Source: a virus (taxonomy: Duplodnaviria; Heunggongvirae; Uroviricota; Caudoviricetes). From it: a stretch of 11,875 nt of DNA. The stretch lies in the IMG/VR virus record IMGVR_UViG_2698536366_000007; one strand, 5' to 3'. Both the position numbers and the translations under genes were made by a program. The notes under the pieces are model-generated. The model ran no database searches. It was not told where the DNA came from and worked only from the letters and a program-made list of their open reading frames with translations. This document shows positions 1-11,875 of this stretch, piece by piece. How positions within the stretch are numbered: the stretch's first letter is position 1; the number at the start of each line of letters is the position of its first letter.

Positions 1-51
1 CTGCTTAAAAAAAGAACAAATGGTAGTGTCCGCTATTGCCAGTACACCTCA
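1..51 (+). mobile_element. IS600 (IS3 family) terminal 51 bp including the inverted repeat; the element body lies upstream of the window
   Basis: Reverse complement of 1-51 matches 8686-8736, the end of the complete IS600 copy, and ends in CCTCA; bases 6-8 TAA correspond to the orfB stop. Confidence 0.8.
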
Positions 52-250
52 TCCATCACCGAAAAAAATTGGCTTTTACACCATTGGCGATAAAAGCATT
101 TACCTGTATGACCTACGCCGCATGGATGAAATCATGGAGGCTCTTGATAATCGTTCGTCGATGGATTGGTGTGTTGCTGTTCATGATATGAATGCAGGGT
201 TTGATGAAAAGATTTTGTTCCCCTCATCAGTTGAAAGCACTGCGGGTTAA
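52..250 (+). pseudogene. 3' remnant of a phage gene truncated by the upstream IS600 (about 65 C-terminal codons, stop at 248-250)
   Basis: The open frame runs straight out of the IS600 end, so the ATG at 20 listed in the ORF track lies inside IS sequence; the downstream translation looks protein-like. Family not recognised. Confidence 0.4.
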
Positions 251-260
251 GGAGTAACAC

Positions 261-428
261 ATGACCACTATTACCAAAGAACGTATTGAATTGTTCATTA
301 AAAACCCGCTTGAAAACGGGCTTACCCGTGGTGAACAAATGGAACTGGCACGGATTGCGCTGGCATCGCTGGAAGCAGAGCCGGTTGTGTTCTGGTTTGA
401 AAAATATCAAGAAGGGGCTACGGCATGA
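261..428 (+). CDS. hypothetical small phage protein (55 aa)
   Basis: ATG at 261 preceded by AGGAG at 250-254; stop TGA 426-428 overlaps the next start (ATGA); shares the MTT(I/F)T(K/R)E N-terminus and the IAL-SL-AEP motif with the following ORF. Confidence 0.5.
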
Positions 429-769
429 CGACTTTTACCAGAGAGCAGTTAATAGCTCACGCAGAGGAGACTATTGAAGCACAGAGACTGTGCATACCGG
501 GCACAATCGACCATGACATCATCCGCACATATAAGATGGATATTGCTGTTCTGGAAATCGCACTGGTATCGCTGGCAGCAGAGCCAGCCGGTAAATTGCA
601 TGAATACAAACCAGTGGGATATCAGCGTCTGGTCGATGAGTTAACCATGCTGGTAAAGCAGTTAACCTGGCAACTGAGGAAAGCGAAGCCAGACTGCAAA
701 TTACCGGATAAGGCGATGAGTTATCTGGAGCGGAACGGACTGATAAGCGTGGAGGATATTTTACGATGA
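425..769 (+). CDS. hypothetical phage protein (114 aa), paralogous to the preceding 55-aa ORF
   Basis: ORF track; ATGA overlap with the upstream ORF and with the downstream 27-aa ORF; shared motifs with the 261-428 product. Confidence 0.55.
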
Positions 770-849
770 CCTGGCCTGAAGCATTAACAACGGTAGGAAT
801 TGCGATGGCGGTGGCGCTGGTGGTGTATTCGATTTGCCGCTGGGGATAA
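766..849 (+). CDS. small hydrophobic peptide (27 aa, [27 protein letters not shown]), predicted single transmembrane helix
   Basis: ATG 766 overlaps the upstream stop (ATGA); strong SD GGAGGA at 751-756 with 9-nt spacing; stop TAA 847-849. Below the ORF-track size cutoff. Confidence 0.45.
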
Positions 850-1003
850 AAACGGTTTGCGGGAAAAGGAGAGTTAAGTAGAATTGCAGCGGGTGCTTGA
901 GGCTATCTGTCTCAGGCATGAACACCAAAAGGCAGATAGAGAAAAGCCCCAGTTAACATTACGCGTCCGGCAAGACGCTTAACATTAATCTGAGGCTCAA
1001 TCT

Positions 1004-1216
1004 ATGAACGGCAAATCTAGGTTAGCCTCTTACGTGCCGAAAGGCAAGGAGAAGCAGGCTATGAAGCAGCAAAAGGCGATGTTAATCGCCCTGATCGTCA
1101 TCTGTTTAACCGTCATAGTGACGGCACTGGTAACGAGGAAAGACCTCTGCGAGGTACGAATTCGAACCGGCCAGACGGAGGTCGCTGTCTTCACAGCTTA
1201 CGAACCTGAGGAGTAA
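1004..1216 (+). CDS. hokD: Hok/Gef family type I toxin with in-frame mok-like N-terminal extension; core hok reading frame 1061-1216 (51 aa)
   Basis: Core translation MKQQKAMLIALIVICLTVIVTALVTRKDLCEVRIRTGQTEVAVFTAYEPEE matches, from memory, the HokD/RelF toxin; the leader carries hok-mRNA-like elements (GCTTGAGGC at 896-904; AGCCTCTTAC...GCAAGGAGAAG immediately before the ATG). Confidence 0.8.
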   Translation: MNGKSRLASYVPKGKEKQAMKQQKAMLIALIVICLTVIVTALVTRKDLCEVRIRTGQTEVAVFTAYEPEE

Positions 1217-1286
1217 GAGACCAGGCGGGGGAGAAATCCCTCGCCACCTCTGATGGGTCAGGCATCCTCAATGCACCCACACTTAA

Positions 1287-1311
1287 CCCGCTTCGGCGGG
1301 TTTTTGTTTTT
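1287..1311 (+). terminator. rho-independent terminator of the hok transcript
   Basis: Stem CCCGC / GCGGG with UUCG tetraloop (1287-1300) followed by TTTTTGTTTTT. Confidence 0.65.
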
Positions 1312-1436
1312 ATTTTCAACGCGTTTGAAGTTTTAGATGGTGCCGGAATAGAATCAAAAATACTTAAGTAGCGCGCAGGGAGAAGAGGGATGGACCCCGA
1401 ACAGGGGAGTGCTATTTATCTGGAAGGATTCTGTTG

Positions 1437-1718
1437 ATGAAAATCGAAGAATTACGTGAAATTTTTAGTGAAGATGGCCTCTATACTGTGCGCGTTGAGA
1501 ATGGCGCTATTGTCAGCCACTGCCTTCCAGACTACACAATTCTGATAATTCAGCCGTCTTTGCCAGCAGGCACGGGCGGCGCTCTCACGCATTTAAATCT
1601 GATTGGTACCAGCATCCCCCATGCACTGAAGAACAGGCCGAATGGCTCATTCAGTGTTACCGCAGGCGCGGATGCGAGGTTAAAAAAGCCCTTAGCCTCG
1701 ACTACCGTCACTGGATAA
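1437..1718 (+). CDS. hypothetical small protein, probably frameshifted (possible pseudogene); the protein-like C-terminus continues in another frame to 1792
   Basis: ATG 1437 (track start 1434 is TTG) with SD GGAAGGA at 1423-1429; downstream of the C5 run at 1616-1620 a different frame stays open to TAA 1790-1792 and reads protein-like, while the annotated frame becomes low-complexity. Confidence 0.4.
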   Translation: MKIEELREIFSEDGLYTVRVENGAIVSHCLPDYTILIIQPSLPAGTGGALTHLNLIGTSIPHALKNRPNGSFSVTAGADARLKKPLASTTVTG

Positions 1719-1793
1719 TCTCCGTCAGGCTCCCTTACTCCGAACGGCCAACGCGTCCGTCCCGCACATTCCAGCAACGGATCTGGAGGTAAT

Positions 1794-2852
1794 GTGCGGG
1801 TATTACTTCGACCTGTTCTGGTACCGGAACTCGGTCTGGTTATCGTTAAGCCAGGCCGTGAATCAATGTCAGCATTCCATAACGGCAGAATACTGGTGGA
1901 GCCGGAACCAAAAAGCATGCGTAATCTGCCGTCCGGGGTCGTTCCTGCCGCTCGCCAGCCGCTGGTGGAAGACAAAACATTGCTGCCGTTTTTCAGTAAC
2001 GCACGGGTGATTCGTGCTGCTGGTGGTGCTGGTGCATTGTCTGACTGGCTGTTGCGCCATATTAAATCCTGCCAGTGGCCACACGGCGATTATCATCACA
2101 GCGAAACCGTCATTCACCGTTATGGTACCGGCGCAATGGTGTTGTGCTGGCACTGCGACAACCAGCTGCGTGACCAGACATCCGAATCACTCGAGCAACT
2201 TGCTCATCAAAACCTGTCAGCATGGATGATTGACGTCATCGGTCACGCAATAAGCGGTACGCAGGAGCGTGAATTATCTCTGGCTGAATTATCCTGGTGG
2301 GCGGTCCGCAATCAGGTGGCGGACGCGCTACCGGAAGCGGTATTACGTCGTTCGCTGGGGTTGCGTGCGGAAAAAATTCGCTCTGTGTACAGTGAAAGCG
2401 ACATCATACCGGGAGAGCAGACAGCCACCAGCATACTGAAGCAGCGCACAAAAAATATTGCGTTACTGCCTCACGTCCACCAGCAACAGAACCCACCACA
2501 GGAAAAGACGGTGGTCAGCATTGCCGTTGATCCGGAGTCACCGGCTCAGTATCTCCAGCGCCAGAAATCACAACGGGAAGAGATGCCTGTATACACGCGC
2601 TGGGTAAAAACGCAGAAATGCATGACGTGTGGCAATCAGGCAGATGATCCGCATCACATCATTGGTCATGGACTGGGAGGGATGGGAACAAAGGCTGATG
2701 ATTTGTTTGTTATTCCGTTATGCCGTAAATGCCGTAACGAACTACATGCCGGAGTAAAAGATTTTGAAGAGAAACACGGCAGTCAGCTGTTGTTGCTGAT
2801 TCGTTTTTTAATGCACGCGAGAAATTCGGGTGTTCTGAAGTGGAAAGCATAA
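1794..2852 (+). CDS. DUF968-like prophage protein with C-terminal HNH/zinc-finger-like Cys/His cluster (YdfU-like)
   Basis: 352-aa ORF; C-terminal CMTCGNQADDPHHIIGHG...CRKCRNELH pattern; GTG start at 1794 after GGAGG (1785-1789); alternative ATG start at 1866 (MSAFHNG...). Confidence 0.75.
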   Translation: MRVLLRPVLVPELGLVIVKPGRESMSAFHNGRILVEPEPKSMRNLPSGVVPAARQPLVEDKTLLPFFSNARVIRAAGGAGALSDWLLRHIKSCQWPHGDYHHSETVIHRYGTGAMVLCWHCDNQLRDQTSESLEQLAHQNLSAWMIDVIGHAISGTQERELSLAELSWWAVRNQVADALPEAVLRRSLGLRAEKIRSVYSESDIIPGEQTATSILKQRTKNIALLPHVHQQQNPPQEKTVVSIAVDPESPAQYLQRQKSQREEMPVYTRWVKTQKCMTCGNQADDPHHIIGHGLGGMGTKADDLFVIPLCRKCRNELHAGVKDFEEKHGSQLLLLIRFLMHARNSGVLKWKA

Positions 2853-3233
2853 ATGACCGAGCGCATAGAATTTGTTTTACCTTACCCGCCGACGGTGAAC
2901 ACTTACTGGCGTCGTCGTGGCAGCACATATTTTGTATCAAAAGCCGGGGAGCGTTATCGCCGGGCAGTGGCGCTTATTGTTCGCCAGCAGCGGCTGAAAT
3001 TAAGCCTGTCCGGAAGGTTGGCAATAAAAATTATTGCAGAACCACCGGATAAGCGCCGCCGTGACCTGGACAATATTCTGAAAGCGCCGCTGGATGCGCT
3101 GACGCATGCGGGGTTGCTAATGGACGATGAGCAGTTTGATGAAATCAATATCGTTCGTGGTCAGCCAGTATCTGGTGGACGTCTGGGGGTGAAGATTTAT
3201 CCCATAATGCTTGAAGGGCAGGTCAAAAAATGA
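2853..3233 (+). CDS. rusA: RusA-like Holliday junction resolvase
   Basis: 126 aa with the RRRDLDN acidic motif and overall similarity to E. coli RusA; ATG immediately follows the upstream stop. Confidence 0.8.
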   Translation: MTERIEFVLPYPPTVNTYWRRRGSTYFVSKAGERYRRAVALIVRQQRLKLSLSGRLAIKIIAEPPDKRRRDLDNILKAPLDALTHAGLLMDDEQFDEINIVRGQPVSGGRLGVKIYPIMLEGQVKK

Positions 3234-4051
3234 AACTGGAAGATTTACCGAAATACTACTCCCCAAAATCCCCCGGCCTGACTGATGCATCGGCCTCAAC
3301 GTCGAAAGATGCGCTGAGTATCACTGATGTGATGGCCGCGCAGGGCATGACACAGAATCGGGCTGAGATGGGGGTTTCTGCGTTCCTTGGGAAAATGGGC
3401 ATTAGTATGAATGACAGAGAGCGGGCAACAGAATTGCTGACAGAATATGCACTCAGTCGGTGTGATCGCGTGGCGGCGTTAAGAAAACTCCCGGCAGAAA
3501 TAAAACCGGCAGTGATGCGTATTATGGCTTCGTATGCGTTTGAAGATTATGCCCGTAGCGCGGCGAGCAAAAAACAGTGCCCCTGCTGTCACGGAAAAAA
3601 ATTTATTGAAAGCGAGGTTTTTACAAACAAGATCCAGTATCCGGATGGTAAGCCGCCGGTATGGGCAAAGTGTACGAAAGGTGTGTATCCGTCTTACTGG
3701 GAAGAATGGAAAAAAGTCAGGGAGGTGGTAAAAGTTGCCTGTCCGGAGTGTGGCGGAAAGGGTGAGGTTTCCACCGCCTGTAAGGATTGCCGTGGGCGTG
3801 GTGTCGCCATTCATCGTGAAGAGTCGGTAAAACGTGGTATGCCTGTTATCAGAGACTGCCAGCGTTGTGGTGGTCGTGGCTATGAAAGACTACCATCAAC
3901 GGAGGCATTTAATGCTATATGCGAGGTGACAAACCAGATAACACGCGCGTCATGGGAAAAAACAGTTAAGAAATTTTATGATGCGCTGGTGACCCGGTTT
4001 GATATTGAAGAAGCATGGGCTGAGCGGCAGTTAAAAAAGGTAACTAGGTAA
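3230..4051 (+). CDS. Q: late-gene antitermination protein Q (phage 82/Qin type, zinc-binding)
   Basis: 273 aa; several CxxC pairs (CPCCHGKK, CPECGGKG, CKDCRGRG, CQRCGGRG); ATGA overlap with rusA; immediately followed by a PR'-like promoter and terminator. Confidence 0.8.
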   Translation: MKLEDLPKYYSPKSPGLTDASASTSKDALSITDVMAAQGMTQNRAEMGVSAFLGKMGISMNDRERATELLTEYALSRCDRVAALRKLPAEIKPAVMRIMASYAFEDYARSAASKKQCPCCHGKKFIESEVFTNKIQYPDGKPPVWAKCTKGVYPSYWEEWKKVREVVKVACPECGGKGEVSTACKDCRGRGVAIHREESVKRGMPVIRDCQRCGGRGYERLPSTEAFNAICEVTNQITRASWEKTVKKFYDALVTRFDIEEAWAERQLKKVTR

Positions 4052-4056
4052 CAAGG

Positions 4057-4084
4057 TTGATTTTTCCGGAATCTGTGGTAAATT
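4057..4084 (+). promoter_or_regulatory. candidate late promoter PR' (with qut region) downstream of Q
   Basis: -35 TTGATT (4057-4062), 16-bp spacer, extended -10 TGgTAAATT (4076-4084). Confidence 0.5.
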
Positions 4085-4133
4085 CGTCATAACGATGGGC
4101 GTTTTATGCCTGACGTTAGAAGAGTTTCTACAA

Positions 4134-4155
4134 CCCGCCGCCGAGCGGGTTTTTT
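4134..4155 (+). terminator. tR'-like intrinsic terminator
   Basis: CCCGC-cgccga-GCGGG stem-loop followed by TTTTTT, about 50 nt downstream of the PR' -10. Confidence 0.7.
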
Positions 4156-4275
4156 ATGACTGAAATCGCGTCAGTACAGTAAACGCGCTGGTGGCGGTGA
4201 ATACCTGTCTTTCAGCTTGCTGGCTTTTTCGACAAGAGTTATTGGTGTGTCACGTTAACCGGAAAAGGAAAAGAC

Positions 4276-4473
4276 ATGCTAAAACAGCAGGATATGACAG
4301 AAACCGCCAGAGTGGTGTTTAATGAATTAAGCGTTACCGAACCGGCGACAGTCGGGGAGATAGCGCAGAATACTTACCTTTCACGCGAACGCTGCCAGTT
4401 AATACTGACCCAGCTGGTTATGGCGGGTCTGGCAGACTATCAGTTCGGTTGTTACAGACGCCTTCCGCAGTGA
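4276..4473 (+). CDS. small hypothetical protein (65 aa), possible winged-helix DNA-binding protein
   Basis: ATG 4276 preceded by AAGGAAAAG; helix-turn-helix-like segment VGEIAQNTYLSRERCQLILTQL. Confidence 0.5.
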   Translation: MLKQQDMTETARVVFNELSVTEPATVGEIAQNTYLSRERCQLILTQLVMAGLADYQFGCYRRLPQ

Positions 4474-4484
4474 AGGCTTTTTTA
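4460..4484 (+). terminator. intrinsic terminator overlapping the stop of the 65-aa ORF
   Basis: Stem GCCTTC / GAAGGC with 6-nt loop followed by TTTTTTAT. Confidence 0.55.
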
Positions 4485-4500
4485 TTTGTGGTAAATGGGC

Positions 4501-4531
4501 GGCTGGTGGGTGTTAGGGGCACCCACCAGCC
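4501..4531. repeat. perfect 12-bp inverted repeat (GGCTGGTGGGTG ...7 nt... CACCCACCAGCC)
   Basis: Exact reverse-complement arms read directly from the sequence, between the 65-aa ORF and the methyltransferase. Confidence 0.8.
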
Positions 4532-4623
4532 ATCTGCTCATGCGTTGGGTTCACAAGCAAACCTCAGGCCCACTGCTTTGCGCAAAAGCAGAATGAGCCT
4601 ATCAGAGACAGGCTTAATGATCC

Positions 4624-5682
4624 ATGCTTAATACTGTAAAAATATCCAGTTGTGAGTTAATCAACGCCGACTGCCTGGAATTTATCCGGTCGTTACCCGA
4701 AAATTCTGTTGACCTGATAGTCACGGACCCGCCGTACTTTAAAGTGAAGCCTGAGGGCTGGGATAACCAGTGGAAGGGCGACGATGATTACCTGAAGTGG
4801 CTGGACCAGTGTCTGGCGCAGTTCTGGCGGGTGCTGAAACCTGCCGGAAGTCTTTACCTGTTCTGTGGTCATCGCCTGGCATCTGATATCGAAATCATGA
4901 TGCGTGAACGCTTCAGTGTGCTGAACCATATTATCTGGGCGAAGCCGTCCGGACGCTGGAACGGATGCAACAAGGAAAGCCTGCGGGCGTATTTCCCCGC
5001 CACAGAGCGCATTCTGTTCGCGGAACATTATCAGGGGCCGTATCGTCCGAAAGATGCCGGGTATGCGGCGAAGGGCAGTGCACTGAAACAGCATGTGATG
5101 GCCCCGCTGATTTCTTACTTTCGTGATGCGCGAGCTGCCCTGGGGATAACGGCAAAACAGATTGCAGATGCCACAGGAAAGAAAAACATGGTGTCGCACT
5201 GGTTCAGTGCCGGTCAGTGGCAGTTGCCGAATGAAAGCGATTATCTGAAATTACAGGCGCTGTTTGCCCGGGTGGCAGAAGAGAAGCATCGGCGTGGTGA
5301 ACTGGAAAAGCTCCACCACCAGCTGGTGGATACGTATACCTCACTGAACCGGCAGTATGCGGAGCTGCTGAGTGAATATAAACATCTGCGGCGGTATTTT
5401 GGCGTGACGGTGCAGGTGCCGTATACCGATGTGTGGACGCATAAACCGGTGCAGTTCTATCCCGGGAAACATCCGTGCGAAAAACCGGCAGAAATGCTGC
5501 AGCAGATAATCAGCGCTAGCAGTCGTCCGGGTGACCTGATTGCAGATTTTTTCATGGGGTTGGGTTCGACAGTGAAAGCGGCACTGGCGCTCGGGCGTCG
5601 TGCAATTGGCGTTGAGCTGGAGACTGAACGTTTTGAGCAGACGGTTCGGGAAGTACAGGATTTAGTCAGCCAGAACGGATGA
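4624..5682 (+). CDS. DNA methyltransferase, beta-class amino-MTase (N6-adenine or N4-cytosine), phage-borne and apparently orphan
   Basis: 352 aa; N-terminal DPPY motif (VDLIVTDPPY) and C-terminal FxGxG AdoMet motif (FFMGLGST); no restriction endonuclease partner seen in the window. Confidence 0.85.
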   Translation: MLNTVKISSCELINADCLEFIRSLPENSVDLIVTDPPYFKVKPEGWDNQWKGDDDYLKWLDQCLAQFWRVLKPAGSLYLFCGHRLASDIEIMMRERFSVLNHIIWAKPSGRWNGCNKESLRAYFPATERILFAEHYQGPYRPKDAGYAAKGSALKQHVMAPLISYFRDARAALGITAKQIADATGKKNMVSHWFSAGQWQLPNESDYLKLQALFARVAEEKHRRGELEKLHHQLVDTYTSLNRQYAELLSEYKHLRRYFGVTVQVPYTDVWTHKPVQFYPGKHPCEKPAEMLQQIISASSRPGDLIADFFMGLGSTVKAALALGRRAIGVELETERFEQTVREVQDLVSQNG

Positions 5683-5722
5683 TATTGAAGAATTAATTAC
5701 GCGTCGTTATTATGCGGCTCCC

Positions 5723-5798
5723 GGCCCTTTAGCTCAGTGGTGAGAGCGAGCGACTCATAATCGCCAGGTCGCTGGTTCAAATCCAGCAAGGGCCACCA
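5723..5798 (+). tRNA. ileZ: tRNA-Ile (anticodon CAU, ileX-like minor isoleucine tRNA), copy A
   Basis: Cloverleaf by eye: acceptor GGCCCTT/AAGGGCC, anticodon loop CTCATAA, T-arm GCTGG-TTCAAAT-CCAGC, encoded CCA; close to E. coli ileX. Confidence 0.85.
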
Positions 5799-5805
5799 TC
5801 ACATA

Positions 5806-5882
5806 CCGCCATTAGCTCATCAGGAAAGAGCGCCAGCCTTCGAAGCTGGCTGCGCGGGGTTCAAGTCCCCGATGGCGGTCCA
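5806..5882 (+). tRNA. argN: tRNA-Arg (anticodon UCG), copy A
   Basis: Acceptor CCGCCAT/ATGGCGG, anticodon stem CCAGC/GCTGG with loop CTTCGAA, T-arm CGGGG-TTCAAGT-CCCCG, encoded CCA. Confidence 0.75.
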
Positions 5883-5895
5883 TTATCTGCATCAT

Positions 5896-5972
5896 GCGTT
5901 GTTAGCTCAGCCGGACAGAGCAATTGCCTTCTAAGCAATCGGTCACTGGTTCGAATCCAGTACAACGCGCCA
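5896..5972 (+). tRNA. argO: tRNA-Arg (anticodon UCU), copy A
   Basis: Acceptor GCGTTGT/ACAACGC, anticodon stem ATTGC/GCAAT with loop CTTCTAA, T-arm ACTGG-TTCGAAT-CCAGT, encoded CCA. Confidence 0.85.
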
Positions 5973-5986
5973 CACTTATTTTCCCT

Positions 5987-6012
5987 GGCTCGCTTTTGCG
6001 GGCCTTTTTTTT
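5987..6012 (+). terminator. candidate intrinsic terminator after tRNA cluster copy A
   Basis: Imperfect GC stem (GGCtCGC / GCGGGCC) followed by a T8 run. Confidence 0.45.
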
Positions 6013-6416
6013 AAATGTCTCACAATTCAGACGGTTGACAGTTGTCTGTTTTGCGGGGAGTTTGTTAAAAGAAACTGGCATGGTGAATCCCCCTGTGCGG
6101 AGGGGCAATCAGCGAGTAGGTATATGGGATAATCGCGGATTCAGGTGCTGGTACTGAATTCACCGGGAGGCACCCGGCATCATGCAATGGCACATAGCGC
6201 CACTCTCCAGCCCTCTCCGGAGGGGCTTTTCTGTGCCGGATACATCACAGTTTCTGGAACCTTAGGTACTACAGTATCAGTCAGGGTGCTATATTTTCAG
6301 ATGTGATGAAAGCCTGTCAGCAGGCAGGGCGTATCGGAAATGACCCAGTAGAGAAAACGTTGACTCAGATACCGGTGCTGAGTTACCGGGAAACCGGCAT
6401 CACATGACCGCTATCC
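6011..6416 (+). repeat. conserved non-coding element X, copy A (core 6011-6227 shared by all three copies; 6228-6416 shared with copy B only)
   Basis: Near-identical to 8281-8685 and, for the core, to 10923-11130; no convincing ORF; contains TTGACA at 6035-6040 and two GC hairpins sharing CGGAGGGG. Confidence 0.7.
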
Positions 6417-6814
6417 TGAGGTGTACTGGCAATAGCGGACACTACCATTTGTTCTTTTTTTAAGCAGCCATCTGATGATATTTTTCCCTGAAGGCTGCCG
6501 GGGAGATATTCCCCAGACGAGAGTGACGACGCTGACGATTGTAGAAAATCTCAATGTATTCCCGTATTACTGAGATGGCTTCATCCCGGTTATTAAAACG
6601 ATAGTGGCTCAGGCTCTCATTTTTCAGCGTTCCCCAGAAGCTTTCCATCGGAGCGTTGTCGTAACAGTTACCTTTACGCGACATTGATGTTTTCAGACCA
6701 GACTGCTCCTGTATGACCCGGTAATCGTATGCGCAGTACTGTGAACCTCGATCAGAGTGGTGGATTAGCCCGGCAGGTGGGCGCTGGCTCCTGAGCGCCA
6801 TAAACAGGGCTTTA
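6417..6814 (-). mobile_element. IS600 fragment (398 bp from the orfB end, including the terminal inverted repeat)
   Basis: Matches 8686-8083 of the complete copy, then switches abruptly into Q coding sequence at 6815. Confidence 0.85.
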
Positions 6815-7232
6815 TCCAGTATCCGGATGGTAAGCCGCCGGTATGGGCAAAGTGTACGAAAGGTGTGTATCCGTCTTACTGGGAAGAATGGAAAAAAGTC
6901 AGGGAGGTGGTAAAAGTTGCCTGTCCGGAGTGTGGCGGAAAGGGTGAGGTTTCCACCGCCTGTAAGGATTGCCGTGGGCGTGGTGTCGCCATTCATCGTG
7001 AAGAGTCGGTAAAACGTGGTATGCCTGTTATCAGAGACTGCCAGCGTTGTGGTGGTCGTGGCTATGAAAGACTACCATCAACGGAGGCATTTAATGCTAT
7101 ATGCGAGGTGACAAACCAGATAACACGCGCGTCATGGGAAAAAACAGTTAAGAAATTCTATGATGCGCTGGTGACTCGGTTTGATATTGAAGAAGCATGG
7201 GCTGAGCGGCAGTTAAAAAAGGTAACTAGGTT
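6815..7232 (+). pseudogene. 3' fragment of a second Q antiterminator gene (about 139 codons), stop codon lost through a small deletion
   Basis: About 99% identical to 3634-4051, with SNPs and a 6-bp deletion that removes the stop; fused to the IS600 fragment. Confidence 0.8.
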
Positions 7233-7258
7233 GATTTTTCCGGAATCTGTGGTAAATT
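7231..7258 (+). promoter_or_regulatory. second copy of the PR'-like promoter
   Basis: Same -35 TTGATT and extended -10 TGgTAAATT as at 4057-4084. Confidence 0.45.
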
Positions 7259-7307
7259 CGTCATAACTATGGGCGTTTTATGCCTGACGTTAGAAGAGTT
7301 TCTACAA

Positions 7308-7329
7308 CCCGCCGCCGAGCGGGTTTTTT
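7308..7329 (+). terminator. second copy of the tR'-like terminator
   Basis: Same CCCGC-cgccga-GCGGG stem plus T-run as at 4134-4155. Confidence 0.65.
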
Positions 7330-7368
7330 ATTGCGGAATTAATTACGGACCGTTATTATTCTGCTCCC

Positions 7369-7444
7369 GGCCCTTTAGCTCAGTGGTGAGAGCGAGCGAC
7401 TCATAATCGCCAGGTCGCTGGTTCAAATCCAGCAAGGGCCACCA
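7369..7444 (+). tRNA. ileZ: tRNA-Ile (CAU), copy B
   Basis: Identical to 5723-5798. Confidence 0.85.
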
Positions 7445-7451
7445 TCACAAA

Positions 7452-7531
7452 CCGCCATTAGCTTATCAGGAAGAGCAGACGACACGATAACAGGGTTGTT
7501 GGTGCGGGGGCGGGTCCCCGATGGCGGTCCA
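7452..7531 (+). pseudogene. degenerate tRNA-Arg-like sequence (probable tRNA pseudogene), copy B
   Basis: Acceptor and D arms match the copy-A tRNA-Arg(UCG), but the anticodon arm is replaced by unrelated sequence and the T-loop lacks TTCRA. Confidence 0.6.
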
Positions 7532-7544
7532 TTATCGGTATTCA

Positions 7545-7621
7545 GCGTTGTTAGCTCAGCCGGACAGAGCAATTGCCTTCTAAGCAATCGGTCACTGGTT
7601 CGAATCCAGTACAGCGCGCCA
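7545..7621 (+). tRNA. argO: tRNA-Arg (UCU), copy B
   Basis: Same as 5896-5972 with one acceptor-stem change (A to G, giving a G-U pair). Confidence 0.8.
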
Positions 7622-7731
7622 TATTCATTCTTCCAGATTCCTTCCGGCAGAGCCTTATACTGAAATATACCTGGCTCAGGATATTGTTGAAAATATTTTA
7701 TGTTTGTCAAAAATAAAAGTTCTGTTAAGTA

Positions 7732-8085
7732 TTGATTGAGTGTTTGTTATACGGTCTAATGGTTTTTTCAGCATTAAATATTTATCATTCATATGGTGTG
7801 GGTAGAGTGAATATTGATGAGGCGTCGGGGTGTTTCATCCTTAGGCAGCGTATTGATATAGTCAATGCAGCACGAGCAAAGGCCTTCAGCCGTTTGACAG
7901 TTTTGTTCTGTACTCCTGATCGTCTTTCGGGAAGAGACGTTATTATTCTGAATAGTGATGCTATACAGAGGGTTTGCGATGAGTTCATGGTTGCTAATTC
8001 AGAATTATTTGCTCTTGTTCAGGAGTACAACAGAATAGCCAGGACCTGTGGTATGGATGAACTTCGGATTACTCATCTGGGGTAG
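7732..8085 (+). CDS. hypothetical cargo protein (up to 117 aa) in AT-rich DNA, copy 1; start codon uncertain
   Basis: Longest ORF in the post-tRNA slot; track start 7732 is TTG, first in-frame ATG at 7759, in-frame GTGs at 7798 and 7807; no strong SD; no family recognised. Confidence 0.45.
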   Translation: MIECLLYGLMVFSALNIYHSYGVGRVNIDEASGCFILRQRIDIVNAARAKAFSRLTVLFCTPDRLSGRDVIILNSDAIQRVCDEFMVANSELFALVQEYNRIARTCGMDELRITHLG

Positions 8086-8280
8086 ATACATATCTGGATT
8101 ATCACCTGTTACGGTAAAAAGTGATTGCTTACTGTTTTTGTGAATGGCATTGCAGCAGCCGGATAATGTCAGTGCTGGCTGACGGTGTGCTGGTGGCGGG
8201 TGTGGTGGTTGTTGCTTTCCCGTTGCTGAAAAAGAAAACGCCAGACTGTTAGCCGGGTATCAGTTAGCGGGAGAAATTTT

Positions 8281-8685
8281 TAAATACTTCACAATTCAGG
8301 CGGTTGACTGTTGTCTGGTTTGCGGGGAGTTTGTTAAAAGAAACTGGCATGGTGAATCCCCCTGTGCGGAGGGGCAATCAGCGAGTAGGTATATGGGATA
8401 ATCGCGGATTCAGGTGCTGGTACTGAATTCACCGGGAGGCACCCGGCATCATGCAATGGCACATAGCGCCACTCTCCAGCCCTCTCCGGAGGGGCTTTTC
8501 TGTGCCGGATACATCACAGTTTCTGGAACCTTAGGTACTACAGTATCAGTCAGGGTGCTATATTTTCAGATGTGATGAAAGCCTGTCAGCAGGCAGGGCG
8601 TATCGGAAATGACCCAGTAGAGAAAACGTTGACTCAGATACCGGTGCTGAGTTACCGGGAAACCGGCATCACATGACCGCTATCC
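8281..8685 (+). repeat. conserved non-coding element X, copy B
   Basis: Matches 6011-6416 (SNPs in the first 40 bp, identical thereafter up to the IS600 junction). Confidence 0.7.
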
Positions 8686-8728
8686 TGAGGTGTACTGGCA
8701 ATAGCGGACACTACCATTTGTTCTTTTT

Positions 8729-9547
8729 TTAAGCAGCCATCTGATGATATTTTTCCCTGAAGGCTGCCGGGGAGATATTCCCCAGACGAGAGTGACGACG
8801 CTGACGATTGTAGAAAATCTCAATGTATTCCCGTATTACTGAGATGGCTTCATCCCGGTTATTAAAACGATAGTGGCTCAGGCTCTCATTTTTCAGCGTT
8901 CCCCAGAAGCTTTCCATCGGAGCGTTGTCGTAACAGTTACCTTTACGCGACATTGATGTTTTCAGACCAGACTGCTCCTGTATGACCCGGTAATCGTATG
9001 CGCAGTACTGTGAACCTCGATCAGAGTGGTGGATTAGCCCGGCAGGTGGGCGCTGGCTCCTGAGCGCCATAAACAGGGCTTTACCTGTCAGCTCTTTTGT
9101 CATGCGCTCTCCCATGGCGTAGCCGACAATTTCGCACGTATAAACATCTTTGATGCCAGCGAGGTACAACCATCCCTCCTGTGTGGCAACATACGTCAGG
9201 TCCGCCACCCAGACCTGATTTGGTGCTGTAGGAGCGAACGTCTGGTTCAGCAGATTTGGCGCAACTGGCAGATTGTGGTTCGAGTTCGTAGTCGCTCTGA
9301 ACTTGCGTTTCTGCTTACAGCGTAGCCTTAGCTCCTTACGAAGACGTGCCAGTCGGTCACGACCAACGATGATGCCATTCTCTGCCAGCTCCGTCTGGAG
9401 CCGCCGGGTTCCATATGTTTCGCGAGTGCGGATATGTGCCACCTTAATCTCCAGTTTTAGCCGCTCATCACTTTGTTTTCTGTCTGAGGGTTCATGCTGT
9501 ACCCAGTTGTAATAACCGCTCCTGGATACACCAAATACCTGACACAT
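8729..9547 (-). CDS. IS600 transposase OrfB (DDE integrase domain), expressed as an OrfAB fusion by -1 frameshifting
   Basis: 272 aa from the first ATG; IS3-family OrfB sequence; the frame is open upstream into the orfA 3' end. Confidence 0.9.
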   Translation of the reverse strand: MCQVFGVSRSGYYNWVQHEPSDRKQSDERLKLEIKVAHIRTRETYGTRRLQTELAENGIIVGRDRLARLRKELRLRCKQKRKFRATTNSNHNLPVAPNLLNQTFAPTAPNQVWVADLTYVATQEGWLYLAGIKDVYTCEIVGYAMGERMTKELTGKALFMALRSQRPPAGLIHHSDRGSQYCAYDYRVIQEQSGLKTSMSRKGNCYDNAPMESFWGTLKNESLSHYRFNNRDEAISVIREYIEIFYNRQRRHSRLGNISPAAFREKYHQMAA

Positions 9548-9582
9548 CGCTTCAATGGGAAATTGTTGTCGCCATTGTTCGA

Positions 9583-9885
9583 TTAACGCGTATTTTTCAG
9601 CGACTCCTGTGCAAAATACGCTGTTGCTTTTTTTAATATATCTCGCTCAAGGCGAGCTTCATTTAACGCCTTACGCAGTTGCAGAATTTCAGATTCCAGT
9701 TCAGCCACCGTGCGGGAACCAGGAGTACCGAGCCCTTTTCTGGCGGCGGTAACCCATTGTCCTAAAGTGCCTTCAGGAAGAGATAATCGGGAAGCGCCTT
9801 CACTGATCGAAAGTTGATTTTCAAGAACCGTTCTGACAGCTTCGGCTTTGAACTCTTTAGAGTAACGTTGGGTTTTTCTGCTCAT
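9583..9885 (-). CDS. IS600 transposase OrfA (helix-turn-helix / leucine zipper)
   Basis: 100 aa; A AAA AAG slippery heptamer on the coding strand (plus-strand T7 run at 9628-9634) near its 3' end. Confidence 0.9.
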   Translation of the reverse strand: MSRKTQRYSKEFKAEAVRTVLENQLSISEGASRLSLPEGTLGQWVTAARKGLGTPGSRTVAELESEILQLRKALNEARLERDILKKATAYFAQESLKNTR

Positions 9886-10001
9886 TATTAGCTCCTTCTG
9901 ATGCCATTCTATTTCAGGAAGGAGTGTCCGTTAAACTCAGGCTACCTCAAGGGTGGTTTTTTATTGCGGAATTAATTACGGACCGTTATTATTCTGCTCC
10001 C

Positions 10002-10077
10002 GGCCCTTTAGCTCAGTGGTGAGAGCGAGCGACTCATAATCGCCAGGTCGCTGGTTCAAATCCAGCAAGGGCCACCA
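10002..10077 (+). tRNA. ileZ: tRNA-Ile (CAU), copy C
   Basis: Identical to 7369-7444. Confidence 0.85.
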
Positions 10078-10084
10078 TCACAAA

Positions 10085-10164
10085 CCGCCATTAGCTTATC
10101 AGGAAGAGCAGACGACACGATAACAGGGTTGTTGGTGCGGGGGCGGGTCCCCGATGGCGGTCCA
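10085..10164 (+). pseudogene. degenerate tRNA-Arg-like sequence, copy C
   Basis: Identical to 7452-7531. Confidence 0.6.
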
Positions 10165-10177
10165 TTATCGGTATTCA

Positions 10178-10254
10178 GCGTTGTTAGCTCAGCCGGACAG
10201 AGCAATTGCCTTCTAAGCAATCGGTCACTGGTTCGAATCCAGTACAGCGCGCCA
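10178..10254 (+). tRNA. argO: tRNA-Arg (UCU), copy C
   Basis: Identical to 7545-7621. Confidence 0.8.
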
Positions 10255-10364
10255 TATTCATTCTTCCAGATTCCTTCCGGCAGAGCCTTATACTGAAATA
10301 TACCTGGCTCAGGATATTGTTGAAAATATTTTATGTTTGTCAAAAATAAAAGTTCTGTTAAGTA

Positions 10365-10718
10365 TTGATTGAGTGTTTGTTATACGGTCTAATGGTTTTT
10401 TCAGCATTAAATATTTATCATTCATATGGTGTGGGTAGAGTGAATATTGATGAGGCGTCGGGGTGTTTCATCCTTAGGCAGCGTATTGATATAGTCAATG
10501 CAGCACGAGCAAAGGCCTTCAGCCGTTTGACAGTTTTGTTCTGTACTCCTGATCGTCTTTCGGGAAGAGACGTTATTATTCTGAATAGTGATGCTATACA
10601 GAGGGTTTGCGATGAGTTCATGGTTGCTAATTCAGAATTATTTGCTCTTGTTCAGGAGTACAACAGAATAGCCAGGACCTGTGGTATGGATGAACTTCGG
10701 ATTACTCATCTGGGGTAG
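10365..10718 (+). CDS. hypothetical cargo protein (up to 117 aa), copy 2
   Basis: Identical to 7732-8085. Confidence 0.45.
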   Translation: MIECLLYGLMVFSALNIYHSYGVGRVNIDEASGCFILRQRIDIVNAARAKAFSRLTVLFCTPDRLSGRDVIILNSDAIQRVCDEFMVANSELFALVQEYNRIARTCGMDELRITHLG

Positions 10719-10922
10719 ATACATATCTGGATTATCACCTGTTACGGTAAAAAGTGATTGCTTACTGTTTTTGTGAATGGCATTGCAGCAGCCGGATAAT
10801 GTCAGTGCTGGCTGACGGTGTGCTGGTGGCGGGTGTGGTGGTTGTTGCTTTCCCGTTGCTGAAAAAGAAAACGCCAGACTGTTAGCCGGGTATCAGTTAG
10901 CGGGAGAAATTTTTAAATACTT

Positions 10923-11130
10923 CACAATTCAGGCGGTTGACTGTTGTCTGGTTTGCGGGGAGTTTGTTAAAAGAAACTGGCATGGTGAATCCCCCTGTGC
11001 GGAGGGGCAATCAGCGAGTAGGTATATGGGATAATCGCGGATTCAGGTGCTGGTACTGAATTCACCGGGAGGCACCCGGCACCATGCAATGGCACATAGC
11101 GCCACTCTCCAGCCCCTCTCCGGAGGGGCT
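10923..11130 (+). repeat. conserved non-coding element X, copy C (core only)
   Basis: Matches the 6011-6227 core with two differences, then diverges into unique AT-rich sequence. Confidence 0.7.
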
Positions 11131-11162
11131 GTTTATATTGATTTTGTCAGATGTGAGTAAAC

Positions 11163-11196
11163 TCCTTATGGACTTTGTTGTTTTAGTCCATAAGGA
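11163..11196. terminator. perfect 12-bp stem hairpin (TCCTTATGGACT ...10 nt... AGTCCATAAGGA), probable terminator for the minus-strand ORF
   Basis: Exact inverted repeat overlapping the stop of the 11166-11501 minus-strand ORF; U-tract is weak on both strands. Confidence 0.5.
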
Positions 11197-11501
11197 CATA
11201 TTTGCAGAGTGCAACGGTTATTAAAGCATTCATTCAATACGTTATCTGTATTTGTAGGGCATTCCTGGCTATTTTTGATTGAATTCCAGAATGTTTTATT
11301 GAATGGTACTACGTTGTAAATGGTTACAGGTAGCACTTTGTTATTGAGCATGATGCCTGTGTGAGTCAGTGTAAATATACTTTCAGGAGGTAAGAAAGCA
11401 TCCGATTGATACCAGATTATTAATTTTATTTTACTCCATATGACTGAAAAAGATATTCCGCATGATGGCTGGATAACTGTATCAATCACAATCCACTTCA
11501 T
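11166..11501 (-). CDS. hypothetical protein (111 aa) in an AT-rich island, oriented against late transcription; moron-like
   Basis: ATG with SD AAGGA at 6-nt spacing on the minus strand; hairpin at its 3' end; AT-rich codon usage distinct from the phage backbone; no family recognised. Confidence 0.5.
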
Positions 11502-11761
11502 TTAGTTTCCTTGTTTATGCCTTGCTGGTGATGTTCTGAAAAGTATAAATGATATTTTTGAATGTAAACCATAGAGCAGAATTATTTTTCTGATGTTGTT
11601 TATTGTTTATTTAAATGCAGGGTGGTTTATATCTCGTCTTGTAGTTTATCCATGCATATCTGCTTGATAATCAGGTTTTTATTTAAGGTATGGTTTTGTG
11701 TTTTTTCTGTATTACATGTCAGGTATTTTAAAGAATTATTTTTCAGATGGTGGAAAGAACC

Positions 11762-11875
11762 ATGGCATTTAAACACTATGATGTTGTCAGGGCGGCGCCG
11801 CCGTCAGATCTTGCGGAAAAGCTGACACATAAACTGAAAGAGGGCTGGCAGCCGTTTGGTAGTCCGGTGGCCATA
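11762..11875 (+). CDS. 5' end of a conserved lambdoid late-region protein (possibly DUF1737-like), continuing beyond the window
   Basis: ATG 11762 (MAFKHYDVVRAAPPSDLAEKLTHKLKEGWQPFGSPVAI...) with a purine-rich stretch upstream; GC content returns to backbone level; family assignment is from memory. Confidence 0.55.
   Translation, partial: MAFKHYDVVRAAPPSDLAEKLTHKLKEGWQPFGSPVAI

Follow-up and report, generated by a model that had tools for sequence, protein, structure and literature searches.

The window analysed here is an 11,875-nt stretch of DNA from a virus of the class Caudoviricetes (IMG/VR record IMGVR_UViG_2698536366_000007). It carries an array of three small same-strand genes (ORF1, ORF2, and a 27-codon frame referred to as the mini-ORF), followed by a hok/sok module (Table 1). 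In the PGAP annotation of an identical locus, the array follows the replication genes and lies upstream of Q, ORF1 is listed as hypothetical protein WP_000207997, and the hok gene is named hokD. The mini-ORF is absent from the PGAP/RefSeq annotation of the loci examined. The initial annotation had linked the three frames by ATGA overlaps, and its coordinates are exact: ORF1 and ORF2 overlap at GCATGACG (423-430), and ORF2 and the mini-ORF at CGATGACC (764-771). The mini-ORF is the last cistron in an early-operon array of mosaic Ea22/EaA-type genes, represented here by ORF1 and ORF2.

Table 1. Coordinates of the small-gene array and the adjacent hok/sok module in the window.
Feature	Position	Strand	Basis or remark
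ORF1 SD, AAGGAG, 6 nt ahead of ATG	249..254	+	Sequence; anti-SD duplex -8.7 kcal/mol
ORF1, 55 aa	261..428	+	Lone N-terminal module (residues 1-41) and 14-residue tail
ORF2, 114 aa	425..769	+	N-terminal helical-hairpin module, disordered linker, C-terminal module
Mini-ORF SD, GGAGGA, 9 nt ahead of ATG	751..756	+	Within the last codons of ORF2 (V-E-D)
Mini-ORF, 27 codons/27 aa, predicted single-pass membrane microprotein	766..849	+	Homology confined sharply to 766-849
Inferred hok promoter: TTGCGG, 16 nt spacer, TAGAAT	857..884	+	Read from sequence and leader start at 891
hok mRNA leader with antisense sok region	891..1066	+	Rfam RF01794, 112 bits, E=1.7e-25
mok reading frame	1004..1216	+	Neighbouring context of the mini-ORF
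hok reading frame	1061..1216	+	Pfam HOK_GEF, E=3e-23

The N-termini of ORF1 and ORF2 are related (18 of 54 residues identical, BLASTP E=1e-5), and the two proteins cross-match the same PHROGs (3323, 60, 660, and 5117). Both contain a shared 10-residue motif that closes the N-terminal module in ORF1 (354-383) and lies in the N-terminal module of ORF2, residues 1-54, at 557-586; with one following base, the DNA for the motif is identical at 26 of 31 positions in a hand alignment. ORF1 matches phrog_3323 (E=1.3e-19) as well as phrog_60 and phrog_660. Because the phrog_3323 match covers only positions 1-58 of the 90-position profile, ORF1 probably belongs to the family as a truncated form. ORF2 matches phrog_660 (E=8e-43). 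Its C-terminal module of about 45 residues, which contains ELTMLVKQL...KPDCKLPD, is nearly invariant among 238 homologs, and its final codons bear the SD of the mini-ORF. The AF2 model of ORF2 is all helical (pLDDT 74.8). ORF2 had no match in Pfam, NCBIfam, PADLOC, or PDB sequences, and a Foldseek search of its model against PDB gave nothing better than E=1. Neither Ead_Ea22, DUF551, nor any other Pfam family matched ORF1 or ORF2 at E<=1; therefore, they are relatives by module sharing and not signature-positive members.

The shared N-terminus and motif had been taken to suggest an ancient tandem duplication. The likeness holds, but such a duplication does not fit, as the modules are recombined elsewhere. 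The ORF1 N-terminal module is fused to other C-terminal domains in P0067 and P0126, and P0067 joins it to the ORF2 C-terminal domain within one gene. P0098 and P0100 combine the ORF2 N-terminal module with other C-terminal domains, DUF551 included, and recombinant architectures also occur in P0117. By these sequence relationships, the N-terminus of both proteins is a portable module that belongs to the large and mosaic Ea22/EaA-type family of early proteins. Recombination at the conserved linker encoding IALxSLxAEP shuffles this module onto different C-terminal domains. Such exchange means that simple tandem duplication does not explain the likeness; ORF1 and ORF2 are related because both carry the same exchangeable N-terminal helical module.

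Homologs of the 27-residue mini-ORF peptide were retrieved using tblastn and degenerate DNA patterns, and an alignment of 31-45 residues was used for HMMER. Retrieved loci with the same 84-nt frame number more than 150. Of 5426 complete E. coli genomes, 1634 (~30%) carry it, in 3110 places altogether and up to seven times per genome, and recurrence on this scale is far beyond chance. Carriers with differing flanks include the Stx phages 933W, VT1-Sakai, and VT2-Sakai, other lambdoid phages, Av-05, and phage-plasmids. The blastn and tblastn matches span exactly 766-849 while DNA on one or both sides is unrelated, for example in VT1-Sakai, WGPS2, PhiR12_1, PhiR5_1, Av-05, 933W, and ArgO145. Judged from these alignment boundaries, the mini-ORF is a discrete mosaic module. 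Two other matches to the 5' pattern, L142 (61% GC, after an RtcB-like fragment) and L154, were set aside as unrelated or fortuitous.

More distant relatives were found at the protein level. An exhaustive HMMER search of 1.84 billion representatives gave 61 matches at E<=1e-3, and about 25 of these are diverged peptides of 30-44 residues in phage-like metagenomic contigs. When the peptide was extended to 45 residues and used in a word-indexed protein search, only three representatives came up. The diverged relatives share the motif W-P-E-A-F-x-x-V-G...[YW]...[RK], in which W3, A6, and G11 are invariant and P4 is nearly so. Their genes are closely packed with other small genes on the same strand; the contigs have 32-56% GC, two of them have PHROG-positive neighbours, and one relative (P0186) reciprocally matches the E. 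coli phage copies. Two of them (P0210 and P0192) had no tblastn match in 50,697 cultured phage records, and ten had no significant match in Pfam or PHROG. No Pfam, PHROG, or NCBIfam family fits the mini-ORF peptide itself; phrog_4612 reached only E=0.011, which is below membership. A cluster look-up placed the peptide with DUF551 proteins, yet the clustered DUF551 proteins lack it. The placement was taken for an artefact of clustering, in which fused or partial members may have formed the bridge, and not for a sign that the peptide belongs to DUF551.

Conservation of the 27-codon frame had been put forward as a check on the gene, and the homologs bear it out in length, start, stop, and substitution pattern, as do the distant protein-level relatives. 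Of 152 evaluable copies, 138 open with ATG or GTG, run for exactly 27 codons, and close with TAA or TGA. When the search was anchored at the 5' end only, variants with changed C-termini were also 27 codons long. Intact copies comprise 62 distinct DNA sequences encoding 40 peptides. Pairwise pN/pS was 0.35 for the whole frame; for codons 7-22, which the search pattern leaves unconstrained, it was 0.45 compared to 0.67 and 1.56 in the shifted frames. These ratios and the fractions of intact copies are approximate, as the copies are phylogenetically non-independent and some of the sequence was predetermined by the search patterns. Gly11 is present in 39 of the 40 distinct peptides and is encoded by GGA, GGG, GGC, or GGT. 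Arg25 is present in 38 (CGC, CGA, CGG, or CGT), and Gly27 uses three codons.

Interruption of the frame between conserved flanks had been named as evidence against the gene. It was seen in about 9% of copies. We take these for decayed copies (pseudogenes) of an accessory gene, which leaves the gene itself unrefuted. Codon 3 is changed from TGG to TAG or TGA in eight copies, three carry a 1-nt deletion allele, a further copy has an insertion, and another has a stop at codon 26. These interruptions indicate that the gene is dispensable in some prophages.

The 84-nt block might be conserved as DNA instead, as a linker at a module boundary that promotes homologous recombination between mosaic lambdoid genomes and in which the open frame is incidental. 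Homology breakpoints do fall exactly at both ends of the block, and these ends are its most conserved parts. The TAG allele at codon 3 is tied to one upstream junction (GGTACGCCAATGA) yet occurs with three different ORF bodies, which indicates crossovers inside the block. A role as a recombination site is compatible with coding, but it cannot account for synonymous change at conserved residues and in the stop codon, for pN/pS of 0.35-0.45 (lower than in the shifted frames), for preservation of start codon, SD, exact length, and stop, or for retention of the peptide motif by relatives in unrelated DNA. Consequently, we consider a purely DNA-level explanation very unlikely. On the opposite strand, pN/pS is similar (0.34) in the wobble-sharing antisense frame, which 57 of 60 sequences keep open. 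No candidate start for it was found within the conserved block of the window copy, so it would need a start in flanking DNA, which differs between phages. The minus-strand ORF 761-928 was rejected as coding (closed in 43 of 60 homologs).

Translation signals of the mini-ORF are strong and conserved. The initial annotation credited it with the best SD in the region, which holds marginally: predicted duplexes with the 3' end of 16S rRNA are -9.3 kcal/mol for GGAGGA of the mini-ORF, -8.7 for ORF1, -8.5 for hok, -7.1 for ORF2, and -5.6 for mok. Only about 3% of window positions reach -9.3 kcal/mol. The overlap and the strong SD are both kept in homologs. The mini-ORF start overlaps the upstream stop in 131 of 133 copies (ATGA in 129 and GTGA in two more), and a GGAGG-type SD is present in almost all despite unrelated upstream C-termini (...PEPPQEVNQ* and ...ISVEDILR*). 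Codon 2 of the mini-ORF is variable (Thr, Ser, Asn, or Ile), but its first base is always A and Ser is encoded by AGY and never TCN, so the upstream TGA is preserved. Among distant relatives, three of five have the same 4-nt overlap with the upstream gene. Predicted RNA folds at the junction or in the ORF were no stronger than shuffled controls (z -0.5 to +1.35). The overlap and the placement of the SD suggest that the mini-ORF would be translated by termination-reinitiation coupling, with its SD encoded in the final codons of whichever C-terminal domain precedes it.

Another reading is that the peptide is not an independent protein. It could be the membrane anchor for the C-terminus of the upstream Ea22/DUF551-type protein, either detached or conditionally attached through frameshifting or natural fusion. 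In E. coli phages the peptide is always directly downstream of Ea22/DUF551-type genes. In P0047 (143 aa, five contigs) and P0157 a frameshift links an ORF2-type C-terminus to the peptide, and in P0178 (206 aa) and P0179 (143 aa) an Ea22-like coiled-coil region is in frame with MSWPDAF.... These fusions are rare variants, however, and may be mutant or mis-called genes, whereas most copies by far form separate cistrons, each with an ATG and SD of its own. An anchor made by frameshifting would need a -1 shift across a stop codon, and no slippery heptamer (X XXY YYZ) was found at the junctions inspected, GAAUCAAUGACC and UUUACGAUGACC. Distant relatives sit after unrelated upstream genes. The peptide has a weak likeness to the tail-anchor region DUF883_C (E=0.029), but the score of 14.5 bits is below the Pfam cut-off of 27 bits. 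Taken together, an anchor role for the peptide appears highly improbable, and a free-standing coupled cistron is the preferred reading.

The position of the mini-ORF just upstream of hok, also pointed out initially, is correct, but the association is incidental. hok-type DNA follows 47 of 152 copies (~31%) and is the commonest single downstream context; the remaining ~69% fall into 12 or more other contexts, among them the xis/int region and a toxin-antitoxin pair. Membership of the mini-ORF in hok/sok, where it might act on the hok promoter or mRNA as a leader or regulatory frame, would fit the frequency of this context, the single block of window homology (766-1288) that spans both genes in 933W-type phages, and the short distances involved. 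The inferred hok promoter begins 8 nt past the mini-ORF stop and is not part of the microprotein gene; a consensus promoter scan did not list this element. The Rfam hok/sok model begins at 891, 42 nt past the stop. Against membership, hok modules occur without the mini-ORF, matching the window from 849 only (PPompW-type) or from 872 (mEp460-type), most copies have non-hok contexts downstream, and the peptide has no match to Pfam HOK_GEF. The chance that the mini-ORF belongs to hok/sok seems to us extremely slight; the hok/sok module is an independent neighbour. Elsewhere, hokW expressed from a heterologous arabinose-inducible promoter showed toxin-antitoxin behaviour (PMC8621323).

A single hydrophobic helix had been proposed for the mini-ORF product, and predictions agree, with residues 7-24 hydrophobic in all variants. 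In the window peptide this segment has a mean Kyte-Doolittle value of 2.18 and a summed Hessa dG of about 0. Seven 27-residue variants range from 2.0 to 2.8 and from -2.7 to +1.5 kcal/mol, respectively, while a 23-residue relative is less hydrophobic (1.48 and +2.6). The sequence suggests an N-terminal interface cap (W-P-E-A-F), a Gly/Ala-rich core (G11, A13, A15, and A17), and a C-terminal half with a putative aromatic belt (Tyr21/Trp26) and the basic Arg25. By the positive-inside rule, the peptide would insert in the inner membrane with its N-terminus out and C-terminus in. Its small-xxx-small face would pack helix-to-helix against a host or phage membrane protein partner, and this contact would fall in early infection or induction. 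Action by partner binding is a tentative proposal, somewhat short of an even chance. A much broader proposal, and a rather improbable one, is that W-P-E-A-F peptides may be widespread, unrecognised phage single-pass effectors docking on a conserved host inner-membrane machine (e.g., a protease or transporter complex). They might then also serve lambdoid phages of E. coli as the membrane partner recruiting the coupled soluble Ea22/DUF551-type proteins, and influence lysis-lysogeny or superinfection.

Lambdoid kil functions are located in early operons. The peptide could be a host-killing, kil-type membrane-damaging toxin that depolarises or permeabilises the inner membrane, a variant of the main explanation in which the gene is equally real. 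It resembles type I toxins and other toxic small peptides in size and hydrophobicity, it shares the early-operon position, and the recurrent codon 3 knock-outs could reflect selection against a harmful product. On the other hand, the motif (W-P-E-A-F, G11, aromatic then basic) is kept across very diverged relatives, which points to a specific interaction more than to bulk damage of the membrane. No antisense RNA or antitoxin partner is evident, and even resident prophages keep 91% of copies intact. On balance, we regard the toxin variant as unlikely.

Comparative evidence from reading frame, start signals, and predicted helix argues that 766-849 is, with good probability, a real translated gene for a membrane microprotein coupled to its upstream cistron. 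A literature search covering the peptide, prophage small membrane proteins, Ea22/DUF551, and hokW returned no description of it. Its product was likewise not found in the searchable supplement text of an EHEC Sakai Ribo-seq small-gene study and an Enterobacteriaceae microproteome survey (PMC5597208 and PMC11188072). Phage small proteins are a recognised annotation blind spot, and the mini-ORF is unusually well backed by comparative evidence. It is also unusually common, with Shiga-toxin phages among its carriers, and no curated family covers it. It ends poorly understood Ea22/exo-xis-type arrays, which published work ties to the choice between lysis and lysogeny and, through it, to the release of toxin. 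A 27-residue peptide with a sharp conserved motif is a readily tested target. Should the peptide prove to have a specific host target, it would be a new player in early phage-host interaction; otherwise, it merits at least inclusion in annotation pipelines.

Passages of PMC10834534 describe Ea22 variants with a common N-terminal segment and interchangeable C-terminal domains, and ORF1 and ORF2 share this architecture and kind of gene array as it is presented there. Homologs of the ORF2 N-terminal module with DUF551 C-terminal domains are found in P0100 and P0102. The C-terminal module of ORF2 differs from Ea22 and DUF551 in being a distinct helical domain in the AF2 model. The setting also differs; Ea22/EaA/DUF551 genes lie between exo and xis in lambdoid phages, whereas the array here is upstream of Q. 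Pro-lysogenic activity is known only for Ea22 of lambda and Stx phages (PMC7093339), and the passages searched in the two Ea22 papers (PMC7093339, PMC10834534) mention no downstream microprotein.

Hok/Gef toxins and the mini-ORF peptide are alike in being small, hydrophobic, predicted to be membrane-directed, and prophage-borne, and they are immediate neighbours at this locus. Unlike Hok/Gef, the mini-ORF is not overlapped by a mok-like frame, and Rfam places no antisense RNA over it. ElaB/YqjD tail anchors (Pfam DUF883_C, PF19029, glycine zipper) end in a transmembrane helix rich in Gly and Ala, as does the peptide. In rare natural fusions the peptide forms a C-terminal anchor in the manner of ElaB/YqjD, but nearly all copies are free-standing cistrons.

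KdpF, AcrZ, and MgtS, which are small inner-membrane regulators of E. coli, act by binding larger membrane proteins. By analogy, the mini-ORF peptide may act in the same way. Its profile match to KdpF (TIGR02115; E=0.12, 12.5 bits compared to a cut-off of 26.85) indicates no membership in that family. The peptide, these regulators, and phage small proteins (PMC11323111) are alike in size, in a single hydrophobic helix with a small-xxx-small face, and in being missed by annotation. The mini-ORF peptide differs from the KdpF group in being phage-borne, coupled to an upstream gene, and marked by its own W-P-E-A-F motif.

The window comes from a lambdoid prophage of E. coli. Over 740-900, a 161-nt probe matched the chromosome of strain 300709 with 100% identity, and the genes annotated there line up with the window ORFs. 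In that strain the region lies 3' of cI/cro-like, YdaT-like, and replication genes and 5' of hokD, a DUF968 gene, rusA, and a Q-type antiterminator. PGAP lists ORF1 and ORF2 there as hypothetical proteins and annotates hokD, with no gene called between ORF2 and hokD. The initial annotation had placed a 27-codon frame (mini-ORF) behind these two ORFs, and all three ORFs and the two ATGA overlaps lie exactly where it put them. The mini-ORF Shine-Dalgarno sequence (SD), 9 nt 5' of the third ATG, was also correctly called the best in the region, by a narrow lead: its pairing to the 3' end of 16S rRNA is predicted at -9.3 kcal/mol, vs -8.7 for ORF1 and -8.5 for hok.

Positions of the features discussed, in window nucleotides unless residues are stated
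Feature	Position	Detail
ORF1	261-428	55 aa
Linker-motif DNA, ORF1	354-384	
ORF2	425-769	114 aa
Linker-motif DNA, ORF2	557-587	
GGAGGA	751-756	SD of mini-ORF
Mini-ORF	766-849	27 codons
Inferred promoter	857-884	TTGCGG, 16-nt spacer, TAGAAT; starts 8 nt 3' of mini-ORF stop
hok/sok leader	891-1066	Rfam model
hok	1061-1216	
Hairpin and T-run	1285-1302	AACCCGCTTCGGCGGGTT TTTGTTTTT
tRNA/STnc100 repeat	5723-11200	three tandem copies
STnc100, copy 1	6049-6238	RF02076
STnc100, copy 2	8318-8507	RF02076
STnc100, copy 3	10951-11140	RF02076
Identical segments	7322-7621, 9955-10254	100% identity, 2633 nt spacing
ORF2 model, hairpin	residues 6-51	AlphaFold2
ORF2 model, disordered	residues 56-62	AlphaFold2
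ORF2 model, helices	residues 63-87, 95-103, 109-113	AlphaFold2

The mini-ORF is very likely a real translated gene, and its product is best read as an authentic, early-expressed, translationally coupled microprotein, predicted to cross the membrane once. Intact copies comprise 62 distinct DNA sequences encoding 40 peptides, with pN/pS of 0.35 in frame vs 1.0 and 2.0 in the two shifted forward frames; for codons 7-22, which were free in the search patterns, it is 0.45 vs 0.67 and 1.56. Gly11 and Arg25 each use four codons and are kept in 39 and 38 of the 40 peptides, respectively, while Gly27 uses three. Residue 2 varies, yet codon 2 always starts with A (serine being AGC or AGT), which preserves the upstream TGA. 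The SD is kept inside unrelated upstream C-termini (...PEPPQEVNQ, ...ISVEDILR, and ...KNIEQKVNQ before the stop), and each alternative forward frame is closed in 59-60 of the 60 sequences compared. RNA folding over the region gave no signal. A minus-strand ORF with the look of an annotated gene was rejected, as it is closed in 43 of the 60 sequences.

The mini-ORF is distributed as a discrete module. Searches of 50,697 phage records by blastn and tblastn matched about 100 records each. Many matches cover exactly the mini-ORF (including VT1-Sakai, BP-4795, YYZ-2008, WGPS2, PhiR12, PhiR5, POCJ13, and Av-05), others (ArgO145) cover 740-850 and exclude the hok side, and others (933W and VT2-Sakai) begin at 766 and run on through hok. 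In all eight annotated phage loci with a homolog that were examined, the ATG overlaps the upstream stop, and the upstream gene differs between loci. IMG/VR, scanned twice with degenerate patterns, together with the phage loci provided 152 evaluable copies, 138 of them with exactly 27 codons. The others have a stop at codon 3 (eight), a shared 1-nt deletion (three), a stop at codon 26 (one), or an insertion (one, in an early VT2-Sakai record; the RefSeq record of that phage matches residues 1-26 ungapped), and one is a 23-residue relative located 3' of an Ea22/DUF551 protein gene and likewise overlapping it by ATGA. The mini-ORF was found in 1634 of 5426 complete E. coli genomes, at 3110 places (up to seven per genome; 163 on plasmids), nearly all covering the full 84 nt. 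An exact-pattern scan of GTDB species representatives found it only in E. coli, Shigella flexneri, and two MAG contigs.

MAG contigs assigned to non-enterobacterial species, Segatella copri (L133, 1780 bp; the 1-nt-deletion allele as read) and Victivallaceae (L137), match the E. coli phage pattern and probably reflect mis-binning or contamination. "Actinobacillus phage vB_Apl-pPE4" matches window 671-1308 with about 97-98% identity and is probably a similar case. Intact microprotein genes with the ATGA overlap also occur in large non-lambdoid phages (77-134 kb): Av-05 (locus L006, Escherichia phage, Vequintavirinae; MTWPEAFTTVGVVMAVAFAVYSVCRWG), TH18, 18-1-2, and 24-2-1. Several of these records annotate the gene 5' of the microprotein as EaA protein.

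The mini-ORF and the hok module are independent neighbours. Hok-type DNA lies downstream in 47 of the 152 copies, at least a dozen further downstream contexts exist, and PPompW-type hok modules match the window from 849 onward only. About 70 nt 3' of the hok stop codon, a GC-rich hairpin leads into a T-run; this is likely the 3' end of the hok mRNA. Farther along, each repeat unit holds tRNA-Met(CAT), tRNA-Arg(TCT), and the sRNA STnc100, with an additional tRNA-Arg(TCG) in the first; the units lie 3' of a Q-like antiterminator and a DNA methyltransferase. The E. coli locus matching the 740-900 probe has a single tRNA set in the stretch viewed.

Recombination within the mini-ORF is suggested by one of its broken alleles. 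A codon-3 TAG allele (TGG to TAG; loci L007, L011, and L150) always accompanies one upstream junction, GGTACGCCAATGA (...PEPPKEVRQ before the stop), and occurs with three different downstream ORF bodies, implying that crossovers took place within the 84 nt of the gene. Codon 3 is also seen changed from TGG to TGA and in W3R variants. Fusions of the peptide to the upstream protein are rare, either through a frameshift (proteins P0047 and P0157) or in frame with an Ea22-like coiled coil (P0178 and P0179). They hint weakly at a functional link and establish no fused norm.

A four-sequence peptide profile was searched exhaustively against 1.84 billion representative proteins, giving 61 hits at E<=1e-3: E. 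coli-type variants, a few fusions or mis-called extensions, and about 25 diverged proteins of 30-44 residues (e.g., MEISWPEAIMWIGIAFAAALAIYSIMRWGD, MNWPEAFATVGVAFAVVLFFYILFKYIERAIK, and MINLLLAETISWPEAFAVVGIAFAAALAFWALFKYGD). In a 28-sequence alignment, W3, A6, and G11 never vary and conservation at P4 is 90% or higher, with an aromatic residue near position 21 and a basic one near 25. Five diverged relatives traced to contigs (GC 32-56%) lie in tight same-strand small-gene arrays, three with a 4-nt overlap with the upstream gene, and two of the contigs have phage-family neighbours. Ten diverged members had no significant match in Pfam or PHROG. By tblastn, one member (P0186) matches E. coli phage copies back, and two others had no match among cultured phages. 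The motif, small-xxx-small face, and charge distribution suggest that the peptide may bind a membrane partner through helix-helix contact, in N-out/C-in topology.

Our literature search found no publication describing the peptide, and some GenBank submitters list it as a hypothetical "prophage protein". Clustering at 90% identity groups the 27-residue peptide under DUF551 proteins of 121 and 185 residues, representatives that do not contain it, and NCBI gives partial peptides such as GGESMTWPEAF... the name "DUF551 domain-containing protein, partial". The microprotein is hidden by this artefact of naming and clustering. We regard the peptide as forming a new family within a known class of molecule, involving no new biological principle, that merits annotation and testing.

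ORF1 and ORF2 had been described as products of an ancient tandem duplication. Their shared N-terminus stands: 40-55 residues align (BLASTP E=1e-5), and both match the same PHROG families, to which no function is assigned. A simple duplication does not, as the modules are reassorted in homologs. A protein search with ORF2 (238 hits) and an alignment resolved three pieces: a variable helical N-module (beginning MTxxTKEQL and ending in the linker motif), optional inserts, and a nearly invariant C-module of about 45 residues (ELTMLVKQL...KPDCKLPD...). One 101-residue homolog (P0067) joins the ORF1 N-module to the ORF2 C-module, two (P0098 and P0100) carry the ORF2 N-module on other C-domains, one being DUF551, and a long Salmonella protein named Eaa (P0126) has an ORF1 N-module at its start and an ORF2-type C-module at its end. 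The linker motif IALxSLxAEP joins N-modules with many different C-domains in P0067, P0098, P0100, and P0117. By hand alignment, the linker DNA of ORF1 and ORF2 is identical at 26 of 31 positions, which fits a recombination joint, and it looks like a hotspot for domain shuffling. ORF1 is probably a truncated family member, since its match covers only positions 1-58 of a 90-position PHROG profile. The AlphaFold2 model of ORF2 is all-helical (pLDDT 74.8), and no informative structural neighbour was found for it. Neither ORF matched Pfam, NCBIfam, or PADLOC. A published account describes Ea22 variants as mosaics in which a common N-terminal part is joined to C-terminal domains that are unrelated (PMC10834534). 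ORF1 and ORF2 follow the same plan, although they lack the Ead_Ea22 and DUF551 signatures; given this plan and the mosaic homologs, we judge their kinship to be real, as module sharing within a large mosaic family.

Follow-up and report, generated by a model that had tools for sequence, protein, structure and literature searches.

The hok/sok family has been under study since the 1980s, and four of its described members serve here for comparison: the hok/mok/sok system (parB) of plasmid R1 and other IncFII plasmids, the hokC/mokC/sokC locus (gef) of the Escherichia coli K-12 chromosome, the hokD (relF) gene of the K-12 Qin prophage, and hokW/mokW/sokW of the Stx phages 933W and Sp5 (VT2-Sakai). 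According to the model established for R1, a stem between the translational activator element (tac) and the fold-back inhibitory element (fbi) closes the full-length mRNA and ucb, the anti-Shine-Dalgarno element of mok, sequesters the mok Shine-Dalgarno (SD) sequence; after 3' processing, tac pairs with ucb and the mok SD with the downstream complementary box (dcb), and Sok can bind (PMC9841398). The prophage version, hokW/sokW, was characterized experimentally in 2021 (PMC8621323). In that study, hokW of Sp5 was toxic, yet the native locus was toxic only after the sokW promoter had been mutated; mutation of the -10 box abolished antitoxin activity, sokW supplied in trans from a plasmid partly restored growth, and northern blots revealed the sokW RNA (PMC8621323). 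HokW and the Hok protein of R1 share 44% identity (PMC8621323).

The locus analyzed here lies in an 11,875-nucleotide stretch of DNA (referred to below as the window) from a tailed virus of the Caudoviricetes, IMG/VR record IMGVR_UViG_2698536366_000007. We conclude, at a probability of about 0.92, that positions 891 to 1311 hold what reads as a complete hok/mok/sok type I toxin-antitoxin cassette of the hokD/hokW clade, borne by a lambdoid prophage, with predicted transcripts whose 5' ends are placed by homology (Table 1). The cassette is the already known and very common prophage version of hok/sok. It is an ordinary locus, because the Sok gene missed in an earlier note, which had been made from the DNA letters without database searches, is present. 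The features that the note did name, namely the toxin open reading frame (ORF), the hok-mRNA leader, the upstream ATG at 1004, and the terminator, are all found where it had placed them.

Table 1. Features of the hok/mok/sok cassette, in coordinates of the window
Feature	Position	Strand	Details
hok promoter, -35 candidate	856-861	+	TTTGCG; weak
hok promoter, -10	879-884	+	TAGAAT; putative; 6 nt upstream of G891
Full-length hok (mok-hok) mRNA	891-1311	+	about 421 nt; 5' end from start of RF01794 match and R1 homology, 3' end from terminator
tac	891-902	+	GGGUGCUUGAGG; invariant or covarying across loci
ucb (anti-SD of mok)	944-952	+	AAGCCCCAG; from predicted folds
Sok antisense RNA gene	942-1012 (1012→942)	-	predicted, about 71 nt; ends placed by homology with sokW and sokC
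mok SD	992-995	+	GAGG; 8 nt 5' of ATG 1004
Target of Sok 5' tail	999-1018	+	mok start codon and codons 2-5; complementary to unpaired Sok tail; hypervariable
mok reading frame	1004-1216	+	70 codons; in frame with hok, stop codon common to both
Sok start site	G1012	-	9 nt inside mok; placed by homology
Sok promoter	1019-1047	-	-35 TTGCCT (1047→1042), 17-nt spacer, -10 TAACCT (1024→1019); identical to sokW
dcb	1024-1029	+	AGCCUC; kept as GCCTCTTAC in all loci
hok SD	1047-1051	+	AGGAG; 9 nt 5' of ATG 1061
hok toxin gene	1061-1216	+	51 aa; Pfam HOK_GEF; identical to HokD
fbi	1266-1278	+	CCUCAAUGCACCC; pairs with tac in MFE fold
Intrinsic terminator of hok mRNA	1285-1311	+	AACCCGC-TTCG-GCGGGTT, then T-run; UUCG loop

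Relation to described hok loci

Over positions 850 to 1288, the DNA is 93% identical to hokW/mokW/sokW of 933W and Sp5 (VT2-Sakai), whose host element is also a lambdoid phage. The two show little or no difference in the Sok promoter, the Sok hairpin, tac, ucb, dcb, and fbi. The difference lies in the Sok 5' tail together with mok codons 2 to 5, which read AACGGCAAATCT in the window and CTGAACACATGT in 933W/Sp5; the window carries another allele in place of the tail specificity of sokW and, because of this difference, cross-recognition between the window copy and sokW is unlikely. The two toxins differ only at the C-terminus (TAYEPEE in the window, VDYESEK in HokW). A UUCG terminator of its own is present in the window and absent from 933W at that position. 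The placement within the phage genome differs as well: the window copy is followed by a gene that occupies the place of K-12 rem and by DUF968, RusA, and Q, whereas the 933W and VT2-Sakai records have the hokW copy near one end.

The Hok protein of the window is identical at 51 of 51 residues to E. coli K-12 HokD (WP_000813254.1), encoded by hokD (relF) of the Qin prophage, and the gene order downstream of hok (hokD-rem-ydfU-Q in Qin) is shared. The DNA of K-12 hokD is approximately 97% identical to the window over a stretch that begins at about position 1047, at the hok SD, and takes in fbi and the terminator. Upstream of that point, K-12 has unrelated sequence that flanks relE. Because relBE there replaces everything upstream of about 1047, K-12 hokD is without tac, ucb, mok, and the Sok gene and its promoter. 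On the evidence of these alignments, the window copy reads as the intact cassette and K-12 hokD (relF) as its 5'-truncated remnant.

With the hok/mok/sok system of R1 and IncFII plasmids (parB), the window shares the order and spacing of the elements (-10, tac, ucb, mok SD, Sok, dcb, hok SD, hok, and fbi), and it also shares with R1-type loci the match to the Rfam leader model, the geometry of the Sok promoter, and the predicted conformational switch. It differs in the frame of mok (discussed below), in an extra internal GCGUC...GACGC stem in the Sok hairpin, and in being an element of a prophage, whereas that of R1 belongs to a plasmid. The leader of K-12 hokC/mokC/sokC (gef) aligns with the window throughout, mok is in frame and shares the hok stop codon, and there is a 9-nt overlap between sokC and the mok start. 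However, the hokC locus has a shorter Sok hairpin and a Sok promoter that reads TTGACC...CACTCT, in K-12 it has lost the fbi region beside IS186, and it is a chromosomal rather than a prophage locus. The extended Sok hairpin (with the inner GCGTC...GACGC stem) and the lambdoid context, both features of the hokD/hokW prophage subclade, are present in the window. The corresponding 16-nt insertion of the leader relative to the Rfam consensus is common to 933W, Rac-type, and other copies.

Within the lambdoid prophage, the locus belongs to the nin/Q region. Its neighbors encode DUF968 (1794-2852), RusA (2853-3233), the antiterminator Q (3230-4051), and a DNA methylase (4624-5682), followed by tRNAs; a Pfam search of the flanking small ORFs at 425-769, 766-849, and 1434-1718 found nothing. 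Of 5426 complete E. coli genomes searched with a 501-nt query (850-1350), 4933 gave matches, at 12,064 places in total, and 3827 hold 80% or more of the query, with 2 places per genome as the median and 9 as the maximum. Matching entries also include 78 phage records and 576 IMG/VR stretches; one contig of IMG/VR shares 99.9% identity with the window over 800 nt.

Toxin, mok frame, and antisense gene

The product of hok, MKQQKAMLIALIVICLTVIVTALVTRKDLCEVRIRTGQTEVAVFTAYEPEE, matches the Pfam family HOK_GEF (PF01848) with an E value of 1.2e-23 and 82.9 bits (cutoff, 22), and 42 of the 42 profile positions are covered. This match and the complete identity to K-12 HokD bear out the reading of the 51-aa core as a Hok/Gef toxin. 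The mok frame, preceded by its own SD (part of a GAGGC that the alignment across loci shows to be kept in every locus compared), runs through the hok start and is homologous to the annotated mokW and mokC. Its 70-aa Mok-Hok product is 89% identical to MokW of 933W, and the nested geometry of 213 nt for mok and 156 nt for hok is that of the annotated mokW/hokW.

The earlier note had recognized that hok and the ATG at 1004 share one reading frame, as is evident from the end at 1216 common to both ORFs, and had called this arrangement unusual. It does depart from plasmid R1, whose mok and hok start codons (at 116-118 and 174-176, respectively) are 58 nt apart and hence out of frame (PMC9841398), compared to 57 nt in the window. 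However, the same in-frame spacing of 57 nt is found in mokW/hokW, in mokC/hokC, and in an IncFII plasmid copy with an R1-type Hok; among 27 sampled loci with an aligned ATG, mok is in frame with hok in 18, shifted by +1 in 8, and shifted by +2 in 1. A single T accounts for the difference in frame; it lies in the box that doubles as the Sok -35 (TTGCCT versus TTGACC). Thus, an in-frame mok is normal for the hokD/hokW clade, and the word "unusual" holds only relative to R1. Given that mok translation is required only as far as the hok SD (PMC9841398), the frame relation is not expected to matter for coupling. By analogy, hok translation in the window is probably coupled through mok.

The position of Sok was obtained by transferring the annotated coordinates of sokW and sokC through the alignments, the sokW feature of 933W being itself a prediction. 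In the 933W and VT2-Sakai records, sokW is a minus-strand feature of 71 nt that overlaps the start of mokW by 9 nt, a layout like that of K-12 hokC. As these annotations put the start site 9 nt inside mok, another candidate promoter, TTAACA...TAGCCT at about 1055-1085 on the minus strand, was dropped. The match to the Rfam model named "sok" was likewise rejected as a sign of the antisense gene. It falls on the plus strand, that of the hok mRNA, both here and in the R1-type, 933W, and K-12 hokC loci; since this is the strand opposite to the annotated sokC and sokW, the RF01794 match is evidence for the leader only.

In the alignments, the -35 box, spacer, and -10 box at this position are base-for-base identical to the sokW promoter of the Stx phages 933W and Sp5. 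The -10 box, TAACCT, is the one that primer YO-421 changed to GAGCCG in the "pro-less" mutant of Sp5 (PMC8621323). Two probes of the same study can also be placed: YO-597, directed at the hokW mRNA, is an exact match to window positions 1047→1018, and YO-592, the northern probe for sokW, corresponds to positions 983-1012, with its end at the assigned +1 (PMC8621323). Under YO-592, 6 of 30 positions differ between the window and sokW, all of them inside the Sok 5' tail. Because the discriminator and the 5' tail differ, the strength of the Sok promoter could differ from that of sokW. The promoter geometry matches that of the R1-type TTGCGC-17-TATCCT and of K-12 sokC, the exact promoter string of the window occurs in 54 of 71 phage- or prophage-derived copies, and the boxes are kept as TTGCCT or TTGACC and TAACCT or TAATCT across Escherichia, Kluyvera, Citrobacter, Photorhabdus, and Pantoea. 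The RNA predicted to start at G1012 would have a single-stranded 5' tail of 14 nt (1012→999) followed by a long terminator hairpin that ends in GGGGCUUUU, with a predicted folding energy of -29.9 kcal/mol (z = -4.93). A 5' tail followed by a long hairpin is the Sok architecture of the family. The window thus appears to encode Sok in cis, with its own promoter and terminator hairpin, opposite the mok initiation region.

This result goes against the earlier note, which had located no convincing Sok promoter on the minus strand and had suggested that the toxin may be unregulated, silenced, or regulated differently. The failure to see a promoter is itself reproducible, as a sigma-70 consensus scan of positions 800-1400 reported none on the minus strand. 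Apart from the hok terminator, that scan returned only a promoter-like site at 1325-1354, which lies downstream and is unrelated. The hok and Sok promoters, both poor matches to the consensus, were missed, and so the scan could not decide the question. The Sok promoter matches the consensus at 7 of 12 positions (4/6 and 3/6), which places it below the threshold of the scan, and the R1-type Sok promoter TTGCGC-17-TATCCT scores exactly the same. A Sok-less reading might also draw on the RefSeq annotation, which at equivalent loci gives hokD only, with no mok and no ncRNA, and on the strand of the Rfam "sok" match, itself no proof of a Sok gene. These points are met by the identity to an experimentally tested promoter, by the canonical architecture of the predicted RNA, and by the conservation of the promoter boxes between genera beside a freely varying segment. 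We therefore consider a hok locus without Sok highly improbable: the intact gene at the homologous minus-strand position 1012→942 is the very finding that the earlier note had said would refute its proposal.

The segment opposite the Sok 5' tail stands out in its variability. A sample of 71 IMG/VR copies that have an identical Hok and a full leader, the window included, gave a mean column entropy of 0.58-0.79 at 999-1018, compared to 0.00-0.16 in the adjacent leader and approximately 0.00-0.08 in hok. At least 15 tail alleles occur among the 71 copies, and the allele of the window is found in 7 rows, one of which is the window itself. Two or more intact copies were present in seven of nine multi-copy genomes checked and, in this small sample, co-resident intact copies differed in allele in 7 of 7. 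From the R1 literature, a YUNR (U-turn) motif is expected just after the mok AUG; inspection by eye found none there in the window allele (AUGAACGGC) or in the commonest allele.

The hok mRNA and its predicted folds

Rfam RF01794 matches positions 891-1066 on the plus strand (112.4 bits; gathering score, 59; E value, 1.7e-25), and the leader, GGGTGCTTGAGGC...CAGGCATG, begins at 891, in agreement with the hok-mRNA leader elements described in the earlier note. RF01794 also hits the R1-type, 933W, and hokC loci on the hok strand. The geometry from TAGAAT to G891 is that of the R1-type TATGAT-N6-GGCGCTTGAGG, in which the -10 box of R1 hok is the one named in PMC9841398, and the -10 column is kept as TAnnnT across genera. 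At the other end of the transcript, the UUCG-tetraloop terminator, which had also been recognized from the letters, has a stem of 7 bp, 5 of them GC pairs, after which comes TTTGTTTTTA.

Folding of the full-length mRNA (891-1311) gave a minimum free energy (MFE) of -169.2 kcal/mol (z = -6.64). In this structure, tac pairs with fbi over their full extent, and ucb (945-952) pairs with the mok SD region (990-997). In the fold of a shortened mRNA (891-1262; z = -5.27), positions 891-898 of tac pair with 944-950 of ucb, and the mok SD (992-997) pairs with dcb. The hok SD is paired in the full-length fold, whereas it is largely free in the shortened one. Bases 1008-1015, which are complementary to the first bases of Sok, form a hairpin loop in both. 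The window mRNA is thus predicted to reproduce the published R1 switch, the proposed folding of the full-length transcript having returned the tac/fbi and ucb/mok-SD structure of R1.

The long-range pairing is also visible in comparisons between loci. In 27 of 28 loci, the best partner of the mRNA 5' end is found at a distance of 45-56 nt downstream of the hok stop codon, the sole exception being a K-12-type hokC copy that adjoins IS186. Compensatory changes link tac and fbi (GGGUGC/GCACCC versus GGGCGC/GCGCCC; GAGG/CCUC versus GAGA/UCUC versus GAAG/CUUC), and the covariation spans Escherichia, Kluyvera, Citrobacter, Photorhabdus, and Pantoea. The Pfam and Rfam matches and the z-scores of the folds (-6.6 for the mRNA and -4.9 for the predicted Sok) are far beyond chance.

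A cassette that is structurally intact could still be an inert relic, with a hok mRNA that is never activated and with no phenotype. The conservation of its parts speaks against this, as every regulatory element is intact and evidently under constraint; moreover, phenotypes have been measured for the 93%-identical Sp5 locus, namely toxicity, activity of the antitoxin, and a phage release altered 2-fold (PMC8621323), and a HokD peptide has served as a previously characterized toxic control in toxicity assays (bioRxiv 2025.08.07.668861). Inertness would be in line with the weak -35 of the hok promoter, with the truncation of the K-12 hokD copy, and with work cited in bioRxiv 2025.08.07.668861, in which the intact chromosomal hokA, hokB, and hokC loci are reported to support neither post-segregational killing nor rifampicin activation. 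Since intact chromosomal hok loci have been reported to be inactive, physiological activity of the window copy is not guaranteed, but we regard an inert relic as unlikely. By analogy with these homologues, the Hok of the window is probably toxic and probably neutralized by its cognate Sok.

Biological role and annotation

Based on its predicted elements, and on what is known of R1 and Sp5, the cassette would work as follows. The weak promoter with the TAGAAT box would give rise to the 421-nt mRNA, in which fbi would pair with tac and leave ucb to sequester the mok SD, such that neither mok nor hok would be translated. Slow exonucleolytic removal of the 3' end would allow tac to pair with ucb and the mok SD with dcb, and the hok SD would open. 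From the opposite strand, the promoter identical to that of sokW would produce the Sok RNA of about 71 nt, with a free 5' tail of 14 nt complementary to the mok start region. As in R1 and Sp5, Sok would be expected to bind the processed mRNA and to block translation of mok, and so the coupled translation of hok, and the duplex would then be degraded, partly by RNase III. Should Sok synthesis stop, either through loss of the element or through induction of the prophage, the unstable Sok would decay and the stable hok mRNA would be translated. The 51-aa Hok would then insert in the inner membrane and depolarize or lyse the cell, as inferred from the same two systems.

For a prophage, the most likely role by analogy is an aid to lysis and phage release upon induction, as shown for Sp5. 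In Sp5 treated with mitomycin C, sokW disappeared and HokW accumulated in a RecA-dependent manner, and deletion of the locus halved phage release (PMC8621323); because of these results, help with lysis is the best-supported role. The cassette may also stabilize the prophage, and roles in prophage maintenance or phage exclusion are possible. With the mechanism unchanged, its main role might instead be abortive infection of superinfecting lytic phages or prophage addiction. The annotations of 933W and VT2-Sakai read "prophage maintenance," and, in a result cited second-hand in PMC8621323, R1 hok/sok on a high-copy plasmid cut T4 plating by 42%. However, in the one direct experiment made with a prophage homologue, the result favors lysis and release after RecA-dependent induction (PMC8621323), and we consider it rather doubtful that defense or addiction, and not help with lysis, is the main role.

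As a discovery, the locus carries little weight; its practical value is in annotation. The RefSeq label "hokD" omits both mok and Sok, and the Rfam model named "sok" matches the strand of the hok mRNA. For these reasons, and because the Sok promoter has a weak consensus, a reader who has only the sequence can be misled into inferring that there is no antitoxin.

The hypervariable Sok tail may bear on cross-talk between co-resident prophage copies and is a side point of mild interest only. No Sok RNA encoded on the K-12 chromosome is able to silence R1 hok (PMC9841398). We tentatively suggest, although with less than even confidence, that the Sok-tail segment (12-20 nt within 999-1018) is under diversifying selection, such that the same Hok toxin is combined with many mutually orthogonal specificity alleles. 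If this is true, the Sok of each prophage would protect only against its own hok mRNA, and the cassette would be an element-specific marker of addiction or competition among co-resident lambdoid prophages.

Variation in the Sok 5′ tail and the mok reading frame

A short segment (window positions 999-1018) that encodes both the 5′ tail of Sok and mok codons 2 to 5 is hypervariable. Among 71 copies that encode an identical Hok, this segment occurs as at least 15 alleles, with an entropy of 0.58-0.79 compared to about 0.0-0.16 in its flanks. Nine genomes were checked for co-resident hok copies, and in all seven that carry two or more intact copies the Sok-tail alleles differ between those copies. 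The sequences tied to this variability are the window segment itself and the compared stretches L061-L140 and L007-L052.

One box forms the Sok -35 and also lies immediately 5′ of the hok Shine-Dalgarno sequence. A one-base indel within it, seen in the locus alignment as the column GG-CAA/GGTCAA, gives a Sok -35 of either TTGCCT or TTGACC. In the hokD/hokW-like, Kluyvera, and related copies, the same indel also determines whether mok shares the frame of hok or is offset by +1. In hokC-type copies, mok is in frame despite TTGACC, through a second 1-nt deletion.

Near the Hok C terminus, the Tyr47 codon lies in a TACG context. According to a survey of Hok toxins, TadA A-to-I editing recodes a Tyr to Cys in hokD, as in hokB, hokC, and hokE (bioRxiv 2025.08.07.668861).

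Database labels attached to hok loci

In the window (891-1066) and in every reference locus (L003, L004, and L060), the Rfam model called "sok antitoxin" (RF01794) hits the sense strand, i.e., the hok mRNA. As this strand is opposite to that of the annotated sokC and sokW RNAs, a match marks the hok leader and not the Sok transcript.

Near-identical E. coli-type hok loci also occur under other organism names: on two very short contigs, one assigned to Acinetobacter idrijaensis (275 bp) and one to Xanthomonas pisi (431 bp), and in a record titled "Actinobacillus phage." Contamination, or E. coli prophage sequence under a wrong label, is the probable source of these loci (L021, L026, and the phage-record match H32).

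Flanking ORFs and the region downstream of Q

Neither of the ORFs that flank hok has a match in a Pfam search. In Sp5, the cloning primer YO-432 begins at the homologue of the upstream ORF.

Features of the window
Feature	Position	Strand	Remark
ORF, 27 aa, hydrophobic	766-849		directly 5′ of hok promoter
Sok -35 box	1042-1047
hok Tyr47 codon with following base (TACG)	1199-1202
ORF, 94 aa	1434-1718		position equivalent to K-12 rem
Repeat, first copy	4046-4164		immediately 3′ of Q
Repeat, second copy	7220-7338
tRNA and STnc100 module, three copies	5683-11196
STnc100 (RF02076)	6049-6238, 8318-8507, 10951-11140		122-132 bits
IS3-family transposase remnants	6460-6996, 8729-9547	-	between tRNA/STnc100 copies

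Downstream of Q, a module of tRNA and STnc100 is present in three copies, with Met-CAT and Arg (TCG/TCT) tRNAs, and the sequence that directly follows Q recurs further downstream. It appears that the prophage late-region leader was triplicated in association with IS elements.

Follow-up and report, generated by a model that had tools for sequence, protein, structure and literature searches.

The M.EcoGII enzyme family is commercially available as a footprinting reagent for both chromatin and RNA, and Drozdz et al. (2012) reportedly described Hia5, Hin1523, and Nma1821 as phage-borne non-specific adenine methyltransferases of Haemophilus and Neisseria. The C proteins of restriction-modification systems, which work alongside a restriction gene, are of the XRE helix-turn-helix type and bind palindromic C-boxes upstream of their own gene, and the structured leaders that act in cis include riboswitches, ribosomal-protein leaders, and phage translational operators (MS2, T4 regA/gene 32). 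The closest described enzymes are M.EcoGII and M.EcoGI of the E. coli O104:H4 C227-11 prophages (Murray et al. 2018, PMC5778455). M.EcoGII is a characterised non-specific enzyme that methylates adenine in any sequence context, both enzymes are reported to be unexpressed in the lysogen, constitutive expression of M.EcoGII is deleterious to cells, and an anti-restriction role is put forward as a suggestion (PMC5778455). In Stx phages, late control runs through PR'-tR', with StxS as an associated small RNA (Sy et al. 2020, PMC7547250), and in phage Sp5 a promoter driving tRNAs lies between tR' and stx2 (PMC7547250).

The window analysed here is the whole 11,875-nt stretch of a Caudoviricetes record (IMGVR_UViG_2698536366_000007), and all the features that the original prediction had listed were found in its sequence where that prediction had placed them. 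With the leader and its helices as predicted from covariation and folding, the features are the following:

3230-4051, plus strand: antiterminator Q gene, given as context (Pfam Antiterm PF03589, E=1.6e-53)
4132-4158, plus strand: tR'-like intrinsic terminator, with a 7-bp GC-rich stem (4132-4151) and a T run
4276-4473, plus strand: ORF for a 65-aa winged-helix protein (PHROG 331; "TrmB family" in RefSeq)
4460-4484, plus strand: terminator-like hairpin spanning the stop codon of the small ORF (hairpin 4460-4477, T run to 4484)
4484-4632, plus strand: predicted structured RNA leader of the methyltransferase mRNA
4495-4500/4536-4541, plus strand: helix A
4501-4512/4520-4531, plus strand: helix H, the palindrome
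4533-4538/4556-4561, plus strand: candidate alternative helix, from covariation
4549-4553/4618-4622 and 4555-4558/4612-4615, plus strand: helix B
4567-4573/4593-4599, plus strand: helix C
4575-4579/4585-4589, plus strand: helix D
4624-5682, plus strand: predicted M.EcoGII-family beta-class N6-adenine DNA methyltransferase, 352 aa (Pfam and identity to M.EcoGII)
5685-5713, plus strand: promoter-like site (TTGAAG-17-TATTAT), 3' of the methyltransferase stop and 5' of the tRNAs
5723-5972, plus strand: downstream cluster of three tRNAs (Met-CAT, Arg-TCG, Arg-TCT)

The Met-CAT tRNA is labelled tRNA-Ile in related RefSeq records.

In a profile search the larger protein matched Pfam PF01555 N6_N4_Mtase over residues 29-340 (144.1 bits against a cut-off of 26.7, E=7.9e-42), and its DPPY (residues 35-38) precedes its FMGLG (309-313), which is the beta-class motif order. 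Because the methyltransferase gene has no adjoining nuclease or restriction gene, either in the window or at the other loci inspected, the original prediction of an orphan beta-class methyltransferase with no endonuclease partner held. Over its full length, 324 of 349 residues (93%, 2 gaps) are identical to M.EcoGII as machine-read, with a few misreads, from the PDF supplement of PMC11551740, and the first 100 residues are identical throughout. By this identity the protein belongs, as far as sequence can say, to the M.EcoGII family, and there is no reason to see in it a novel enzyme of concealed specificity; the unknown target-recognition specificity that had been implied gives way to a predicted methylation of adenine in any context, and for an enzyme of M.EcoGII-like non-specificity a restriction partner is not expected. 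The central region corresponds to the four-helix-bundle domain of M.EcoGII (residues 160-237; domain described in PMC11551740) and includes a weak HTH_3 match at residues 167-195. Among PDB structures the relatives were M.RsrI, CcrM, DpnA, and MboIIA; these best matches are distant beta-class enzymes, and the PDB holds no M.EcoGII structure. A close phage relative was 1720a-02 (match H2), at 94.8% nucleotide identity.

A loss of catalytic residues, which had been raised as a concern, was not seen, as DPPY is present in the window enzyme and is kept in 180 of 181 homologues. Motif I reads FMGLGS in the window as opposed to the usual FMGSGS; the Leu variant (GLG) occurs only in the window and in L005-L008, four identical contigs, and Ser is found in 104 homologues. 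The activity of the window allele is therefore uncertain. The prophage around this copy is rearranged, with an IS element and repeats, and the best-matching complete E. coli genome covers 82% of the whole window at ∼95% identity, while the cassette alone finds a 98% match among complete E. coli genomes. The Leu in motif I, a U-U mismatch in helix B of the window allele, and the rearranged prophage together suggest that the window copy may be weakened or inactive.

The small ORF, the spacer, and the methyltransferase gene form a module with its left edge at ∼4158 and its right edge at ∼5687. Copy B (6814-7338, then 7329 onward) shows no difference before the T run of tR' and then continues with the sequence that follows 5687, and in copy C (9955 onward) the T run is fused straight to the sequence after the methyltransferase stop. 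Since the T run joins the post-stop sequence directly, both copies lack ∼4158-5687, and the block is separable in the way that had been proposed. The upstream neighbours in the window are Q, RusA, and DUF968, the downstream neighbours are the tRNAs, and no stx genes are present. In every locus examined a Q gene immediately precedes the cassette, including the four other loci in which this position was checked (Salmonella, Klebsiella, Providencia, and one phage contig), and these upstream Q proteins span three Pfam families (PF03589, PF06530, and PF06323); downstream, the other loci carry holin, lysozyme, or stx genes.

Lambdoid prophages of the Shiga-toxin type very commonly carry this late-gene cassette, which supplies their first late genes. 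Of 5426 complete E. coli genomes, 2347 (43%) had it, at up to 10 sites per genome, and it was also in 254 phage records. When loci were found with the small protein, the methyltransferase lay ∼150 nt downstream in 23 of 24 species-level loci, and when they were found with the methyltransferase, the small ORF was present in 78 of 80 phage loci; in three loci (L159, L166, and L169) the small ORF is missing where leader and methyltransferase are both retained, the leader thus travelling with the enzyme.

The small ORF has its own Shine-Dalgarno sequence (AAGGA) before the ATG, and its product belongs to a family of ∼435 clusters with 13 invariant residues, all named sources of which are Enterobacterales. 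AlphaFold2 modelled it as three helices (9-16, 26-33, and 37-49) and a beta-hairpin (strands 53-56 and 59-62) with a mean pLDDT of 92.7. The winged-helix-like ORF that had been proposed is thus a real and conserved protein with a confident model, and the worry that it might not be conserved was not realised. The fold searches returned generic winged helices (E ∼1e-3) and no specific match: query-normalised Foldseek TM-scores reached ∼0.8 to the winged helices of OhrR/MarR and IclR and ∼0.7 to that of SelB, and the weak Pfam matches were to TrmB, MarR, and DprA_WH.

Two terminator-like elements precede the methyltransferase gene in the window. The tR'-like terminator lies ∼80 nt 3' of the Q stop codon, and the hairpin at 4460-4484, with 6 bp and TTTTTTATTT, fits the Rho-independent consensus, in keeping with the terminator that had been assigned to the small ORF. 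The stop-codon hairpin recurs with differing stems in Enterobacteriaceae-type and Xenorhabdus-type loci, in most of which its T run is weak or interrupted, and it is absent from Providencia/Proteus-type (Morganellaceae-type) loci. The promoter scan found no promoter-like site adjoining the palindrome or 5' of the methyltransferase gene. One internal candidate, TGTGAAAAT, resembles an extended -10; many relatives have GGAAAT at this place and the scan was negative there, and it is not supported.

The palindrome between the two genes is a perfect 12-nt inverted repeat with a 7-nt spacer, its end lying 92 nt 5' of the methyltransferase ATG (4624), and a perfect 12-bp hairpin with a loop of 3-10 nt would be expected by chance in 11.9 kb only ∼0.006 times (11875 x 8 / 4^12). 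It is conserved in relatives, in which it is mostly imperfect, the commonest form having a bulged G and a U-G wobble. The alignments indicate that it is helix H of a plus-strand RNA element of ∼135 nt (window 4484-4632), conserved across Enterobacteriaceae and Morganellaceae, that starts 0-12 nt 3' of the small ORF stop and always adjoins the methyltransferase start. A covariance model gave exactly one plus-strand match per locus in 65 loci (70-180 bits). Among 62 distinct leader sequences, 93.4% of paired cells were complementary against 29-47% in slid controls, a percentage that is inflated because the covariance-model alignment was fitted to the structure; double (compensatory) changes were seen at 15 of 38 pairs (140 cells), and none of 500 shuffles reached any of five pairing measures. 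Independently, MAFFT with RNAalifold recovered helices A, B, and H and showed compensatory changes at 10 pairs. In the leader family alignment G-U cells far outnumbered A-C cells (193 versus 34), and this excess, together with the compensatory pairs, argues for a plus-strand RNA and against a DNA operator. The fold of the window leader had a z of -3.7. In the window alone the minus strand folds about equally well; a minus-strand RNA was set aside because the family-wide wobble pattern and the covariance-model matches favour the plus strand. A possible alternative outer pairing, UGGGC/GCCCA, is 99.7% complementary and almost invariant, with one sequence supporting it and one contradicting it.

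A permissive scan of 3900-6200 against the 4227 families of Rfam 15 (E up to 1) gave no plus-strand match at 4484-4632; it returned tRNAs, STnc100, and chance matches. The sole match overlapping the spacer, P26, was set down to chance, being on the minus strand and scoring 24 bits against a threshold of 36. A hidden coding sequence was rejected: the window has a 33-codon frame from ATG 4495, which in relatives is broken by indels and meets an early stop. We found no literature report of the leader as a described RNA, and neither it nor the cassette is described in the comparison of pR' regions (PMC6266700), the StxS study (PMC7547250), or the study of EcOnc small RNAs (PMC4104026).

Taking together the observed family identity, gene linkage, late-operon position, and conserved plus-strand RNA structure, we think it probable that the cassette is a Q-dependent hypermethylation (anti-restriction) module that is silent in the lysogen and tuned by its leader, and within this proposal it is the expression timing, the anti-restriction role, the translational control, and the role of the partner protein that we infer. 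In a lysogen, transcription from the late promoter would halt at tR' and, in the lineage of the window, a second time at the hairpin over the small ORF stop codon, so that the toxic methyltransferase would stay off. Upon induction, Q-modified RNA polymerase would read through both, and the methyltransferase would be made along with the lysis and morphogenesis genes; it would then hypermethylate replicating phage DNA, and progeny phage would evade many restriction systems in the next host. In the mRNA the spacer between the genes would fold into five helices (A, H, B, C, and D), and its most likely function is to set the level of methyltransferase translation or to switch it, in either direction. 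Such control is suggested by the 3' arm of helix B, 5 nt long and kept in nearly all E- and P-group sequences, which ends 2 nt before a methyltransferase AUG that has no Shine-Dalgarno sequence 5' of it. The AUG and the A-rich codons that follow are unpaired in the main fold, and the leader may thus not repress translation at all. The winged-helix protein is a co-inherited accessory and most likely a regulator binding the leader or DNA.

A bolder reading of the leader, possible but in our judgment doubtful, is that the 135-nt spacer is a new class of RNA switch, in which two mutually exclusive, compensatorily kept folds gate methyltransferase translation and the trigger is either a small molecule (SAM/SAH) or the winged-helix protein acting as an RNA-binding regulator. 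The hint of an alternative fold comes from the helix at 4533-4538/4556-4561, which covaries (UA 17, CG 14, AU 5, and UG 2 at one column pair; GC 47 and AU 8, and CG 35 and UA 22, at others) and which overlaps and is incompatible with helices A and B; 4496-4500 and 4568-4572 are likewise complementary. The main and alternative folds are 1-3 kcal/mol apart in some sequences, 5-8 in others, and ∼6 in the window, and the covarying helix could instead form a pseudoknot.

It is unlikely that the main function of the spacer lies in RNA processing or stability, or that it is a small RNA in its own right. Helices A and H form a long, almost continuous duplex of ∼18 bp that could be an RNase III site, the start of the leader so close behind the small ORF stop would suit a 3'-UTR-derived RNA, and prophage late regions are rich in small RNAs (PMC4104026), STnc100 being matched in our own scan. 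However, these readings do not account for the conservation of the arm of helix B beside the AUG or for the constant adjacency of the leader to the methyltransferase start; no terminator was found 3' of the leader, and the EcOnc small RNAs described so far come from 3' of the moron and not from the leader (PMC4104026).

Slightly less likely still is that the winged-helix protein acts on the enzyme or its product, by inhibiting the methyltransferase in the manner of an antitoxin, by loading or targeting it onto phage DNA, or by reading 6mA DNA. The two genes are linked near-obligately across several genera, M.EcoGII is deleterious to cells (PMC5778455), and some prokaryotic winged-helix domains sense adenine methylation (PMC11037411). 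Yet M.EcoGII needs no partner for its non-specific activity in vitro (PMC5778455), three loci lack the small ORF, and among the generic winged helices found in the fold searches no match to a methylation-reader domain stood out.

We consider it very unlikely that the cassette serves lysogenic conversion as a "moron", changing host expression through methylation of host DNA or RNA and not protecting phage DNA, even though it occupies the moron insertion site 3' of PR' (PMC4104026), recurs at as many as 10 sites in a single E. coli genome, and encodes a relative of an enzyme that also methylates RNA in vitro (PMC5778455). M.EcoGI and M.EcoGII were reported to be silent in the lysogen, constitutive expression is harmful (PMC5778455), and the methyltransferase gene lies behind two terminators with no promoter-like site found.

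Least credible of all is the controller/operator layout of the original prediction, with the 65-aa protein as a C-protein-like factor and the palindrome as a DNA operator for methyltransferase transcription: the winged-helix fold, the tight linkage of the two genes, and the perfect 12-bp repeat between them are as it supposes, but the protein is not XRE-type and there is no restriction gene, the repeat lies 3' of the small ORF in a transcribed spacer with no adjoining promoter-like site, it is imperfect or bulged in most relatives with changes that preserve pairing of the plus-strand RNA only, it is stacked on helix A within a larger covarying fold, and in three loci it is kept with the methyltransferase where the small ORF is missing.

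The methyltransferase gene itself is not new, as its enzyme family has already been characterised and is sold as a reagent. What the locus adds is a question about its natural control, since many Shiga-toxin phages carry a toxic, lysogen-silent methyltransferase between Q and stx, and the fixed three-part cassette of winged-helix gene, leader, and methyltransferase offers testable handles on how a phage might use a non-specific methylase safely. The leader is a well-supported candidate structured RNA in E. coli and its relatives, a group that now seldom yields new RNA motifs. Were the reading as an RNA switch true, an unnoticed element would be present in 43% of complete E. coli genomes and directly 5' of stx in many Shiga-toxin phages, and the leader could be a compact control part for toxic genes.

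Compared with the systems described above, the enzyme of the window resembles the prophage adenine methyltransferases Hia5, Hin1523, and Nma1821, which reportedly have relaxed or no specificity and a presumed anti-restriction role; those, compared here by description only, come from other hosts (Haemophilus and Neisseria). The locus shares with C-protein restriction-modification systems a small gene for a DNA-binding-type protein beside a methyltransferase and a nearby inverted repeat, yet differs from them in having no restriction gene, a winged helix in place of an XRE domain, and a repeat that is downstream, transcribed, and conserved as RNA. Like known cis-regulatory leaders, the spacer lies 5' of its gene, forms several conserved helices, shows compensatory changes, has a helix adjoining the start codon, and possibly has an exclusive alternative helix; unlike them, it matches none of the 4227 families of Rfam 15. 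With M.EcoGII and M.EcoGI the enzyme shares the beta-class order, the prophage location, the lack of a restriction partner, and a near relative encoded by phage 1720a-02, whereas the window allele has FMGLGS in place of FMGSGS and three extra C-terminal residues; the winged-helix ORF and the structured leader upstream are not described in the available part of the M.EcoGII work (PMC5778455). Finally, although the window differs from the PR'-tR' region of Stx phages in having its terminator ∼80 nt after the Q stop, a PF03589-type Q, and no stx genes, it shares with that region Q, a late promoter region, an intrinsic terminator, and morons and tRNAs before the lysis genes, along with a tRNA promoter, putative in the window, 3' of the terminator region.

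The window derives from a lambdoid prophage resembling Shiga-toxin phages and covers its late-regulatory region, and the sequence features listed in the original prediction (ORFs, terminator, palindrome and methyltransferase motifs) were all confirmed in it:

1794-2852, DUF968 gene
2853-3233, RusA
3230-4051, antiterminator Q gene
4132-4151, terminator-like hairpin (tR'), followed by a T run
4276-4473, 65-aa ORF
4460-4477, second terminator-like hairpin, followed by a T run
4501-4512/4520-4531, perfect 12-nt inverted repeat
4624-5682, 352-aa methyltransferase ORF
∼5554-5556, Leu codon TTG in the motif I stretch (5554-5562) of the methyltransferase
5685-5713, sigma-70-like promoter match TTGAAG-17-TATTAT, directly 3' of the methyltransferase stop codon and 5' of the first tRNA
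5723-5972, three tRNAs

A tRNA promoter has been reported in phage Sp5 between tR' and stx2 (PMC7547250), and the promoter match is consistent with it. In two additional window copies of the segment containing the Q 3' end, tR' and the tRNAs (copies B and C), the T run of tR' is joined straight to the sequence following the methyltransferase stop codon; ∼4158-5687 is thus a discrete insertion/deletion unit, which bears out the earlier view of a separable block absent from both copies. The repeats (3632-4164 = 6814-7338; 7322-7621 = 9955-10254), with this segment occurring three times in total, are spaced by a two-ORF IS3-family-like element, possibly IS600 (IS-like ORFs 8729-9547 and 9583-9885, both minus strand), and a partial copy fused to Q antisense also lies between them, with a chimeric ORF (6460-6996, minus strand), so the prophage region has been rearranged or amplified. 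Copy A has three tRNAs and copies B and C have two; ARAGORN identifies those at 5723-5798, 7369-7444 and 10002-10077 as tRNA-Met (CAT), and their equivalents in phiP27 and an E. coli RefSeq genome are annotated as tRNA-Ile (ileZ-like), presumably on the basis of lysidine modification. Just 3' of the tRNA cluster, 6049-6200 strongly matches the Rfam small RNA STnc100 (99 bits vs a threshold of 47, the match running to the end of the searched stretch), and this sequence recurs in copies B and C (8264-8563, 10897-11196). No stx genes are found in the window's prophage region. The ORF at 11166-11501 (minus strand) appears to match a gene that, at the same place in E. coli strain 131 (L004), carries the annotation anti-adapter protein IraM, and iraM occupies the same position, just after stx2B, in Stx2 phages.

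The small ORF, the spacer and the methyltransferase gene travel together as a cassette. When the small protein was used to recover species-level loci, 23 of 24 had an M.EcoGII-like gene (62-97% identity) starting ∼150 nt downstream; of 80 phage contigs recovered by means of the methyltransferase, 78 have the small ORF. Among 5426 complete E. coli genomes, 2347 contain the cassette, in at most 10 places per genome; it was also seen in 254 phage records, most of them Stx2 phages. Its position in Stx2 phages and phiP27 is between Q and the tRNA/stx genes, and in Salmonella, Klebsiella and Providencia loci and phage contig L118 Q is directly 5' and holin, lysozyme or other late genes are 3'. Because it directly follows Q and precedes late genes, with Q genes of three Pfam families (PF06530, PF06323 and PF03589) among the loci checked, the cassette is the first unit of a Q-dependent late operon whatever the Q type. 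Decayed cassettes were also seen: in contig L102 (3168-3308) the leader and a truncated small ORF remain and the methyltransferase is missing (a stop codon follows the ATG), and an E. coli genome (hit H51, NZ_CM132956.1) has retained just the initial quarter of the block, which includes the small ORF and where the annotation lists a hypothetical protein and a DUF3927-family protein.

The 65-aa protein, described earlier as HTH-like, belongs to a genuine conserved family (338 clusters in a first search, ∼435 in a profile search) whose named sources are all Enterobacterales (Escherichia, Shigella, Salmonella, Klebsiella, Citrobacter, Buttiauxella, Proteus, Providencia and Xenorhabdus). Its 13 invariant residues lie mostly within the N-terminal MLKxxDMT and within CQLILTQLxxAG, and its ORF is preceded by the Shine-Dalgarno sequence AAGGA. 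A confident AlphaFold2 model (pLDDT 92.7) predicts three helices and a beta-hairpin, for which Foldseek returned generic winged helices (E ∼1e-3), including MarR/OhrR and IclR regulators, O-methyltransferase dimerisation domains and SelB SECIS-RNA-binding domains; PHROGs lists the family as function unknown.

The ∼135-nt spacer is more conserved than the small ORF, and its variation is structured. Helices A (4495-4500/4536-4541), H (the inverted repeat), B (4549-4553/4618-4622 and, further in, 4555-4558/4612-4615), C (4567-4573/4593-4599) and D (4575-4579/4585-4589) were predicted by RNAalifold from 24 sequences, and a covariance model built from this alignment gave exactly one plus-strand match per locus in 65 loci (70-180 bits), plus three weak matches in a group that is more distant and has a shorter leader. 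Among 62 distinct sequences in the model-fitted alignment, standard pairs filled 93.4% of cells as compared to 29-47% with partners slid by 1-3 columns, and both-side changes affected 15 of 38 pairs (140 cells vs at most 36 with slid partners); on each of five measures the observed value was beyond all 500 shuffles. To remove the dependence on the model fit, the test was repeated on 29 sequences aligned simply with MAFFT, and RNAalifold found helices A, H and B once more, supported by 10 compensatory pairs. The spacer holds a conserved plus-strand RNA structure.

The 12-bp palindrome had been proposed as a protein-binding or operator site. The repeat is indeed perfect in the window (4501-4531), but it is helix H, in which 7 of 12 pairs covary (e.g., GGCUGGUGGGUG/CACCCACCAGCC to GACUGUAAAGGUG/CACCCUUACAGUC in Providencia-type phages), and in most Enterobacteriaceae it has a bulged G plus a U-G wobble, so that the DNA is no palindrome in those loci. 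G-U cells outnumber A-C cells (193 vs 34) when all helices are counted, which fits a plus-strand RNA rather than a protein-binding DNA palindrome or a minus-strand RNA.

Helix B (GGUCA/UGAUC) stops 2 nt short of the AUG, and in none of the groups is the methyltransferase preceded by a Shine-Dalgarno sequence. A GATC (Dam) site lies 2-5 nt 5' of the ATG (window 4618-4622) in nearly all sequences of the E and P leader groups, not in contig L170, and in the Morganellaceae group the helix B partner GAUCA likewise contains GATC; this conservation is attributable to pairing in helix B. Three loci retain leader and enzyme without the small ORF, indicating that the leader belongs to the methyltransferase and that the small protein is not strictly required. 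In a more distant branch (IMG/VR contigs L171-L188, with Xenorhabdus-like small proteins) the leader is much shorter, keeping GUGAAAUGG, the long hairpin and AUUCGCCUGU and missing helices C and D, which suggests that the RNA was built up modularly. The plus-strand leader had no match in Rfam 15 even at E up to 1, and we found no description of it in the literature searched.

Columns unpaired in the main fold also covary with one another: window positions 4535/4559 are U-A, C-G, A-U or U-G across the family, and their neighbours switch between G-C and A-U and between C-G and U-A. The resulting extra helix (4533-4538/4556-4561) shares bases with helix A (3' strand) and with the inner part of helix B (5' strand). 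Together with pairing of UGGGC (4496-4500) to GCCCA (4568-4572), which are 99.7% complementary with one compensatory and one contradicting sequence, it would yield a three-way junction with the start region free. By ViennaRNA, some sequences have this second fold within 1-3 kcal/mol of the main one, and in other sequences it is less stable by 5-8 kcal/mol (∼6 kcal/mol in the window). The extra helix is possibly an alternative fold or a pseudoknot, and the data fit either.

The methyltransferase has the predicted DPPY-first, FxGxG-last motif order, matches Pfam N6_N4_Mtase (E = 8e-42) and is identical to M.EcoGII at 324 of 349 residues (reference machine-read from the PMC11551740 supplement, with a few misreads). 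Murray et al. (PMC5778455) demonstrated adenine methylation by M.EcoGII in any context, describe it and its twin M.EcoGI as prophage-borne, not expressed in the lysogen and harmful to the cell when expressed, and mention a very similar gene in phage 1720a-02, here the second-best phage match (94.8% nucleotide identity). Given this identity to a non-specific enzyme, the long variable region, where a target-recognition domain had been expected, is not the seat of an unknown specificity; in the M.EcoGII model, residues 160-237 form a four-helix bundle connected through a charged linker (PMC11551740). The predicted lack of an endonuclease partner held, with no restriction gene in the window or the other loci inspected, as expected of a non-specific family. 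The SAM-binding motif of the window allele is FMGLGS, as compared to FMGSGS in 104 homologues; the Leu occurs only in the window and four identical IMG/VR contigs (L005-L008), and the closest solved relative has Ser at this position. This restricted distribution suggests that the allele may be a weakened or inactive version of a toxic enzyme, so that by sequence it is an M.EcoGII family member of uncertain activity.

The terminator-like hairpin predicted for the small ORF is present (4460-4477 and T run). Enterobacteriaceae-type and Xenorhabdus-type loci also have a hairpin, with differing stems, whose loop contains or adjoins the stop codon, and Providencia/Proteus-type loci have none; the U run, strong in the window, is weak in most other loci. 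The small ORF ends 0-12 nt before, or overlaps, the conserved CUGUGAAAUGGGC that opens the leader, so that a terminating ribosome would occupy the 5' strand of helix A, possibly coupling small-ORF termination to the leader. Transcription in Stx phages stops at tR' (PMC7547250), and such a stop, here also at the second hairpin, would keep the enzyme off in the lysogen. Following antitermination by Q, the enzyme would be made and would hypermethylate progeny DNA, giving the broad protection from restriction proposed by Murray et al. (PMC5778455). The leader may set or switch methyltransferase translation, with the winged-helix protein as a putative accessory regulator.

The layout had been likened to a controller/operator arrangement. 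Three defining features of C-protein systems were looked for and none was found, so the locus is not such a system, and the repeat behaves as a plus-strand RNA helix. By sequence the enzyme belongs to the M.EcoGII family, with a variant SAM-binding motif. The gene pair, annotated in thousands of genomes, is already known; what appears to be undescribed, and worth an experiment, is the structured leader, which may switch between two states, and its fixed association with a winged-helix gene.

Follow-up and report, generated by a model that had tools for sequence, protein, structure and literature searches.

The window analysed here, the whole 11,875-nucleotide stretch of the viral record IMGVR_UViG_2698536366_000007, carries one tRNA triplet three times, which raises the question of whether the three copies (A, B and C) can decode the same codons. 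The ileZ-argN-argO module belongs to the textbook accessory genes of lambdoid phages, Stx phages included, and is said to have been first described in the Stx2 phage 933W. The preferred reading, to which we give a probability of about 0.87, is that the window holds three late-region lambdoid tRNA modules, that they lie in the remnant of a prophage which IS600 and homologous recombination have rearranged, and that the argN of modules B and C is a pseudogene.

tRNA genes of the three modules

Seven tRNAs were found in the window by ARAGORN, with anticodons CAU, Arg-UCG and Arg-UCU in module A, and CAU and Arg-UCU in each of modules B and C. The identical seven were returned by Rfam RF00005 at its gathering threshold, with scores of 58–72.5 bits and none between them; the middle element of B and C fell below that threshold (29 bits). 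The features are as follows.

5723–5798, + strand: ileZ of copy A, tRNA-Ile2 type, anticodon CAU (ARAGORN, Rfam)
5806–5882, + strand: argN of copy A, intact tRNA-Arg(UCG) (ARAGORN tcg; Rfam, 58 bits)
5896–5972, + strand: argO of copy A, tRNA-Arg(UCU) (ARAGORN, Rfam, 933W record)
7369–7444, + strand: ileZ of copy B (ARAGORN, Rfam)
7452–7531, + strand: argN pseudogene of copy B (alignment, fold, failed tRNA searches, unannotated by PGAP)
7545–7621, + strand: argO of copy B (ARAGORN, Rfam, alignment)
10002–10077, + strand: ileZ of copy C (ARAGORN, Rfam)
10085–10164, + strand: argN pseudogene of copy C, identical to copy B (alignment, repeat comparison)
10178–10254, + strand: argO of copy C (ARAGORN, Rfam)

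These calls bore out the sequence-only reading, which had proposed a triplet present three times, with flanking tRNAs intact in B and C, a canonical Ile(CAU), Arg(UCG) and Arg(UCU) trio in A, and a middle gene intact solely in A. When ARAGORN was run on all three clusters, the anticodon of the copy-A middle gene was given as UCG and as nothing else, and the middle element of B and C was never called a tRNA. Module A thus holds three tandem tRNAs, Ile2(CAU)-Arg(UCG)-Arg(UCU), within ∼250 bp; B and C hold the outer two alone, which is the degenerate form of the module. The minimum free energy (MFE) fold of the copy-A argN was a cloverleaf, and its sequence was 100% identical to genes annotated as tRNA-Arg by PGAP. 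One aligned ileZ copy, labelled tRNA-Ile by PGAP, was invariant over its whole length in the alignment. In argO of copy B, one A-to-G change produced a U4-G69 wobble pair, and the gene scored 68 bits.

In the cluster alignment B was identical to C, and A departed from them almost solely in ∼45 nt in the middle of the middle gene; the length and identity of the repeats far exceeded chance expectation. Alignment with 933W (AF125520, 21120–21371) showed that copy A matches its ileZ-argN-argO, sharing its three genes and their order, its spacers of 7–9 and 13 nt and a near-identical sequence, and likewise with a promoter-like site upstream and a terminator downstream. The two argN genes differed at a few points in the D-loop and T arm. 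The 933W record gives the argN codons as 'CGH; CGG?' and the ileZ codon as AUA. Copies B and C were also near-identical to 933W except for the central part of the middle gene. Unlike in 933W, no stx genes follow the module here; an STnc100 element and IS600 are found instead.

The middle element of modules B and C

Both middle elements are 80 nt long and mutually identical, and lie exactly where the sequence-only reading had placed them. That reading had them keeping the acceptor and D arms and losing the anticodon arm and T-loop, which holds with one refinement, namely that the T stem is retained as well. The argN homology takes in both spacers, the acceptor stem, the D arm, the T stem and CCA, and aligns at the orthologous position; the element derives from a tRNA gene, as a tRNA pseudogene should. 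The anticodon arm has been swapped for non-homologous sequence, and the T-loop has mutated to a short G-rich loop. A search for the origin of the ∼22 nt that substitute for the arm found no source. The predicted hairpin has a loop of 3 nt, or alternatively 12 nt, and there is no 7-nt anticodon loop with U33; the T-loop is GCGGGU, 6 nt long and lacking the T54-T55-C56...A58 signature. Because its arm is replaced and its T-loop damaged, the B/C argN would be unable to act as a decoding tRNA.

The element might instead be a functional tRNA of unconventional build that detectors miss, its anticodon loop being enlarged or its variable arm long. Relatives of the B/C allele with an intact T arm are labelled 'tRNA-OTHER' by PGAP, and ARAGORN at an 80% threshold proposes for them a fold that is either Leu(taa)-like or undetermined. 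For the B element itself, no gene was returned by ARAGORN with thresholds down to 60%, and no tRNA match was obtained by Rfam at E ≤ 10 in a 106-nt search. Copies 100% identical to the B/C allele were left unannotated by RefSeq/PGAP in 15 of 15 E. coli genomes among the matches listed. Together with the missing 7-nt loop and T-loop signature, and a G run in the T-loop that varies from 5 to 14 across loci, this makes such a tRNA extremely improbable.

The B/C argN resembles tRNA pseudogenes generally in its clear homology to a functional tRNA, its lost essential elements and the silence of detectors. It differs from them in that its centre was replaced as a block instead of collecting scattered point mutations, and in that the allele is old and spread by recombination, not a private decay product.

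The same replaced anticodon arm, AGACGACACGATAACAGGGTTGTTGGTGC, was found in the middle gene of phiP27 (AJ298298) and of Stx2e prophages. The Stx2e-type relatives L124 and L123 (an Stx2e prophage and one other prophage) carry a canonical T arm, TTCGAGT, in contrast to the damaged T-loop of B/C; these are the two alleles that PGAP calls 'tRNA-OTHER'. The middle gene of phiP27 would be an intermediate form, judged by a match at 92.3% identity, equal to the figure for L124/L123. In the phiP27 record, ileZ and argO alone are annotated, with a ∼100-nt gap between them and a methylase gene upstream. Conversely, at the locus L058 the UCG arm is intact but the T-loop reads GGCGGGT. Arm replacement and T-loop damage are two separable lesions, each occurring singly elsewhere.

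Alleles and probable selection across the trio

Among 5426 complete E. coli genomes, 1850 carried the B/C allele (2281 places) and 1212 carried intact-type argN (2125 places). Intact argN also occurs in 208 phage records, Stx2 phages nearly throughout, and the B/C allele in several induced vB_EcoS phages and in phage mEp460, where it is 100% identical. In an ST131-type prophage (NZ_CP093011) it is near-identical, the G run being the sole difference, and PGAP annotates tRNA-Ile and tRNA-Arg with a ∼100-nt gap. Both prophages have one module beside an intact Q, in contrast to the two copies of the window, of which the first adjoins a truncated Q and the second IS600. The distribution points to an allele that is common and old, not peculiar to this locus. 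The decayed argN of the window is therefore real but ordinary, in a module already known. Fully canonical middle genes made up 43 of the 120 sampled. About a third of the sampled alleles, although called tRNA-Arg(UCG) by ARAGORN, had stem mismatches or no A58, and may be nonfunctional.

Nucleotide diversity (π) in 115 viral-contig clusters was 0.0017 for ileZ, 0.039 for argO and 0.096 for argN; this sample of up to 120 loci was selected by a pattern demanding intact ileZ and argO ends, which biases the comparison. Best matches in E. coli genomes reached at least 99% identity for ileZ in 90% of records, for argO in 56% and for argN in 9%. The sequence comparison thus ranks conservation as ileZ > argO > argN, and argN appears to be the least conserved of the trio.

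A further reading is that the B/C element has been kept as a tRNA-like RNA that does some job other than decoding. Its acceptor/T-stem helix might be a processing scaffold, directing RNase P and 3'-end trimming on the precursor of ileZ and argO and so setting the yield of both, or the element might be a decoy for a tRNA-binding or tRNA-targeting enzyme or an anticodon nuclease. In its MFE fold the element still forms a four-way junction, in which a 7-bp acceptor stem is joined by a D arm, a hairpin and a T-like stem, and CCA comes after it. Its length is near-constant in the 1850 genomes, which make up about a third of the complete E. coli genomes, and the replaced arm is identical among prophages that differ at other argN positions. 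The diversity of the element is also ∼10 times lower than that of the DNA on either side of the cluster (π of 0.025 versus 0.21–0.25), although flank diversity is mostly mosaic replacement and a poor neutral yardstick. Low diversity is moreover what one would expect in any case of 80 nt enclosed by two conserved tRNA genes that travel together in recombination as a single module. The fold energy was not unusual (z = –1.29), and no Rfam family was matched. Among 10 distinct sequences compared, none of the 23 predicted pairs showed a compensatory change, and each of the three changes that fall in the novel hairpin disrupted a pair. With a T-loop G run of variable length as well, a non-decoding job is considered very unlikely. 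A milder version holds that tRNA-Arg(UCG) was lost recurrently and independently across lambdoid prophages, with ileZ and argO nearly invariant. A perfect 7-bp acceptor stem and CCA are maintained in the pseudogene, which together with its low diversity leaves a small probability of constraint for a non-decoding role.

Probable rearrangement of the locus and its decoding capacity

The surroundings of the modules contain the following features.

1–51, + strand: end of a further IS600 copy, inverted (reverse complement of 6417–6467; self-BLAST)
3230–4051, + strand: Q antiterminator gene, 273 aa, 5' of module A (Pfam Antiterm, 1.6e-53; homologue annotated antitermination protein)
4624–5682, + strand: DNA methyltransferase gene directly 5' of module A (Pfam N6_N4_Mtase, 7.9e-42)
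5685–5713, + strand: promoter-like site TTGAAG-17-TATTAT before module A (consensus-level match only)
5987–6012, + strand: terminator-like hairpin and T run after module A, also in 933W and absent after B and C
6049–6238, + strand: STnc100 sRNA-family element, copy 1 (Rfam RF02076, 123.6 bits)
6417–6814, – strand: truncated IS600, cut within orfB and fused to the Q fragment (self-BLAST, rve domains)
6814–7331, + strand: second Q gene 3' fragment and downstream terminator, 98% identical to 3632–4157
7331–7359 and 9964–9992: promoter-like sites TTGCGG-17-TATTAT of modules B and C (consensus-level match only)
8318–8507, + strand: STnc100 copy 2, containing the crossover (Rfam, sequence comparison)
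8686–9949, – strand: complete IS600, 1264 bp, with orfB at 8729–9547 and orfA at 9583–9885 (ends, domains, PGAP name)
10951–11140, + strand: STnc100 copy 3 (Rfam, 132.4 bits)

Module A lies downstream of Q and the methylase gene, B follows the truncated Q, and C is severed from any Q by IS600. The methyltransferase-tRNA module order is also found in phiP27 and some Stx2 phages, and the promoter-like site before module A is apparently the counterpart of the putative tRNA promoter pT of 933W. The complete IS600 sits in the terminator just 5' of module C. It has the ends TGAGGTGTACTGG... and ...GGCTACCTCA, with the terminal inverted repeats and DDE (rve) transposase of such an element, contains rve and HTH_21 domains, and is 99.4–99.6% identical to elements named 'IS3-like element IS600 family transposase' by PGAP. 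No direct repeats flank it, as expected after recombination between copies. The best genome matches begin at window base 52. No lysis or stx genes were found in the ORF and Pfam content of the window. The context appears to be the remnant of a prophage scrambled by IS600 rather than an intact phage.

By self-BLAST, 6008–6814 equals 8277–9083. STnc100 copy 2 is C-like up to 8318 and A-like from 8449; unit B is chimeric, joining C-like to A-like sequence at a crossover within the STnc100 repeat. The threefold repetition might be an assembly artefact, in which distant prophage repeats were misjoined and the tRNA alleles are real but not adjacent. The three-module arrangement was not found in the other complete genomes searched, the IS600/Q-fragment and IS600/module-C junctions are absent from the complete E. 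coli genomes and from the GTDB species representatives, the identity of B to C is 100% across ∼1.1 kb, and draft assemblies collapse the triplicated region into 2.4-kb contigs. On the other hand, the junctions are biologically sensible, with exact IS600 ends and one clean crossover in a 130-nt identical STnc100 core, and the truncated-Q ORF that one of them creates was present in 17 short contigs, each from an independent draft assembly. An artefact is thus regarded as unlikely. The window, read as a rearranged remnant, illustrates how a prophage module could be multiplied by IS600 together with STnc100, a short repeat of an sRNA family.

Module A would supply tRNA-Ile2 for AUA, tRNA-Arg(UCG) for CGA/CGG and tRNA-Arg(UCU) for AGA/AGG, and its transcription would start at its own promoter and/or result from Q-dependent readthrough; we infer that the modules are expressed and that the argN pseudogene has lost its function. 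To our knowledge, the Arg tRNAs of E. coli K-12 have the anticodons ACG, CCG, UCU and CCU only. The statement of the sequence-only reading that E. coli has no chromosomal tRNA-Arg(UCG) agrees with this set, as does the accessory status of the argN type (1212 of 5426 genomes). In the window ORFs (1711 codons), frequencies per 1000 were 16.9 for ATA, 7.6 for AGA, 5.3 for AGG, 3.5 for CGA and 12.9 for CGG. AUA and AGA/AGG, which are rare in the host, are frequent in the prophage genes; CGA is not. The proposed difference in decoding capacity among the three copies is real, but its consequence is small: since CGA is infrequent in the window genes, losing argN is probably of little cost.

The low conservation of argN and the infrequent CGA are in keeping with relaxed selection, which would be the cause of the decay: argN would decay repeatedly because tRNA-Arg(UCG) is redundant with host tRNAs reading CGA and CGG. 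ileZ and argO would serve codons that prophage genes use often and the host uses rarely, and the argN remnant may persist as a spacer separating these two retained genes. As the degenerate allele is common, the finding has little bearing on biology at large. Its value for annotation is that many 'two tRNAs' prophages harbour an unannotated argN remnant, and the ranking ileZ > argO > argN would be a small, clean case of selection following codon demand.

tRNA genes of the three modules

It was found by ARAGORN that the window contains seven tRNA genes, all on the plus strand, which are distributed over three ileZ-argN-argO modules (copies A, B and C):

5723-5798 (+), copy A, tRNA with anticodon CAU
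5806-5882 (+), copy A, tRNA-Arg(UCG)
5896-5972 (+), copy A, tRNA-Arg(UCU)
7369-7444 (+), copy B, tRNA with anticodon CAU
7545-7621 (+), copy B, tRNA-Arg(UCU)
10002-10077 (+), copy C, tRNA with anticodon CAU
10178-10254 (+), copy C, tRNA-Arg(UCU)

The same seven were obtained with the Rfam tRNA model at its gathering threshold (58-72.5 bits), which gave no tRNA between the outer genes of copy B or copy C. The CAU gene is of the lysidine-dependent tRNA-Ile2 type; it was labelled 'Met' by ARAGORN, and the identical sequence is tRNA-Ile according to PGAP and to the authors of the Stx2 phage 933W. The sequence-only reading, that the triplet is present three times with its middle gene intact in copy A alone, was borne out by these calls and by alignment of the three clusters: B and C were identical, and nearly every difference between them and A fell within a stretch of ~45 nt at the centre of the middle gene. 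The degenerate elements lie exactly where that reading had placed them, at 7452-7531 in copy B and 10085-10164 in copy C.

The MFE fold of the copy A argN gene was a perfect cloverleaf, with an acceptor stem of 7 bp, a D stem of 4 bp, an anticodon stem of 5 bp with the loop CUUCGAA, a T-loop of UUCAAGU and an encoded CCA. Its anticodon is UCG, as had been proposed, and identical sequences are annotated tRNA-Arg. Alignment and folding also agreed with the claim that the B/C element keeps the acceptor and D arms and is altered in the anticodon arm and T-loop; the 5-bp T stem and the CCA are retained as well. The replaced arm is AGACGACACGATAACAGGGTTG, and the T-loop has become GCGGGU, of 6 nt. 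The interval from the D arm to the T stem, AGACGACACGATAACAGGGTTGTTGGTG, allowed only a weak 7-bp hairpin whose loop has 3 nt or, alternatively, a 5-bp stem enclosing 12 nt. The fold energy of the element was unremarkable (z of -1.29), versus a z of -2.85 for copy A.

No tRNA match to the element was returned by Rfam even at E<=10 in a 106-nt search, and no gene was called in it by ARAGORN with thresholds lowered to 60%; these nulls led to rejection of the reading of the window allele as an unconventional tRNA, one whose loop is enlarged or whose variable arm is long. PGAP uses tRNAscan-SE, and RefSeq/PGAP annotation was absent from copies with 100% identity to the element in all 15 genomes among the matches listed. 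Because no detector (Rfam, ARAGORN or the PGAP annotation) takes the middle element of B and C as a tRNA, the sequence-only reading was not overturned; the observation is confirmed and its interpretation supported.

Copy A aligned nearly base for base with the ileZ-argN-argO cluster of 933W (AF125520). The 933W record assigns ileZ to AUA, argN to 'CGH; CGG?' and argO to 'AGA; AGG?', and places a putative tRNA promoter, pT, directly upstream and a terminator directly downstream of the cluster. Matching signals were observed around copy A, namely a promoter-like TTGAAG-17-TATTAT at 5685-5713 and a terminator-like hairpin with a T run at 5987-6012. Copy A is a member of the 933W-type module, and B and C are its degenerate form.

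Origin of the argN remnant and possible constraint on it

The two lesions of the B/C allele were also found apart. In the prophage L123 and the Stx2e prophage L124, whose middle genes PGAP calls 'tRNA-OTHER', the replaced anticodon arm is accompanied by a canonical T arm (TTCGAGT). The Stx2e phage phiP27, for which the authors annotated ileZ and argO only, matches the element at 92.3% identity, the same as L124. Conversely, at the locus L058 the UCG anticodon arm is intact and the T-loop reads GGCGGGT. Anticodon-arm replacement and T-loop damage are thus separable, and the allele in the window combines two changes, an old replacement of the anticodon arm as a block and a mutation in the T-loop, which came together either stepwise or by recombination. 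When the donor of the 22 nt replacing the anticodon arm was searched for in the window, only the two copies themselves were returned; the anticodon arm of ileZ resembled it by eye too weakly for any claim. B-type alleles of different genomes differed in the length of the T-loop G run, which spanned 5 to 14 G (e.g. L083, L117, L118 and L033 from IMG/VR; also L001 and L125); this homopolymer length polymorphism was read as slippage typical of DNA without constraint. An Rfam 'Plastid-ycf2 5UTR' match antisense to ileZ in L123 and L124 (~36 bits, below the gathering threshold of 65.7) came from a tRNA-derived model and was given no meaning.

Among ten distinct alleles of the element, none of the 23 predicted pairs showed compensatory changes, and each of the three substitutions in the novel hairpin disrupts a pair. 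With no covariation to support a structured RNA, a conserved structured RNA was rejected as a reading of the B/C element. Nucleotide diversity (pi) of the element was low, 0.025 versus 0.21-0.25 outside the cluster, where most of the difference between flanks comes from mosaic replacement. The 80-nt remnant is bracketed by two conserved genes that move as a pair, and its low diversity, a weak test, was read as hitch-hiking rather than function. A functional tRNA-like RNA with a non-decoding role is a highly improbable reading of the remnant.

Triplication, IS600 and neighbouring features

IS600 has broken up the prophage remnant that makes up the window. The features concerned are as follows:

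1-51, end of a third IS600 copy, inverted, in the first 51 bases
6417-6814, IS600 truncated within orfB and joined to the 3' portion of a second Q (antiterminator) gene
6814-7331, 3' fragment of the second Q gene (compared with 3632-4157), containing a 133-aa ORF at 6865-7266
8686-9949, complete IS600 of 1264 bp, in the terminator directly upstream of module C

No direct repeat flanks the complete IS600, which lies in the terminator hairpin and leaves the promoter-like TTGCGG-17-TATTAT intact. An element of the STnc100 sRNA family (Rfam, 122-132 bits) lies downstream of every module, at 6049-6238, 8318-8507 and 10951-11140. Unit B is chimeric, being identical to unit C up to 8318 and to A from 8449, and the crossover falls within the 130-nt STnc100 core common to all three copies. 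B and C are 100% identical over ~1.1 kb, implying that their duplication was recent.

Neither of the two IS600 junctions had an exact match in GTDB species representatives, both were absent from every complete E. coli genome examined, and no match was obtained when the IS600-orfB/Q fusion ORF was looked up. The identical truncated-Q ORF was present in 17 contigs of ~2.4 kb from NCBI draft assemblies (e.g. GCA_013437215.1). The three-module arrangement is considered real, and it is very unlikely that an assembly artefact produced it. In those ~2.4-kb contigs the B/C repeat seems collapsed.

Several neighbouring features were also observed. A hok/sok-type type I toxin-antitoxin locus lies at 891-1216, with an Rfam sok match of 112 bits (891-1066) overlapping a 70-aa mok/hok-like ORF (1004-1216); hokD is annotated at this position in a homologous prophage. 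Between argO and STnc100, units B and C carry a 117-aa ORF with no Pfam match (7732-8085 and 10365-10718). In the assembly collection, 487 blocks list the identical product; it is mostly flanked by Q or the tRNAs on one side and an iraM/PmrD-like gene on the other, and in related contigs the ORF is followed by a 43-aa DUF3927 ORF. Unit C is followed, in the same layout as in ST131-type prophages, by an iraM-like gene (PmrD family, anti-adapter; 11166-11501, minus strand) and the start of a DUF1737 gene (11622-11825, plus strand).

Decay of argN and codon demand

Occurrence of module members in 5426 complete E. coli genomes
ileZ: 3057 genomes, 7527 places
argO: 2369 genomes, 6223 places
Intact-type argN: 1212 genomes, 2125 places
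B/C-type pseudogene: 1850 genomes, 2281 places

The degenerate allele was thus slightly commoner than intact argN in these genomes. In the phage collection, intact argN was found in 208 records, almost all of them Stx2 phages, and the degenerate type in 8. Many non-Stx lambdoid prophages carry the B/C allele; in an ST131-type prophage PGAP gives tRNA-Ile, a ~100-nt gap and tRNA-Arg, and phage mEp460 and several induced vB_EcoS phages have the allele at 100% identity. The degenerate form is already in thousands of database sequences, unannotated or as 'tRNA-OTHER', and is implicit in the phiP27 annotation. A search of the published literature on ileZ, argN and argO found nothing beyond two papers that touch briefly on variation in this cluster; one of them, from 2010, describes SNPs in the first tRNA-Arg and the preceding spacer among O157 strains (PMC2858043). 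No new kind of element is involved and the significance of the finding is low; only the census of argN as a recurrently decaying member and the STnc100/IS600-mediated triplication are mildly new.

In 115 viral-contig clusters, pi was 0.0017 for ileZ, 0.039 for argO and 0.096 for the argN segment. The best match reached at least 99% identity to the window copy in 90% of E. coli genome records for ileZ, 56% for argO and 9% for argN. Middle genes were sampled from at least 120 loci chosen by a pattern demanding intact ends of ileZ and argO. Among 120 of them, 43 were fully canonical, 32 were of the B/C type, and ~43 kept the UCG anticodon but had at least two mismatched stem pairs, a T-loop lacking A58 (TTCGGGT, CCCGGGT), or both. 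About one-third of the sampled ARAGORN tRNA-Arg(tcg) calls had two or three mismatched stem pairs, with T-loops lacking A58 (e.g. L015, L007, L097 and L003); the mismatches were at 6:68 (A.A), at 53:63 (A.C) or at the acceptor end (C.A). One IMG/VR locus, L020, has an otherwise canonical middle gene with the anticodon TCT (loop CTTCTAA) in place of TCG. Its cluster would thereby specify tRNA-Arg(UCU) twice, through what looks like a point mutation that switched the anticodon.

The ORFs of the window (1711 codons) contain, per 1000 codons, 16.9 ATA, 7.6 AGA, 5.3 AGG, 3.5 CGA and 12.9 CGG; the E. coli genome averages are ~4-5, 2, 1-2, 3-4 and 5-6, respectively. By this comparison AUA and AGA/AGG are several-fold enriched and CGA is not. 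In the host, CGA is read by ICG tRNAs and CGG by argX. Since both codons are already read by host tRNAs, the UCG tRNA would be dispensable, and argN may have been lost repeatedly owing to this redundancy. Of the three genes, argN is everywhere the weak one, and many prophage genes annotated 'tRNA-Arg' may be non-functional.

Follow-up and report, generated by a model that had tools for sequence, protein, structure and literature searches.

A triplicated prophage element matches the STnc100-family small RNA EcOnc05 in sequence

An element of about 215 bp, here called X, occurs as three direct copies in the 11,875-nt stretch of viral DNA that was analysed (the window; a Caudoviricetes record, IMGVR_UViG_2698536366_000007). 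Comparison of the window with itself placed the copies A, B and C within 5995-6294, 8264-8563 and 10897-11196. A preliminary description of this DNA had offered two readings of the element, a promoter or leader serving the cargo next to it, or a gene for a small RNA (sRNA), and the locus raises the question which of them applies. Judged by its sequence, X is a known prophage sRNA gene that belongs to the Rfam family STnc100, specifies the same RNA as EcOnc05 and was triplicated here by recent rearrangement. The coordinates of all features are collected in Table 1.

Table 1. Features of the three copies of X and of the paralog X' in the window.
Feature	Position	Strand	Remarks
Copy A, upstream block (promoter(s) or 5' leader)	6011-6077	+	Conserved across X-type loci
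Copy A, upstream-block motif TTAAAT	6011-6016	+	
Copy A, upstream-block motif TCACAATTCAG	6020-6030	+	
Copy A, upstream-block motif TTGACA	6035-6040	+	
Copy A, upstream-block motif TTGTCT	6042-6047	+	
Copy A, upstream-block motif TAAAAG	6066-6071	+	
Copy A, 5' structured domain (108 nt)	6078-6185	+	Rfam match, covariation, fold of the domain alone
Copy A, helix P1 (closing)	6078-6085/6178-6185	+	
Copy A, helix P2	6090-6094/6101-6105	+	
Copy A, helix P2b (short, closes variable insert)	6112-6115/6133-6136	+	
Copy A, helix P3	6137-6144/6154-6161	+	
Copy A, helix P4	6163-6167/6173-6177	+	
Copy A, linker, presumed seed (23 nt)	6186-6208	+	AAUGGCACAUAGCGCCACUCUCC; single-stranded, C/U-rich; position of PasD seed; within Hfq peak
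Copy A, intrinsic terminator	6209-6236	+	Stem-loop 6209-6227, then UUUUCUGUG; terminator scan
Copy B	8280-8505	+	Upstream block 8280-8346, domain 8347-8454, linker 8455-8477, terminator 8478-8505
Copy C, canonical allele	10913-11141	+	Upstream block 10913-10979, domain 10980-11087, linker 11088-11110
Copy C, terminator	11111-11130 (stem-loop)	+	Tail UGUUUAUAUUG
RF02076 match, copy A	6049-6238	+	123.6 bits
RF02076 match, copy B	8318-8507	+	122.5 bits
RF02076 match, copy C	10951-11140	+	132.4 bits
X' (candidate) after copy A	6287-6416	+	Extended -10 TGcTATATT 6287-6295; domain 6301-6405
X' after copy A, helix P1	6301-6308/6398-6405	+	ATGTGATG/CATCACAT
X' (candidate) after copy B	8556-8685	+	Truncated by full IS600 (8686-9949)

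Identity of X and relation of its copies

The Rfam scan with curated thresholds, which had been proposed as a check, returned RF02076 (STnc100) in all three copies, each time over the full length of the model (positions 1-206 of 206) and with 122.5-132.4 bits against a gathering score of 47 bits. Copy C (10922-11130) was found to be identical, base for base, to positions 1179716-1179924 in prophage Sp4 of E. coli O157:H7 Sakai (EHEC), the EcOnc05 locus, and over a block of 218 nt the sole differences were three bases directly upstream of TCACAATTCAG. The Sakai coordinate frame was checked, and the shift between record versions was +142 at Sp5 (AsxR peak) and zero at Sp4 (EcOnc08/21 peaks). The EcOnc05 RNA has been UV-crosslinked to Hfq, with a CRAC peak at 1179806-1179914 (+), and was seen on Northern blots at about 222 nt (Tree et al. 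2014, PMC4104026, Table S2); a Rho-independent terminator was not flagged for it by these authors (PMC4104026). Projected on the window, the peak covered 11012-11120 in copy C, equal to 6110-6217 in copy A, and the Northern probe of Tree et al. was the exact complement of 6107-6141, 8376-8410 and 11009-11043. As copy C is identical to an RNA that was both crosslinked to Hfq and detected in EHEC Sakai, we read X as a small-RNA gene and not as a leader of the cargo.

We found STnc100-type elements in 2719 of 5426 complete E. coli genomes, at up to 12 places per genome, and in 284 phage records, mostly of Stx2-converting phages. In EDL933 11 STnc100 copies are transcribed, and one of the 191-nt type (STnc100_4) was Northern-positive (PMC5331693); from its length of 191 nt we infer that STnc100_4 fits the X subtype. 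The qPCR primers for 'STnc_100' in outer-membrane vesicles of STEC matched X exactly, the reported 93-bp amplicon being 6079-6171, and had no match in the family copy of VT2-Sakai. We regard EcOnc05, the vesicle 'STnc_100' of STEC and X as one RNA. A literature search for EcOnc05 targets or for the function of an X-type tail gave no functional paper.

In the window Q (3230-4051) is followed by tRNA genes, X and, at 11750, DUF1737. X lies in the lambdoid late region, with Q/pR' on its upstream side and the lysis genes on its downstream side, which is the location of STnc100. Colinear prophages were L001, L002 and L246-L251. L001, a prophage of E. coli ATCC 11775, is colinear with window positions 1-6416 and has the uninterrupted arrangement hok/sok, DUF968, RusA, Q, methyltransferase, three tRNAs, X, more sRNA-like units, DUF1737 and holin. 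The window is rearranged in further respects: a second, partial copy of Q is joined to a truncated IS600, with a chimeric IS600/Q ORF at 6460-6996 (minus strand), and the middle tRNA has degenerated in B and C. The full IS600 (1264 bp) shares 100% identity with the IS600 of Shigella sonnei plasmids, an indication of a Shigella-like host.

Alignment of the copies set 6011-6227 of A equal to 8280-8496 of B and 10913-11130 of C. The three copies claimed earlier were present, with the coordinates then given for B off by 1 and the start of C placed 10 nt too late. Between A and B six substitutions were found, every one inside 6017-6049 and zero from 6050 on; 6050-6814 is identical to 8319-9083 over 765 nt, a run that takes in the 190-bp extension together with 397 nt of IS600. 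Since the sequences are identical from 8319 onward, the RNA of copy B is the RNA of copy A. Two differences separate B from C, a single C/T substitution within the 3' arm of P1 (about 8448-8449/11081-11082; T at 6179 and 8448, C at 11081) and one additional C in the terminator stem of C. The earlier statement that the copies differ by a few SNPs was correct. The same was true for the absence of a plausible ORF (no ORF is conserved across the three copies), for the hexamer TTGACA in A, which reads TTGACT in B and C, for CGGAGGGG shared by two hairpins (6098-6105 and 6218-6225 in A, with equivalent sites in B and C), and for the T-run after the second hairpin (TTTTCT in A and B, TGTTTAT in C).

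The retention of the element in three copies had also been taken as an argument for its conservation, and this argument is invalid. B and C are 100% identical over 959 nt upstream and the IS600 junction is common to A and B; the copies are recent segmental duplications, and their similarity is therefore uninformative on selection. The near-identity of A, B and C is the outcome of segments duplicated recently within a prophage remnant that is riddled with IS600. Support that X matters comes from outside the window, not from the likeness of the copies to each other.

Fold of the RNA and a truncated paralog

When the domain of copy A was folded alone, exactly the P1-P4 structure was obtained. The fold was examined in a sample of 120 IMG/VR prophage loci gathered by the core pattern, and a covariance model (R1) was built from 12 diverse members, which gave 126 hits in the 100 sources searched; copy A scored 117.6 bits against it. 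Among the 53 distinct sequences in these hits 96.2% of the cells were paired, versus 40-50% when the 3' partners were slid, compensatory changes on both sides were seen in 20 of the 29 pairs, including all 8 of P3, and none of 500 shuffles matched the observed pairing and covariation values; because this alignment had been fitted to the model, and because the pattern used for collecting already prescribed P1 on its 5' side and a large part of P2, the independent support comes mostly from P2b, P3 and the divergent paralogs. Covariation across homologous prophages, another check that had been proposed, thus supported the fold. The 15-base core GCATGGTGAATCCNCC was compared with 596 Gb of genome contigs, where the matches listed were chance ones in unrelated phyla, the pattern being too short. 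GGA motifs were read in the sequence where loop and stem meet in P2, in P4 and in the terminator. A likeness of P1/P4 to tRNA or boxB (5-bp stem, pentaloop) was a purely visual resemblance and is not claimed.

For the whole RNA of copy C the minimum free energy (MFE) structure was the family fold, at -69.2 kcal/mol. In A and B the 3' arm of P1 carries a C-to-T change relative to the consensus, retaining a G.U pair, and the terminator is weakened by a 1-nt deletion of C (-10.8 kcal/mol versus -17.3 kcal/mol for the intact allele in L001). Owing to these two changes an alternative long-range fold, in which the arms of P2 pair with the look-alike arms of the terminator, becomes the MFE structure, and the A/B allele folded alone had no excess stability over shuffled sequence (z = -0.44). 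We concluded that the thermodynamics of A and B say little either way and that covariation is the evidence that counts. Copy C, whose allele (u0) is the commonest among the IMG/VR loci (15 loci), is the canonical one; A and B carry two derived changes, the G.U pair in P1 and the weakened terminator. As to the 3' features expected of an Hfq module, the stretch before the terminator hairpin is rich in C and U and not in U alone, and the U-tail, with 4 U in A and B (UUUUCU) and an interruption in C (UGUUUAU), is weaker than the classical Hfq-binding module of PasD.

Downstream of X, copies A and B continue for 190 bp to a common IS600 junction, as the preliminary description had stated. This continuation is however not a passive flank, but contains a separate element, X', which on sequence grounds is a second, diverged STnc100-like paralog and a candidate member of the family. 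An intact homolog in L001 (6268-6441) matched STnc100 over the full length, but with 30.1 bits (E 4e-5) it stayed under the gathering score of 47. The fold z-score of this homolog was -2.63 and the layout of its helices was the same, with P1 AUGUGAUG/CAUCACAU, P2 GCCUG-UCAG-CAGGC, P3 GACUCAG/CUGAGU, P4 CCGG-GAAA-CCGG and a strong terminator, which in L001 lies at 6412-6435. Two natural alleles of X' differ mainly in P2 and the terminator, and the hairpins are preserved by both sets of changes. The score of 66.8 bits of X' against the model R1 was not counted, because X' was in the seed of that model. From the position of the extended -10, transcription would begin with the first base of P1 (6301), mirroring PasD. 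In the window IS600 was inserted 11 nt after P1 of X', at 6417 and 8686, whereby the terminator was lost; any transcript of X' would continue into IS600, in the antisense direction to orfB. Five IMG/VR loci had the same X'/IS600 junction. The X' type is widespread, is missed by the Rfam threshold and is truncated here by IS600.

With these observations in hand we considered whether the copies of X in the window, A and B above all, are decaying relics of a real sRNA family that persist by the recency of their duplication. Segmental duplication would explain their near-identity, and the C-to-T change in P1, the deletion that brings the terminator from -17.3 to -10.8 kcal/mol and an MFE structure that is no longer the family fold all agree with decay in A and B, as do the loss of the X' terminator to IS600, the partial second Q joined to a truncated IS600 and the degenerate middle tRNA of B and C. 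On the other hand copy C has the commonest allele, which is that of the expressed EcOnc05, and the P1 change in A and B still allows a G.U pair. Moreover, sRNA genes with their own promoter are often expressed from cryptic prophages, and PasD and the EcOnc RNAs are found in uninduced cultures. We judged it unlikely that the copies are relics; the window's own copies of the sRNA gene are presumed to be expressed.

Exchangeable parts, promoter and transcription unit

In 83 distinct sequences one 5' domain was joined to 11 unrelated clusters of 3' tails (70% identity) and to two distinct upstream blocks, one of the X/EcOnc27 type, CACAATTCAG-N-TTGAC-N-GTTG-N-CTG...TTTGTTAAAA, and one of the PasD type, TTGAYTTTTTT...TTATTAAAAA. 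The linker segment is the part that is swapped between family members. Tandem stacks were common, with three genes each in L001 (X' counted) and L188 and four genes in L129. Whereas trans-acting sRNAs typically conserve their seed, the pattern is reversed in this family, the structured 5' domain being conserved and the presumed seed swapped. A variable putative seed next to a conserved 5' domain hints at an additional function of the domain.

One could go further and take the conserved 5' domain as the functional part, acting by protein binding or as a cis processing/stability element or decoy on the late transcript, with the tails being secondary. The domain, P4 and the junction UCACCGGGAGGCACCCGGCACC above all, is nearly invariant while tails and promoters are exchanged, covariation means selection on the fold, the GGA motifs border loops and stems of P2, P4 and the terminator, and the Hfq peak of EcOnc05 spans P3 and P4 besides the tail. 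However, P4 is the least conserved helix in X' and PasD, the chimeras of PasD map to its 3' tail, and a structured 5' end would be equally expected for plain protection from RNase E. We found this explanation decidedly unlikely, somewhat more so than the decay of the copies, and keep to a gene for an sRNA whose working part is presumably at its 3' end.

Proposals for the promoter of X are drawn from the homology with PasD and from published RNA sizes, and a consensus scanner detected no canonical sigma-70 site on the + strand of 5950-6470. The pair TTGTCT-18-TAAAAG of X is the positional homolog of the PasD promoter TTGACT-18-TAAAAA, and the RNA started from it would have a length of about 155 nt (P1 to terminator). 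For PasD the 5' end is the first base of P1 and the RNA has 173 nt by RNA-seq (PMC8550237). On Northern blots EcOnc13, the PasD homolog, had about 187 nt and EcOnc27 about 235/247 nt (Tree et al. 2014, PMC4104026), while the length of EcOnc27 counted from P1 is 175 nt. After allowing for an upward bias of about 8% in the sizes of Tree et al., EcOnc05 (about 222 nt) and EcOnc27 are each about 50 nt longer than expected. The published Northern sizes thus suggest a 5' end of X near TCACAATTCAG. Such a 5' end would explain the length of the conserved block, would put TTGACA inside the RNA and would leave TTAAAT as the sole -10 candidate, without a conserved -35. A third option, TTGACA-17-GAGTTT, would give a start near 6070. 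The preliminary description had pointed to TTGACA as a -35-like hexamer; it is indeed present, but is probably not a working -35, as it lies 25 nt from the sole -10 shared with the PasD promoter, and going by the published RNA sizes it may sit inside the transcript.

The terminator scan detected a terminator upstream of X (5987-6012) and another at its 3' end. X would thus form its own transcription unit, bounded by terminators on both sides, and give a discrete RNA of about 155-215 nt. The X-type RNA gene is followed by one of three unrelated contexts, an opposite-strand PmrD-family gene, a convergent sRNA or the paralog X', and these start directly after the terminator stem of X. This disfavours a cis-acting promoter or leader of the following cargo gene, the other half of the preliminary description, although TTGACA, several -10-like hexamers in X and its place in the late operon upstream of variable genes had spoken for it. 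A discrete RNA of about 222 nt was moreover reported for the identical sequence (EcOnc05, PMC4104026), and we consider a leader very improbable. Even less credible is a small protein encoded by the minus-strand 42-aa ORF at 6065-6193. RefSeq pipelines annotate this ORF as a 'hypothetical protein' in many genomes of E. coli, PGAP has a (pseudo)gene at X in several strains, E. coli ATCC 11775 among them, and an ORF is present in all three copies. Against such a protein, the homologous domains have lengths of 112, 113, 117, 118, 120, 123, 126, 127, 128, 130, 131 and 133 nt with indels that are not multiples of three and the substitutions are base-pair-preserving doubles; the RNA that was detected is also on the + strand.

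Proposed mode of action and relation to known RNAs

Taken together, X is very probably a prophage-encoded, Hfq-associated sRNA gene of the STnc100 family, equal to EcOnc05 and built of a 5' scaffold and a 3' linker/terminator module. Family membership, the fold with its covariation, the identity with an Hfq-crosslinked RNA and the modular build of the family were directly established. The gene occupies the 'moron' slot of the lambdoid late region, between Q/pR'/tRNAs/cargo and the lysis genes. In its RNA, P1 closes over P2, P2b, P3 and P4; this 5' domain would be a scaffold that stabilises the molecule, and the 3' module (linker, terminator and U-tail) would bind Hfq and pair with target mRNAs, by analogy with PasD1/2, EcOnc27 and EcOnc05. 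The most likely action is Hfq-assisted base pairing in trans through the variable 3' linker. We propose the linker of X as its putative seed, as the seed UGUGAG of PasD and the RIL-seq chimeras lie in the 3' tail of PasD. When targets complementary to the linker were sought within the window, the best duplex had -27.7 kcal/mol, a value also reached with shuffled linkers (mean -24.5, minimum -29.4).

More tentatively, and with a probability that we put as low as that of decaying copies, the STnc100/EcOnc/PasD superfamily could be a natural system of a scaffold plus an exchangeable seed, in which the almost invariant five-helix domain has a function of its own, e.g. the binding of a host or phage protein. 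If this were true, recombination would combine the domain with two promoter blocks and with seed/terminator cassettes of at least 11 unrelated kinds, and lambdoid phages would re-target host regulation via cassette swaps and not by point mutation of a seed. The tandem arrays of 2-4 paralogs, the X' type included, would then belong to the same system.

X itself is already known, and the X' paralog cut by IS600, the cassette-like tails and the tandem arrays are modest extensions of published work; no long-standing question is opened by them. The main value of the analysis is correct annotation, as pipelines either give the X repeats no annotation or place a spurious 'hypothetical protein' on the minus strand.

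STnc100 is a gammaproteobacterial sRNA that was originally listed for Salmonella. Compared with the Rfam model RF02076, X has the same consensus helices, but is a short-insert subtype, with 190 nt aligned to the 206-position model and a deletion between P2 and P3. A kinship of X with IpeX of the K-12 prophage DLP12 was considered and dropped, as no STnc100 match was found in the Q-to-lysis region of DLP12.

For at least 8 Sakai prophages, convergent pairs of Hfq-binding sRNAs have been described at the moron site, which lies downstream of pR' (Tree et al. 2014, PMC4104026). AsxR and AgvB (RF02703, RF02702) use the same slot and form convergent dyads with STnc100-type genes in EHEC, but they lie on the opposite strand, have 51-60 nt and are unrelated to X in sequence. 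The dyad of an STnc100 gene and an anti-sRNA is present in L002 and in Sakai Sp4; within the window the Rfam scan gave no match to AsxR or AgvB, and no such convergent dyad was found there.

EcOnc27/sRNA103, which lies next to stx2, binds Hfq, and its overexpression raises the fimZ and espA transcripts. It belongs to the same family (207.7 bits in VT2-Sakai) and shares with X the upstream block CACAATTCAG..TTGACAGTTG.CTG and the helices P1, P2, P3 and P4. It differs in the insert between P2 and P3, and its 3' tail and terminator are unrelated to those of X. In VT2-Sakai a distance of 75 nt separates the gene from stx2B, which precedes it, and AsxR adjoins it back-to-back on the opposite strand, whereas X has no AsxR or AgvB partner in the window.

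PasD1 and PasD2 of EPEC E2348/69, equal to EcOnc13, have a 5' domain homologous to that of X and occupy the same slot between Q and the lysis genes. They depend on Hfq, and their RIL-seq chimeras form through the 3' 50 nt, with the seed UGUGAG in the 3' tail (PMC8550237). A 2026 preprint of the Storz laboratory has tied STnc100 to EPEC PasD1/2 by structure. Against RF02076 the PasD genes scored 37.7-41.4 bits, below gathering, and against the model R1 59 bits. In contrast to X they have the other promoter block and a tail with the mapped seed and an 8-U terminator. Neither the probe or seed sequence of PasD nor its 3' tail with the GGCUGCGCAUGGCGCGGCC terminator occurs in the window, and the tail of X falls in a different cluster; X is thus a relative of PasD and not a PasD.

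The closest known RNA is EcOnc05. Its Sp4 locus lies directly after the ileZ-argN-argO tRNA genes, the same position as copy A, and copy C is identical to it from TCACAATTCAG through the terminator stem, whereas A and B depart by 2 changes within the RNA. The loci differ in what comes next, which is the convergent sRNA EcOnc08/21 in Sp4, X' and IS600 after copies A and B, and the PmrD-family gene after copy C.

Target of the published STnc_100 primers

In a study of outer-membrane vesicles from STEC, an RNA named STnc_100 was quantified by qPCR with published primers (PMC12370729). We found that these primers match exactly the subtype of X, the STnc100-family (RF02076) small RNA gene present here in copies A, B and C, and give a 93-bp product at 6079-6171 of the window, while no match was found to the stx2-adjacent copy of VT2-Sakai. 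Because the primers fit the X subtype and not the stx2-adjacent copy, the RNA that was measured may not be the stx2-linked RNA that the authors discuss.

Organisation of the duplicated modules

The truncated IS600 is joined directly to the internal fragment of Q (6417-7230). We concluded that this fusion is a deletion or recombination junction, at which the Q / pR' / tRNA module restarts. Directly 3' of Q, at 4055-4160 and again at 7230-7338, there are a pR'-like promoter (TTGATT..TAAATT) and a strong terminator, CCCGCCGCCGAGCGGGTTTTTT. This is the expected late promoter / tR' pair, and it was duplicated together with module B. The triplets flanking the complete IS600 differ (TCC and AGG), and no target-site duplication was detected around it (flanks 8683-8688 and 9947-9952), so that recombination of one IS600 copy with another is a better fit than simple insertion.

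In modules B and C, ARAGORN detected no tRNA in the intervals corresponding to the middle tRNA-Arg (7445-7544 and 10078-10177), and these intervals look degenerate. The 117-aa protein of the cargo had no Pfam match; among public assemblies, 487 index blocks contain it with an identical sequence, every time in the slot between Q and lysis. The PmrD-family ORF is convergent with X copy C. A type I toxin-antitoxin module, hok/sok, lies at 891-1216 and is colinear with hokD of the E. coli ATCC 11775 prophage (L001).

Features of the window and of the related prophage loci L129, L188 and L001
Feature	Position	Remark
IS600 end, inverted	1-51	window start
sok	891-1066	Rfam match, 112.4 bits
mok/hok-like ORF, 70 aa	1004-1216	
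tRNA-Arg (tcg)	5806-5882	middle member of ileZ-argN-argO trio; intact, copy A only
IS600, truncated	6417-6813	orfB 3' end
Q antiterminator gene, internal fragment	6814-7230	repeats 3632-4050
Cargo, tRNAs to X	7732-8252; 10365-10885	117-aa ORF and 43-aa DUF3927 ORF
IS600, complete	8686-9949	
PmrD-family ORF (PF11183), 111 aa	11166-11501	minus strand
DUF1737 / sialate-esterase (nanS-p-like) gene	start 11750	
STnc100-like array, L129	2323-3351	
STnc100-like array, L188	2260-2855	
STnc100-like array, L001	6039-6716	

Tandem arrays and the fold of X

STnc100-like genes also occur in tandem. The array of L129 has four members and that of L188 three; L001 likewise has three if the diverged paralog X' is included. 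Within one array the fold is kept despite strong sequence differences; helix P1 of one L129 copy is AUAUGGCG/CGCCAUAU.

In X, the arms of helix P2 (CCCCCU/GGAGGGG; 6090-6105) are almost the same as those of the terminator (CCCUC/GGAGGGG; 6211-6225), and cross-pairing into a long-range fold is therefore possible. This fold was the minimum-free-energy structure for the mutated A/B allele, but not for copy C. PasD, the EPEC relative, differs from X in that it does not have such near-identical arms.

Follow-up and report, generated by a model that had tools for sequence, protein, structure and literature searches.

An internal break of an IS600 element joined directly to codon 135 of a prophage antiterminator gene, at 6814/6815 (junction J1), forms a scar without function; because its breakpoint falls exactly on the edge of a repeat, an assembly error is a likelier origin than a genuine deletion. 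The junction stands in a stretch of 11,875 nt, called the window here. We give a probability of roughly 0.55 to the reading, drawn from sequence comparison, that J1 was made by contig or scaffold stitching or by gap closure, and not by the cell. The initial annotation had favored a deletion scar and had itself named an assembly artefact as the result that would overturn that view; this artefact is now the leading explanation. Under either reading, artefact or recombination, J1 is ordinary.

By its matches, the window belongs to Shigella sonnei and is a mosaic of alternating pieces from two distinct prophage remnants, P1 and P2. The ompW-adjacent remnant P1 occupies the left half and has the gene order hok/sok, DUF968, RusA, Q, methylase, three tRNAs, STnc100 and IS600. 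Remnant P2 is ordered RusA′, Q′ (284 aa), two tRNAs, orf108/117, DUF3927, STnc100, IraM and DUF1737. In complete S. sonnei genomes, the remnants have equal orientation and lie 670 kb (CP104423) or 780 kb (53G) apart. Positions 1–6814 match the P1 locus of S. sonnei chromosomes at 99.97% identity, including the IS600 insertion site, where the reference chromosomes have a complete IS600, then TCC, then P1 DNA. Positions 6815–8499 match S. sonnei P2 loci at 99.7–99.8% identity, with the differences lying outside the Q′ part in most loci, and P2 sequence of still higher identity closes the window (Table 1). The order of segments is a zigzag from P1 to P2 to P1 to P2: P1 runs to nt 398 of IS600, P2 follows from Q′ codon 135, P1 is regained inside a 130-nt identical block, and after a whole IS600 and the letters AGGGT the sequence is again P2, from just upstream of its tRNAs. 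The window is also bounded by IS600 copies, starting 51 nt inside one and ending 13 nt before another, which truncates P2 in the reference genomes; P2 contigs from SKESA-style S. sonnei drafts break off at positions equivalent to 11845–11886 of the window.

Table 1. Features of the window, with coordinates, strand and the evidence for each
Feature	Coordinates	Strand	Evidence
Final 51 nt, at the IRR end, of another IS600 copy; orientation opposite to that of both copies to its right	1..51	+	Reverse complement of 6417-6467; same IS600 at the site in S. sonnei loci L013-L020
Intact Q antiterminator of P1, 273 aa	3230..4051	+	PF03589 Antiterm, E=1.6e-53; S. sonnei chromosomes have an identical protein in this context
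P1 Q and downstream terminator, near-identical to P2 Q′	3633..4157	+	Identical over 3633-3975; left edge is the position matched by the junction
P1 sequence 3′ of the tRNAs (F′1), STnc100 at 6049-6238, ending at the IS600 insertion site	6008..6416	+	Site and TCC target duplication in L013; empty site in strain 53G (L017)
IS600 stub, IRR-proximal 398 nt, C-terminal 117 aa of OrfB	6417..6814	-	100% identical to 8686-9083; rve, rve_2 and rve_3 domains in the ORF
Junction J1, IS600 nt 398 to Q codon 135	6814..6815	.	Printed junction, k-mer comparison
Chimeric ORF, 178 aa	6460..6996	-	61 aa of antisense Q′ and 117 aa of OrfB C-terminus
Q′ fragment (codons 135-284, stop 7264-7266) and terminator, P2 allele	6815..7331	+	Match to S. 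sonnei P2 loci
8-bp deletion site	7227..7228	+	Comparison with intact Q; the 284-aa Q′ is the standard P2 product
P2 tRNA block, first copy: tRNA-Met(CAT) 7369-7444, degenerate middle tRNA, tRNA-Arg(TCT) 7545-7621, orf117 7732-8085	7322..8318	+	Identical to 9955-10951
130-nt block identical in P1 and P2, inside STnc100 copy 2	8319..8448	+	P2 markers up to 8318, P1 markers from 8449
P1-type F′ sequence up to the IS600 insertion site	8449..8685	+	Second copy of 6180-6416
Complete IS600, 1264 bp; orfA 9583-9885, orfB 8729-9547	8686..9949	-	Ends, domains, RefSeq annotation
Junction J2: exact IS600 IRL end, AGGGT, restart of the P2 tRNA block	9950..9954	.	Printed junction, k-mer comparison
P2 tRNA block, second copy, then native P2 order	9955..11875	+	99.9-100% identical to S. 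sonnei P2 loci
Within the second P2 copy: tRNAs 10002-10254, orf117 10365-10718, STnc100 10951-11140	9955..11875	+	
Within the second P2 copy: IraM-like gene (DUF1737 start ~11761)	11166..11501	-	

A k-mer comparison (k=21–127) with 20 S. sonnei loci found only two novel junctions in the window, J1 and J2, where J2 is the IS600 left end, AGGGT and the tRNA block at 9949–9955. As one of only two novel junctions, J1 is a true discontinuity and no chance resemblance. Self-comparison, proposed in the initial annotation as a dot-plot, shows the IS600 stub and the copy of the Q 3′ part and, together with the printed junction, bears out the direct IS600–Q join first noticed at 6814/6815, near Q codon 135.

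The two sides of J1 were located to the base. Positions 6417–6814 equal the first 398 nt of the complete IS600 at 8686–9949, counted from its orfB-proximal end (IRR), at 100% identity; the element is cut internally, and its IRL-proximal 866 nt are missing. The Q 3′ part begins at 6815, and 6814 aligns with 3632, where codon 135 of the intact Q starts. The sides overlap by one base at most, the A at 6814, which is common to IS600 and P1 Q; P2 Q′ carries G there. A crossover within a shared stretch was not found at J1, as the IS600 interior has no more than 1 nt in common with Q. P1 Q and P2 Q′ show 35–36 differences up to and including 3632, and none from 3633 until 3976, and the Q-side breakpoint (6815 = 3633) is the exact left edge of this identity block. 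A random breakpoint in the 855-nt gene would fall on that base with a chance of ~1/1000. All P2-like E. coli Q alleles compared have this edge, again with 3632 as the final differing base, and the edge therefore predates S. sonnei and is independent of J1. Gene conversion from a truncated fragment into P1 Q was considered as the source of the edge and ruled out, because unrelated E. coli P2-like Q alleles have it too. Coincidence with a repeat edge is found on the Q side (6815), at the 8319–8448 switch and at the IS600 IRL end (9949), and is absent at IS600 nt 398, where 54 examined IS600 copies have no polymorphism, truncation or foreign insertion.

The Q fragment to the right of J1 is, base for base, the Q′ allele of P2, including its SNPs and its stop-removing deletion. 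The initial annotation was right to derive it from a diverged second Q region of another prophage. Its differences from the intact copy are three SNPs (7158, 7176 and 7268) and one deletion that removes the TAA stop, much as first described, except that the deletion measures 8 bp and not 6. It corresponds to one unit of an imperfect tandem repeat, AGGTAACT/AGGTAACA, and its loss shifts the frame and adds 11 residues (LIFPESVVNSS). Since these differences belong to the normal P2 allele, they are not decay after truncation. Homology of the Q region extends to 7331 (= 4157), in agreement with the end first placed at 7330. In the Antiterm family (PF03589; cut-off 26.7), the intact Q scores 179 bits and the fragment 110 bits (E=8.5e-32). 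The fragment nevertheless starts at codon 135 straight after IS600 sequence, and its first possible start is a GTG at 6865. It is not a full-length expressible Q in a RusA–Q–late-region context, while the 284-aa Q′ is complete in the reference P2 loci. Because its first 134 codons are absent, the fragment is non-functional, whether J1 is real or artificial.

The chimeric minus-strand ORF across J1, called an artefact from the start, is a meaningless by-product of the join, and its exact product is absent from the gene index and from a collection of 15 billion proteins. A 133-aa Q′ ‘protein’ on record in S. sonnei drafts seemed to support J1 and was rejected, as its contigs are without IS600: these 2.4-kb draft contigs start at 6854–6865 and run straight on to IraM. 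Other partial Q′ calls of 102–137 aa imply starts up to 6958, and none has IS600. We infer that the draft contig starts fit the position of the first Q/Q′ SNP (7158) minus a long k-mer.

The full IS600 has the TGAGG inverted repeat, with ends TGAGGTGTACTGG... and TGAGGTAGCCTGAG..., and two overlapping ORFs, a 100-aa orfA with PF01527 and a 272-aa orfB with PF13276 and PF00665/rve_2/rve_3. Where the terminal 50 nt match those of the window, the RefSeq label is ‘IS3-like element IS600 family transposase, programmed frameshift’. In the reference locus L013, TCC/TCC flanks the same insertion, and strain 53G has the empty site GCTATCCTTCC. This 3-bp target-site duplication is absent from both window copies, the stub having lost its far end and the full copy being followed by AGGGT, which means that neither copy, as it now lies, is a simple insertion. 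The size, inverted ends, orfA/orfB pair with HTH_Tnp_1 and rve, and the TCC duplication at the reference site are those of IS600 in Shigella. The stub differs in its truncation at nt 398, unique among the copies seen and without another IS inserted there, and in a partner sequence from a locus ~700 kb away; partial IS600 copies as such are common in S. sonnei genomes.

Beyond J1, the switch from P2 to P1 lies within 8319–8448 and creates no novel k-mers even at k=127. It is the only switch with the shared stretch expected of a homologous crossover, and the draft contig L012 ends at 8317, right at the 130-nt block. The earlier suggestion of recombination between related prophages thus holds for this F′ block, but not for J1, which has no homology. 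At J2, the sequence restarts at 9955 (= 7322), 10 nt before the right edge of Q/Q′ homology at 7331. Two blocks that are single-copy in the references occur twice in the window, tRNA–orf117 (~1 kb) and F′–IS600 (765 nt). AGGGT was compared with the IRL flanks of other IS600 copies, and it matches none of the 25 distinct flanks present in the fetched loci.

The two junctions were sought elsewhere. Megablast of 6300–7400 and 9900–10005 found J1 and J2 in 0 of 5,426 E. coli genomes, where partial matches to the J2 region were dismissed as chance matches. Neither junction is present in the ~29 S. sonnei chromosome contigs read, all of which carry this Q and have a simple P1-locus structure. Exact pattern searches found no J1 in GTDB representative genomes, IMG/VR or JGI metagenome contigs, and no J2 in GTDB representative genomes or IMG/VR. 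A 32-aa ORF across J2 is absent from the protein collection by exact look-up.

The anatomy of the window, the source of each of its segments and the fit of breakpoints to repeat edges are observed, whereas the artificial nature of the join is what we infer. A contig growing leftwards from P2 would have to stop at the first base where Q and Q′ are identical, which would explain why the piece to the right of J1 starts at that base. The next switch, at 8319–8448, lies in a repeat that short reads cannot resolve. The IS600-bounded sequence resembles a short-read contig, yet it holds a full multi-copy IS600. A literal path from P1 on the left to P2 on the right would call for a loss of ~700 kb of chromosome, or for at least 3–4 independent rare events. 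The likeness to repeat-edge mis-joins in draft assemblies comprises breakpoints at or next to exact-repeat edges, a switch in an unresolvable block, and ends at a multi-copy IS; the window differs from them in that IS600 nt 398 is at no known repeat edge and in its duplicated single-copy blocks. De Bruijn-graph assemblers make no overlap-free joins, and consequently an artificial J1 presupposes scaffolding, gap closure or manual work.

Several observations speak against a mis-join. IS600 nt 398 is no repeat edge in any of the 54 copies, and the 5-nt filler AGGGT is left without explanation. Two reference-single-copy blocks are doubled, truncated IS600 remnants occur in real S. sonnei genomes, and the species is noted for highly active IS elements and for frequent rearrangement (PMC7373316, PMC8072062). 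Duplication of single-copy blocks is not normal for scaffolders, but is produced by real duplications.

The alternative that J1 arose in the cell is plausible but less likely. Illegitimate end-joining or a replication template switch, with 0–1 nt of microhomology, would have fused the P1 IS600 interior to P2 Q′, as part of a P1/P2 rearrangement in several steps, private to this isolate, in which the tRNA–STnc100 block was duplicated as well. The junction is clean and of high quality, its flanks are 99.97–100% identical to references without indels, and the duplicated blocks are perfect copies, as after recent duplication. At J2 the IS600 stops precisely at its IRL terminus, as is typical where a transposase has made the end; homologous crossing-over within 8319–8448 would be an ordinary event, and reference genomes contain truncated IS600 copies. 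In S. sonnei, IS600 is highly active (PMC7373316). For the stx region of S. dysenteriae 1, a segment of a defective prophage flanked by IS600 is documented to undergo tandem amplification and deletion, according to the citing statement in PMC7819885. Like that amplification, the window has a head-to-tail repeat of lambdoid late-region sequence whose joint is occupied by IS600 (7322–9954 and 9955 onwards); it differs in that J1 is inside IS600 without homology and J2 has a 5-nt filler. McDonough and Butterton reportedly described in 1999, for the S. dysenteriae 1 stx region, a homologous exchange between two complete, directly repeated IS600 copies. The cellular origin must also account for a breakpoint that meets a pre-existing identity-block edge to the base, for which we conceive no biological process, and it requires three or more novel events and some viable route by which loci ~700 kb apart could meet; a simple P1–P2 deletion would remove about 670–780 kb of chromosome. 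The join is absent from every other genome and collection searched, and the window is IS600-bounded, like an unresolved short-read contig. A single MMBIR-like event, with serial template switching from P1 to P2 to P1 to P2, could also yield the structure, but we regard this as improbable; to our knowledge, complex rearrangements of this kind are rarely documented in bacteria. Such an event would comprise one switch with at most 1 nt of microhomology, one homologous switch and one with a 5-nt filler, and would place three copies of a rare-codon tRNA and STnc100 sRNA module within 6 kb of remnant.

We consider it very improbable that P1 at an earlier time duplicated in tandem the stretch from the 3′ part of Q up to IS600 nt 398, and that gene conversion from P2 later overwrote the interior of the second copy, with the Q and F′ blocks as homology arms. 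The layout (F′–IS600 stub)(Q′ 3′ part and tRNA block)(F′–IS600) is that of a head-to-tail duplication junction, with a downstream element joined to an upstream one, and P1/P2 homology flanks the converted segment on both sides (6815–7331 and 8319–8448). Chance alone would still have to place the duplication junction exactly at 3632/3633, J2 and the third tRNA block would be left without explanation, and all 29 S. sonnei contigs read show the simple P1 structure. The adjacent deletion first proposed, in which IS600 transposase attacks a target close by and everything from the IS end to Q is lost, is hardly credible. IS600 is present and active in the species, and its sequence is at the junction. 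An adjacent deletion, however, leaves the IS whole, so that its terminal inverted repeat borders the new joint, and J1 is not such a product because no IS end is there: the joint is 398 nt inside the element, without a TG...CA end motif on either side. The order at the joint (downstream F′–IS600, then upstream Q) is of the duplication or inter-locus type and not that of a deletion within a colinear prophage. Surrogate-end transposition, with a pseudo-IRR at the Q′ breakpoint, and integration of a circle were both rejected, as there is no TG...CA end and no 3-bp duplication and the same coincidence would be needed.

With a mis-join as the preferred reading of J1, the structure has little biological weight: no working antiterminator can come from the fragment, the 178-aa ORF is spurious, and there is no sign of a new system. 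A real join would add another private IS-associated rearrangement to those for which the species is already known, with local triplication of phage tRNA and STnc100 genes. For IS-rich Shigella genomes, prophage-remnant junctions should not be read as deletion scars, nor chimeric ORFs annotated, until reads confirm them, and this caution applies most where a breakpoint coincides with a repeat edge.

Both the intact Q and the fragment match the QuuQ-type lambdoid antiterminators, with their DnaJ-like CxxCxGxG zinc-finger region, and the gene order RusA–Q–tRNAs–STnc100 is that of many E. coli lambdoid prophages. The fragment differs in that codons 1–134 and any promoter context are missing, which makes it a pseudogene piece. 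The RusA variant of the window, with G at 3160, is an allele widespread among E. coli prophages.

The join flagged at 6814/6815 (J1) fuses segments of two Shigella sonnei prophages: P1, which adjoins ompW and carries the intact antiterminator gene Q, and P2, a second prophage remnant that carries another allele, Q′. Look-ups of identical proteins assigned the window to S. sonnei. Positions 1-6814 are 99.97% identical to P1 in S. sonnei chromosomes (e.g. CP104423 and strain 53G, HE616528), a match that takes in the left flanking IS600 and an identical site of IS600 insertion at 6416/6417. P1 references carry a complete IS600 there, with TCC duplicated on its two sides; 53G has the empty site. 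Positions 6815-8499 and 9955-11875 are 99.7-100% identical to P2, whose order is RusA′ (124 aa), Q′ (284 aa), tRNAs, orf108, DUF3927, IraM, a truncated DUF1737 gene and another IS600. In reference chromosomes, the two prophages share one orientation and are separated by between 670 kb (CP104423) and 780 kb (53G). The initial annotation had placed the IS600/Q join correctly, position 6814 being the equivalent of 3632, where Q codon 135 starts. It had also rightly taken the 178-aa minus-strand ORF for an artefact: 61 residues of antisense Q run into the last 117 residues of IS600 OrfB, an accident of J1. The Q′ fragment and its join are a scar without function and give no hint of a new system.

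Anatomy of the window, from its self-comparison, position-by-position difference lists and printed junctions (IRR, orfB-proximal end of IS600; IRL, opposite end)
Feature	Position	Remarks
IS600 end (orfB-proximal, IRR)	1-51	inverted relative to the other IS600 copies
76-aa ORF	20-250	begins in the terminal 51 nt of IS600, extends into phage DNA
Lambdoid prophage segment	52-6416
sok/hok	891-1216	within 52-6416
Rfam sok	891-1066	112 bits
70-aa ORF	1004-1216
DUF968 gene, then RusA		within 52-6416
Intact Q antiterminator	3230-4051	273 aa; PF03589
N6/N4 DNA methylase	4624-5682
Three tRNAs (P1 cluster)	5723-5972	tRNA-Met(CAT), tRNA-Arg(TCG), tRNA-Arg(TCT)
STnc100 sRNA	6049-6238
IS600 stub	6417-6814	first 398 nt from IRR end; 100% identity to 8686-9083
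178-aa ORF	6460-6996	minus strand
Q gene 3′ part and its terminator	6815-7331
tRNA-orf117-STnc100 block	7322-8499
P2-type tRNA cluster	7369-7621
Degenerate remnant of middle tRNA	7445-7544
STnc100 sRNA	8318-8507
Complete IS600	8686-9949	1264 bp
AGGGT	9950-9954
Second copy of 7322-8499, then IraM-like gene and DUF1737 gene start	9955-11134 (repeat part)
P2-type tRNA cluster	10002-10254
STnc100 sRNA	10951-11140

Compared with 20 S. sonnei reference loci, the window contains novel k-mers in only two stretches at every k from 21 to 127, namely J1 and a second join at 9949-9955 (J2). At J2, the complete IS600 finishes exactly at its IRL end; AGGGT comes next, and P2 then restarts at the equivalent of 7322. 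The intervening AGGGT is neither a 3-bp target duplication nor native P2 sequence. Between the joins, the last P2 marker is at 8318 and the first P1 marker at 8449, with the switch inside a 130-nt block identical in both prophages. Two novel joins and one switch within a shared block therefore make the window a P1-P2-P1-P2 zigzag: P1 up to IS600 nt 398 (counted from IRR), P2 between Q′ codon 135 and the shared block, P1 again from there through an entire IS600 and P2 onward from just upstream of its tRNAs.

Three SNPs (7158, 7176 and 7268), the scattered SNPs already noticed, set the Q fragment apart from the intact Q region, as does one deletion that indeed removes the stop codon; the size of the deletion is 8 bp, not the 6 bp first reported. 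The deletion (at 7227-7228, equivalent to 4046-4053 of the intact copy) arose by slippage in an imperfect tandem repeat, AGGTAACT/AGGTAACA, with the loss of a single unit; the resulting frameshift appends LIFPESVVNSS. The 284-aa Q′ of S. sonnei P2 is exactly the allele with this deletion and these SNPs, which bears out the proposal that the fragment derives from a diverged second Q of another prophage. Its differences from the intact Q are the normal P2 allele. The 284-aa form, standard in S. sonnei P2, is also found in E. coli H8, indicating that both Q lengths circulate as apparently intact genes. Among all compared alleles, P1-like and P2-like, the central part of Q (3633-3855) shows one difference at most; the N-terminal half falls into two allelic types (about 35 differences) and the 3′ end into another two. 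The P1 Q of S. sonnei is thus a mosaic in which a 5′ half of the type seen in L043 (an E. coli P1-like prophage) precedes a P2-type 3′ end.

When a transposase makes an adjacent deletion, the IS stays complete and its terminal repeat sits at the new joint. J1 instead lies 398 nt within IS600, with the remaining 866 nt absent, an IS-end motif missing on both sides and at most one base shared by the partners; the IS-mediated adjacent deletion initially proposed was consequently rejected. A deletion within one colinear prophage was also discarded: having a late-region element run into a gene that lies upstream of it is the order left by a duplication or by an inter-locus join.

We favor an assembly product over a join made in the cell, with a probability of about 0.55. 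Up to 3632, itself a variant site, 35 differences separate P1 Q from P2 Q′, and none occurs across 3633-3975; the Q′ fragment begins at 6815, the equivalent of 3633 and the first base of this identity block. Every P2-like Q allele taken from an unrelated E. coli prophage likewise has its last difference at 3632. The edge therefore belongs to the gene family and is older than and independent of J1, and the chance of a breakpoint at exactly this edge is roughly one in a thousand. A contig growing leftwards from the P2 tRNA block would have to halt at the 3633-equivalent base, because the next base would be ambiguous (A in P1, G in P2). The switch from P2 to P1 sits in a repeat that no short-read k-mer resolves, and one draft contig from another isolate terminates at 8317, at the 130-nt block; the P2 restart at 9955 is 10 nt ahead of the right edge of Q/Q′ homology. 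The window starts 51 nt into one IS600 and ends, at 11875, 13 nt short of the IS600 that truncates P2 in references, so that it resembles a whole short-read contig or scaffold; draft contigs of the P2 region from other isolates stop at the equivalent of 11845-11886. Short reads could not legitimately traverse the complete multi-copy IS inside it. Five IS families, IS600 among them, have expanded in Shigella, and every Shigella reference chromosome holds 229-348 IS insertions in total (PMC7373316). Read literally, the path from P1-left to P2-right implies the loss of about 700 kb of chromosome or at least three to four independent rare events. Going by the E. coli map between ompW and cmoAB, the lost interval must include essential genes.

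A real, private illegitimate recombination at J1 is a tentative alternative, and other models are less probable. We know of no graph assembler that makes overlap-free joins, so an artefact presupposes an extra step: scaffolding, gap closing or manual work. None of the 54 IS600 copies examined has a repeat edge at nt 398, and there is no match to AGGGT among the 25 IS600 flanks seen. The window holds two copies of each of two blocks that references have only once, which fits a real duplication more naturally; truncated IS600 copies exist in real genomes, and S. sonnei has highly active IS elements and frequent rearrangement (PMC7373316, PMC8072062). Against recombination, we can conceive of no biological process that would place a non-homologous break exactly at the edge of an identity block.

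Neither J1 nor J2 matched any of 5,426 complete E. coli genomes, and both were absent from the 29 S. sonnei contigs with this Q that were read, where P1 has its simple structure throughout (29/29). Searches of GTDB representatives and IMG/VR found neither join, nor did JGI metagenome contigs yield J1; the chimeric ORFs had no entry in the protein collection searched. A 133-aa Q′-fragment product on record in S. sonnei drafts was considered and rejected as independent support for J1. It occurs on 2.4 kb contigs that start 40-50 nt to the right of J1, lack IS600 and continue directly to IraM like standard P2, and its protein cluster holds many further partial lengths (102-137 aa). We infer that it results from contigs breaking off within the Q/Q′ repeat when the genome is a standard one.

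The stx region of S. dysenteriae 1 is reportedly amplified by homologous exchange between complete IS600 copies, which J1 does not fit. The window's head-to-tail repeat, with IS600 at the repeat joint, nevertheless resembles the IS600-flanked amplification of that region (McDonough and Butterton 1999, cited in PMC7819885).

The components of the window are standard: the IS600 copies (IS3 family), a QuuQ-type Q with PF03589 and a DnaJ-like zinc-finger region, phage tRNAs, STnc100 and a hok/sok-type toxin-antitoxin, whose 70-aa ORF matches the position of the HOK_GEF gene called in reference loci. S. sonnei reference loci have a gene call for the same 76-aa ORF, which is probably one more spurious frame created at an IS boundary. 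At position 3160 (RusA codon 103), the window has G instead of C, its sole consistent difference from 10 S. sonnei P1 loci; G is the base of P2 RusA′ and of L043, and could be an ancestral allele, a P2 micro-conversion or P1/P2 cross-talk during assembly or polishing. The three STnc100 copies (RF02076; 122-132 bits against a gathering score of 47) each sit downstream of one tRNA cluster, and related E. coli prophages (L001, from H8, and L002) also contain diverged local repeats of STnc100. The two P2-type tRNA clusters are 88% identical to the P1 cluster and have lost the middle tRNA; the H8 counterpart of the P1 tRNA-Met(CAT) is annotated in RefSeq as tRNA-Ile.

Follow-up and report, generated by a model that had tools for sequence, protein, structure and literature searches.

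Introduction

IS600, a member of the IS3 family, is about 1264 bp long, with terminal inverted repeats and with orfA and orfB, which encode HTH_Tnp_1 and an rve DDE domain and are joined by a frameshift. Rearrangements of the microhomology, MMBIR or FoSTeS type, as met in the Salmonella and E. coli duplication literature, show 0-5 nt of microhomology, short copied insertions and backward jumps. The stx region of Shigella dysenteriae type 1 is IS600-flanked, and both its tandem amplification and its deletion occur spontaneously (McDonough & Butterton 1999, Mol Microbiol 34:1058, cited in PMC7819885). As far as that account describes it, the amplicons are identical from IS to IS, arise by IS×IS exchange and vary in copy number between isolates. 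A second point of reference is the late region of lambdoid and Stx prophages, for which the sRNA STnc100 is a recognised marker (bioRxiv 10.64898/2026.05.13.724894).

In this study, we analysed a window of 11,875 nt (IMG/VR virus record IMGVR_UViG_2698536366_000007) in which such a late region is found in tandem. Set beside the stx region as described in that account, it is likewise a defective Shigella lambdoid prophage with direct IS600 copies on either side of its post-Q slot and with IS600 at the repeat joint, but its units differ at both ends and its joints are either illegitimate or lie in non-IS homology (STnc100, Q). Unlike the stx toxin, its cargo consists of tRNAs and an sRNA, and no copy-number variation was seen in the other genomes examined. 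The late region of E. coli 042 (Q, tRNA-Ile, tRNA-Arg, DUF3927, iraM, holin) matches the repeated unit in gene order and at 99% identity; this region is single-copy in the E. coli prophages listed, whereas here it is partly doubled and fused to the version of a second prophage. As in IS-driven Shigella rearrangement, most IS600 copies here lack a target duplication, but those rearrangements are simple IS×IS exchanges while here non-IS joints occur as well. In sequence, the short-microhomology joints, a nearby-templated insertion, direct repeats that overlap and an apparent switching to and fro between two homeologous templates recall the MMBIR/FoSTeS type.

Two source prophages

By its sequence identities, the window combines parts of two decayed lambdoid prophages from Shigella sonnei, here called P1 and P2. 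Positions 1-6814 are 99.96-99.99% identical to the ompW-side prophage (P1) in seven complete S. sonnei chromosomes and hold Q1, a methyltransferase, three tRNAs, STnc100 and P1's own IS600 insertion:

1-51, + strand: IS600 copy gamma, its final 51 nt (IRR end); matches 6417-6467 and 8686-8736 perfectly in inverted orientation
3230-4051, + strand: Q1, antitermination protein Q of P1, 273 aa (Pfam Antiterm, 1.6e-53)
4624-5682, + strand: N6/N4 DNA methyltransferase of P1, 352 aa (Pfam N6_N4_Mtase, 7.9e-42)
5723-5972, + strand: copy A tRNAs, tRNA(CAU), tRNA-Arg(UCG) and tRNA-Arg(UCU) (ARAGORN, Rfam tRNA)
6049-6238, + strand: STnc100 sRNA, copy A, P1 type (Rfam RF02076, 123.6 bits)
6417-6814, - strand: truncated IS600, nt 1-398 from the IRR end, the P1 'delta' insertion; 100% identical to 8686-9083

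The body of gamma lies upstream of the window, and a full IS600 is seen there in other S. sonnei loci (L004-L011). The Q1 context is 99.97% identical in S. sonnei P1 loci, and the exact methyltransferase protein is present in S. sonnei chromosomes. The site of the delta insertion carries a clean TCC duplication in one P1 locus (L004) and is empty in strain 53G.

Everything from 6815 on, except for the IS600 and a P1-type STnc100 tail, comes from the prophage on the cmoAB/ipaH side (P2), which matches 6815-8499 at 99.8% and 9955-11875 at 100%; for the latter stretch the match is to two genomes (L025 and L032) whose P2 locus is single-copy. P1 and P2 lie about 670 kb apart in other S. sonnei genomes (in CP104423.1, at 1.86 and 2.53 Mb). 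In one genome (L011), a gamma/beta IS600 rearrangement places the right-hand neighbours of P2 beside P1.

The earlier note on this DNA had described a copy A, which we place at 5683-6416 within P1, as related but with the methyltransferase retained and a 117-aa ORF missing, and so we find it; the methyltransferase gene is absent from the two downstream copies, B and C. Copy A is just 88% identical to them over the tRNAs and 96% over the element that the note had named X. We also considered copy A as an older copy from the same amplification and rejected this, as it is the remnant of a second prophage located about 670 kb away in other S. sonnei.

The tandem repeat and its cargo

Self-BLAST and a repeat search recovered copies B and C as a direct tandem repeat, identical at 1178 of 1180 nt (99.75%), with a start-to-start spacing of 2633 bp. 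The 2633-bp period proposed earlier is thus confirmed and the tandem arrangement holds, while the edges, given as 7320-9952 and 9953-11130, are corrected:

7322-8499, + strand: repeat copy B
9955-11134, + strand: repeat copy C
7306-7329, + strand: intrinsic-terminator-like hairpin and T-run (terminator scan; fold -11.2 kcal/mol)
7369-7621, + strand: copy B tRNA(CAU)/Ile (7369-7444) and tRNA-Arg(UCU) (7545-7621) (ARAGORN, Rfam)
10002-10254, + strand: copy C tRNA(CAU) (10002-10077) and tRNA-Arg(UCU) (10178-10254) (ARAGORN, Rfam)
7732-8085, + strand: 117-aa ORF, copy B, 108 aa from the ATG at 7759; hypothetical phage protein (phrog_2873, 3.8e-70)
10365-10718, + strand: the same ORF, copy C
8121-8252, + strand: 43-aa DUF3927 protein, copy B (PGAP name in relatives, phrog_1470)
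10754-10885, + strand: DUF3927 ORF, copy C
8318-8507, + strand: STnc100, copy B, P2/P1 chimera (Rfam, 122.5 bits; SNP pattern)
10951-11140, + strand: STnc100, copy C (Rfam)
8500-8685, + strand: P1-type stretch past STnc100; 100% identical to 6231-6416
11166-11501, - strand: iraM, anti-adapter protein IraM, 111 aa (PGAP name in E. coli relatives)

B and C alike contain tRNA(CAU), tRNA-Arg(UCU), the 117-aa ORF and the 43-aa DUF3927 ORF. ARAGORN calls tRNA(CAU) a Met tRNA, whereas PGAP names the identical gene in homologous E. coli loci tRNA-Ile; in tRNA-Ile2 the CAU anticodon reads AUA after lysidine modification. The named homologs of the 117-aa ORF are all from Escherichia or Shigella, most matches being without a name, and its exact 108-aa product occurs in 7,259 blocks, with one copy after Q in each of the 10 places listed. 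A Pfam DUF3927 match was found in related loci. Element X is the prophage sRNA STnc100 (RF02076), matched at full length (model positions 1-206) three times at 132.4, 123.6 and 122.5 bits, against a Rfam gathering score of 47 bits. The stretch past copy C that had been taken for unique AT-rich sequence is iraM, the exact protein being present at the P2 locus in 10 of 10 places listed.

The order Q-tRNA-ORF108-DUF3927-STnc100-iraM is standard and conserved, and the E. coli prophages listed have it once each. Its full form, Q-terminator-tRNAs-ORF108-DUF3927-STnc100-iraM-DUF1737-holin-lysozyme, is seen in E. coli 042 as well as in further intact prophages. The unit therefore does occupy the moron slot after Q, as had been suggested, although the toxin cargo associated with that slot is not carried.

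As the earlier note had it, B and C are identical over the tRNAs and ORF. Their differences do lie in X, all in its 3′ part, but number three rather than two: a substitution (T at 8449, C at 11082) and two 1-nt indels (after 8480 and after 8497). At all three, B has the type of copy A, while the 5′ SNPs of B are of the C type. STnc100 of copy B is thus P2-type to 8318 and P1-type from 8449, with the switch falling within the identical 130-nt core, 8319-8448. The P1-type stretch that follows ends at the IS600 insertion site of P1 (TCC).

Could B and C be the late regions of two further independent, adjoining prophages, with A as a third, and no duplication at all? Across E. coli, the modules of lambdoid prophages are about 99% identical, so near-identity alone is no proof of duplication. 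However, B (to 8318) and C both match the single S. sonnei P2 locus at 100% identity, polymorphic allele included, while E. coli homologues differ at 7-11 sites. The G allele that B and C have in common at 7413/10046 is polymorphic among S. sonnei, which fits copies of one template. Each of the 12 S. sonnei P2 loci aligned has one module only, as in E. coli, and copy C has no Q or upstream phage genes, starting in mid-terminator at an IS600 end. We regard independent prophages as barely credible.

Junctions and the role of IS600

The features that bear on the joints are the following:

6815-7321, + strand: Q′, 3′-terminal 452 nt of a Q gene (ORF 6865-7266), followed by the left half of the downstream terminator (self-BLAST, alignment)
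8686-9949, - strand: complete IS600, 1264 bp, with orfA 9583-9885 and orfB 8729-9547 (Pfam HTH_Tnp_1, 1.5e-20; rve, 8.7e-26)
9950-9954, + strand: AGGGT, the 5-nt spacer from the IS600 end to copy C (junction J3), absent here in P2
11619-11628, + strand: AGGGTGGTTT, second copy of the J3 10-mer, native to P2-type prophages

At junction J1, the delta IS600 is cut inside orfB and fused at its nt 398 to Q sequence (GGGCTTTA joined to TCCAGTATCC) with at most 1 nt of microhomology. From 6815 on, Q′ is 100% identical to P2 in L025 and L032, and it begins at the exact left edge of a 343-nt block without differences between Q1 and Q2. The 3′ part of Q is duplicated (6814-7331 against 3632-4157, 97.9%). 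As this duplication and the truncated IS600 lie just upstream of the tandem repeat, there are three overlapping pairs of direct repeats, with spacings of 3182, 2269 and 2633.

The hairpin at 7306-7329, the tR′ remnant of the earlier note, is located 40 nt past the Q stop codon, and the B/C repeat starts in its 3′ arm. This left edge (7322/9955), inside the terminator stem, is 508 bp from the truncated IS600 in B and 5 nt from IS600 in C. The right edge (8499/11134) is a natural phage mosaic boundary just past the STnc100 terminator and no breakpoint.

The central IS600, whose homologue PGAP names "IS3-like element IS600 family transposase", is 99.8-100% identical to other S. sonnei copies. It lacks a 3-bp target duplication, with TCC at 8683-8685 and AGG at 9950-9952, and is therefore a recombinant (hybrid) element and not a simple insertion. 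Its left junction is that of P1's own IS600 insertion, as found in L004 with TCC on both sides and empty in 53G, here fused to the chimeric STnc100. Of the five IS600 copies with flanks read in the P1/P2 loci, only one kept its target duplication; IS×IS recombination thus looks routine at these loci. On the right side, at J3, AGGGT and the next 5 nt recur at 11619-11628 (AGGGTGGTTT), against a chance expectation of 0.04 matches, and this site is a possible template for the 5-nt filler.

The earlier note was right to place an IS600 at the joint of a direct tandem repeat downstream of the Q antiterminator. Its model, classical IS600-flanked amplification by unequal recombination between two direct copies as for stx in S. 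dysenteriae 1, has in its favour that B and C are framed by three like-oriented IS600 sequences (6417-6814, 8686-9949 and one 11 nt beyond the window end in related genomes) and that IS600-flanked stx amplification is on record in the account cited above (PMC7819885). The IS600-to-IS600 amplicon does not hold up, however. IS×IS exchange gives identical IS-to-IS units, but the IS-bounded intervals here, 6815-8685 and 9950 to about 11886, differ at both ends: that of B has 508 bp of Q′ and the P1-type tail, that of C has AGGGT, iraM and a DUF1737 fragment. The IS copies share their orientation, yet the left edge of the repeat lies away from any IS end, no target duplication is present and the first IS600 is internally truncated and illegitimately joined. 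Chimeric STnc100, which requires P1×P2 exchange, and the illegitimate joints J1 and J3 are not what IS×IS exchange alone would leave. We consider this model highly improbable.

A proposed strain-private duplication

Our preferred reading, to which we give a probability of roughly 0.55, is a recent, strain-private duplication of the P2 module through microhomology joins together with homologous exchange between P1 and P2. It would involve two illegitimate joints: J1, from IS600 nt 398 to Q, and J3, from the IS600 end through AGGGT into mid-terminator, with GGTTT microhomology and 5 nt copied from 1.67 kb downstream. The SNP pattern demonstrates a P1×P2 homologous exchange inside the 130-nt STnc100 core, and a second probably took place inside the 343-nt identical Q block. 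Two routes can be envisaged. Stepwise, a microhomology-mediated tandem duplication of about 1.67 kb would be followed by IS600 insertion at the AGG target, ectopic gene conversion from the STnc100-IS600 of P1 and, lastly, the J1 join. Alternatively, the whole could stem from one replication event in which the template changed several times between P1 and P2. Because IS600 copies flank both loci, patches may move between P1 and P2 by gene conversion with the 670 kb between them kept. Counting against the stepwise route, at least four private events are needed. Counting against the preferred reading as a whole, J1, J3 or intermediates were found in none of the 5,426 complete E. coli genomes, GTDB representatives, IMG/VR, JGI metagenomes, the gene index and the protein database.

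Also counting against a duplication in the cell are the positions of two joints. J1 lies at the exact left edge of the Q1/Q2 block, near which S. sonnei short-read draft contigs (P0159; L014-L023) also begin, and the P2-to-P1 switch in STnc100 of copy B falls within the shared core in which a draft contig (L023) ends; a faulty path through the assembly graph would produce joints at these positions too. Alternative repeat-graph walks of a normal S. sonnei genome with P1 and P2 distant and single-copy, strung together with no array in the cell, would likewise account for the lack of divergence of B and C from P2 and for the absence of the array from the 12 P2 and 10 P1 loci of S. sonnei aligned. 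A graph walk, however, requires a k-1 overlap at every join, and J1 and J3 have none; no variant occurs at nt 398 of IS600 in the approximately 50 IS600 alignments compared. The 5-nt filler, with its match 1.67 kb away, resembles a biological microhomology or templated joint and no assembler product. The remaining window is 99.97-100% accurate, and its span of three IS600 copies implies long-read or finished data. An assembly artefact is therefore doubtful in our judgement, if deserving of serious consideration.

A bolder version of the template-switching route, which we hold to be unlikely, takes A-B-C as the scar of one MMBIR- or chromoanasynthesis-like event between the P1 and P2 remnants. 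A nascent strand would have switched by homology in the Q block and in the STnc100 core and made two backward microhomology jumps, one with the 5-nt templated insertion. If true, bacteria would here offer a natural case of a complex rearrangement with several junctions, seeded by the homeology of prophages. The structure otherwise looks like ordinary strain-private Shigella genome scrambling.

No related genome examined has an extra copy of the module, though short-read drafts, which would collapse duplications, are among them. Under the preferred reading of a strain-private duplication, the gene dosage of two rare-codon tRNAs, of STnc100 and of two small ORFs would have risen by one copy in the strain. 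RecA-dependent recombination could collapse or expand the nested direct repeats, and instability of their copy number is plausible in principle.

Structure and content of the repeated module

The direct tandem repeat described in the earlier note was recovered by self-comparison: copy B (7322-8499) matches copy C (9955-11134) at 1178/1180 nt (99.75%) with a spacing of 2633. Two small differences between the copies had been placed in element X; the location in X is right and the count is not, the differences being one substitution and two single-base indels, all in the 3′ part of X. Self-comparison also revealed two further overlapping direct-repeat pairs. The second, X together with IS600 nt 1-398, pairs 6008-6814 with 8277-9083 at a spacing of 2269 (99.3% overall, without differences from 6050 onward), while the third pairs 3632-4157 with 6814-7331 (97.9%, spacing 3182) and covers the 3′ part of the antitermination gene Q. 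The segments referred to below are:

5683-6416, copy A
6417-6814, truncated IS600, ending at junction J1
6815-7321, Q′, a 3′ piece of Q (ORF 6865-7266)
7322-8499, copy B
8686-9949, -, complete IS600 between B and C, 1264 bp, orfA and orfB intact
9950-9954, AGGGT, at junction J3
9955-11134, copy C

Copies B and C each carry a tRNA with anticodon CAU, tRNA-Arg(UCU), a 117-aa ORF and a 43-aa ORF. The CAU tRNA is called Met by ARAGORN, and identical E. coli loci carry it annotated as tRNA-Ile. The 117-aa ORF (108 aa from its ATG) falls in PHROG 2873, a family without an assigned function; its named homologs are all from Escherichia or Shigella, and PGAP mostly gives the ORF no annotation. The 43-aa ORF encodes a DUF3927 protein. 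Element X is the prophage sRNA STnc100: Rfam matches it at full length three times in the window, scoring 122-132 bits where the gathering score is 47; STnc100 has been treated as a marker of Stx-like prophage regions (preprint, bioRxiv 10.64898/2026.05.13.724894). The sequence that follows copy C, earlier taken for unique AT-rich DNA, is iraM. The order Q, terminator, tRNA-Ile, tRNA-Arg, ORF108, DUF3927, STnc100, iraM, DUF1737, holin is conserved, and this Q-to-holin module is single-copy in E. coli lambdoid prophages (e.g. strain 042, ~99% identity). The duplicated module contains no toxin and no novel gene or function.

Source prophages

By its sequence, the window DNA is Shigella sonnei. 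Positions 1-6814 are 99.96-99.99% identical to P1, a prophage remnant adjoining ompW, in seven complete S. sonnei chromosomes. Identity to P2, a remnant between an ipaH/IS21 region and cmoAB, is 100% over 9955-11875 and 99.8% over 6815-8499. In CP104423.1, P1 lies at 1.86 Mb and P2 at 2.53 Mb, in the same orientation. P1 carries an IS600 insertion, delta, directly downstream of STnc100; delta has a clean TCC target duplication in complete S. sonnei P1 genomes, and strain 53G has the empty site. P2 contains an intact 284-aa Q2 and one module copy followed by a DUF1737 fragment, after which another IS600 lies only 11 nt past the window end.

Among the S. sonnei loci retrieved for alignment (10 of P1 and 12 of P2), none has a second module copy; ~25 further places, grouped in the look-up by shared gene neighbourhood, lie outside this count. 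In complete E. coli genomes, no single place holds more than 66% of 6300-11400. Copy A was considered as an older unit of the B/C amplification and rejected, because in S. sonnei P1 and P2 are separate remnants with a single module in each; A is the version of a different prophage, P1.

Chimeric STnc100 and recombinant IS600

As read from its diagnostic positions, the STnc100 of copy B is a P2/P1 chimera. Its 5′ SNPs (8286-8318) are P2-type and its three 3′ differences from copy C (8449, 8480^ and 8497^) are P1-type, which places the exchange within the 130-nt identical core at 8319-8448. Beyond it come a P1-type tail of 186 nt and then P1's own IS600 left junction. The complete IS600 at 8686-9949 is flanked by TCC and AGG, without target duplication, and since these flanks do not match it is a recombinant copy; among the five IS600 copies with flanks read at the P1 and P2 loci, only delta has kept its target duplication. 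Alpha, an IS600 near P2, was rejected as donor of the AGG flank, as its IRL flank is CGG. IS1 insertions interrupt some IS600 copies near P2: alpha at IS600 nt ~751-759 (L025, L027 and L032, ~17110-17880; L026 8698-9466 is also listed for an IS1-interrupted IS600), and beta, in 53G, at nt ~139-148.

Junctions J1 and J3

At J1 the upstream IS600 breaks off at nt 398 and runs straight into Q sequence, the joint showing no more than 1 nt of microhomology. The first base of Q′ is also the first base of a 343-nt block identical between Q1 and Q2, the antitermination genes of P1 and P2. An assembly artefact, a wrong walk through the assembly graph, would also give such a start, near which S. sonnei draft contigs begin, and would likewise give the STnc100 switch, which falls within shared sequence at which one draft contig stops. 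Neither J1 nor J3, however, has the sequence overlap that a graph edge would need, and the idea of IS600 nt 398 as a node edge arising from an IS600 SNP finds no support, that site being non-variant in ~50 IS600 alignments. Also against an artefact, the window runs across three IS600 sequences and is in all other respects essentially free of errors. The 133-aa Q′ product matches only ~2.4-kb draft contigs that start inside the Q block and cannot show J1.

On its left the 343-nt block ends at a natural mosaic boundary, and a P1-like prophage of E. coli (L044) has its edge at the same place. Conversion limited by J1, considered as the origin of the block, was rejected because L044 shares this edge. 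The truncated IS600 meets Q sequence (6814/6815 vs 3632/3633) exactly at this edge. The 3′ end of S. sonnei Q1 (window 3856-4157) differs from Q2 by only three substitutions and an 8-bp indel, whereas L044 (10378-11305), an otherwise near-identical P1-type prophage, has ~50 differing sites in the Q 3′ region, which suggests an older P2-to-P1 exchange there in the S. sonnei lineage.

At J3 five nucleotides, AGGGT, come directly after the IS600 end; P2 does not have them at this position. P2 sequence then begins within the 3′ arm of the post-Q terminator hairpin. A second copy of the 10-mer AGGGTGGTTT lies past iraM in the same module (11619-11628); chance alone would be expected to give 0.04 matches. 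J3 thus reads as a joint made via GGTTT microhomology, with AGGGT representing either five templated nucleotides or the mark of a previous tandem duplication of 1.67 kb in which 11623 was joined to 7322. Such templated-looking filler is a biological signature and again speaks against an artefact. Had the AGGGT site belonged to P1's right flank, J3 would be an IS-adjacent deletion; this was rejected, since that flank lacks the 10-mer. The native post-Q terminator (-11.2 kcal/mol) has lost its 5′ arm at J3; in its place, the IS600 terminal repeat, AGGGTGG and a T-run (window 9939-9965) fold as a terminator-like hairpin of -10.4 kcal/mol.

Neither J1 nor J3 has a second instance in 5,426 complete E. 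coli genomes, GTDB species representatives, IMG/VR or JGI metagenomes, and none was found for the junction-spanning ORFs by exact-sequence look-up and homology search. A literature search found no described S. sonnei IS600/prophage duplication. We put the probability of a real, strain-private rearrangement at roughly 0.55; we hold an assembly artefact to be unlikely, and other or mixed histories take up the remainder.

Origin of the tandem copies

For the stx region of S. dysenteriae 1, the account cited in PMC7819885 gives unequal crossing-over between flanking IS600 copies. Such an event would yield identical IS-to-IS units and need no other joints. In the window, by contrast, the IS-bounded intervals agree at neither end, an internal truncation affects one IS, the left edge of the repeat lies within a terminator and its right edge is the natural divergence point of P1-type and P2-type sequence after the STnc100 terminator. 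IS600-flanked amplification by unequal crossing-over is therefore rejected.

A better description combines two backward jumps (J1 and J3) with alternation between P1 and P2 templates via their longest identical blocks. In a stepwise route, a microhomology tandem duplication would have come first; an IS600 would then have inserted at an AGG target, P1's STnc100-IS600 would have served as donor in an ectopic gene conversion, and the J1 join would have come last; alternatively, one replication event with multiple template switches might have produced the whole. Since both loci have IS600 copies on their flanks, conversion can carry patches of P2 origin into the P1 locus or work in the opposite direction, and the apparent P1-left/P2-right join therefore need not mean loss of the intervening 670 kb.

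Significance

Constant rearrangement is a known trait of IS-rich Shigella genomes. The window is another case of IS- and prophage-driven scrambling, with an unusually informative set of junctions and little surprise for a specialist; current understanding is unchanged by the duplication. If real, it brings the number of phage tRNA genes within 5.5 kb of the strain's DNA to seven and that of STnc100 genes to three, with B/C adding one copy each of tRNA-Ile(CAU), tRNA-Arg(UCU), ORF108, DUF3927 and STnc100. The duplicated tRNAs would decode rare codons (AUA and AGA/AGG), and through gene dosage they could conceivably influence how AT-rich, rare-codon genes are translated. A real duplication would also have created a recombination-prone nest of direct repeats, the three overlapping pairs being expected substrates for RecA-dependent collapse or expansion, and would mean that decayed prophages swap sequence via short identical blocks (the 130-nt sRNA core and the 343-nt Q block) as well as via IS copies. 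Apparent "IS-flanked amplifications" in IS-dense genomes call for junction-level inspection and read support before interpretation.

Further variation at the P1 and P2 loci

In one natural isolate (L011, LR213449.1, 1-5385; L024 3595-9570), the genes Dam ... 203-aa ORF, which normally sit right of P2's IS600 beta, lie directly left of P1's IS600 gamma, an arrangement that shows an IS600 gamma/beta-mediated rearrangement connecting the P1 and P2 neighbourhoods. Position 3160 (rusA), G in the window and C in all ten S. sonnei P1 loci read, is the sole difference from all ten within 1-6814; it was dropped as a private SNP, G being the allele common in E. coli prophages. A G/A polymorphism in tRNA(CAU) is G at both 7413 and 10046 and A in about half of the S. 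sonnei loci read. 53G-like S. sonnei (L008, L012 and L013 6651-6902) carry an extra 250 bp at 1524/1525 that is absent from the window and the remaining P1 loci. P1 also contains a hok/sok type I toxin-antitoxin locus at 891-1216 (Rfam sok, 112 bits, 891-1066; Hok-family ORF, 1004-1216), next to a weak, below-threshold isrK-like match at 1225-1306 (25.7 bits).

Follow-up and report, generated by a model that had tools for sequence, protein, structure and literature searches.

A cargo (moron) site at PR' is known in lambdoid prophages, and sRNA genes are found there 3' of the cargo coding sequence (Tree et al. 2014, PMC4104026). In phage phiP27 this region reads MTase, ileZ, argO, stxA2e, stxB2e and holin, and in Stx2a_WGPS8 it reads Q, ileZ, argN, argO, stx2A and stx2B. 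The slot 3' of Q/PR' gives its occupants induction-coupled, high-level expression like that of Shiga toxin. STnc100, an sRNA that recurs in the locus described below, has been related to the PasD sRNAs of EPEC (2026 Pas sRNA preprint).

The tciA-tciB-tciC genes of P1 are another system that bears on this locus. The tciA product is a TerB-like protein of 141 aa, the tciB product belongs to DUF3927 and the tciC product has 35 aa; tci functions have been assigned 'by homology' only. In P1 (NC_005856.1, our locus L104, 10413-15009) the order is dmt methylase, a dicF-like region, tRNA-Asn/Thr, tciA, tciB, tciC and tRNA-Ile2.

Here we analysed a stretch of 11,875 nt from a tailed-phage record (IMG/VR IMGVR_UViG_2698536366_000007), which we call the window, and describe a gene of 92 codons in its cargo slot. 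No study of this ORF was found in the literature on tciA/tciB, DUF3927 and STnc100. The hypothetical-protein deposits were already known, as were PHROGs 2873 and 4827, two sequence clusters without function that cover the family; the corrected 92-codon model and the annotation gap are the main gains of this analysis. A conserved and unstudied gene in the PR' slot is a reasonable target for prophage biology.

Layout of the window

The window represents the late-regulatory region of a lambdoid prophage of the Qin/Stx-phage-like kind, which IS600 has rearranged (Table 1). Its intact Q presumably drives late transcription through the cargo slot. From its position relative to Q, we infer that the terminator-like hairpin just 3' of the Q' fragment is a candidate tR' of the short PR' transcript. 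The gap between the 92-aa gene and the DUF3927 gene is 35 nt, and the two are probably co-transcribed. One STnc100 copy follows each tRNA/cargo unit, and the three copies in the window score 122-132 bits (gathering score 47).

Table 1. Positions of the features in the window
Feature	Position	Strand	Evidence or remark
IS600 end, inverted, 51 nt	1-51		window start
hok/sok type I toxin-antitoxin, intact-looking	891-1216		Rfam sok 112 bits; Hok-like ORF 1004-1216
DUF968 gene	1794-2852		
rusA	2853-3233		
Antiterminator Q, intact	3230-4051	+	Pfam PF03589, E = 1.6e-53
N6/N4 DNA methylase (MTase)	4624-5682		
Copy A tRNAs, three	5723-5972		
STnc100 sRNA, first copy	6049-6238		
IS600, truncated	6417-6814		joined to Q 3' fragment at 6814
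Q', second Q, 3' fragment	6814-7266		copy of 3632-4051 (self-BLAST)
Terminator-like hairpin	7306-7325	+	terminator scan
Late-operon tRNA pair, copy B: tRNA-Ile2 'cat' (ileZ) and tRNA-Arg tct (argO)	7369-7621	+	ARAGORN, Rfam; ileZ/argO annotated in phiP27
Cargo module: leader, 92-aa gene and DUF3927 gene	7635-8263	+	629 nt; repeat families, self-BLAST
N-terminal 'extension' of the 117-codon ORF, most likely 5' leader	7732-7806	+	closed or frameshifted frames in relatives
92-codon gene (copy B), GTG start, TAG stop	7807-8085	+	homolog starts, dN/dS, SNPs, PGAP call in L006 variant
DUF3927/TciB-like 43-aa single-pass membrane peptide	8121-8252	+	Pfam PF13064, E = 1.7e-27; phrog_1470; PGAP-annotated in L001, L101
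STnc100 sRNA, second copy, marks module end	8318-8507	+	Rfam RF02076
IS600-like element between copies B and C	8686-9949, ends approximate	-	ORFs 9583-9885, 8729-9547; self-BLAST; 'IS3-like element IS600' annotation in E. coli match
Copy C: same four features as copy B (tRNA pair, ORF, DUF3927 gene, STnc100)	after IS600		
92-codon gene, second copy (copy C)	10440-10718	+	identical to copy B
STnc100 sRNA, third copy	10951-11140		
iraM anti-adaptor gene	11166-11501	-	NF007393, E = 5e-48

Copies B and C are base-for-base identical over 7322-8448 and 9955-11081 (self-BLAST), and the complete repeat of 1,179 nt is 99.7% identical. The second ORF copy that the initial annotation had placed at 10365-10718 lies within this repeat and is indeed identical. 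The repeat is a segmental duplication flanking IS600, a side product of rearrangement linked to IS600 in degenerate prophages. In copy C the connection to Q/PR' is severed by IS600; copy B keeps the PR'/tR'-like region. The whole duplicated arrangement was not found in any complete E. coli genome. Three IS600-like pieces were seen in the window (1-51, 6417-6814 and about 8686-9949), which suggests a degenerate, recombined prophage of the Shigella type.

Several smaller observations were made on the neighbouring elements. A sub-threshold isrK-like match at 1225-1306 lies beside hok/sok. The tRNAs at 5723-5798, 7369-7444 and 10002-10077 were called tRNA-Met (CAT) by ARAGORN, and their homologs in RefSeq and Stx-phage records are annotated as tRNA-Ile (ileZ, of the lysidine-modified Ile2 type). 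E. coli RM10042 (L005, 2166-5116) holds five STnc100 copies, four of them in a tandem run. The iraM gene is convergent with the cargo module, has a GC content of 34.5% and is the slot's second cargo gene, with an orientation of its own.

The gene occupies the stx slot

The tRNA block of the window has homologs (ileZ/argN/argO) in 289 phage records, the majority from Stx2 phages, and the homology of the window to phiP27 and Stx2 phages stops at 7634. The slot of the 92-aa gene is the stx slot. The module is missing from copy A, where the tRNA-Arg ends at 5972 and the STnc100 repeat runs from 5995. The GC content is 41.2% in the 117-codon ORF, 31.4% in the leader (7635-7806) and 41.7% in the module, against 49.1% in Q, 53.2% in the MTase gene and 48.5% in the window. 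The stx-equivalent position, the AT-rich composition unlike the backbone and the absence from copy A, all proposed in the initial annotation, were thus borne out.

That annotation had further called the ORF an unrecognised candidate moron. A moron, in the sense of Juhala et al. 2000, is a gene additional to those of the phage, with an atypical composition and with a promoter and terminator of its own that allow expression in the lysogen. The 92-aa gene lies between conserved phage genes, is present or absent in related phages (stxAB is found instead in phiP27 and the Stx2 phages) and differs from its flanks in base composition. On the plus strand the leader has only a weak sigma-70-like match (9/12, 7687-7714) that is not conserved in L003, and the first convincing terminator 3' of the module is STnc100's own (8478-8496). 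On the same leader, a strong minus-strand sigma-70-like site (7710-7683; TTGACA, 16 nt spacer, AACAAT; 10/12) points toward the tRNA-Arg gene and may be due to chance in AT-rich DNA.

Like stxAB at the PR' site, the gene is found 3' of Q/PR' and the ileZ/arg tRNAs and 5' of sRNA genes and the lysis cassette, its GC content is below that of the backbone, and the module comes and goes as a unit. However, its product resembles neither Stx nor any moron product that has been characterised, and in contrast to sporadic PR'-site cargo the family holds the same position across distant genera. Since the Q-to-lysis position is kept in prophages of at least five genera, among them Citrobacter, Salmonella, Morganella and Serratia, at 20-40% identity, the gene would be an accessory late-operon gene rather than sporadic cargo. 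A conserved late-operon accessory gene fits better than a recently acquired virulence moron. What stands of the earlier proposal is a real gene in the cargo slot, with a lower GC content, that is present or absent together with DUF3927; its family was already in PHROGs and its distribution is not sporadic.

The coding sequence starts at the inner GTG codon

The initial annotation described an ORF of 117 aa from TTG 7732 to the TAG stop at 8085, with alternative starts at ATG 7759 and GTG 7798/7807. The ORF, its translation and these codons are placed correctly, but the conserved coding sequence runs from GTG 7807 and comprises 92 aa. All remote homologs begin within about three residues of the equivalent of this GTG, several of them with GGGAG, GAGGGG or AAGGGA SDs, and the extension is absent from every one. 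In the L006/L009 subtype (63% identity) the frame 5' of the equivalent codon is closed after 10 codons, an AGGAG SD lies 5 nt 5' of the start and PGAP calls the 92-aa protein WP_001017777.1. In L005 the N-terminal 25 codons are out of frame with the core. The window-type copy has a weak SD (GGGT) and the GTG start.

The 75-nt extension also evolves differently from the core. It contains six variable sites, among them a 1-nt deletion, in 73 near-identical E. coli loci, with a nonsynonymous to synonymous ratio of 4:1, and varies like the non-coding upstream stretch. Compared with L003, dN/dS is 0.65 in the extension vs 0.26 in the core. No signal of RNA structure was seen in the leader (z = -0.58). 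These comparisons indicate that positions 7732-7806 are most likely a 5' leader that is untranslated as part of the protein. Since the extension would then not be part of the gene, the hydrophobic N-terminus, a possible membrane anchor or signal peptide, would not be part of the protein.

It is very improbable that all 117 codons from the TTG are translated and that the product carries a hydrophobic N-terminus as anchor or signal. In L003 as in the window type no stop interrupts the frame from 7732 onward, the nucleotide homology to L003 begins at the TTG, and gene callers produce versions of 108 and 117 aa. However, the extension is closed, frameshifted or absent in the relatives named above, the 1-nt deletion occurs in a natural copy, the SNPs are mostly nonsynonymous, ATG 7759 is not conserved in L003 and the Kyte-Doolittle (KD) hydropathy is only 1.43 at most over the N-terminal 19 residues. 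The PHROG 2873 profile (108 positions) takes in 16 residues 5' of the conserved start. The gene model should be corrected to 92 codons from GTG, not 108 or 117.

The 92-codon ORF is under purifying selection

In the initial annotation conservation was held to be uninformative. Within the window this is so, as the copies are identical, but external homologs strongly support coding. Three divergent E. coli subtypes were recovered, including L003/L004/L005 (60% amino acid identity) and L006/L009 (63%). In L003/L004/L005 the nucleotide homology extends from the TTG to the stop, and the indels are multiples of three. Core dN/dS is 0.26-0.27 among the three subtypes (60-63% identical) and 0.14-0.27 in every other unsaturated pair, and pairwise core comparisons gave about twice as many differences at position 3 as at positions 1 and 2. 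All other reading frames carry stops. In the antisense frame dN/dS also looks low, since the wobble positions of this frame fall on those of the sense frame; the antisense frame carries stops as well. An antisense ORF of 67 aa (7785-7988) was rejected, as homologs have stops in every reverse frame.

The polymorphism sample of 73 near-identical E. coli loci (27 distinct sequences) gave the same picture as the homologs. Within the 279 nt of the core (7807-8085), 10 sites vary through 11 changes, six synonymous and five nonsynonymous. Six of 11 exceeds the 23% expected under neutrality (P = 0.022), and the flanks vary more than the core, with 17 variable sites in 185 nt (Fisher P = 0.015). No stop, frameshift or indel was observed in the core across these loci. 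Rare copies with frameshifts or insertions do exist (P0009, P0013, P0020 and P0021). The check on homologs and selection proposed in the initial annotation therefore came out in favour of coding, with a conserved reading frame, low dN/dS and a synonymous excess in the core. Judged by these comparisons, together with the start and length conserved in divergent homologs, the 92-codon ORF is a genuine protein-coding gene.

That the ORF arose by chance in AT-rich cargo DNA which codes for no protein, and perhaps overlaps an RNA element, is hardly credible. The silence of PGAP in all 36 sampled genomes, the weak SD and the sRNA-rich neighbourhood would agree with it. Nevertheless, selection, in-frame indels and the length and start conserved in homologs of seven genera speak against it, no Rfam match was found in 7622-8263, the leader is unstructured, the coding sequence folds only moderately better than shuffles (z = -2.3) and the Pas/STnc100 sRNAs map outside the ORF. 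The comparative data already largely refute the absence of a gene.

Distribution and annotation of the family

Of 5,426 complete E. coli genomes, 1,314 contain the ORF sequence, with at least 99% identity in 1,179 and 60-80% in about 128. In a sample of 36 complete E. coli genomes with a copy at least 98.9% identical (e.g. L001 5111-5464 and L101 5001-5354), all 36 lack a PGAP annotation of the gene. The L006 variant, 63% identical and with a strong SD, is annotated by PGAP. The omission of the 92-codon gene from RefSeq is a systematic annotation gap, and a Pfam/NCBIfam family model would close it.

The initial annotation could not assign the protein to any family. We found that the exact 92-aa product already stands in the databases under the name hypothetical protein (NCBI nr, UniProt A0AAU8W454_SHISO), the 108-aa call being A0A136WL65_ECOLX, and that the ORF protein matches PHROG 2873 (E = 4e-70). 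The 92-aa protein matches phrog_2873 over residues 1-92 (E = 5.6e-58) and phrog_4827 with E = 2.2e-5. Among the family members tested, all 11 match PHROG 2873 and 10 match PHROG 4827. Scans against Pfam, NCBIfam and PADLOC gave no consistent match (three subtypes; 11 family members for Pfam). The PADLOC anti-phage defence profiles gave no match at E <= 1 in the three subtypes, and PDB sequence profiles gave nothing below E = 0.04.

An exhaustive HMM search of 1.84 billion representatives returned 22 proteins and a profile search of a 5.8-billion set returned 45. All matches are named 'hypothetical', have no Pfam or fused domains and are 35-123 aa long, except for one repetitive protein of 696 aa (P0033); its five matched stretches were judged spurious, as a low-complexity repeat. 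The hosts of the family are Escherichia/Shigella, the Citrobacter freundii complex, Salmonella, Providencia, Morganella, Xenorhabdus and Serratia, and the homologs from Citrobacter, Salmonella, Morganella, Serratia, Xenorhabdus and Providencia have 89-110 aa. Among GTDB species representatives, close relatives were found only in E. coli and in one short, probably misbinned contig.

A tblastn search of 50,697 phage records found the gene in a single isolated phage, mEp460_ev081 (LR597641.1, L002 4186-4461). There the gene has been overlooked in the annotation, which lists a 39-codon antisense ORF in its place. The strain name suggests an evolved or recombinant derivative, which may have picked up the module from a host prophage. 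Since this carrier phage forms plaques, the gene is tractable for study.

The predicted protein

The 92-aa product has a computed mass of 10.4 kDa and a pI of 5.7 and is mildly acidic. Two AF2 models built from family alignments (mean pLDDT 82.5 and 86.9) place helices at residues 3-33/35 and 50-81, and the predicted fold is an antiparallel two-helix coiled-coil hairpin. The connector is modelled with less confidence and holds the most conserved motif, A-F-S-x-L-x-V-x-[FY]-x-x-P-[DE]. Over 24 sequences the best-conserved positions are R23, L12, N75 and A78. Generic antiparallel coiled-coil hairpins, such as the prefoldin beta subunit (1fxk_A), are among the closest known comparisons. A PerC/Pch-like or ANR-like regulator was considered and rejected, as neither had profile support (Pfam). 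The check for transmembrane segments and signal peptides that the initial annotation had proposed was negative in the 92-aa core, where the KD maximum is 0.94, and the protein is predicted to be cytoplasmic.

Genomic context and possible role

In Enterobacterales prophages the gene stands 3' of Q, with or without a methylase gene and tRNAs in between, and 5' of the holin/endolysin genes; TerB-like and DUF3927 genes often come next. It is the first, or one of the first, late-strand protein genes. In a Citrobacter prophage the order is Q, several genes, the 92-aa gene, TerB-like, DUF3927, holins and endolysin. The Salmonella prophage has Q, tRNA-Thr/Gly, the gene, a pRha-domain gene, holins and endolysin. 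In Morganella the gene follows Q, a methylase and (tRNA-Asn) and precedes holin and lysozyme, and in Serratia it stands after Q and three tRNAs and before two small ORFs and lysozyme. Outlier contexts are those of the P0034/P0035-type members, with a Providencia copy among tail genes.

Taken together with the predicted fold, we consider with moderate confidence that the 92-codon gene encodes a late-expressed cytoplasmic hairpin protein which acts as a late-phase protein-binding adaptor. By analogy with stx in the same slot and from lambdoid biology in general, it would be transcribed mainly by Q-antiterminated read-through from PR' on induction. The size and fold of the product suggest that it would bind a partner rather than catalyse a reaction, and most likely it would be a small adaptor on an envelope- or lysis-related partner in the late phase. 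An enzyme, toxin or secreted effector is unlikely. Nothing points to a toxin- or effector-like function, and because the 92-aa protein shows no sign of one the pathogenic reading of the locus is unchanged. Against the adaptor stand the weak SD and GTG start of the window-type copy, the silent PGAP calls (36/36), DUF3927 and TerB-like genes that also occur without the gene, the members outside late regions, the rare disrupted copies and the single isolated carrier phage.

Some of those members would suit a lysogenic-conversion moron, a helical protein that is made in the lysogen from its own promoter and modulates transcription factors or nucleoid proteins over adhesin and virulence genes, as modelled on the small helical modulators of AraC-type regulators. 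In the L003/L004/L005 subtype (e.g. L005 2755-3480) an AraC-type (HTH_18) gene is inserted directly 5' of the homolog, and the DUF3927 frame 3' of it is broken. One more subtype is near a GerE/LuxR-type gene, the P0027 subtype occurs on IncF plasmids associated with pigs, where a PapB/FocB regulator and a chaperone-usher operon are its neighbours, and P0031 follows bfp-like type IV pilus genes. The AT-rich leader with its sigma-70-like site would agree with expression in the lysogen. However, that promoter match is weak and missing from L003, the protein has no DNA-binding or known regulator domain (no Pfam match, including PerC, at E <= 1), the neighbouring regulators vary in family and distance, and the dominant context across genera is the late operon beside lysis genes. 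We regard such a regulator as unlikely.

Rather unlikely, in our view, is a three-part 'Tci-like' cassette in which the 92-aa protein, a TerB-like protein and the DUF3927 peptide act on the envelope, with the 92-aa protein as cytoplasmic partner or regulator. Superinfection exclusion, stress tolerance of the colicin/tellurite type and control of a toxic membrane peptide would be examples of its function. The TerB-like and DUF3927 genes 3' of the 92-aa gene in several prophages are homologs of tciA and tciB. DUF3927 follows directly in the window type, the order gene, TerB-like, DUF3927 and holin is found in L009 and Citrobacter L090, a DUF3927 remnant is left 3' of the gene in L003/L005, and, compared with copy A, the module behaves as one unit of gain or loss. 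On the other hand, P1 tciABC and JLK-2012 have the TerB-like/DUF3927 pair without the 92-aa gene, the gene occurs without DUF3927 in Salmonella, Morganella, Serratia and L006, the tci functions rest on homology, and PADLOC gave no match. The 92-aa protein matches none of tciA, tciB and tciC; identity with TciC was rejected, since P1 TciC has 35 aa and is unrelated. From the parallel layout in P1, the association of methylase, tRNAs and Tci genes may be an older shared module.

We also think it doubtful that the family is a late-phase factor, conserved in position and so far unrecognised, of a large enterobacterial lambdoid lineage, the first ORF translated from the Q-dependent transcript and missing from the RefSeq annotation of about one in four complete E. 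coli genomes. Such a factor might regulate holin or lysis timing from the cytoplasm, or might be a partner of the TerB-like/DUF3927 membrane module. Translation of all 117 codons and the absence of a gene are both poorly supported. The adaptor is the reading that we prefer. Peptides of the 92-aa protein suited to targeted mass spectrometry are NIDEASGCFILR and DVIILNSDAIQR.

Follow-up and report, generated by a model that had tools for sequence, protein, structure and literature searches.

Results

Features of the locus

The window, i.e., the whole stretch of 11,875 nucleotides that was analysed, is the junction between the early-right and the late region of a lambdoid prophage. Near its end, in the prophage accessory region that has the antiterminator Q on one side and the lysis genes on the other, lies an AT-rich island with one minus-strand gene, iraL. 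It is noted that the window is not a tail region. Upstream of the island there are also a RusA gene and tRNA genes. The features that are needed in the following are listed here.

1794-2852: DUF968 gene, an upstream prophage gene
3230-4051, plus strand: antiterminator Q
4624-5682: DNA methyltransferase gene
10951-11140, plus strand: STnc100-family sRNA gene (Rfam RF02076, 132.4 bits against a gathering score of 47), called copy C of an "element X" in the original prediction
11137-11760, no strand: AT-rich iraL island, 624 bp, GC 32.4%, missing at the same junction in related phages
11163-11196, minus strand: 3' stem-loop with a perfect 12-bp stem and a 10-nt loop; arms 11163-11174 and 11185-11196, 100% complementary
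11166-11501, minus strand: iraL coding sequence, ATG start, 111 aa plus TAA stop, of the IraM/IraL family of RssB anti-adaptors
11502-11534, minus strand: 5' UTR of 33 nt, its start placed at 11534 by identity with the 5' end of the CFT073 iraL mRNA
11508-11512, minus strand: Shine-Dalgarno (SD) sequence AAGGA, 6 nt (AACTAA) before the ATG at 11501 and inside the RACE-defined 5' UTR
11542-11547, minus strand: putative -10 hexamer TATACT, at -13 to -8 from that start, read against the RACE start
11563-11568, minus strand: probable -35 hexamer TTTACA, separated from the -10 hexamer by a 15-nt spacer
11762-11875, plus strand: start of the DUF1737 ORF, a remnant of nanS-p (phage esterase gene) that keeps its N-terminal part, according to the annotation of identical loci in 042, strain 131 and CFT073 and to homology to the start of nanS-p in phi296 and 933W

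The AT-rich island and its borders

The original prediction described an AT-rich island of about 620 bp, which is borne out and can be given exact limits. The island covers 624 bp with a GC content of 0.324 (0.345 in the ORF and 0.295 in the intergenic stretch 11502-11762) versus 0.494 in the remaining window, where the lowest-GC segment of 624 bp outside the island has 0.402. In the pairwise comparison with phage phi296 the homology breaks at 11136 and restarts at 11761, with 224 unrelated bp of phi296 between, through which its STnc100-like element is joined to nanS-p. The homology to 933W restarts at 11761 too, i.e., at the same right-hand break, and in 933W stx2AB lies upstream of the STnc100-like segment; the iraL slot is therefore immediately downstream of the stx position.

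The window carries STnc100 three times (6049-6238, 8318-8507 and 10951-11140, with 122-132 bits for Rfam RF02076). Copies A and B diverge from copy C after 11134 and run into a different stretch of 186 bp and next into an IS element, the island being absent there. Copy C, whose terminator hairpin is at 11110-11131 (a terminator-like site in the scan), and iraL are convergent; the copy bounds the island on the left, and the DUF1737 ORF, which diverges from iraL, bounds it on the right. DUF1737 represents the N-terminal part of NanS-p, a phage esterase.

Identity of the coding sequence

The 111-aa minus-strand ORF is present as predicted, with identical translation and five cysteines. Its product, which was not recognised in the original prediction, is the known IraL, and we hold it to be close to certain that the ORF is iraL, acquired horizontally and carried by a lambdoid prophage in its accessory region. 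The protein matches the NCBIfam model NF007393, "anti-adapter protein IraM", with 162 bits against the curated cut-off of 121, the match taking in all but the last residue of the protein (1-110 of 111) and all but the last position of the profile (1-113 of 114). Relative to IraL of CFT073, 110 of 111 amino acids (the difference being L74S) and 334 of 336 nucleotides are identical. The CFT073 gene was renamed iraL by Hryckowian et al. (mBio 2014, PMC4045071), with iraL defined by at least 95% nucleotide identity over 100% of the CFT073 coding region, and the window gene thus falls within iraL by this definition. The same is seen when the upstream DNA is considered, for which at least 96% identity to CFT073 together with the RACE-mapped start was taken as the mark: over the locus 10850-11875 (1026 bp) 1019 positions are identical to CFT073, and the mapped 5' end agrees in 31 of 32 bases. 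Note that the RefSeq name of the matching gene is "anti-adapter protein IraM".

The exact protein with S74 is encoded in Shigella sonnei chromosomes, including that of 53G (HE616528.1), where the locus is 99.95% identical to 9955-11875 of the window; the protein is kept in many S. sonnei genomes, and it is listed in 4016 blocks of the sequence collection. [quoted passage not shown]

The sole PDB match is IraM itself (8TWD chain A, phmmer E 6e-31), with 50 of 78 residues identical (64%) over residues 1-78. With K-12 IraM as a whole the identity is 58.6% in amino acids and 68.8% in nucleotides, the alignment being ungapped over 107 residues. The frame is intact and is kept between the two genes, as the original prediction asked to be checked: dN/dS versus iraM is about 0.15, and the differences fall 27/18/55 on the three codon positions, so that the reading frame is under clear selection. 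The hydrophobic N-terminus that had been pointed out would be the first strands of the barrel. It is not a signal or membrane segment: the alignment with the cytoplasmic beta-barrel of IraM (8TWD) starts at residue 1 and extends to residue 78, and the maximal 19-residue Kyte-Doolittle mean is 1.44.

Two database labels deserve a comment. Pfam in its current copy gives for IraL and for K-12 IraM no match at E<=10 save a chance Nairovirus match, while precomputed Pfam tables assign PF11183 PmrD to IraL; this discrepancy is taken to be a version difference and not evidence against membership in the family. The assignment in PHROGs is phrog_4407, "unknown function" only, which shows only that the phage databases lag the bacterial literature.

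Promoter, start site and Shine-Dalgarno sequence

An SD sequence, a promoter upstream and a spacing of 6 nt had been predicted from the letters, and all of these can now be set against a mapped transcript. The 5' end of the CFT073 iraL mRNA, determined by 5' RACE, is 5'-ACATCACCAGCAAGGCATAAACAAGGAAACCA (PMC4045071). It matches the window from 11534 down to 11503 in 31 of 32 bases, with the sole mismatch at 11504, and the start is therefore placed at 11534, giving a 33-nt leader with the SD sequence in it. On the minus strand the upstream sequence reads CAAGGAAACTAAATG, i.e., AAGGA (11512 down to 11508), six bases and the start codon. The assignment of the sigma-70 hexamers comes from reading the sequence against the RACE start, and TATACT and TTTACA are accordingly put forward as candidate -10 and -35 elements.

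The hexamer TATACT is invariant in 85 of 85 iraL loci. It is also present upstream of K-12 iraM and of the family members P0007 and P0008; P0005 and P0017 have TATGAT there, and the Citrobacter homologue has neither of the two at this place. In the putative -35 hexamer a deletion or a G>A change at 11564 is found in 18 of 85 loci, which matches the -35 point mutation reported for iraL2 of JJ1886; the paper doubts the expression of copies with -35 mutations (PMC4045071). In the window the -35, -10 and SD sequences are identical to those of the functional CFT073 promoter. The upstream differences are A for G at promoter position -1 (11535) and, at 11504, A in the window versus G in CFT073, i.e., U for C in the 5' UTR of the mRNA. 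It is noted that a generic promoter scan did not call the RACE-supported promoter, because its spacer has a non-optimal length of 15 nt and the scan accepts only 16-18 nt; the two sites that the scan called are within chance expectation.

Published data bear on the activity of this upstream DNA. With 100 bp of its native upstream DNA, iraL raises sigma-S in K-12 (PMC4045071). Moreover, iraL mRNA goes up on shift to 37 C (PMC12890032), and IraL levels go up in a fur mutant (PMC7157518).

The stem-loop at the stop codon

The perfect 12-bp hairpin predicted at the stop is present, with the stop TAA (11168-11166) lying within the 3' arm. The 5' arm consists of the codons for CPYGL. The 3' arm runs from the final two codons through the stop to 3 nt past it, and it is created by the IraL-specific extension of four residues, QQSP, together with the stop and those 3 nt. 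A perfect 12-bp inverted repeat occurred in only 1 of 2000 mononucleotide shuffles of 11050-11875 (826 bp), and the fold of the 121-nt 3' region has z = -6.05 relative to shuffles. The stem is followed by GUUUAC, with no U-tract.

Among the 85 related loci, the stem is perfect in 39, and 42 have one G.U pair from a synonymous A>G change. This is the only common variant, and covariation support for the stem was not found. The paralogue with 75% identity retains about 6 bp of the stem, the P0007, P0008 and P0017 homologues none, and K-12 iraM and the Citrobacter homologue have short stems of a different kind. A conserved RNA element of the family was therefore rejected, the 12-bp stem being confined to the iraL lineage. 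The stem-loop is probably a 3'-end stabiliser or a weak terminator specific to iraL, proposed here without comparative support. It can be put forward only tentatively as the terminator of the moron, because no U-tract follows it and the other lineages of the family do not share the stem; in the next hairpin, 11110-11131, the T-run is on the opposite strand.

Prophage setting and the moron question

The orientation of iraL is opposite to Q (plus strand) and to the downstream direction of DUF1737 and the holin gene, i.e., the gene is transcribed against the late operon, in agreement with the original prediction. The same arrangement, with Q, tRNAs and DUF3927, then iraL, then a DUF1737 fragment, holin and lysozyme, is found in CFT073, 042, strain 131 and one GenBank phage record. 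The window itself is pieced together from IS3-family copies and duplicated Q'-tRNA-STnc100 modules. Its IS/tRNA junction has 0 matches among the species-representative genomes, and its coverage by any complete E. coli genome is at most 82%. IS elements have heavily rearranged the prophage around iraL, so that local transcription could differ.

The moron layout that had been proposed is supported, and iraL can be classed as a moron-type accessory gene, because it is an insertion between otherwise adjacent genes, has a deviant composition and has its own promoter active in the lysogen. The first point is given by the breaks at 11136 and 11761 in phi296, and the island is missing from the corresponding junction of phi296 and of 933W as well as from the STnc100 copies A and B. 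The second is given by the GC content, which lies under the minimum found elsewhere in the window. The third is supported by the published RACE start and by the complementation with 100 bp of upstream DNA, and iraL is transcribed from resident prophages in ordinary growth (PMC4045071), which also answers the question about expression that the original prediction had raised.

The island as an independently mobile cassette was rejected. In the best 80 of at least 242 IMG/VR loci, iraL keeps the same flanking sequence, with STnc100 and DUF1737 as its two neighbours, in 80 of 80, as far as the contigs extend, and the recombination break points are at about 10910 or about 9955-9963, away from the island borders. 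With the flanks constant and the break points elsewhere, iraL is therefore not a free cassette in that IMG/VR sample; it behaves as part of one allele of the Q-to-lysis region.

Spread of the family and the cysteine-rich tail

A 776-bp region with iraL is present in 1428 of 5426 complete E. coli genomes (BLAST, at least 80% coverage), with the loci annotated as "anti-adapter protein IraM" next to "DUF1737 domain-containing protein". The gene is also in 4 GenBank phage records, and IMG/VR contributes at least 242 stretches with a relative, of which the best 80 are all at least 98% identical. A large protein search gave 20 clusters, all Escherichia-type, and the scan of species-level genomes gave a Citrobacter homologue with 54% identity. 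Intermediate members at 88, 75, 69 and 65% identity bridge IraL and IraM, which the 2014 survey treated as discrete classes (PMC4045071).

P0005, the paralogue with 75% identity, resides in Stx prophages, where it lies antisense between stxB-STnc100 and nanS-p, i.e., in the same slot as iraL in the window, and two other members lie in Q-to-nanS-p regions with different Q types. In both the iraL-type and the Stx-type loci the family gene is convergent with the STnc100 sRNA gene, and in every locus compared iraL lies between STnc100 and the nanS-p remnant.

In the tail of the protein, the four cysteines C81-x10-C92-x4/5-C97-x4-C102, ending in ICPxG, are invariant in 13 of 13 aligned family members, while C14 is not invariant among them. 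The tail of IraM was removed for crystallisation and was called less conserved and flexible (PMC10844676). In the IraM papers searched for the words cysteine, zinc and metal, these are never applied to IraM, and the Cys4 motif goes unmentioned.

A wider reading can be built on these observations, to which we assign a low probability. The genes of the IraM family would be position-specific cargo of the lambdoid/Stx accessory region from Q to nanS-p; the Cys4 tail, by speculation, would be a metal- or redox-sensing module that sets the stability of the anti-adaptor; and transcription reading through iraL beyond the U-less stem-loop would, again speculatively, run antisense to STnc100 and thus couple the two regulators.

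Discussion

Published and proposed function as an anti-adaptor of RssB

The published function of IraL can be stated briefly. [quoted passage not shown]

Mapping these clusters onto the window protein gives the following. [quoted passage not shown] The retention of cluster I with substitutions in clusters II and III would fit the reported N-terminal-only binding of RssB by IraL. [quoted passage not shown] RssB binding and stabilisation of sigma-S by the S74 allele of the window may be expected by analogy with the published alleles.

We propose a pathway as follows. With the prophage repressed, the gene's own sigma-70 promoter would drive iraL against the Q-dependent late operon. The 111-aa product would be cytoplasmic and would consist of a PmrD-like beta-barrel (residues 1-78) and a Cys-rich tail. 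IraL would then bind the receiver domain of RssB, by which the handover of sigma-S (RpoS) to the ClpXP protease would be prevented. Sigma-S would thus be stable already in exponential phase, and the general stress response of the lysogen would be pre-armed.

Alternative explanations

It could be supposed that the protein acts in the manner of K-12 IraM, i.e., that it is stress-induced, depends on PhoP/PhoQ and low Mg2+ and clamps both domains of RssB. We consider this very unlikely. The two proteins belong to the same family with 59% identity, and the iraL mRNA is condition-responsive, as seen at 37 C and in the fur mutant. A PhoP-box-like direct repeat, TGTTTATTGTTTATTTA, with one mismatch, occupies 11597-11613 (63-79 bp before the start). 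However, this single one-mismatch site is not above chance, 166 of 200 shuffles having given at least as many matches, and the box search as evidence of PhoP control was rejected. The upstream region is also unrelated to that of K-12 iraM, and a K-12-type IraM would be recognised by at least 95% identity and a PhoP-dependent upstream region, as against the 68.8% in nucleotides and 58.6% in amino acids found here. [quoted passage not shown]

Another explanation, which we regard as highly improbable, is that the window holds an inactive remnant in a decayed, IS-ridden prophage, with this copy, carrying L74S and the change at promoter position -1, being unexpressed or not binding RssB. The patchwork of IS3-family copies and duplicated modules, the truncation of the adjoining nanS-p, the rarity of L74S among the 85 loci and the query in the 2014 paper about the expression of -35-mutated copies (PMC4045071) would be consistent with it. 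Against this, the ORF is intact, its -35, -10 and SD sequences are the same as in the functional promoter of CFT073, the exact protein has been kept in many S. sonnei genomes, and deletion of iraL in S. sonnei lowers log-phase sigma-S, in a strain that may differ in the allele (PMC4045071).

[quoted passage not shown] With iraL as the preferred reading, the proposal of a host-interaction factor holds only if the term is taken broadly, for a protein that rewires the host's general stress response; a secreted role is unsupported.

Comparison with known systems

The closest system is IraL of CFT073 (YcgW, c1429; potB prophage/island, PMC4045071), with the -35, -10 and SD sequences in common and with like neighbours on either side (DUF3927 and STnc100; the DUF1737 remnant and holin). 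The window differs from it by L74S, which is the S. sonnei allele, by A at 11535 and at 11504, and by the IS-rearranged wider prophage. K-12 IraM (YcgW, b1160, beside prophage e14) shares the cluster I residues, all five cysteines and the end ICPYGLK; it differs in being induced by Mg2+ starvation, in binding both domains of RssB, in its unrelated upstream region and in its genomic context, and the QQSP extension that creates the 12-bp stem-loop belongs to IraL only. RssC of Salmonella is reported to be of the same family, with 49% identity to iraL in a ClustalW comparison of the genes (PMC4045071); it is Salmonella-restricted and was not recovered in the protein and species-level genome searches made here. 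PmrD (PDB 4HN7) is the only other PDB protein with the IraM fold, and it likewise is small and binds the receiver domain of a response regulator. By contrast, it is a connector that protects phospho-PmrA, its target is PmrA and not RssB, and in current Pfam there is no significant sequence match.

Among the morons of the Q-to-lysis region of lambdoid phages (stx, bor, lom) an additional gene likewise stands out by its composition, has a promoter of its own and is expressed in the lysogen, some phages having it and their relatives lacking it at the corresponding junction. The stx genes are co-oriented with late transcription and dependent on it, whereas iraL is antisense and independent of induction, and its slot, beyond STnc100, is the next one downstream from that of stx.

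The gene is iraL itself and is therefore already known. What is added here are the exact boundaries of the island, the identification of "element X" as STnc100, the members that bridge IraL and IraM, one of them beside stx, and the invariant Cys4 motif. The biological significance of iraL is already understood from the published work: in uropathogenic E. coli and Shigella a gene brought by a prophage elevates RpoS while the cells grow, which may aid stress survival and niche adaptation.

Repeated modules and insertion sequences

The repeat that the original prediction named element X is STnc100, an sRNA gene of prophages (Rfam RF02076, 122-132 bits against a gathering score of 47). In the window it closes a repeated module, with IS3-family insertion sequences lying between the copies. 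The features concerned are the following.

5683-6230, 6815-8499, 9955-11134: module copies, Q'-tRNA-(117-aa ORF)-DUF3927-STnc100
6049-6238, 8318-8507, 10951-11140 (+): STnc100, three copies, the third being copy C
11110-11131: terminator hairpin closing STnc100 copy C
7732-8085 and 10365-10718 (+): 117-aa ORF, function unassigned (phrog_2873)
10754-10885 (+): DUF3927 ORF, 43 aa
1-51, 6417-6814, 8686-9952: IS-derived segments, the first a 51-nt IS end opening the window
6460-6996: 178-aa transposase fragment of a truncated IS3-family element
8729-9547: 272-aa OrfB of a full-length IS3-family element
891-1066 (+): sok antitoxin RNA (Rfam RF01794, 112 bits)
11166-11261 (-): C-terminal Cys tail of IraL, residues 81-111

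The repetition of the module together with IS3-family elements is a Shigella-like, IS-driven rearrangement. Coverage of the window is at most 82% in any complete E. coli genome, and its IS/tRNA junction has no match among the species-representative genomes. The sok RNA adjoins a hokD-type toxin ORF, the two forming a hok/sok module of the prophage early region.

The slot occupied by iraL

The 117-aa ORF and the DUF3927 ORF occupy the slot between the tRNA genes and STnc100, whereas in phage 933W this slot holds stx2AB. On the other side, STnc100 copy C and iraL are convergent, and therefore read-through from iraL would be antisense to STnc100. The position of iraL is also used in Stx prophages (L103, at 3001-3336, and also L104; CP159994.1, JBDOIK010000007.1), where the gene of the paralogue P0005 lies between stxB plus STnc100 and the esterase gene nanS-p, antisense to them, that is, in the slot that iraL has in the window. 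P0005 has 111 aa, is 75% identical to IraL and ends in a QQ/HSP-type tail as IraL does.

The IraL/IraM family

In the 2014 survey IraL and IraM were two non-overlapping classes (PMC4045071). The relatives found by the searches (P0002, P0005, P0007, P0008, P0011, P0017, P0020; L021) are at 88, 75, 69, 65, 63, 60 and 54% identity to IraL and close the gap that separated the two. The family appears to be confined to Escherichia/Shigella and one Citrobacter genome. The databases are discrepant on IraL (11166-11501, -): precomputed Pfam tables place it in PF11183 (PmrD), whereas the current Pfam-A copy gives no match at E<=10 for IraL or K-12 IraM; in PHROGs the family is phrog_4407, still entered as unknown function.

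The four cysteines of the C-terminal tail (C81-x10-C92-x4/5-C97-x4-C102, with ICPxG as its end) are present without exception in the 13 family members aligned, among which C14 is variable, and they may form a metal site. It is noted that the tail was deleted from the construct of the crystallised IraM (PMC10844676), and that the IraM literature searched contains no discussion of C81, C92, C97 and C102.

Allelic and promoter variation

Codon 74 (11281) carries S74, a minority allele present in 5 of 85 related loci, with an exact match in S. sonnei. Promoter position -1 (11535) is A rather than G. CFT073 iraL has G at 11504 where the window has A, giving U for C in the mRNA three bases before the ATG. 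The proposed -35 hexamer varies across the 85 loci (L023-L102 and others) when 11562-11564 are compared: position 11564 is deleted in 11 loci and reads A for G in 7, and 41 loci have T for A at 11562. The -10 is invariant. Expression-level variation has already been hinted for JJ1886 iraL2 (PMC4045071). The polymorphic -35 with an invariant -10 suggests that strains may carry expression-level variants of iraL.
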